Assembly (NCBI GenBank): GCA_944388645.1
Contig: CALXJO010000001.1
Location: 1-31,598 of the forward strand
DNA length: 31,598 nt
Source: an uncultured Clostridia bacterium
GTDB lineage: Bacteria > Bacillota > Clostridia > TANB77 > CAG-508
Reading direction: 5' to 3'
This document shows positions 1 to 31,598 of the stretch, one piece after another (positions within the stretch are counted from its first letter, which is position 1; the number at the start of each line of letters is the position of its first letter). The notes beneath the pieces were generated by a model. It worked only from the letters and a program-made list of their open reading frames with translations, did no database searches and was not told where the DNA came from. Made by a program: the position numbers and the translations under genes.

Positions 1-821
1 TTTAATGTATATAAATAATTTTCTATTTGACTATATTCTTTATTACTCAATTTTCTATTTAAATATTTATCTTCTTTTGCTTTATATGTTGGGAAATATT
101 GTGCCATTACACTAATATATGCTTTATTTTCCACATTATCTTTTAACCATTTTAAAATATGTTTTGAATTTTGTATATGTCCTGGCAAAACTAGATGCCT
201 TATTATAGTTCCTTTTTTTATAAGACCATTTTCATCAAATTCTGGTTTTCCTACCTGTTTTATCATTTCTAAGATAGCTTTTGTAGCAACTTCAAAATAA
301 TTGTTTACTCCAGAATATTTAACACCTAAATCATCATAAAAGTATTTTAAATCTGGCAAATAAATATCTATATAACCATCTAATTCTTTAATTGTTTCCA
401 CATTTTCATAACCATTTGTATTATATACAATAGGTAATTTAAGTCCTTTTCTTTTTGCTATTCTTATGGCTTCTATTATATGATACACATACATAGTAGG
501 AGTTACTAAATTTATATTGTTTGCTCCTGCTTCTTGTTGTTTTAAAAATATATCTGCGAGTTCTTCTATAGATATTTCATAGCCTTTTCCCTCTTGACTT
601 ATTTTATAATTCTGGCAAAATAAACATCTTAAATTACAATTTGAGAAAAACACTGTACCAGAACCTTCTTTTCCACTTATACATGGTTCTTCATAATAAT
701 GTAATGAATATAATGCTATTTTTATTTTGTCTGTACATTTACATCTTCCTATTTGTCCATTTAATCTATTTACTTTGCATTTAAAAGGACATAATTCACA
801 TTTTTCTAACTTTTCTAACAT
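1..821 (-). CDS. pflX: Radical SAM protein, PflX-like (pyruvate formate-lyase activating enzyme-related); 3' end runs off the window
   Basis: Hand translation from ATG at 821: MLEKLEKCELCPFKCKVNRLNGQIGRC...HYYEEPCISGKEGSGTVFFSNCNLRCLFCQNY...NINLVTPT...YLPDLKY...IIRHLVLPG. CxxxCxxC motif plus N-terminal CxLCPxxC typical of PflX. Missing from the ORF track because no stop lies in the window. Confidence 0.85.
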   Translation of the reverse strand, partial: MLEKLEKCELCPFKCKVNRLNGQIGRCKCTDKIKIALYSLHYYEEPCISGKEGSGTVFFSNCNLRCLFCQNYKISQEGKGYEISIEELADIFLKQQEAGANNINLVTPTMYVYHIIEAIRIAKRKGLKLPIVYNTNGYENVETIKELDGYIDIYLPDLKYFYDDLGVKYSGVNNYFEVATKAILEMIKQVGKPEFDENGLIKKGTIIRHLVLPGHIQNSKHILKWLKDNVENKAYISVMAQYFPTYKAKEDKYLNRKLSNKEYSQIENYLYTL

Positions 822-879
822 ATTCTTCTTCCCTCATCATATTATTTTACTATAACAACACAATTATATCAATTATTAT

Positions 880-908
880 TTGACAAATTTAGACATTAAT
901 TGTAAAAT
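880..908 (+). promoter_or_regulatory. Sigma70/SigA-type promoter for the E2-like gene
   Basis: TTGACA (880-885), 17 bp spacer, TAAAAT (903-908); RBS AAGGAG before ATG 937. Confidence 0.75.
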
Positions 909-936
909 TAAAATATAGAATAAAAGGAGTAAAGAA

Positions 937-1788
937 ATGTTTGGTTTTAGGAGTGATGGTAGAAAATTAAAAACAGTTCCACCATTTTTTAGGGTAATAC
1001 CTAATGTAATGTTAGAAAGAGAAGATTCTCAGATTTATTTTAAACAAGATATTATATTAAAAGATATGGATGAATATATAGATAAGAAAGCTAAAGAAGG
1101 TATTAGACTTTCTTATATGAATATTATATATGCTGCTTTGGTTCGTATTGTTGCGGAAAGACCTTATTTAAATAGATTCGCAATGAATGGAAGTTTATAT
1201 GCTAGAAATAAAATATATGTTTCTTTAGCAATAAAGAAAACTTTTTCAGATGAAGGACAAGAAACAACAATAAAATTACCTTTTAACGGTAATGAGAATA
1301 TTTTTGAGATAAAAGAAAAATTAGATAATGCTGTAGAAATTAATAAGGAAAAAGCCATGCAAAACAATACAGATTATACTGCTAAATTATTAAGTTTAAT
1401 ACCTAATATGTTTATTCGTATTACTGTAAAACTTTTAAGATTTTTAGATAGACATGGAGCTATGCCTAAAAAATTAATTGAAGTTAGCCCTTTCCATACA
1501 AGTGTATTTTTAACAAATGTTGGTTCTTTAGGTATAGATAGTATATATCACCACTTATATAACTTTGGTACTACAAGTATGTTTTTTGCTATGGGTAAAA
1601 AGAAAAAAAGTTATGTATATGATGATGATGAAATAAAAGAAGAAAGATGTATTACTATTGCCTTTGTTGGTGATGAACGTATTTGCGATGGTTATTATTA
1701 CGCTACATCTTTTAAGCTACTATGTAAATATTTAAAAAAACCAGAAATTTTAGAAGAACATGCAGAAGTAAAGCAAGATATAAAATAA
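937..1788 (+). CDS. Stand-alone 2-oxo acid dehydrogenase E2 catalytic-domain-like acyltransferase (no lipoyl domain)
   Basis: 283 aa; FLTNVGSLG and C-terminal GDERICDG align with the E2 catalytic domain (SNxG and DHRxxDG). Confidence 0.75.
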   Translation: MFGFRSDGRKLKTVPPFFRVIPNVMLEREDSQIYFKQDIILKDMDEYIDKKAKEGIRLSYMNIIYAALVRIVAERPYLNRFAMNGSLYARNKIYVSLAIKKTFSDEGQETTIKLPFNGNENIFEIKEKLDNAVEINKEKAMQNNTDYTAKLLSLIPNMFIRITVKLLRFLDRHGAMPKKLIEVSPFHTSVFLTNVGSLGIDSIYHHLYNFGTTSMFFAMGKKKKSYVYDDDEIKEERCITIAFVGDERICDGYYYATSFKLLCKYLKKPEILEEHAEVKQDIK

Positions 1789-1815
1789 ACTCAGATATTT
1801 ATCATATCTGAGTTT
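1787..1815. terminator. Bidirectional intrinsic terminator between convergent genes
   Basis: Perfect 12-bp stem AAACTCAGATAT / ATATCTGAGTTT with 5-nt loop and T-runs on both strands; overlaps both stop codons. Confidence 0.8.
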
Positions 1816-2986
1816 TTATTTGGTCTTTAAAACTTATTCCATTTTCTAATCTTGGTAAATCAAATATATCTAATATTGTTGCAGATATATCTGCAAATGT
1901 TTTCCTTGTTCCAATGTTTACATTTTCTTTTATTTCTTTTCCATATATTAAAATTGGAATATATTCTCTTGAATGGTCTGTACTAGGTGTTGAAGGGTCA
2001 TTTCCATGGTCTGCTGTTATTATTAACACATCTGTATCTTTTAATTTGTCTATTATTTCTGGAATTTTTGAATCAAAGTATTCCAAAGCACTAGCATAGC
2101 CTTTTATATTGTTTCTATGTCCATATAACATATCTGTGTCTACTAAATTAGTAAATATTAATCCTTCCCCGCTTTTTTCAATTTCTTCTATTGTTTTTTC
2201 TATTCCATCTGCATTTCCATTTGTGTGAATTGATTTATTTATTCCTCTTCCGCTAAATAAATCTTCTATCTTTCCAATTGCAATTACGTTTTTATTGTTC
2301 TCATACATAACATCTAGCATAGTTTTTCCAAAAGAATTTGATTCAAAGTCTTTTCTATTATATGTTCTTGTAAAATTATCTCTTGAAGTACCTATAAAAG
2401 GTCTTGCAATAACAGTTCCTACATTATATTCTGGTTTATCTAGTATTTTTCTTGCAATTCTACAAATTTCATATAGTTTTTCTACTGGAATTATTTCTTC
2501 ATGTGCAGCTATTTGGAATACACTGTCTGCAGAAGTATATATTATAGGATAACCTGTTTTTATATGTTCTTCTCCATATTGTTTTAATAATTCTGTTCCA
2601 GAACCTACTTGATTACACAAAATACCTTTTAAACCTGTTTTTTCTTTAAATTCATTAATCATCTTTTCTGGAAAAGCATTTGGGTATGTTGTAAATCCCG
2701 GATGTTTTATATAACCAGATATTTCCCAATGACCTACAGGACTATTTTTTCCATCTGCTTGTTCCATGGCTCTTCCATATGAACCTATTGCACTTTCTGT
2801 TTTTTCACCAACATTTACTCCATCTATGTTATAAAGCCCTAGTTTTTGCATATTTGGAATATTAAGTGATGTATTATTGTAAATTCCAGCAAGAGTATTG
2901 CTTCCTGTATCACCATATTTTTTACTATCTGGTGCTTCTCCAATACCAAAGCCATCAAGAACTATTATAACCACCCTATTAATCAT
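1802..2986 (-). CDS. deoB: Phosphopentomutase
   Basis: 394 aa; IVLDGFGIGEAPD, GHWE, YTSADSVFQIAAHE, RVIARPF-like TVIARPF, NLVDTDMLYGHR, TADHGNDP, DHSREY. Confidence 0.95.
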   Translation of the reverse strand: MINRVVIIVLDGFGIGEAPDSKKYGDTGSNTLAGIYNNTSLNIPNMQKLGLYNIDGVNVGEKTESAIGSYGRAMEQADGKNSPVGHWEISGYIKHPGFTTYPNAFPEKMINEFKEKTGLKGILCNQVGSGTELLKQYGEEHIKTGYPIIYTSADSVFQIAAHEEIIPVEKLYEICRIARKILDKPEYNVGTVIARPFIGTSRDNFTRTYNRKDFESNSFGKTMLDVMYENNKNVIAIGKIEDLFSGRGINKSIHTNGNADGIEKTIEEIEKSGEGLIFTNLVDTDMLYGHRNNIKGYASALEYFDSKIPEIIDKLKDTDVLIITADHGNDPSTPSTDHSREYIPILIYGKEIKENVNIGTRKTFADISATILDIFDLPRLENGISFKDQIKTQI

Positions 2987-2996
2987 AAGTTCCTCC

Positions 2997-5333
2997 TTAT
3001 TTTTTTCTTAGATTATATTCATATACCTTTACATTTTTTACAAAACTTGTAAATTCATCTTTCAATATGTTTATATTAAATTCATCTTTATTTACAAGGT
3101 CCAAGTTATATAAATCCATATTTATTAAACTTTCTTGTGATATATCCATTCCTAAAGGAAGTGTTTTGTTATTATTTTCAAAAAATGTTATATTTGAATA
3201 AAATACTAATTTTGTGCCTTCTGGTATATTTATCTTATACAAATTGGTTTCTTTTGAAGTTGCTATTTTTTCTAAGTTATTTAATGTTTCAAATGGATTA
3301 ATACTAAATTTATCAAAACCTTCTGGATCAATTTTTTCATTACTTGCTTTATATAATGAGATATCATATGGAACTTCTATTTTTTCAGATTCTTCAATTA
3401 AGCTTTGTCTTAAATCTTTTAATTTATCTGTAAACTCAGCTATTTCAGTATTTAAGTTAACATTTAAAACTTTAAACTTATCTTTTTCTACTTCTCTATG
3501 TTTATTATTTTTTAGCACTTTTATTTTTGTTTTGTCTTCACTAATGTTTCCAAAAATATCAAAATCCTTTTTCTCTATTTTTTCTATGTCTTTTTTATAC
3601 TCTTGCTTTAATTCTTCTAATATATTAGAAATTTTTTCTTGATCTTTTTTTAGAAGTTTGTTTTTAGAAACTATATTAATTCCATCTAAAACAAAATTTG
3701 AAGCAAAAATAGCATCTAATTCTTGTTCTGATAGTTCTTCTCTTTGTTTAGTATCAATTTGATTTGCGAAGTCTTCAATATCTTCTTCATAATCAAATGT
3801 TTTCTTTAAGACTTGCTTTTCTTCTTTTTCTTCTTCGTCACCTTCTGCAAGCATCTTTGATTCATCTTTATTTGCATATTTCCAAAATTCAAATATGCTC
3901 TTTTTATGGCTTTCTATTTCATCTAGATATTCTGTTGCGTTATTTAATTTTTTTTCTAGATTTTCTACTTTATTCTTTAAGGCTTCTAAATCTAGTTTAG
4001 CATTTTTATTTTCTTTATTATTTTCATTTAATTGTGAACCAATTTTTATTATATCTTCTACAGTATATTTCTTAGTATAAATTTCATCATTATAATGAGT
4101 ACTTTCTTCTTTATCTTGTTCTAATATATCTTTCATTCTATTTTTATTAGCATTGTTTGTTTCCTCATTATTTTCTTCCTTTTTCTTTTTCTTACCTTTG
4201 AAAAAGTACTTTATTTTTCCCATAAAAGTTTTTCTACATTCAAGAAACATTACTATTTCTTTTTCTTTTCTTAAATACTCTTGATTAAGTTCTTCTGCTT
4301 TTTTGTCTAAATCTTTAATATCAGCTTTTATTTCTATTGTTTCTATTTTTACTTTATCATTTTCTTGTATTTTAGATATAGCTTCATCTTTTAGAAAATC
4401 TGGTAGATTATCATATTCAATTTTTTTATTTTTATAAAAGAAATCTAATCCACCATCACTACTGATTTTTACATCAAATTTATATTCATGTTGTAAGTCA
4501 TATGCTAATATGCATAAAGCTTTTATTAATTTATAAATTTTGCCTGCTTCTTTTTTATCTTTTAAAATTATTCTATATTTACTTGTCATCTTGTCATAAA
4601 TTTGTGTTTGACCTACTATCTGTAGAAAAGTTTTTCCATCTTTATCTGTAATTTCATAAATTGATGGCCAATCTCTTGTAAAATACCATAAATAATTTTC
4701 TAAATCTGATATCTCAGATTTTTTTAATATTTTTTCTGAATATTCTTCATTACTTATTGGCACAAATATTTTTTCTTCTTTTTTGCTTCTACTTTTATTT
4801 TCCTCTATTTTTCTTTTTAAAAGATAAAACATTGGAGAATTATCAGTTTCATTTGTAGAAGCTAGCATGAAATATTTGTCTGCATAATCTGAATAAAAAA
4901 TTTGCCATTTAAAATTATTTGTAAATTTTACATCAAAAGGAATTTCTTTATCAAATTCTTCCTGTTCTTTTGCAATGGCTTTTATATCTGATATATTTGT
5001 TTCATTAATCATCTTTAAGAAATATGCATATTTTTCAATGTCTTCATTTGTCTCTGGCTTCATATAAGTAAACAAAGGACTTGCTAACTTATATCTTTCT
5101 GATAAATCATCTAGTCTGTCCTTTGGAGTTATTAATATCTCTATATCGCTTACATTAACATATTTGTATACTTTATATGTTGTCTCTTCATACACTCTTG
5201 GCACTCTATAATTAAGTGGCTCAAACTCCTTCAAAAAAGCTGGTACTTTTTCTAATTCAAAGCCTATATAATTTACTTTGTTTGTTAATATATTTAAATT
5301 TTCAGTATTTCCTTTTACTACTTTTCTTGGCAT
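2997..5333 (-). CDS. Large Lys/Glu-rich hypothetical protein with central coiled coils
   Basis: Long open frame. Start moved to ATG 5333 (MPRKVVK), which has GGAGG 7 nt upstream. No confident family. Confidence 0.8.
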   Translation of the reverse strand: MPRKVVKGNTENLNILTNKVNYIGFELEKVPAFLKEFEPLNYRVPRVYEETTYKVYKYVNVSDIEILITPKDRLDDLSERYKLASPLFTYMKPETNEDIEKYAYFLKMINETNISDIKAIAKEQEEFDKEIPFDVKFTNNFKWQIFYSDYADKYFMLASTNETDNSPMFYLLKRKIEENKSRSKKEEKIFVPISNEEYSEKILKKSEISDLENYLWYFTRDWPSIYEITDKDGKTFLQIVGQTQIYDKMTSKYRIILKDKKEAGKIYKLIKALCILAYDLQHEYKFDVKISSDGGLDFFYKNKKIEYDNLPDFLKDEAISKIQENDKVKIETIEIKADIKDLDKKAEELNQEYLRKEKEIVMFLECRKTFMGKIKYFFKGKKKKKEENNEETNNANKNRMKDILEQDKEESTHYNDEIYTKKYTVEDIIKIGSQLNENNKENKNAKLDLEALKNKVENLEKKLNNATEYLDEIESHKKSIFEFWKYANKDESKMLAEGDEEEKEEKQVLKKTFDYEEDIEDFANQIDTKQREELSEQELDAIFASNFVLDGINIVSKNKLLKKDQEKISNILEELKQEYKKDIEKIEKKDFDIFGNISEDKTKIKVLKNNKHREVEKDKFKVLNVNLNTEIAEFTDKLKDLRQSLIEESEKIEVPYDISLYKASNEKIDPEGFDKFSINPFETLNNLEKIATSKETNLYKINIPEGTKLVFYSNITFFENNNKTLPLGMDISQESLINMDLYNLDLVNKDEFNINILKDEFTSFVKNVKVYEYNLRKK

Positions 5334-5401
5334 TTGTATTCCTCCAATTTTATGTGCTTTTTTCAATTAAAAGTTAGTATATCATAATCTTTTTAATATT
5401 A

Positions 5402-6061
5402 CTATACTCTTAATTCTTTTATCGTTTTTGCATAATCTTTTGATTCTAAAATCCCGCTTCCAGAAACCAATATATCTGCTCCAGCATCTATTAATTCTTT
5501 AGAATTGCTTAGCTTTACTCCACCATCAGCTTCTATATCATAATTTAAATTGTTTTTTTCTCTATACTCACTTAAGATTTTTATTTTTTCAATAGTCTCC
5601 GGAATTAACATTTGTCCACCTTCTCCTGGATTAACTGTCATTACTAAGGCTACATGTATATATGGCAAATATTTATATATCTCTTCTATATTAGTATCTG
5701 GTTTTATTGCAATTCCAACTCTTCTTACTTTATCTTTTGCATATTTTATAATTTCTTGTACCTCTTCTTCATCTTTGCATGCTTCACAATGAAACGAAAT
5801 TATATTAGGATTAAAAATTTGGTAACTATCTATATAATTTTTTATATCTTTTACCATTAAATGTACATCTAGAGGAACTTTTGTTACATGATTTAAATAT
5901 TCACAATATTCAAGCATTTTATCATGAGTTTTATTTTTTACAAATTCTCCATCCATAACATCAATATGAAAATAATCTGTTTTTGCCATTTCTAAATCAT
6001 ATATTGTTTCTACAATTTTTTCTCTTTTTGCTCCTAATAGTGATGTTGATATTTCTACCAT
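5402..6061 (-). CDS. rpe: Ribulose-phosphate 3-epimerase
   Basis: HIDVMDG, DVHLMV, MTVNPG, EADGGV, LVSGS motifs; usual position after rsgA. Confidence 0.95.
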   Translation of the reverse strand: MVEISTSLLGAKREKIVETIYDLEMAKTDYFHIDVMDGEFVKNKTHDKMLEYCEYLNHVTKVPLDVHLMVKDIKNYIDSYQIFNPNIISFHCEACKDEEEVQEIIKYAKDKVRRVGIAIKPDTNIEEIYKYLPYIHVALVMTVNPGEGGQMLIPETIEKIKILSEYREKNNLNYDIEADGGVKLSNSKELIDAGADILVSGSGILESKDYAKTIKELRV

Positions 6062-6957
6062 TTGTGATCCTCCCTATCTTTTAATTCATTATATATTTTT
6101 ATATAATTATTATATCTTGATTCTGAAATTTTTCCGTCTTTTAAACCTTCTTTTACTCCGCATTCTTCTTCTTTTATATGACTACAGCCAATATATTTAC
6201 AATTACTTACATATTCTTCAAATTCAATAAAGTATTTGTATAAATCTCTATATGGTATTTCATATATGTCAAATGTAGAAAAGCCTGGAGTATCTGCAAT
6301 ATAAGTATTGTTATCTAGCTCATACAGTTTTACATCAGTTGTAGTATTCTTTCCTCTTTTATTTTTTATGCTTATTTCTCCTTCAAGAGTTTTATTTTCT
6401 TTAAATAAACAATTAATTAGTGTTGACTTTCCAACTCCTGAATTTCCAGAAAAGGCGCTTATATTATTTTTTAATATAGCTTCTATCTCTTCTATTCCTT
6501 CTCCCATCTTAGCCATTGTTCGTATTACTTTATAGCCAATATTTTCGTATATTTTACTTATTTCCATAAACTGTTTTTTATCATCTAAATCTATTTTGTT
6601 TAGTACTATTATTGGTCTTATATGTAAAAATTCTGCAAAAGCTAGTTGCTTATCTAGTAATAATAAATCTGGTTTTGGATGCTTACTTGATAATACAAAA
6701 ATAATTTGAGTAATATTTGCAAGTCTTGGTCTTTTTACATATGTTTTTCTTTCATGTATTTTCTCAAGTACTGCTGTATTTTCCTCATTTTCTACAATAG
6801 AGTGTTCTTTTTCTAGTGGAGAAAAGTCCACAATATCACCAACTACAGGTGTTAAATCTACACTTTTAAATTTACCTCTAGCAGTTGCAACATATTCTTT
6901 TTCGTTTGTTTTTATTCTATATAAATTAGTCGAAGCTTCAACAATTATTCCTTGCAT
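6055..6957 (-). CDS. rsgA: Ribosome small subunit-dependent GTPase A
   Basis: Circularly permuted GTPase: NKID, GNSGVGKST, GKNTT, DTPG, then zinc site CKYIGCSHIKEEEC. Confidence 0.95.
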   Translation of the reverse strand: MQGIIVEASTNLYRIKTNEKEYVATARGKFKSVDLTPVVGDIVDFSPLEKEHSIVENEENTAVLEKIHERKTYVKRPRLANITQIIFVLSSKHPKPDLLLLDKQLAFAEFLHIRPIIVLNKIDLDDKKQFMEISKIYENIGYKVIRTMAKMGEGIEEIEAILKNNISAFSGNSGVGKSTLINCLFKENKTLEGEISIKNKRGKNTTTDVKLYELDNNTYIADTPGFSTFDIYEIPYRDLYKYFIEFEEYVSNCKYIGCSHIKEEECGVKEGLKDGKISESRYNNYIKIYNELKDREDHKW

Positions 6958-6988
6958 TTTATCTCCTTTTTTTATTTTTTCTTATGTT

Positions 6989-7017
6989 ATTGTACATTAA
7001 AAACAATATAAAATCAA
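6989..7017 (-). promoter_or_regulatory. SigA-type promoter for rsgA-rpe
   Basis: Minus strand TTGATT, 17 bp, TACAAT. Confidence 0.6.
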
Positions 7018-7024
7018 TAAAAAA

Positions 7025-7228
7025 TTTCACTCAAAAGGAATGCTCCTTGGGAGTAAAATTTTTTATTTAAAAATAATAAAAGTTGATATATTTTGAAAAT
7101 TTTAAGGCGGCGCGTAAGTTTTGGAGCGACGAACGTCGCGACCCCAAGCGAGGCGATAAAATTTGAAAAAATATATCAACTTTTTTATAAAATTAATATT
7201 TTGCAAAAAACATTCCTTTTGGGCGAAA
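7025..7228. repeat. Composite nested palindromic intergenic repeat
   Basis: Outer inverted repeat TTTCACTCAAAAGGAATG (7025-7042) / CATTCCTTTTGGGCGAAA (7211-7228), 16 of 18 matching. Inner perfect 17-bp inverted repeat 7078-7094 / 7168-7184 around a GC-rich core GCGTAAGTTTTGGAGCGACGAACGTCGCGACCC. Confidence 0.85.
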
Positions 7229-7235
7229 TCTGTTA

Positions 7236-9251
7236 TTATTCAAATGTGTATGAAGTTGTTGTATTTAGGTCTATTGTTTGTGTTCTGGTCCAGTTTCCAC
7301 CATTATTATCTGTAATAGTTAGTTTTACTTCTACTCTACCTGTTCCTGATATTGATACTTTTTTATTTTCTGTATTTTTATCTACATTAGAGTCTGTATA
7401 TTTTTCTTCTCCATTTACAGTTACTACTATTGTAGCTGTTTTACTTACATTTGTACTTGATGTTGAACCTGTTGTATTTGTTTTAGAATCATTTGTTGAG
7501 TCTGTATTATTTGTATAGCCACCTGTTATTGATTTAACATTTATGGTTAAATCTAATGTCTTTGTTTCTGCTAATTTATTTACAGTTAGCACAACTTCTG
7601 TTCCTTCATCTATGTTTGTTCCAGAGTTTATACTTTGATTTAGAACTATACCATTATTTTTTGATGTGTCTTCTGTATATTCTACTCTTACTGTTAAGTT
7701 CTTATCTGTTAATGTTTTTCTTGCATCATCCTCTGTATAATTAACTACATTTGGCATTACTACTTGTGGTATTCCTGTTCCTATACTTACATGTATTTTA
7801 ATAGTGTCTCCAGCATTTACTGTTGTGTTTGCTTCTACTTCTTGGCTTATTACTATTCCTTCTTTTATTTCTTTGCTAGTTTCTTCTACTCTTTCTGCTT
7901 TTAATTTATTGTTCTCTAACTCTTTTACTGCTTCATCATATGTCATTCCTGCAACTTTAGGTACAACTGTTGTCTCTGTTCCTTTGCTAACTTTTACAGA
8001 AACTGTAGTATTTTCCTTTACATTGTAGTTATCGGCATATGTTGGTGTTTGTTCATATATTTGTCCTGCTGGATAATCTGAGTTATAGTCTTCTGATGTT
8101 TTCTGATAATTCAACTTATACTTTTCAAGTTCTGCTTTTGCTTGGTCTTCTGTCATTCCAACCAAATTTGGAATTTGTACATCTTTTGGAGAATTAGCAC
8201 TAAGTATTGCTGATGTAATTCCTATGCTTCCAAAGAATATTATTAAACATATTAATACTATTACTACAATTTTCATTCTTGGATGCTCTGAAAAATATTT
8301 TGCAAGTTTTCCTTGCTTTTTCTTTTTCTTCTTATAGTTTTGATCATCTAGCATATCATCAGTGATTGCATCCATTCTTCTTGTAAGACCTTCATCTAAG
8401 TCCTCTTCTTCTACAAATTCACCATCTGGATCTTTTAATGCTCTTGATAAGTCTCTAAGCATTTGTGTTGCTGTTTGATATCTTGCCATTGGTTCTTTTT
8501 GCATTGCCTTCATAATTATATCATTTACAGCTCTTGGAATGTTTTCATTTACTTCCATAGGTGGTGTTGGATCTTCTTGCATATGTTTCAATGCTACTGA
8601 TACAGATGTATCTGCATCAAATGGAACTTTTCCTGTTAGCATTTCATACATTACAACTCCTAATGAATAGATATCAGATTTTGCATCTGTATATCCTCCT
8701 TTTGCTTGTTCTGGAGAAAAGTAATGTACTGAACCAATTGTTGTTCCAAATGCTGTTATTGTTGAATTTGATACAGCTTTTGCTATACCAAAATCTGTAA
8801 CTTTAGCAACACCGTCTTCAGTTATTATTATATTATGTGGTTTTATATCTCTATGAACTATATTATTTTTATGTGCTGTTTCTAGAGCTGATGCAATTTG
8901 CATAGCTATATTTACAGACCATTTCCAAGGAAGGGCTCCTTCTTCTGTTATAATTTGCTTTAAAGTCTTTCCTCTTATTAATTCCATTACTATATAATAA
9001 ATTCCATCTTCATTTCCTACATCATATATTGATACAATATTAGGATGAGTTAAACTTGCCGCTGCTTGCGCTTCTGAATTAAATCTTTTTATAAATTCCT
9101 CATCAGTTGTAAATTCATCTTTTAAGACCTTAACAGCAACATTTCTGTTTAGTACTTTATCCTTTGCCCTGTAAACTGTTGCCATTCCTCCAACACCAGT
9201 CTTACTAATAATTTCATATCTGTTTGCTATTGTTTTTCCTATTATATCCAT
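7236..9251 (-). CDS. pknB: PASTA-domain Ser/Thr protein kinase (PknB/PrkC family)
   Basis: GVGGMATVY, VAVKVLK, HRDIKPHN, DFGIA, one transmembrane segment, three PASTA-like repeats (VQIPNLVG, VVPKVAG, VVMPNVVN). Confidence 0.95.
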   Translation of the reverse strand: MDIIGKTIANRYEIISKTGVGGMATVYRAKDKVLNRNVAVKVLKDEFTTDEEFIKRFNSEAQAAASLTHPNIVSIYDVGNEDGIYYIVMELIRGKTLKQIITEEGALPWKWSVNIAMQIASALETAHKNNIVHRDIKPHNIIITEDGVAKVTDFGIAKAVSNSTITAFGTTIGSVHYFSPEQAKGGYTDAKSDIYSLGVVMYEMLTGKVPFDADTSVSVALKHMQEDPTPPMEVNENIPRAVNDIIMKAMQKEPMARYQTATQMLRDLSRALKDPDGEFVEEEDLDEGLTRRMDAITDDMLDDQNYKKKKKKQGKLAKYFSEHPRMKIVVIVLICLIIFFGSIGITSAILSANSPKDVQIPNLVGMTEDQAKAELEKYKLNYQKTSEDYNSDYPAGQIYEQTPTYADNYNVKENTTVSVKVSKGTETTVVPKVAGMTYDEAVKELENNKLKAERVEETSKEIKEGIVISQEVEANTTVNAGDTIKIHVSIGTGIPQVVMPNVVNYTEDDARKTLTDKNLTVRVEYTEDTSKNNGIVLNQSINSGTNIDEGTEVVLTVNKLAETKTLDLTINVKSITGGYTNNTDSTNDSKTNTTGSTSSTNVSKTATIVVTVNGEEKYTDSNVDKNTENKKVSISGTGRVEVKLTITDNNGGNWTRTQTIDLNTTTSYTFE

Positions 9252-9265
9252 ACTTTTCTCCCTAC

Positions 9266-9991
9266 CTACATTATAATAACAACTGTTATGTTGTCATAAC
9301 CACCATTATCGTTTGCTTTTTTAACTAAGTTTTCAGCTGAATGTTCTTTGTCATTTTCTATTATTTCGCATATTTCATTTTCTTTTACCATGTTTGTTAA
9401 TCCATCTGATGCCATCAAAATTATATCATCTTTTATAAATGTTTTTGTATATACCTCTGGTTCAACTTCTGGCACGCATCCTAAAGCTTTAGTAAGCATA
9501 TTCTTTTTAGGATGATGAAAAGCTTCTTCTTTTGTAATTTTCCCATCTTCTATTAATGTTTGAACATAGCTATCGTCTCTTGTTATTTTTCTCATAAAGT
9601 TTTTTCTTATACGATATACTCGACTATCACCAATATGTGCAATATATATCTTACTATTATATATTAAACAGATGTCCAAAGTAGTACCCATTCCACTTAA
9701 TTCTTTTTTGCTAATTGATTTTTTGTATACAACTTCATTTGTATGTTCAATTGTTTCTGTTAATAGTTGTTCTATTTTTTCTTTTGATTCTTTATTTTTG
9801 TTAAAATGTTTTTCTATATAGTCCTTTGCAGTTTCAACAGCCATTTTACTTGCAACTTCTCCACCGTTGTAACCACCCATTCCATCAGCCAGAATAAATA
9901 GTTTTATTTTATCATCTGGTTTTGCAGCATAAAAATAGTCTTCATTTAATTTTCTTTCTCTTCCAATGTCTGTTTTGGCAAATACTTGCAT
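9266..9991 (-). CDS. stp: PP2C-family Ser/Thr phosphatase (Stp1/PrpC)
   Basis: DIGRER..NED, LADGMGG, MGTT, HIGDSR, ASDGL, GGYDNIT. Start moved to ATG 9991, which has GGAGG upstream. Confidence 0.95.
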   Translation of the reverse strand: MQVFAKTDIGRERKLNEDYFYAAKPDDKIKLFILADGMGGYNGGEVASKMAVETAKDYIEKHFNKNKESKEKIEQLLTETIEHTNEVVYKKSISKKELSGMGTTLDICLIYNSKIYIAHIGDSRVYRIRKNFMRKITRDDSYVQTLIEDGKITKEEAFHHPKKNMLTKALGCVPEVEPEVYTKTFIKDDIILMASDGLTNMVKENEICEIIENDKEHSAENLVKKANDNGGYDNITVVIIM

Positions 9992-10012
9992 ACTTCCCTC
10001 CAATCATACCAT

Positions 10013-11047
10013 TTATTGTATATTTGTATTTAAATTCTTTCTTCTTAATTGACCACACGCAGCATCTATATCAGAACCTAGTTCTCTTCTTATTGTTGCT
10101 ACAATTCCATGGTCATTTAAATAATCTCTAAACTTTATTATATTTTCATTTGAACTTTTAGTAAATTTTCCGTTTTCAATTTTATTTATTGGTATTAAAT
10201 TTACATGACATAGCATTCCTTTTAAAAGATTAACTAATTCTTTTGCATCTTTTAAATTATCATTATTATCTCGAGCTAATGCATATTCAAATGAAATTCT
10301 TTTATTTGTAATTTTTATATAATCTTTGCAGGCTTTCATTAGCTCTTCTATATTATATCTATTATTTATTGGCATCATACTTGATCTTGTTTCATCATTA
10401 CTTGCATGAAGAGATACTGATAATGTACATTGTATATTTTCTTTTGCTAAATCATATATTCTTGGAACTATTCCACTTGTTGAAACACTTATATGTCTTG
10501 CTCCTATATTTAGTCCTTTTTGATTATTCAATATCCTTATTGCTTTTATTACATTATTATAATTATCTAATGGTTCTCCTATTCCCATAAAAACTACATT
10601 AGATATTTTTTCACCAATATCTTGCTCTACTGCTAATATTTGTTCAACAATTTCCCCCGAGCTCAAATTTCTTATAAATGGTATTCCTGTAGAAGCACAG
10701 AATTTACATCCCATTTTACATCCGACTTGTGATGAAACACATATAGATTTTCCATAATGATATTGCATTAATACAGATTCTATTGCATTTCCGTCTAATA
10801 TATCAAATAAATATTTTTTTGTTCCATCTGATGATTCTAATTTTTTTAATATTTTAAAATTACATATATTATAATTTGCTTTTAGTTTTTCTCTTAATTC
10901 TAAAGATAAATTTGTCATCTCATCAAAGCTTTTTACTTTATCTACATATAACCACTTAAAGATTTGTTCTGCTCTAAAAGCTTTTTCTCCTAACTCTATA
11001 AGTTCCTGTTTTAAATCTTCTAGGTCATAGTCTTTTATATTTTTCAT
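10013..11047 (-). CDS. rlmN: Dual-specificity 23S rRNA/tRNA methyltransferase (radical SAM)
   Basis: SSQVGCKMGCKFC, MGIGEP, SLHA, VNLIPIN, DIDAACGQL. Confidence 0.95.
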   Translation of the reverse strand: MKNIKDYDLEDLKQELIELGEKAFRAEQIFKWLYVDKVKSFDEMTNLSLELREKLKANYNICNFKILKKLESSDGTKKYLFDILDGNAIESVLMQYHYGKSICVSSQVGCKMGCKFCASTGIPFIRNLSSGEIVEQILAVEQDIGEKISNVVFMGIGEPLDNYNNVIKAIRILNNQKGLNIGARHISVSTSGIVPRIYDLAKENIQCTLSVSLHASNDETRSSMMPINNRYNIEELMKACKDYIKITNKRISFEYALARDNNDNLKDAKELVNLLKGMLCHVNLIPINKIENGKFTKSSNENIIKFRDYLNDHGIVATIRRELGSDIDAACGQLRRKNLNTNIQ

Positions 11048-11103
11048 TGTTACTCTTATTTCTTCCCTTCCCCTGGGTTTTACTTTTTGATATTTACGCT
11101 ATA

Positions 11104-11132
11104 TTTATATCATATTACAACTATTTTTTCAA
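11104..11132 (-). promoter_or_regulatory. Possible SigA-type promoter for rlmN
   Basis: Minus strand TTGAAA, 17 bp ending TGA, TATAAA. Confidence 0.5.
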
Positions 11133-11153
11133 TAGTTCATATATAAAAAGAAT

Positions 11154-11375
11154 TTCGCCCATTAGGAACACCGTTACAATTCACAGCCAAATTATATTGT
11201 GTTTAGGGAACTTATATATTTTTGTAGAATTTTTCGTCTTCGCGCAGCAATTTGGAGCGAAAGCTCCAGCAAGAAGCGATAAAATTCGAAAAAATATATA
11301 AGTTCCCTTTATACGAATATTTAAAATGACTGTGAATTGTAACGGGACGCTCTTTTTAGGGCGACTATTGGGCGA
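11154..11375. repeat. Three-layer nested palindromic repeat
   Basis: Halves of the 33-bp element (TTCGCCCATTAGG 11154-11166; GACGCTCTTTTTAGGGCGA 11346-11364) enclose a perfect 16-bp inverted repeat (11171-11186 / 11330-11345), which encloses a perfect 19-bp inverted repeat (11205-11223 / 11290-11308) around a TGGAGC-GAAA-GCTCCA hairpin. Confidence 0.88.
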
Positions 11376-12606
11376 TTGTTTCTTTTAATATGTTTAAACC
11401 TTTAATAAGTGTTTCATCATCTATTGTTAATGCAGGCATTAGTTTTACAACTGAATTATTTCTTCCAGCTCTTTCTACTATTAAACCATTTTTAAAACAT
11501 TCCATTGATATTTTCTTTGCTAAGTTTCCATCATGGGTTTCTACTCCCCAGATTAAGCCAATTCCTCTTATTTCAAAGTTTTGGTTTAGAGGCTTTATTT
11601 GATTTTCTAAAAATTCTTTTACTATTTTTTCTTTTCTTTGAACTTCTTTTTCAATGTTATTTTTTTTCATAAATTCTAGACCGGCTTTTGCAGCAACTAT
11701 TGCTAGTTGATTTCCTCTAAATGTTCCATTATGCTCTCCAGGTGTCCATATGTCTAATTCTGGTTTTATTAGTGTTAAGGCAAAAGGCATTCCATACCCA
11801 CCTATTGATTTTGAAAGAGCTACCATGTCTGGAACTATTCCTGCTCTTTCAAAAGAGAAGAAAGTTCCGCTTCTTGCACATCCTACTTGTATATCATCTA
11901 CTATTAATAATATATCATTATCTGTGCAGAATTTACGTACATCTTTTAACCATTGTTTTTCAAATACCCAAATTCCACCTTCTGCTTGAACAGTTTCTAT
12001 AATTAAAGCTGCAGGTTTTTCTACTCCTGAATGATCATCATCTAATAATGTTTGCATATATTTTATTGTATCTAACTCTTTAAACATATATGGAGCAGGG
12101 ATATGTGTTACATTTTCTAAATTTACACCTGCACCTTGTCTACTTTCTTTATCACTTGTTAATGCAAGCGAACCTAATGTCATACCATGAAAACATCCCA
12201 TTAAGCACCAAATATTATTTCTCTTTTTTACTTTTCTTGCAAGTTTTAAAGCAGCTTCAACTGCATTTGTACCTGTTGGTCCAGGAAATTGTATTTTGTA
12301 GTTAAGTCCTCTTGGAATTAAAATTTCTTTTTCAAAATATTCTATAAAATCATGTTTTGCTTGTGTGTACATGTCTAGAGCATGCATTATTTTATCATCT
12401 TGTAGATATTTTATTATTTTTTCCTTTATATAATCATTATTATGTCCATAGTTAACAGCTCCAGCTCCACAGAAAAAGTCTATGTATTCTTTTCCATTAA
12501 TGTCTTTTATAATTGAGCCTTTTGCATAATCTAATACCTCATCAAAAACTCTACAATAAGATCTTACTTCAGATTCATATTTTTCAAAAACTTGTTTTTC
12601 TTCCAT
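11365..12606 (-). CDS. ectB: Diaminobutyrate--2-oxoglutarate transaminase (EctB/Dat family, class III PLP aminotransferase)
   Basis: ESEVRSYCR, DFFCGAGAVNYGHN, GPTGTNAVEAALKLARK, FHGMTLGSL, ETVQAEGG, VDDIQVGC, LSKSIGG, PGEHNGTFRGN are the EctB signature blocks. Confidence 0.9.
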   Translation of the reverse strand: MEEKQVFEKYESEVRSYCRVFDEVLDYAKGSIIKDINGKEYIDFFCGAGAVNYGHNNDYIKEKIIKYLQDDKIMHALDMYTQAKHDFIEYFEKEILIPRGLNYKIQFPGPTGTNAVEAALKLARKVKKRNNIWCLMGCFHGMTLGSLALTSDKESRQGAGVNLENVTHIPAPYMFKELDTIKYMQTLLDDDHSGVEKPAALIIETVQAEGGIWVFEKQWLKDVRKFCTDNDILLIVDDIQVGCARSGTFFSFERAGIVPDMVALSKSIGGYGMPFALTLIKPELDIWTPGEHNGTFRGNQLAIVAAKAGLEFMKKNNIEKEVQRKEKIVKEFLENQIKPLNQNFEIRGIGLIWGVETHDGNLAKKISMECFKNGLIVERAGRNNSVVKLMPALTIDDETLIKGLNILKETIAQ

Positions 12607-12661
12607 GTTAATTACTTCCTTAAATTTATTTAGGTTTTTATAAGGATTTGCCTATAAACCA

Positions 12662-13375
12662 CTAATCATAATTTGTTTCTGGATTTTCAAATTCTTTTAG
12701 ACGTATTTTATAGCAACTTACTGCTTCTTCTTCATAAGCTAGATTTATATCTTTTATTCCCATTAATTTTAAGAAATATTTAGTAAAATCTGGGTTTAGT
12801 ACTAAAATTGGTCCAAGTACATATGTGCCCATAAAGTTATTTATACGAACACCTTCAAATTTTGACTCTTCATTTATTCCTGGACCTTTCAGCGCATCAA
12901 ATAAATAATTACTACTATTATCTCCATAAGACATAGCAAACTGTGATTTAAATCCTACAATTTTTATATCTTCTATTTTTCCTAAAAATAGTGAATTATA
13001 TCTATGCATCATATCTCTTTTAGCATATAAATTTGTTATTCCTAGTCCTTCTATTCTGCTTCCATCTTCATTTTCTATATACTTTCCAAATATTTCTAAA
13101 GCATTTCCTATAACAAGAAATAACTGATTTTGTTCTATTAATTCTTTTATTTTATCTGTATATGGCTTAAGTTTTTCTATAACAAGTTCTTGTGAGTTTT
13201 CTGTCATTGGAGCCATATATATCATGTCAACTTTTTCATCTACAAATTTAGGAGTGTCTGTTAATGATGTATATATAATTTCTATGTCTTGAACTGATTT
13301 TTCTAAATATTTTATGTTATACATATTTCCAAACAAATTACATATTTCTGGAAATAATACTTCAATTTTCAGCAT
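12662..13375 (-). CDS. gatD: GatD/CobQ-like class I glutamine amidotransferase homolog, apparently catalytically inactive
   Basis: 237 aa; LFPEICNLFGN, FNSL-like YNSLFLG, IVGF, EG..NNFMGTY.LGPIL..NP architecture of GatD; overlaps the murT stop by 1 bp (TAATG). Catalytic Cys and His positions read G and L. Confidence 0.8.
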   Translation of the reverse strand: MLKIEVLFPEICNLFGNMYNIKYLEKSVQDIEIIYTSLTDTPKFVDEKVDMIYMAPMTENSQELVIEKLKPYTDKIKELIEQNQLFLVIGNALEIFGKYIENEDGSRIEGLGITNLYAKRDMMHRYNSLFLGKIEDIKIVGFKSQFAMSYGDNSSNYLFDALKGPGINEESKFEGVRINNFMGTYVLGPILVLNPDFTKYFLKLMGIKDINLAYEEEAVSCYKIRLKEFENPETNYD

Positions 13376-14817
13376 TAGTTTGCACCTCCACTTATTTGTT
13401 GTTCTTCTGTTTTATCCTTAGTACTATTTTGAATTCTGTTTTTAACTTCTGCTCTAACATCATTTGCTATTTGTTCATCATATAGTTCAAATAATATGTA
13501 TATATCTTTTTCTTTATCTAATGATAAATAATTTGCTGTTTCTTTTGGTTCTTCTGTAAATACTAATTTTTCTTTTGGAACACCTGCTATAAGTAGTCTT
13601 AAATAAAAGTCCTGTGCCCTAGGACCTCCAATTATAATCTTATCTATATCATTTGAATTTAAAAATTCAAAATCACAATCATATAGCCAAGTTATATTTT
13701 CTGAAGATTCCTTTGCATCAAATAAATCAAATAACAATAAAATTATTTCTTTTTTTCCTTTTTCACTTCTTATATAATCAAACACACATGAACAAGCAAT
13801 TGGATTTTGTCCTTTTGCCATATGGCTTACTATTTTTATTCCATTAACTTTTTCTTCCTTATATCTACTTCCTACAATATTTTCCTCATCAAAAACTTTT
13901 TGTATGTTTTCTTCTTCCATTCCGAGTTCGCAAAGTAGCGCAATTACAGCGGCCTCATTATAAATATTAAAAATACTATTAGATATTAATTTATATTCTT
14001 TTTCGCCCATTAGGGACGCCCCTTTTTGGGCGAACTTTTCATTACCATTTCTTTTTACGGCAATTTTATTTTTTTCAAAGTCTATTTTTGTTACTGCATA
14101 ATCTGGTTTTGGTGATTTAAATCCACAATTTGGACAATATGCATTTCCTATATGGTGATATCTTACATAATTGTATTTTAACTTAGCATGACATTTAGGA
14201 CATATTCTTACATCATTTATTATATTGTCAGATTCTGTTTTATCTGTATCTAATTTATCTATTGCAAAATATGTTTTTTCATTTGTAGTTCCTAATGAAC
14301 TAGAAATTAAATCATCTGCATTTAAAATTAATTTGGTTTCTACTGGCAAGTTTTTGTTTATTATGTTTAATATAAATTCAGGATGCGCATTTCTTCTTAT
14401 GGAATCTCTAAATAAATTAGTACAAACTAGATATGTTGGTTTAACATATGGAAATACTTTTGGTGAGCTTCTTTCATCTATTTCTAATACTGCAATTTCA
14501 TATTTGGTTTTATTTCTAATATTTACTCCAGATATAAAAGCTGCCGCAATTCCAGCATCAATATTAGACCCTAATCTATTATCTAGCACTTTATAATTAT
14601 TTTTATTTAATGCATCTATAATTAGATTACATACTGTTGTTTTTCCATTTGTACCTGTAACACCTATTATTTGTTTTGGTTTATCTATTTTTCCCAAAAA
14701 GTCTTTACAAATTGTTATTGCAACTCTTCCTGGAAAGAATGTTGCTTTTCTACCCAAAATTTTTAACATTGTTCTTACTATTTTTGCTGTATATAAAGCT
14801 ATATAAAATTTTATCAT
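13375..14817 (-). CDS. murT: MurT-like Mur ligase family protein with DUF1727 C-terminal domain
   Basis: FPGRVA, VTGTNGKTT, GSNIDAG, LEIDE, TNLFRD, LNADD, zinc ribbon CPKC..CPNC, C-terminal TWLYDCDFE; coupled to a gatD-like gene. Confidence 0.88.
   Translation of the reverse strand: MIKFYIALYTAKIVRTMLKILGRKATFFPGRVAITICKDFLGKIDKPKQIIGVTGTNGKTTVCNLIIDALNKNNYKVLDNRLGSNIDAGIAAAFISGVNIRNKTKYEIAVLEIDERSSPKVFPYVKPTYLVCTNLFRDSIRRNAHPEFILNIINKNLPVETKLILNADDLISSSLGTTNEKTYFAIDKLDTDKTESDNIINDVRICPKCHAKLKYNYVRYHHIGNAYCPNCGFKSPKPDYAVTKIDFEKNKIAVKRNGNEKFAQKGASLMGEKEYKLISNSIFNIYNEAAVIALLCELGMEEENIQKVFDEENIVGSRYKEEKVNGIKIVSHMAKGQNPIACSCVFDYIRSEKGKKEIILLLFDLFDAKESSENITWLYDCDFEFLNSNDIDKIIIGGPRAQDFYLRLLIAGVPKEKLVFTEEPKETANYLSLDKEKDIYILFELYDEQIANDVRAEVKNRIQNSTKDKTEEQQISGGAN
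14002..14034. repeat. 33-bp REP-like palindrome inserted in frame within murT
   Basis: TTCGCCCA..TGGGCGAA arms; its reverse complement matches the intergenic copy at 28261-28293 at 31 of 33 positions. Confidence 0.9.
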
Positions 14818-14914
14818 TTTTACCTCTTTTTAATATTATTTTAAGAATTGACCAATATAATTTATAGTTTAGCACAAGTATATATAAAAATCTAGTGTTT
14901 AGACTAAAATAATA

Positions 14915-14946
14915 GACTATATTGATAGTCATTTATCAATATAGTC
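14915..14946 (-). terminator. Intrinsic terminator overlapping the stop of the 79-aa gene
   Basis: Perfect 13-bp stem GACTATATTGATA / TATCAATATAGTC with 6-nt loop, T-rich on both sides. Confidence 0.75.
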
Positions 14947-15175
14947 TTTTTTCTATTTCTAAAACTACTTTTGCAATTTTGTTTATATGTTCATTTAGGA
15001 GTTGCACTCTCATCTCGTCTATTTCATTATATTCTTGTAATTTATTTATTCGTTTCATTGCAATAATATGATTTTTTTCTATTTTTTCTTTTATATCTTT
15101 TTGTTCGTTTATTATTACATCTAATTTTTTATTTATTTCTTCTAATATTAGTGCAAGTGTTTCTTCATTTTTCAT
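14936..15175 (-). CDS. Small hypothetical coiled-coil protein (79 aa)
   Basis: Follows aspS on the same strand, has an AGGTGG RBS, heptad-like L/I pattern and a downstream terminator. Confidence 0.7.
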   Translation of the reverse strand: MKNEETLALILEEINKKLDVIINEQKDIKEKIEKNHIIAMKRINKLQEYNEIDEMRVQLLNEHINKIAKVVLEIEKRLY

Positions 15176-15196
15176 ATAACCACCTGCCCTTTTAAT

Positions 15197-16963
15197 TTAT
15201 TTTTCATCAATTTTTATATGAACATCTTTTAATTGATAGTCTTCTACTCTACTTGGTGTATTTATCATAACATCTCTTGCTTTTTTATTTTTTGGAAATG
15301 CTATTACATCTCTAATATTTTGTGTATCTTCTATTAGCATTATCATTCTATCTAATCCTAAAGCAGCACCTGCATGTGGTGGAGTTCCATATTTAAATGC
15401 CTTATACAATGCTCCAAATTTTTCTTCTACTGTTTTTTCTTCATATCCTGCTATCTCAAAAGCTTTTACCATTAAGTCTGAATCATGATTTCTAACAGCA
15501 CCTGATGCCATTTCATAACCATTACCTACTAAATCGAATTGATATGCAACTATATCTAATGGATTGCTGTTTTGTAAAGCTTCCATTCCTCCTTGTGGCA
15601 TTGAAAATGGGTTATGATTAAAATCTATTTTTTGTTCATCTTCATTATATTCATACATTGGAAAATCTACTATAAAGCAGAATCTATATACATTTTTCTC
15701 TATTAAGTCTAATCTTTTTCCAAGTTCAATTCTAACCTGTCCCGCAATTTTTTGAGCTGTTTCTAATTTGTCTGCTATAAAGAATATACTGTCATTTTCT
15801 TTAACTCCAAGCTTTTCTTCTAAACCTTTTAGTATATCTTCTGTTATGAATTTTGCAATTCCGCCTTGAGGAGTATTATTTTCATCAATTTTTGTCCAAG
15901 CTAGACCTTTAGCACCTTGTTCTTCTACTGCAAATTCAGTCATGCTATCAAAGAATTTTCTTCCTTGTAATGCTCCATTTGGAACAACTATAGCTTTAAT
16001 TGTTTTTCCTTTAAATGCATTAAATTCACTTTCTTTAAATAGTTCTGTAGCATCTTGTATTATTAGTGGATTTCTTAAGTCTGGTTTATCTATACCGTAT
16101 TTTTCCATTGCTTCTTTATATGTAATTCTCTTAAATGGTCCTTTATCTACTTGCCAAGTTGTATGTTTTGTAAATACTGTAGTTATTAGTTCTTCTATAG
16201 TTTTTAATACATCTTCTTGGGTTGCAAAAGCCATTTCAAAATCTACTTGATAGAACTCGCCTGGTGCTCTATCTGCTCTTGGATCTTCATCTCTAAAACA
16301 AGGAGCAATTTGATAATATTTATCAAAACCAGAGATCATTAATAATTGTTTAAATTGTTGTGGTGCTTGTGGAAGAGCATAAAACTCGCCTGGGTGTAAT
16401 CTACTTGGTACTAAAAAGTCTCTTGCACCCTCTGGTGAAGAATTTGCAAGTATTGGAGTTTGAATTTCAGCAAATTTCATCTCATCCATTTTATCTCTTA
16501 TGCTTTTCATTATTTGAGAACGAAGTAATATATTATTGTGTATTTTATTATTACGTAAGTCTAAATATCTATATTCTAATCTTAAATCTTCTCTTACAGA
16601 TGAAATATCTATTTTCTCGGAATTTATTTCAAATGGAAGTGTTGGTTCACATTTTCCAAGTATTGTTATGCTTTTAGCCTCTACTTCTATTTCTCCAGTT
16701 GGTATTTTGTTGTTTTTATTTGAACGTTCTATCACTTTTCCGTCCACAGATATAACACATTCTGTGTAAATTTGTGACATTTGCTCTTTTAGGCTTTCAT
16801 CAGAAATTGTAATTTGTGTAATTCCATATTGATCTCTTAAATCTATAAAAGTCATTCCCCCAAGATTTCTAATTCTTTGAATCCAACCAGCAAGTCTTAC
16901 TTCTTGTCCTACATTATTAATATTTAATTCCCCACAGTTATGATTTCTATATTCATTTGCCAT
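15197..16963 (-). CDS. aspS: Aspartate--tRNA ligase
   Basis: RNHNCGEL, RNLGGMTFIDLRD, SSPEGARDF, ALPQAPQQFKQLLM, CFRDED, NHNPFSMP, GYEMASG, PPHAG, GLDR. Confidence 0.95.
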   Translation of the reverse strand: MANEYRNHNCGELNINNVGQEVRLAGWIQRIRNLGGMTFIDLRDQYGITQITISDESLKEQMSQIYTECVISVDGKVIERSNKNNKIPTGEIEVEAKSITILGKCEPTLPFEINSEKIDISSVREDLRLEYRYLDLRNNKIHNNILLRSQIMKSIRDKMDEMKFAEIQTPILANSSPEGARDFLVPSRLHPGEFYALPQAPQQFKQLLMISGFDKYYQIAPCFRDEDPRADRAPGEFYQVDFEMAFATQEDVLKTIEELITTVFTKHTTWQVDKGPFKRITYKEAMEKYGIDKPDLRNPLIIQDATELFKESEFNAFKGKTIKAIVVPNGALQGRKFFDSMTEFAVEEQGAKGLAWTKIDENNTPQGGIAKFITEDILKGLEEKLGVKENDSIFFIADKLETAQKIAGQVRIELGKRLDLIEKNVYRFCFIVDFPMYEYNEDEQKIDFNHNPFSMPQGGMEALQNSNPLDIVAYQFDLVGNGYEMASGAVRNHDSDLMVKAFEIAGYEEKTVEEKFGALYKAFKYGTPPHAGAALGLDRMIMLIEDTQNIRDVIAFPKNKKARDVMINTPSRVEDYQLKDVHIKIDEK

Positions 16964-17033
16964 TTTTTAATTTTCATTCCTTTCTAACTCATATGCTTAT
17001 ATATTTTATACCTTTTTGCCTCAAAAGTCCATA

Positions 17034-18503
17034 TTATTTGCGCTCATATATTGAAAAATAATCATCTTCATATAATTTATTATAATTTTCGTCTTTGTTT
17101 AGATATGTATTAATTCTTTCTGTATTATATACTATTGCATAATCTATATCATACTTATCAAATAAATCATCATAATGCATCTCACCATTTACAACATTAT
17201 ACCAATCTTCCAATATATCTACATTATTAAATTCTCTACAATATACCTCACATCTTGAGTCTATAAATGTTTTTATTCCTTTAAATTCTAAATAACTTCC
17301 AAAATTAAAGTGATCATATATCCTCATGTTTTGATAATCTAAATTGTTTAAAATATATTCTGTTGCATCAACTGGATAAGCTGTTTTATCAACATATTCT
17401 TCTTTGGTTCTTTGTACTATATTAGGAAGCATAAATATTAAAATAAATATTCCAAGTAAAGTAATTACAGAGTTTTTATTTAGTTTGCTTTCAAGTTTTT
17501 CAAGTAATTTTTCATTATCATAAGTCTCAAAAAAATTATTTACAAGTCTAGTTAATGGTATCATTCCTATTATAAAGAAAAATGATTGATTTCTTACTGC
17601 AAGTATCGCCATTATGAACAATCCGAAAAATAATAATAAGTCTCTTACTTTTATCTTAGCTTTTGTTGCTAAAGCTATAATTACATATACAACTAACATA
17701 CTGCACATTCCAACAGATGTTAATAAATTTGTTGGTTGAAGTTCTAATATAAACTCAGAAGATATGCTCCCCATTACTTTAAACATATATATGTGTGTAT
17801 ATGTTCCAATTGGTGATAAAAAGCTTCCTATTAAAAGTAAAATTAATGTAATTACAAGTGGTTTTATTTTTAAATCTTCAATTACAAGCTTTATATCTTT
17901 TTTCTTTTTTATTATTTTATTTAATATTGCCTCTGCTAAAAATGGCATAACTAATATTATAGTAACTGGCCATACTGATGCATGGAAGTTTACTATAAAC
18001 ACAGATATTAAAAATAAATATATATAATATCTCTTTTTATTAGTCGTTAGTAATCTTTCTATAAAAAATACTTCTAGTAATAAACATAAATACGAGATTA
18101 TTTGTGCTCTTGCTGTAAATGTTCCAATCCCTGCCATTATAAGTGAAGAACATACTGTAGCAATAAATGCTAATACTACATTATTTTTTTGTTTTATTAA
18201 AATATAAAATAATGAAAGCATTGTAATAACAGCTATAATCATTACAAATATGTAAATTCCAGTAAAACCAGTGCTATTATATAAAAGAGTCATTATCATA
18301 TCAAAAGCCCATCTTAGCTTATAAAATGTAAGCCCTTCATGCCATGTTAAATGATCCATATTATCATAGCCATTTGCTAGCATTTCTCTTCCTGTGGCAA
18401 TTGTAAAAAATATATCATTTTGCATTACTCTTCTAACAGACACAGCTGTAATAAATATTATAAAAATCGCTAATATAATATAAACCTTTTTATTCCTCTT
18501 CAT
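17034..18503 (-). CDS. Polytopic membrane protein, possible GT-C-type glycosyltransferase
   Basis: Many hydrophobic segments; early loop NDIFFTIATG and C-terminal FNFGSYL..FIDSR pattern resemble uncharacterised GT-C-like families. Function is inference. Confidence 0.6.
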   Translation of the reverse strand: MKRNKKVYIILAIFIIFITAVSVRRVMQNDIFFTIATGREMLANGYDNMDHLTWHEGLTFYKLRWAFDMIMTLLYNSTGFTGIYIFVMIIAVITMLSLFYILIKQKNNVVLAFIATVCSSLIMAGIGTFTARAQIISYLCLLLEVFFIERLLTTNKKRYYIYLFLISVFIVNFHASVWPVTIILVMPFLAEAILNKIIKKKKDIKLVIEDLKIKPLVITLILLLIGSFLSPIGTYTHIYMFKVMGSISSEFILELQPTNLLTSVGMCSMLVVYVIIALATKAKIKVRDLLLFFGLFIMAILAVRNQSFFFIIGMIPLTRLVNNFFETYDNEKLLEKLESKLNKNSVITLLGIFILIFMLPNIVQRTKEEYVDKTAYPVDATEYILNNLDYQNMRIYDHFNFGSYLEFKGIKTFIDSRCEVYCREFNNVDILEDWYNVVNGEMHYDDLFDKYDIDYAIVYNTERINTYLNKDENYNKLYEDDYFSIYERK

Positions 18504-18584
18504 TTATAAAATTCTCCAATCTCTAATATAAATAACATTCTACCGTAAATTTCCTATTTTTTCAATATTTCGCACTAATATTCC

Positions 18585-18613
18585 TTGATTTTTTCCTATT
18601 ATCAATGTATAAT
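18585..18613 (+). promoter_or_regulatory. SigA-type promoter for asnS
   Basis: TTGATT (18585-18590), 17 bp, TATAAT (18608-18613). Confidence 0.7.
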
Positions 18614-18647
18614 TTATTCTAATTTGAATAGATGGGAGATGTTAGTT

Positions 18648-20036
18648 ATGGAAAAAATAACAATTAAAGATTTATATCGTAAAACATCTGATTATATTGA
18701 TAAAGATGTAGAAGTTTCTGGATGGGTTAGAACTTTAAGAGATTCAAAAACATTTGGTTTTATTGAAGTGAATGATGGATCTTTTTTTAAGAATTTACAA
18801 ATTGTATTTAATGATACTCTTTCTAATTTTGAAGAAATCTGTAAATTATCTATTAGTTCTACAATTATAGTTCAAGGTAAAATTGTTAAAACAGAAAATG
18901 CAAAACAACCTTTTGAAATGCATGCAAGTTCAGTAGAAGTTTTTAATTTATCTGACTCTAGCTATCCTCTTCAAAAGAAAAGACATTCTTTTGAATTTTT
19001 AAGAACTGTTGCACATTTACGTCCAAGAACTAATACATTTAGTGCTGTGTTTAGAATTAGAAGTGTTGCAGCTTTTGCAATTCATGAATATTTTCAAAAT
19101 AATGGCTATGTGTATGTAAATACACCTATTATTACTTGTGCTGATTGTGAAGGTTCAGCAGAAATGTTTAAATTAACTACATTAGATTTAGATAAACCAT
19201 TACCTACAAAAGATGGTAAAACAGATTTTTCAGAAGATATTTTTGGAAAGAAAGCTTTTATAACAGGTTCTGGACAACTACATGGGGAGACTTTTGCTGC
19301 AGCTTTTGGTAAAATTTATACATTTGGACCAACTCTTCGTTCAGAAAATTCAAATACCAAAACACATGCAAACGAATTTTGGATGATTGAACCAGAAATT
19401 TCATTTTGTGATTTAGAGCAATTGATGGATATTGAAGAAGATTTCTTAAAATATATAGTAAAAACTGTATTAGAAAAATGCCCTGAAGAAATAGCTTTTT
19501 GTGATCAGTTTGTTGAAAAAGGATTAATTGATAAATTAAACAGATTAATCAATTCAGACTTTGTTAGAATTGACCATAAAGAAGCAATCGATTTATTAAA
19601 GAAGGCTGATAGAAAATGGGAATTTACTCCAGAATATGGTGAAGATTTAGCAAAAGAACATGAAAAATATATTACAGAATATTATAATGGCCCTGTTTTT
19701 GTAAAGAATTGGCCAAAAGATATTAAATCTTACTATATGAAAGTTAATCCAGATGGAAAAACAGTTGCAGCTGTTGACCTAGAGGTTCCAGGTGCTGGAG
19801 AAATTATGGGTGGTTCTCAAAGAGAGGAAGATTATGATAAATTAGTAGCTCGTATGAAAGATATGGGAATTGATACAGAGCAATTATATTGGTATTTAGA
19901 GCTACGTAAATATGGTTCTAATATACATTCAGGTTTTGGTCTTGGTTTTGAAAGACTTCTTATGTACATTACAGGTATGGAAAATATTAGAGATGTTATT
20001 CCTTACCCAAGAACACCAAATAACTGTGATTTTTAA
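18648..20036 (+). CDS. asnS: Asparagine--tRNA ligase
   Basis: GWVRT, FIEVNDGS, LRPRTN, SGQL, YTFGPT.RSENSNT, EFWMIEPE, EIMGGSQRE, HSGFGLGFER. Start moved to ATG 18648, which has GGGAG upstream. Confidence 0.93.
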   Translation: MEKITIKDLYRKTSDYIDKDVEVSGWVRTLRDSKTFGFIEVNDGSFFKNLQIVFNDTLSNFEEICKLSISSTIIVQGKIVKTENAKQPFEMHASSVEVFNLSDSSYPLQKKRHSFEFLRTVAHLRPRTNTFSAVFRIRSVAAFAIHEYFQNNGYVYVNTPIITCADCEGSAEMFKLTTLDLDKPLPTKDGKTDFSEDIFGKKAFITGSGQLHGETFAAAFGKIYTFGPTLRSENSNTKTHANEFWMIEPEISFCDLEQLMDIEEDFLKYIVKTVLEKCPEEIAFCDQFVEKGLIDKLNRLINSDFVRIDHKEAIDLLKKADRKWEFTPEYGEDLAKEHEKYITEYYNGPVFVKNWPKDIKSYYMKVNPDGKTVAAVDLEVPGAGEIMGGSQREEDYDKLVARMKDMGIDTEQLYWYLELRKYGSNIHSGFGLGFERLLMYITGMENIRDVIPYPRTPNNCDF

Positions 20037-20058
20037 TTTAATTTTTTAGATAAAGAAA

Positions 20059-20088
20059 TAGCCGGCACCAAATTCATGGTGCCGGCTA
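20059..20088 (-). terminator. GC-rich terminator hairpin H1
   Basis: Perfect 12-bp stem TAGCCGGCACCA / TGGTGCCGGCTA; U-tract only on the minus strand. Confidence 0.8.
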
Positions 20089-20095
20089 AAAAGAA

Positions 20096-20125
20096 CAGCT
20101 GGTGCCCAATTAATGGCACCAGCTG
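20096..20125 (-). terminator. GC-rich terminator hairpin H2 for the 60-aa gene
   Basis: Perfect 11-bp stem CAGCTGGTGCC / GGCACCAGCTG followed on the minus strand by TTCTTTTT. Confidence 0.82.
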
Positions 20126-20158
20126 CAGGGGGGTAGTCTAGGCTAGGCTTTCTTGTCT

Positions 20159-20341
20159 TTAGACAAGTCCGCTTTTGCACCAGACCGAAAACAGGCCCTC
20201 AGTGGCCGAAGGAACCACCGTTGTACGAACGGGCAGTCTCTCCTTAAGGAAACCTGCAAGACTATGGGCTTCCTGTTCATCGGTTGGAATACCGACTGCA
20301 GTCCACCCTTGCTTTTCGGCTTCCTTTGCAGTACTCGGCAT
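20159..20341 (-). CDS. GC-rich small hypothetical protein (60 aa), unit C
   Basis: AAGGAGGT RBS before ATG 20341, dedicated promoter and terminator; 29 of 60 G+C in line 20221. MPSTAKEAEKQGWTAVGIPTDEQEAHSLAGFLKERLPVRTTVVPSATEGLFSVWCKSGLV. Confidence 0.72.
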   Translation of the reverse strand: MPSTAKEAEKQGWTAVGIPTDEQEAHSLAGFLKERLPVRTTVVPSATEGLFSVWCKSGLV

Positions 20342-20388
20342 TGGCGTGTACCTCCTTTTTTGTACTTCCTTTTTCAAGGATACTATTT

Positions 20389-20417
20389 ATTATACCACAT
20401 TTTTTTCTTTTTTTCAA
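20389..20417 (-). promoter_or_regulatory. Extended -10 SigA-type promoter of unit C
   Basis: Minus strand TTGAAA, 17 bp ending TGTGG, TATAAT. Confidence 0.8.
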
Positions 20418-20475
20418 ATCAAGATACAAGTTTGACCCTATATTCATATTACAAAATTTGACAAAATTCCACTTT

Positions 20476-21285
20476 TTATTTCTTTTCATTTTTATCAAAA
20501 TTTATTTTTTGTCTTACATATTCATATAACACTATACCTGTTGCAACAGAAGCATTTAAGCTCTCTGTTCTTCCTAGCATTGGTATTTTTACTTTATTAT
20601 CAGCTAATTCCTGTACTTCTTTTGATACCCCATTGGCTTCGTTTCCAATTACTATTACTTTTTTCTTATAATCTATATTATATATGCTGTCTTCTGTATC
20701 TAGAGATGTTACTACTACTTTAAATTTATTCTTCTTTATTTCTTTTAATGTTTGAACTAAATTGTCTGTTTCAATTATTTTTACTCTAAATATTGCTCCC
20801 ATTGTAGATCTTACAACCTTTGGATTATATGGGTCTGCTGTGTTTTTTGTAATAATTATTTGGTTTAAGTTTACGCTATCTGCTGTTCTTAAAATAGTTC
20901 CTAAATTTCCTGGATCTTGTATCCCATCTAATGCAAGTATTAAATCTTGGTTATAATCTATATTACTATCTCTTCCTGGCTTTTCTATTACAGCTAAAAT
21001 TCCTTGTGGAGCTACTACATCTGTTAAAGTGCTAAAAACTTTCTTACTTACATATATACAGTTATATTTTGCAATCTCATATAGTAACTTTTGGCTTATT
21101 TCTTCCGCTTCTACACACTCTTCACAAATAACTATCTTATTTATCTTTGCACGTTCTGCAATTGCTTCTTCAATTATCTTTATTCCCTCAATTATATATA
21201 AGCCTTCTTCATCTCTATATTTCTTCTCTTTTAGCTTTTTTAAGCCCTTAATTATCTCATTATCTTTACTCGTAATAACTTGCAT
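20476..21285 (-). CDS. TrmH/SpoU family RNA 2'-O-methyltransferase
   Basis: IQDPGNLGTILRTA, VRSTMGA, VIGNEANG, IPMLGRTESLNASVA. Confidence 0.93.
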   Translation of the reverse strand: MQVITSKDNEIIKGLKKLKEKKYRDEEGLYIIEGIKIIEEAIAERAKINKIVICEECVEAEEISQKLLYEIAKYNCIYVSKKVFSTLTDVVAPQGILAVIEKPGRDSNIDYNQDLILALDGIQDPGNLGTILRTADSVNLNQIIITKNTADPYNPKVVRSTMGAIFRVKIIETDNLVQTLKEIKKNKFKVVVTSLDTEDSIYNIDYKKKVIVIGNEANGVSKEVQELADNKVKIPMLGRTESLNASVATGIVLYEYVRQKINFDKNEKK

Positions 21286-21375
21286 TAACTTCCTCCAAAA
21301 CTTTATTATTAATATTCTTCACAAATTTAAGAAAAATATTTATTACAATTTACAACAAATTCTAATTGTCTTGAG

Positions 21376-21447
21376 AAACTTTATATATTTTTGCAGAATT
21401 TTTCATCTTCCCAGAAGTGATAAAATTTGCAAAAATATATAAAGTTT
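21376..21447. repeat. Palindromic repeat, short form without the GGAGC core
   Basis: Perfect 20-bp inverted repeat AAACTTTATATATTTTTGCA (21376-21395) / 21428-21447; flanks of the loop match the 11205-11308 element. Confidence 0.85.
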
Positions 21448-21491
21448 TTATTCATTAATTATAATAATGAATTTATTACAAACTTTAATTG

Positions 21492-21598
21492 AGAAAATTT
21501 ATATATTTTGAAAATGATGAGGAGCCGCGTAAGTTTTGGAGCAGCGTAAGCTGCGACCCAAGGCGACGAAAAGAATTTGAAAAATATATAAATTTTCT
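21492..21598. repeat. Palindromic repeat with GC-rich core
   Basis: Perfect 18-bp inverted repeat 21492-21509 / 21581-21598; core GCGTAAGTTTTGGAGCAGCGTAAGCTGCGACCCAAG is homologous to the 7078-7184 copy. Confidence 0.88.
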
Positions 21599-21608
21599 AT
21601 TATCTTAA

Positions 21609-24600
21609 TTATGAAATAACTTGTAATAATTCCTTAATTTGTGAAATAATTTTTTCTTCATCTTTTTCATTTATTTTTAATGTTATATATGGTTCAACAC
21701 CTGCAGAAAATCTAAGTTTAGTTCCATATTTTTCAAGTAACACTTTAATCTTTTCTTCATCTATTTTTATATCATCTTTATCCAAATTAACCATTATAGA
21801 TTTCTCTTTTTGTGTTACTTTAATAACACTAGCTTCTCTTGCTAAAATTTTTATTCTTGCAATTTCAATAAGATTTTCAACTTCTTTCGGCATACTTCCA
21901 TATCTATCTATAATTTCATCTATTACATCTTCTATATCTTCGTCATTTCTACATAGAGCTATATCTTGGTAAATCTCAATTTTTTGTGCTTGGTCTTCTA
22001 TATATGTATCTGGAATGTAGCTAGATAAGTTTATATCTATTTGAATTTCTTTTTCTTCTTTTACTTCTGTTCCTTGCATTTCTTTTACAACTTCATCTAA
22101 TAACTTACAATAAGTATCATAACCAACTTGTTCCATATGACCTGATTGTATCTCACCAAGAAGGCTTCCAGCTCCTCTTATTTCTAGGTCTCTCATTGCA
22201 ATTTTAAATCCAGAACCAAATTCAGTAAATTCTTTTATTGCTTTTAATCTTTTATCTGCAATTTCAGATAATAATTTTTCTCTTCTATATGTAATATAAG
22301 CATAACCTTGTCTTTCACTTCTACCAACTCTTCCTCTTATTTGATACAATTGTGCAAGGCCTAGCCTATCTGCGTTTTCTACAATTATTGTGTTTGCATT
22401 TGGAATATCTATACCAGACTCTAATATTGTAGTACATACAAGAACATCTATTTTATGGTCTATAAAGTCTTGCATTATACTTTCAATTTCTCCACCTGTC
22501 ATTTTACCATGTGCAAATTCAACTTTTGCTTCTGGAACTAATTTAGAAATTTCATCTGCTTTTCGTATTATTCCACTAACATTATTAAATAGATAAAATA
22601 CTTGACCATTTCTTTCAAGTTCTTTTGTAATTGCTTCTTTTATAACCTCTGAATCATATTCTAGAACATATGTCTGAACAGGTTTTCTGTTTTGTGGTGG
22701 TTCATATATTACAGACATATCTCTTATTCCAACAATAGACATATGTAACGTTCTTGGAATTGGAGTTGCAGTCATTGTTAAAACATCTATATTTTCTTTT
22801 AACTTCTTTATTTTTTCTTTGTCTTTAACCCCAAATCTATGCTCTTCGTCTATTATAAGTAATCCTAAATCTTTAAATTCAACATCTTTACTTAATATTC
22901 TGTGTGTTCCAACTATTACATCAATTTCACCAAGTTTTAGCTTTTTTATTATTGTTTCTTGTTCTTTTTTAGTTCTAAATCTATTTAATAGTTCTACTCT
23001 TATTGCAAAATCTTCCATTCTAGATTTAAATTCTTCATATTGCTGGTTTGCAAGTATTGTTGTTGGAACTAAATACGCTACTTGTTTTTGATCCATTACA
23101 GCTTTAAATGCCGCTCTTATTGCAACTTCCGTTTTACCATAACCAACATCACCACACAAAAGTCTATCCATTGGCTTATCTGTTTCCATATCTTTTTTCA
23201 CTTCTGCAATACATCTTAATTGGTCTTCTGTTTCTTGATAAGGAAAGCTATCTTCAAATTCTTTTTGCCAAGGAGTATCTTTCGAGAACATAAATCCTTT
23301 TGCTTTTTGTCTTTTTGCATATAATTCTATTAAGTCTCTTGCAACTTCTCTTAAATTAGACTTTACTCTTGCTTTAGTATTTTCCCACTCTTTGCTTCCA
23401 AGCCTGTTTAATTTTGGCTCTCCTTCTCCTCCACCAATATATTTTCTTATATTGTCTAACATGTCTGTTGGAACATATAAAGAGTCATCATTTTTATATT
23501 TTATTTTAATATAATCTTTTGTAATTCCATCTGCTGCCTTTATTGTATTTACGCCGATATAGATTCCAATTCCTTGGGTTTTATGTACTACATAATCTCC
23601 TGCATGTAAATCAGCAAATACAACCTTCTCACCTTGTTTAAAGGCATCTGAATGTCTTCTTTTTCTAGTTTCGCTTCCAATAAAGTCTTCACTTGTTATA
23701 ACAGTTAAATTTAAGTCATAGTTCTCAAAACCAGATGATAAAGTTCCGTTTGATATAATTACATGTCCGGCATTTAATTCTTGCTCTATTGGATTTTTAT
23801 AAATTAGAGTTTCTTGGTCATCTAGTTTTTCAAAATATTTATATGTAATTTCTTCTTGAGATAAAAGTTCTTCTATTTTTTTAGAACCTGTTTCATTTCC
23901 TGCAAGTATTATTATTTTCTTCTTTTGCTCCTGAGCTTTTTTTACTTCATCTGTTAAAATTTTTATTTCACTTTTAAAGAAATGGATATCTCTATATTTA
24001 AAATTATAAACATGGCTCGAGAATTTACTTTTTTCGCTACTTGTAAGTAAATCTGTTTCATATAAATATATTAATTGCTTGTTTTCTATCTCTTCTATAT
24101 CAAATTTTGCTATGTTTTTTATGCTATCTGGAATAACTCTATTTTTATCTAATAGTGTGTCCATCAATTGTGTATTATCTTTTAATATATTTTCCTGTCT
24201 TGCATTTATTTTATCAATACTATCTATAAATAATAAGTATTTATCATTTAGGTAATCCAATAATGTATTTTGTGTATCATAAAAACAGTTAAAATATTTA
24301 TCTATTTTACTAATATAGTCTCCAGATTTTATTAACTCTAAATCTTGACTAATATTTTCTCTTATCTCATCATTTGTTTCTTTTTCTAGCCTTTTTTCTA
24401 TTTGTTTGCAAACTTCTTGTATGTCCTTTGTTACAATTAATTCATGAGATGGATATATAACTGCTTTATCTAGCATTTTGTTTGACCTTTGCGATGTTAT
24501 ACTAAAGCTTCTTATAGAATCTACTTCATCACCCCAAAATTCAATTCTAATTCCTTGGTTATTAGAGGTTCCTATATCTATTATTCCACCTCTTATGCTA

Positions 24601-25130
24601 AATTGTCCTTTTCCCTCTACTATGTCTGCTCTTTCATAACCTAGGTGTATTAAAGCTTGTTTTAGATTTTCTTGTTCAAAAGTCTTGCCTACTTCAAATT
24701 CTAATGTTGTTTTATATATTTCTTCTCTAGAAATCATTTTTTGCATTAATGCTTCTATTGTTGTTACAACTATTAAATTACTTCTTTTATTCTTTTCCTG
24801 CTCAAATATTTTATTTAAAGTCTCTATTCTTTCATAAGGTAGGTCTTTACTTTCTGCCACATAGTCATAAGAAGCAATCTCTCTTTTAGGGAAATATACA
24901 ACATTATTGCTAAAGTATTTTAGGTCTTTAACTATATTTCTTGCTTGCAACTCATTATATGTTATTATGCATAAATTTTTTCCTGTATATTGTTTGCTTG
25001 CTTCTATTAACTGAATCTTTCCAACAGAAGATAAGCCTGATAATACTATCGGGCTTATTTTATTTTTTATTTCTGTTATATATTCAGAGAATTTATCTAA
25101 ATTCTCCAATTCTTTTATAATAATATTCAT
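21609..25130 (-). CDS. mfd: Transcription-repair coupling factor
   Basis: RGGIIDI, GDYVVHKTQGIG, CGDVGYGKTEVA, IIDEEHRFG, TATPIPRTL, QIRGRVGRS, DLEIRGAGSLLG. Confidence 0.97.
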   Translation of the reverse strand: MNIIIKELENLDKFSEYITEIKNKISPIVLSGLSSVGKIQLIEASKQYTGKNLCIITYNELQARNIVKDLKYFSNNVVYFPKREIASYDYVAESKDLPYERIETLNKIFEQEKNKRSNLIVVTTIEALMQKMISREEIYKTTLEFEVGKTFEQENLKQALIHLGYERADIVEGKGQFSIRGGIIDIGTSNNQGIRIEFWGDEVDSIRSFSITSQRSNKMLDKAVIYPSHELIVTKDIQEVCKQIEKRLEKETNDEIRENISQDLELIKSGDYISKIDKYFNCFYDTQNTLLDYLNDKYLLFIDSIDKINARQENILKDNTQLMDTLLDKNRVIPDSIKNIAKFDIEEIENKQLIYLYETDLLTSSEKSKFSSHVYNFKYRDIHFFKSEIKILTDEVKKAQEQKKKIIILAGNETGSKKIEELLSQEEITYKYFEKLDDQETLIYKNPIEQELNAGHVIISNGTLSSGFENYDLNLTVITSEDFIGSETRKRRHSDAFKQGEKVVFADLHAGDYVVHKTQGIGIYIGVNTIKAADGITKDYIKIKYKNDDSLYVPTDMLDNIRKYIGGGEGEPKLNRLGSKEWENTKARVKSNLREVARDLIELYAKRQKAKGFMFSKDTPWQKEFEDSFPYQETEDQLRCIAEVKKDMETDKPMDRLLCGDVGYGKTEVAIRAAFKAVMDQKQVAYLVPTTILANQQYEEFKSRMEDFAIRVELLNRFRTKKEQETIIKKLKLGEIDVIVGTHRILSKDVEFKDLGLLIIDEEHRFGVKDKEKIKKLKENIDVLTMTATPIPRTLHMSIVGIRDMSVIYEPPQNRKPVQTYVLEYDSEVIKEAITKELERNGQVFYLFNNVSGIIRKADEISKLVPEAKVEFAHGKMTGGEIESIMQDFIDHKIDVLVCTTILESGIDIPNANTIIVENADRLGLAQLYQIRGRVGRSERQGYAYITYRREKLLSEIADKRLKAIKEFTEFGSGFKIAMRDLEIRGAGSLLGEIQSGHMEQVGYDTYCKLLDEVVKEMQGTEVKEEKEIQIDINLSSYIPDTYIEDQAQKIEIYQDIALCRNDEDIEDVIDEIIDRYGSMPKEVENLIEIARIKILAREASVIKVTQKEKSIMVNLDKDDIKIDEEKIKVLLEKYGTKLRFSAGVEPYITLKINEKDEEKIISQIKELLQVIS

Positions 25131-25139
25131 TTTATGCCT

Positions 25140-25673
25140 CTAATTGCTTTCTAAATATTTAATATAAATTTTGGCACAGCACTCACAATCAAATTCGGCT
25201 CTATGAAAACCATCTTCTTCTATTCCAATATACTTTGATACAGTGTTTAATTTATGGTTTGGTAGGCTTGGTAACATTTTTCTGCTGATGGCTACTGTGT
25301 CTATTACTTTATTTTTAGAAAAACTTTTTTGAGAATTATTTTGTAAAAAACTATAGTCAAAGTTTGCATTATGTGCCACAATTGGGTAATCTCCAATAAA
25401 GTCTATAAGTTTTGGCATTACTTGCTCAATATTTGGTGCGTTTTTTACCATTTCATTAGTTATTCCTGTTATGTTTGTGATAGTATCTGATATTTCCTTT
25501 TTTGGTTTTATTAAAGTAGAGAATATATCTTTCTTTTTTGCTTTTTCATATTTTATTGCACTTATTTCTATTAATTCATTATATACTGGAGAAAGTCCAG
25601 TAGTTTCAACATCTATTGCAACAAAATTAGCTTCTTTATCTTTTGTTAATTTTTTATTTTCTTTATTGTTCAT
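25140..25673 (-). CDS. DEDDh 3'-5' exonuclease (DnaQ/PolC exonuclease-domain-like)
   Basis: DVETTG, AHNANFD, DT, HRAEFD motifs. Confidence 0.9.
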   Translation of the reverse strand: MNNKENKKLTKDKEANFVAIDVETTGLSPVYNELIEISAIKYEKAKKKDIFSTLIKPKKEISDTITNITGITNEMVKNAPNIEQVMPKLIDFIGDYPIVAHNANFDYSFLQNNSQKSFSKNKVIDTVAISRKMLPSLPNHKLNTVSKYIGIEEDGFHRAEFDCECCAKIYIKYLESN

Positions 25674-25935
25674 TTATAACTTCTACTTCTCCTCTTTCTA
25701 TTTTTTCTAATGCTGTAGCTATTTGGTCAGGACATGATGTACCTTTTCTTCCGCACTCTATTCCTTTTAGTCTTTTTATAACTTCTTCTACAGTCATTCC
25801 TTTAACTAAACTTGATATTCCTTTTAAATTTCCATTGCATCCATTTTGTACTTGTAAGTTTTTTATTATTCCATTTTCTATTTCAACTATTATTTCTGTT
25901 GAGCATACTCCTTGTGGTTTATATTTATACTTCAT
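25663..25935 (-). CDS. TIGR03905-type TSCPD domain protein
   Basis: YKPQGVCS, GCNGNLKG, CGRKGTSCPDQ. Confidence 0.9.
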   Translation of the reverse strand: MKYKYKPQGVCSTEIIVEIENGIIKNLQVQNGCNGNLKGISSLVKGMTVEEVIKRLKGIECGRKGTSCPDQIATALEKIERGEVEVINEQ

Positions 25936-25969
25936 TTTCCTCTTTCCTCTATTCTTTTAAATATATAAT

Positions 25970-25998
25970 ATAATACTATAAATTAGGCTAAAAATCAA
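25970..25998 (-). promoter_or_regulatory. Possible SigA-type promoter for TSCPD-exonuclease-mfd
   Basis: Minus strand TTGATT, 17 bp, TATTAT; back to back with the unit A promoter. Confidence 0.55.
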
Positions 25999-26004
25999 TA
26001 TTTT

Positions 26005-26033
26005 TTGCTTTTTTATCTATATTGTGATATAAT
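26005..26033 (+). promoter_or_regulatory. Extended -10 SigA-type promoter of unit A
   Basis: TTGCTT, 17 bp ending TGTGA, TATAAT. Confidence 0.8.
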
Positions 26034-26081
26034 GTAATTTAAGCTGGGATGGTCTCAGCTTGCATAAAAAGGAGGTACTTT

Positions 26082-26438
26082 ATGACCGAAGGCTTGATTT
26101 TGAGCAAGACGATGCCTAATGACAAAAAGGCAGAAATCTGGTGTGCATCTCAAACGCCAGAAAATGCATTCATGCAAGAAACCGATGTTGCCATCGTGGA
26201 ACTTAGGTTTCCTGCTGACCGGTTCGCTGAAAAGGAGAAAACAATCAGGCGGAGATTCTACAAGATATTCTCCAACCTCGATTTTAACACCCTTAAGGCA
26301 ACCAAAGAGGTGGATTTTGAGTTCTCCTGTCCGCTCATGGATGGAGACCTCTGGAATGTGGTGATAGCACACTGCCGTACGCTGGATGCCACAGACTACA
26401 TCATCTCCACCTTTGTCGAGGCTTTAGAGTCTCTGTAA
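26082..26438 (+). CDS. GC-rich hypothetical protein (118 aa), unit A
   Basis: AAGGAGGTAC RBS before ATG 26082; 27 of 60 and 32 of 60 G+C in lines 26161 and 26341; own promoter and terminator. Confidence 0.8.
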   Translation: MTEGLILSKTMPNDKKAEIWCASQTPENAFMQETDVAIVELRFPADRFAEKEKTIRRRFYKIFSNLDFNTLKATKEVDFEFSCPLMDGDLWNVVIAHCRTLDATDYIISTFVEALESL

Positions 26439-26468
26439 AGCAAGGACACTAACAAGCCATGACCTCCA

Positions 26469-26508
26469 GTTCCCCACAGGCGCAATGTCTGTGGGGGACC
26501 ACTTTTTG
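26469..26508 (+). terminator. Intrinsic terminator of unit A
   Basis: 13-bp stem GTTCCCCACAGGC / GTCTGTGGGGGAC (two G-U pairs), loop GCAAT, then CACTTTTTG. Confidence 0.82.
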
Positions 26509-26537
26509 TTGAATTATGTCTTATGGTGTGGTATAAT
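26509..26537 (+). promoter_or_regulatory. Extended -10 SigA-type promoter of unit B
   Basis: TTGAAT, 17 bp ending TGTGG, TATAAT; begins directly after the unit A terminator. Confidence 0.8.
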
Positions 26538-26582
26538 ATAAGTTAAGCTGGAATGGTTCCAGTAAATACAAGGAGGTACGTG

Positions 26583-26912
26583 ATGGAAACAACAGTAAAA
26601 GTCAAGCGGAAAGTGATAAACGGGTATCATCCCGTAAACTGCGCAACAATCGTTGTAGGCAAATTGCTTTCACAAGACGAACATCAGACTAGCATCGGGA
26701 AACTCTCTCAGGATTTTCTTCCTGTAAAGGAAGAAATCTCTAAAACTGTACGCAAGTACTGGCACGACTCATACGTTTTTGAGGCTTTCAAGTCTATCAA
26801 GGGCGAAGAGCAGTACTTCTGCTTTTCCTGCTCCATCGAGAGTGCGTTGAACGAGAGGGAAAATCTCGACAGCGCCATTGTCAACATCGTCAGTGAACTG
26901 CAAGACACCTAA
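26583..26912 (+). CDS. GC-rich hypothetical protein (109 aa), unit B
   Basis: AAGGAGGTAC RBS before ATG 26583 (GTG 26580 possible); 28 of 60 G+C in line 26761; own promoter and terminator. Confidence 0.8.
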   Translation: METTVKVKRKVINGYHPVNCATIVVGKLLSQDEHQTSIGKLSQDFLPVKEEISKTVRKYWHDSYVFEAFKSIKGEEQYFCFSCSIESALNERENLDSAIVNIVSELQDT

Positions 26913-26923
26913 CTGACCTCCAC

Positions 26924-31598: not shown

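What the first reader, a model, noticed from the sequence alone, without database searches (positions are those of the whole stretch)
11365..14817. murT + inactive gatD + orphan ectB: candidate lipid II ligase that uses diaminobutyrate or another amine
Seen: murT, gatD and ectB are co-oriented and tightly packed (1-bp overlap, 55-bp gap), and no ectA, ectC or diaminobutyrate decarboxylase lies in the window. Established: MurT uses ATP to activate the D-Glu alpha-carboxyl of lipid II and GatD supplies ammonia from glutamine; EctB/Dat makes L-2,4-diaminobutyrate. Group B peptidoglycans bridge through a diamino acid (Lys, Orn or Dab) on that same carboxyl, and Selenomonas/Veillonella attach diamines there. 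Inference: with the glutaminase lost, this MurT may accept diaminobutyrate or a derived amine made by the neighbour, giving an undescribed wall modification or cross-bridge pathway.
Basis: partly seen in the sequence, partly recalled or inferred. Interest (0 to 1): 0.85.

Follow-up and report, generated by a model that had tools for sequence, protein, structure and literature searches.

The report
Glutaminase-dead MurT/GatD ligase with EctB
A chicken-gut Clostridia bacterium has a cell-wall ligase pair (MurT/GatD-like) that cannot get its nitrogen from glutamine and sits in one operon with a diaminobutyrate-type transaminase, so it may put ammonia or another amine on the wall peptide, a reaction for which I found no assigned gene.

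Summary
Three co-oriented minus-strand genes encode a MurT-like ligase (13375-14817), a GatD-like protein (12662-13375, 1-nt overlap) and an EctB-type transaminase (11365-12606, 55-nt gap).

GatD has lost Cys94 (Gly), His189 (Leu) and the GGG oxyanion loop. MurT has Asn at the Asp349 position. The ATP-ligase motifs and the zinc ribbon are intact.

This is a large conserved family, not decay:
- 0 of 129 cluster representatives keep the Cys.
- dN/dS is 0.16-0.18.
- The pair is the only MurT/GatD in this 1.08-Mb genome.
- Canonical and dead pairs replace each other among sister genera.

ectB is rare in relatives (8 of 61 genomes), yet it lies beside the pair in 7 of them and inside the dcw cluster in the eighth. 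Sister species carry an arginase-family gene in the same slot.

Against the Dab reading:
- The pair exists without ectB in most relatives.
- No residues distinguish ectB-linked pairs.
- MurE is mDAP-type, so this is not a group B wall.
- asd, the source of EctB's substrate, was not found.
- S. aureus GatD C94G still supports ammonia-dependent amidation.

Verdict: a glutamine-independent D-Glu ligase. Dab or another amine (0.40) against ammonia only (0.33) is undecided. The scan has noted this family before on other DNA.

The parts
13375..14817 (-). murT-like ATP-dependent ligase (480 aa). It has the GTNGKTT P-loop, EIDE, TNLFRD, a Cys4 zinc ribbon and a MurT_C domain. Asn374 stands at the position of S. 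aureus MurT Asp349.
12662..13375 (-). gatD-like pseudo-glutaminase (237 aa). Cys94 is Gly, His189 is Leu and GGG reads APM. Arg125, the equivalent of the glutamine-binding Arg128, is kept. It is predicted to bind the MurT-like protein.
11365..12606 (-). ectB/dat-type diaminobutyrate--2-oxoglutarate transaminase (413 aa). It is the most constrained of the three genes (dN/dS 0.07).
12607..12661 (-). gatD-ectB spacer of 55 nt. It has an AAGGAAG ribosome-binding site 8 nt before the ATG and no terminator-like hairpin. A 192-nt contig from a metatranscriptome library spans 12528-12719 without a mismatch.
14818..14947 (-). Likely promoter region of the operon. A 14-15-bp hairpin (14914-14947) closes the upstream small ORF, followed by AT-rich leader and an AAGAGG ribosome-binding site before murT.
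14001..14034 (.). Copy of a 34-nt GC-rich palindromic repeat, whose 16-nt core occurs 32 times in the genome, inserted in frame in murT. It accounts for a 12-aa insertion that no relative has.
11173..11323 (.). MITE-like repeated element with long inverted arms between ectB and rlmN. It may act as the operon's 3' end.

Best explanation
The murT-like and gatD-like genes encode a two-subunit, ATP-dependent ligase that acts on the alpha-carboxyl of D-Glu in the lipid-linked wall precursor, as MurT/GatD does, but without using glutamine. GatD is kept as a non-catalytic partner that MurT needs. The nucleophile reaches MurT as a free amine.

In this lineage the co-transcribed EctB-type transaminase supplies that amine: L-2,4-diaminobutyrate or a close omega-amine. 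It is ligated instead of, or alongside, ammonia. Relatives without ectB would use ammonia or another available amine.

Shown: the gene anatomy, the loss of every glutaminase feature across the family, the intact ligase motifs, purifying selection, and the repeated linkage of ectB to wall genes.

Inferred: the acceptor (lipid II D-Glu), the need for GatD, and the identity of the amine.
For: - Ligase motifs are conserved in 66-69 of 69 relatives, while the whole triad is replaced.
- Of 129 full-length representatives of 50%-identity clusters, 0 have Cys and 1 has His. 194 representatives score E<=1e-30.
- dN/dS against the nearest relative is 0.18 (murT), 0.16 (gatD) and 0.07 (ectB).
- The complex model scores 0.92, best control 0.05. 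That mark was reached by 51 of 78 solved complexes and 2 of 108 mismatched pairs, and the pass may partly reflect the solved MurT/GatD complexes.
- It is the only MurT/GatD pair in the genome.
- ectB sits next to the pair in 7 of the 8 ectB-bearing relatives, and in 15 of 70 loci in two orientations.
- The trio or pair-plus-ectB recurs in other neighbourhoods: murT-gatD-ectB-alr-flippase in L142 and ectB-murT-gatD in L144. ectB also lies within mraZ-mraW-..-ectB-pbp-murE-mraY.
- An arginase-family gene lies directly downstream of gatD, the slot ectB holds here, in three species of the same genus.
- An ATP-grasp ligase lies beside dead pairs in another Clostridia family.
- No ectA, ectC or decarboxylase is present to use Dab otherwise.
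- A metatranscriptome contig bridges gatD and ectB.
Against: - ectB is absent from 53 of 61 relatives that mostly keep the pair.
- ectB has been lost inside the ectB clade while the pair stayed (L035, L036).
- No alignment column separates ectB-linked from unlinked MurT or GatD proteins.
- asd, hom, dapA and dapF were not found in this genome (88% complete) or in G016 (100% complete), so EctB's usual substrate has no known source here.
- Ammonia works with S. aureus MurT plus GatD C94G in vitro (PMC3266927).
- In the dcw arrangement ectB travels with pyrB-pyrI, which could be a chance co-insertion.
- The RNA contig could come from carried-over DNA, and a contig does not prove one transcript.
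Confidence: 0.4

Rival explanations
1. The pair is an ammonia-dependent isoglutamine synthase. It makes ordinary D-isoglutamine on lipid II from free ammonia, which I expect to be plentiful in the gut (my own knowledge, not measured here). GatD survives only as a structural and activating subunit. By my own knowledge this resembles the dead glutaminase domain of ammonia-dependent carbamoyl-phosphate synthetase I. EctB serves some other wall-related or unrelated purpose.
For: - S. aureus GatD C94G, the same Cys-to-Gly change, abolishes glutamine use but leaves NH3-dependent amidation intact at pH 8.5, and MurT alone is inactive (PMC3266927; PMC6085368).
- Most family members have no amine-supplying neighbour.
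- Each genome has exactly one pair, and canonical or dead pairs alternate among genera of one family, which fits one shared role.
- No specificity residues track ectB.
- No asd is available to feed EctB.
Against: - It does not explain why ectB lies beside the pair or inside wall operons in at least four arrangements.
- It does not explain arginase, ATP-grasp and similar genes beside dead pairs.
- The former glutamine pocket is not drifting. Asn91 is 93% conserved, Arg125 is 93% conserved, and Glu373 of MurT is invariant.
Confidence: 0.33
2. This is a classical group B peptidoglycan. MurT attaches a diamino acid (Dab) to D-Glu, and that residue forms the 2-4 cross-bridge.
For: The chemistry matches, since an amine is placed on the D-Glu alpha-carboxyl. 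Earlier notes of this scan report dead-GatD pairs in an actinobacterial family with group B walls (not tested here).
Against: - MurE of this genome and of G026 has the DNPR motif of mDAP-adding enzymes. By my own knowledge group B walls do not carry mDAP at position 3.
- No Dab racemase was found. The racemase next to ectB in L142 is an ordinary alanine racemase.
- ectB is missing from most relatives.
Confidence: 0.05
3. The ligase or the transaminase has a different substrate. One option is that MurT modifies another carboxylate, such as a teichoic acid, a capsule or a soluble precursor. The other is that the EctB-type enzyme handles an amine other than Dab, or runs from Dab towards aspartate semialdehyde.
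For: - Equivalog scores lie far below the cut-offs.
- In G000 and G016 I found neither a source of aspartate semialdehyde nor a sink for it (no asd, hom or dapA).
- Neighbours in other taxa include MBOAT/GDSL, glycosyltransferases and flippase-like genes.
Against: - The best structural relatives are all lipid II MurT/GatD.
- The Zn ribbon, MurT_C domain and interface are kept.
- EctB passes the curated equivalog cut-off over its full length.
- The locus lies beside the PASTA kinase and other wall-linked genes.
Confidence: 0.12

Closest known systems
MurT/GatD lipid II isoglutaminyl synthase (glutamine-hydrolysing) of S. aureus and S. pneumoniae (PDB 6gs2, 7q8e, 6fqb)
   Same: Overlapping two-gene operon. 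MurT has a Mur-ligase central domain, a Cys4 ribbon and a MurT_C domain. GatD has the class I amidotransferase fold. The heterodimer interface is predicted. The best PDB matches score E 3e-55 (MurT) and 4e-17 (GatD).
   Different: Cys94, His189, the GGG oxyanion loop and MurT Asp349 are all replaced. Scores reach about a quarter (MurT) and a sixth (GatD) of the equivalog cut-offs. The DNAADGRD stretch of MurT is remodelled, with an invariant Glu. The pair is linked to an EctB-type transaminase.
S. aureus GatD C94G mutant complex (Munch et al. 2012, PMC3266927)
   Same: The same Cys-to-Gly change. It shows that a dead GatD can still support MurT with free ammonia.
   Different: It is a laboratory mutant assayed at pH 8.5. 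Here the change is natural, ancient, family-wide and accompanied by further remodelling of the pocket.
Diamine attachment to the D-Glu alpha-carboxyl in Selenomonas and Veillonella (cadaverine, putrescine)
   Same: An mDAP-type wall with an amine on the same carboxyl. Neither of the two recent papers I read for this, PMC10628300 (2023) and PMC12826042 (2025), names a gene for the ligase.
   Different: Those bacteria are diderm and use decarboxylase-made or imported diamines. This genome has no decarboxylase of the three families searched, and its candidate donor is a diamino acid. I could not test whether Negativicutes carry this family.
EctB of the ectoine pathway and Dat of diaminopropane synthesis
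   Same: Full-length match above the curated cut-off (TIGR02407 588.7 against 552.2; PRK09264 610 against 438).
   Different: No ectA, ectC or ddc was found in the genome. The gene sits in wall-synthesis operons instead.

Membership tests
MurT/GatD lipid II isoglutaminyl synthase (glutamine-hydrolysing, EC 6.3.5.13) | MurT: Mur-ligase ATP site (P-loop GTNGKTT, EIDE, TNxFRD), Cys4 zinc ribbon and MurT_C domain | tested here: met
MurT/GatD lipid II isoglutaminyl synthase (glutamine-hydrolysing, EC 6.3.5.13) | GatD: class I glutaminase nucleophile Cys94 and His189 | tested here: not met
   Gly and Leu in this protein. 0 of 129 family representatives have Cys and 1 of 129 has His.
MurT/GatD lipid II isoglutaminyl synthase (glutamine-hydrolysing, EC 6.3.5.13) | MurT Asp349 facing the GatD site, and the GGG oxyanion loop of GatD | tested here: not met
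   Asn374 stands at the Asp349 position (Asn in 52 of 69 relatives). The GGG loop reads A55-P56-M57.
MurT/GatD lipid II isoglutaminyl synthase (glutamine-hydrolysing, EC 6.3.5.13) | Score above the curated NCBIfam equivalog cut-offs | tested here: not met
   215 against 800 for MurT and 71 against 450 for GatD.
MurT/GatD lipid II isoglutaminyl synthase (glutamine-hydrolysing, EC 6.3.5.13) | MurT and GatD form a heterodimer | tested here: inconclusive
   The model scores 0.92, best control 0.05. This supports binding but may reflect solved homologues.
MurT/GatD lipid II isoglutaminyl synthase (glutamine-hydrolysing, EC 6.3.5.13) | Acceptor is the D-Glu alpha-carboxyl of lipid I/II | not testable with these tools
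   Needs an enzyme assay or muropeptide analysis.
EctB/Dat diaminobutyrate--2-oxoglutarate transaminase | Full-length match above the curated cut-off | tested here: met
   TIGR02407 scores 588.7 against 552.2, covering residues 5-412.
Ectoine biosynthesis cluster (ectABC) | ectA and ectC present | tested here: not met
   Neither was found in the 88%-complete genome. The ectC control rang in none of the 14 named control genomes, so that absence is the weaker of the two.
Group B peptidoglycan | Position 3 is not mDAP, and the cross-bridge runs through a diamino acid on D-Glu | tested here: not met
   MurE carries the DNPR motif typical of mDAP-adding enzymes. The wall chemistry itself is not testable here.

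The most novel reading that the evidence does not exclude
The glutaminase-dead MurT/GatD family is the missing set of enzymes that put substituents other than ammonia on the D-Glu alpha-carboxyl of peptidoglycan. The donor would be set by supply genes that come and go next to the pair: ectB for diaminobutyrate here, arginase for ornithine in sister species. This operon would then make a Dab-decorated, positively charged mDAP-type wall that I have not seen described in the literature searched.
Probability: 0.33. Interest if true: 0.85.

Novelty: new variant of a known kind. Interest (0 to 1): 0.68.

Why it matters
D-Glu amidation by MurT/GatD is essential in several Gram-positive bacteria and is studied as a drug target. 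Other substituents on the same carboxyl have long been known from wall chemistry: glycine, diamines and the group B bridges. I found no assigned gene for any of them in the papers searched.

A large family in gut Clostridia keeps the ligase but has discarded glutamine use. This gives a concrete candidate and a testable prediction. It also bears on how gut bacteria's wall fragments appear to host receptors, because the state of D-Glu changes recognition (stated for NOD1 in PMC11132681).

Even the modest outcome would be new for this enzyme: an ammonia-dependent amidase with a pseudo-enzyme partner.

Tried and rejected
- The search for related loci with EctB alone gave only 2 loci.
- The look-up of encoding contigs on three distant representatives gave contigs too short or uninformative.
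- Rfam found nothing between 9000 and 21000.
- A 609-aa EctB hit (P0155) looked like a possible GatD-EctB fusion. It shows no similarity to GatD, and its sequence repeats an internal stretch of EctB.
- The racemase beside ectB in L142 is an ordinary alanine racemase, not a basic-amino-acid racemase.
- The search for residues shared by ectB-linked pairs and absent from unlinked ones returned no column.
- The idea that MurE might add Dab was dropped, because both MurE sequences examined carry DNPR.
- I could not reach Veillonella or Selenomonas genomes with the tools, so the link to diamine-bearing walls is untested.
- Depth in the read-laying step cannot rank expression, because all the runs are contigs.
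Full report
WHAT IS THERE

The window is AT-rich (about 27% G+C). It comes from a 1.08-Mb assembly of 149 contigs that is 88% complete. Record titles of the closest relatives read 'uncultured Clostridia bacterium', 'Clostridium sp. CAG:780' and 'CAG:245'. Public runs that hold the stretch are mostly chicken-gut metagenomes.

- murT-like, 13375-14817.
- gatD-like, 12662-13375, overlapping murT by one base.
- ectB, 11365-12606, after a 55-nt spacer.

The surroundings are housekeeping genes. Upstream lie asnS, an unknown 489-aa gene, aspS and a 79-aa ORF. Downstream lie rlmN, the Stp phosphatase, a PASTA Ser/Thr kinase, rsgA and rpe.

A hairpin at 14914-14947 closes the small upstream ORF. A ribosome-binding site precedes murT. 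The gatD-ectB spacer has a ribosome-binding site and no hairpin. A long repeated inverted-repeat element follows ectB. So the three genes look like one operon.

In a chicken-gut metatranscriptome library, a 192-nt contig with no mismatch covers 12528-12719. That spans the whole spacer plus 79 nt of ectB and 58 nt of gatD. This fits read-through transcription. It does not prove it, because contigs carry no strand and DNA may be present in the library.

THE PROTEINS

The ligase is a MurT relative:
- Best PDB matches are S. aureus and S. pneumoniae MurT, at E 3e-55 and 4e-47.
- It keeps the GTNGKTT P-loop, EIDE, TNLFRD, the Cys4 ribbon and the MurT_C domain.

The partner is a GatD relative (E 4e-17 to 6gs2_A) that has lost every glutaminase feature I could check:
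- Cys94 is Gly and His189 is Leu.
- The GGG loop, which the pneumococcal structure paper assigns as the oxyanion hole, reads Ala-Pro-Met (PMC6085368).
- Asn374 of the ligase stands where MurT Asp349 lies. By my own recollection of the S. aureus structure paper, that Asp completes the triad. For the pneumococcal equivalent, Asp355, the paper I read says it points into the GatD site.

Arg125, equivalent to the glutamine-binding Arg128, is kept. Both proteins score far below NCBI's equivalog cut-offs.

EctB passes its equivalog cut-off over its full length (588.7 against 552.2).

NOT DECAY BUT A FAMILY

- All 21 genomes of the genus, other genera of the family and other families of the order carry the same Cys/His-less form, with the conserved motifs GNAxE and GTYxxGP.
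- A full HMMER pass over 1.84 billion cluster representatives found 1290 relatives, 194 of them at E<=1e-30. Of 129 full-length representatives none has Cys at the nucleophile position and one has His. Asn91 and Arg125 are each 93% conserved.
- In the ligase, Glu373 is invariant and Asn374 is present in 52 of 69 relatives.
- dN/dS against the nearest relative is 0.18 (murT), 0.16 (gatD) and 0.07 (ectB).
- A complex model scores 0.92 for the pair, with a best control of 0.05. That mark was reached by 51 of 78 solved complexes and 2 of 108 mismatched pairs. The pass may lean on the solved MurT/GatD complexes. The interface includes GatD residues 122-129 and 187-189, which hold Arg125 and flank the substituted His position (Leu186), and ligase residues 370-380.

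ONE PAIR PER GENOME

This is the only MurT or GatD homologue in the genome. Four ordinary Mur ligases are present.

Every related genome searched has a single pair. Within the same family three genera have a canonical Cys/His GatD, while the others have dead forms. In an even sample of the class Clostridia, 35 of 399 genomes matched, and the matches include both dead and canonical pairs.

This either-or pattern suggests that both kinds fill the same slot in wall synthesis, namely modification of the D-Glu alpha-carboxyl.

THE ECTB LINK

- ectB is uncommon: 8 of 61 related genomes have it. In 7 of them it touches the pair.
- Among 70 loci from the species-level collection, 9 have ectB downstream of gatD and 6 have it upstream of murT.
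- On the MurT tree the downstream form is one clade with internal losses. The upstream form appears in at least two separate clades.
- In the one relative where ectB lies elsewhere (G026), and in two metagenome scaffolds, it sits in the division and cell-wall cluster in the order mraZ, mraW, an unknown gene, pyrB, pyrI, ectB, a PASTA-bearing PBP, murE, mraY.
- Two more scaffolds show murT-gatD-ectB-alr-flippase-like, and ectB-murT-gatD with a 12-nt gap, in unrelated neighbourhoods.
- In three sister species an arginase-family gene lies directly downstream of gatD, the slot ectB holds here (TIGR01229 at 211.9 bits, just under the 227.6 cut-off). Arginase-family genes occur in only 5 of the 21 genomes of the genus.
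- In another Clostridia family an ATP-grasp ligase sits directly upstream of dead pairs.
- No ectA, ectC or decarboxylase of families PF02784, PF00282 or PF01276 was found that could use Dab otherwise.

I conclude that this transaminase is tied to wall synthesis. MurT is the obvious enzyme to use its product.

WHAT SPEAKS AGAINST DAB AS THE DONOR

- Most relatives keep the pair without ectB, and ectB was lost inside its own clade while the pair stayed.
- No alignment column separates ectB-linked from unlinked MurT or GatD proteins. Either the pair does the same thing everywhere, or the donor is set by supply and not by the enzyme.
- MurE of this genome and of G026 has the DNPR motif of mDAP-adding enzymes, so a classical group B wall is unlikely.
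- EctB's substrate, aspartate semialdehyde, has no visible source. asd, hom, dapA and dapF were not found here or in the 100%-complete G016. asd is present in only 3 of the 7 ectB-bearing genomes of the genus and is broken in G026. This is unexplained, the more so because ectB is the most constrained gene of the three.
- Munch et al. showed that S. aureus GatD C94G abolishes glutamine use but not ammonia-dependent amidation at pH 8.5, and that MurT alone is inactive (PMC3266927). A natural Cys-to-Gly GatD in the gut, where I expect ammonia to be plentiful, could therefore simply be an ammonia-dependent isoglutamine synthase.

VERDICT

The robust part is that this is a member of a large glutaminase-dead MurT/GatD family, and that here it is fused into an operon with an EctB-type transaminase. 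I found no paper describing such a family.

Which amine is attached is open. I put 0.40 on an EctB-derived amine used instead of or beside ammonia, 0.33 on ammonia only, 0.05 on a group B bridge and 0.12 on other substrates. The rest is unassigned.

The literature I could search names no gene for non-ammonia substituents on D-Glu.

This scan has flagged the same family on other genomes several times. I treated those notes as leads. What I tested myself agrees with them and adds the following:
- the arginase slot;
- the dcw arrangement;
- the either-or distribution of canonical and dead pairs;
- the missing asd;
- the lack of specificity residues;
- the RNA contig across the junction;
- the complex model.

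Noticed in passing
window 14001-14034 (inside murT): A 34-nt GC-rich palindromic repeat sits in frame inside murT. Its 16-nt core, CGCCCCTTTTTGGGCG, occurs 32 times in the 1.08-Mb genome, mostly between genes and often in inverted pairs. It adds 12 residues that no relative has, including the 80%-identical nearest one. Contigs of public runs break at this element.
   Followed up: partly
window 11173-11323: A MITE-like element with long inverted arms lies between ectB and rlmN. Copies of about 150 nt, about 90 nt and about 60 nt occur on more than 20 contigs of the genome.
   Followed up: partly
whole genome G000 and sister G016: asd, hom, dapA, dapF and lysA-type decarboxylases were not found, yet MurE is of the mDAP (DNPR) type. 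The bacterium may depend on imported diaminopimelate or an analogue. The gene pattern across the genus is patchy.
   Followed up: partly
window 14936-15175 (minus strand): A 79-aa ORF with its own ribosome-binding site lies between aspS and murT. It has no Pfam match and is followed by a 14-15-bp hairpin. Relatives have unannotated ORFs of 79-81 aa in the same place. Homology between them was not tested.
   Followed up: no
window 17034-18503 and 2997-5366 (minus strand): Two large ORFs (489 aa and 789 aa) have no Pfam or NCBIfam match. The 489-aa gene is conserved between asnS and aspS in the genus.
   Followed up: no
L092 and L099 (Lachnospiraceae MAGs), L110: These loci carry tandem duplicated murT-gatD pairs, and both copies are of the dead type.
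   Followed up: partly
L129 (G026), L143, L145: pyrB and pyrI are inserted, together with ectB, into the dcw cluster between mraW/ftsL-like genes and the PBP gene.
   Followed up: partly
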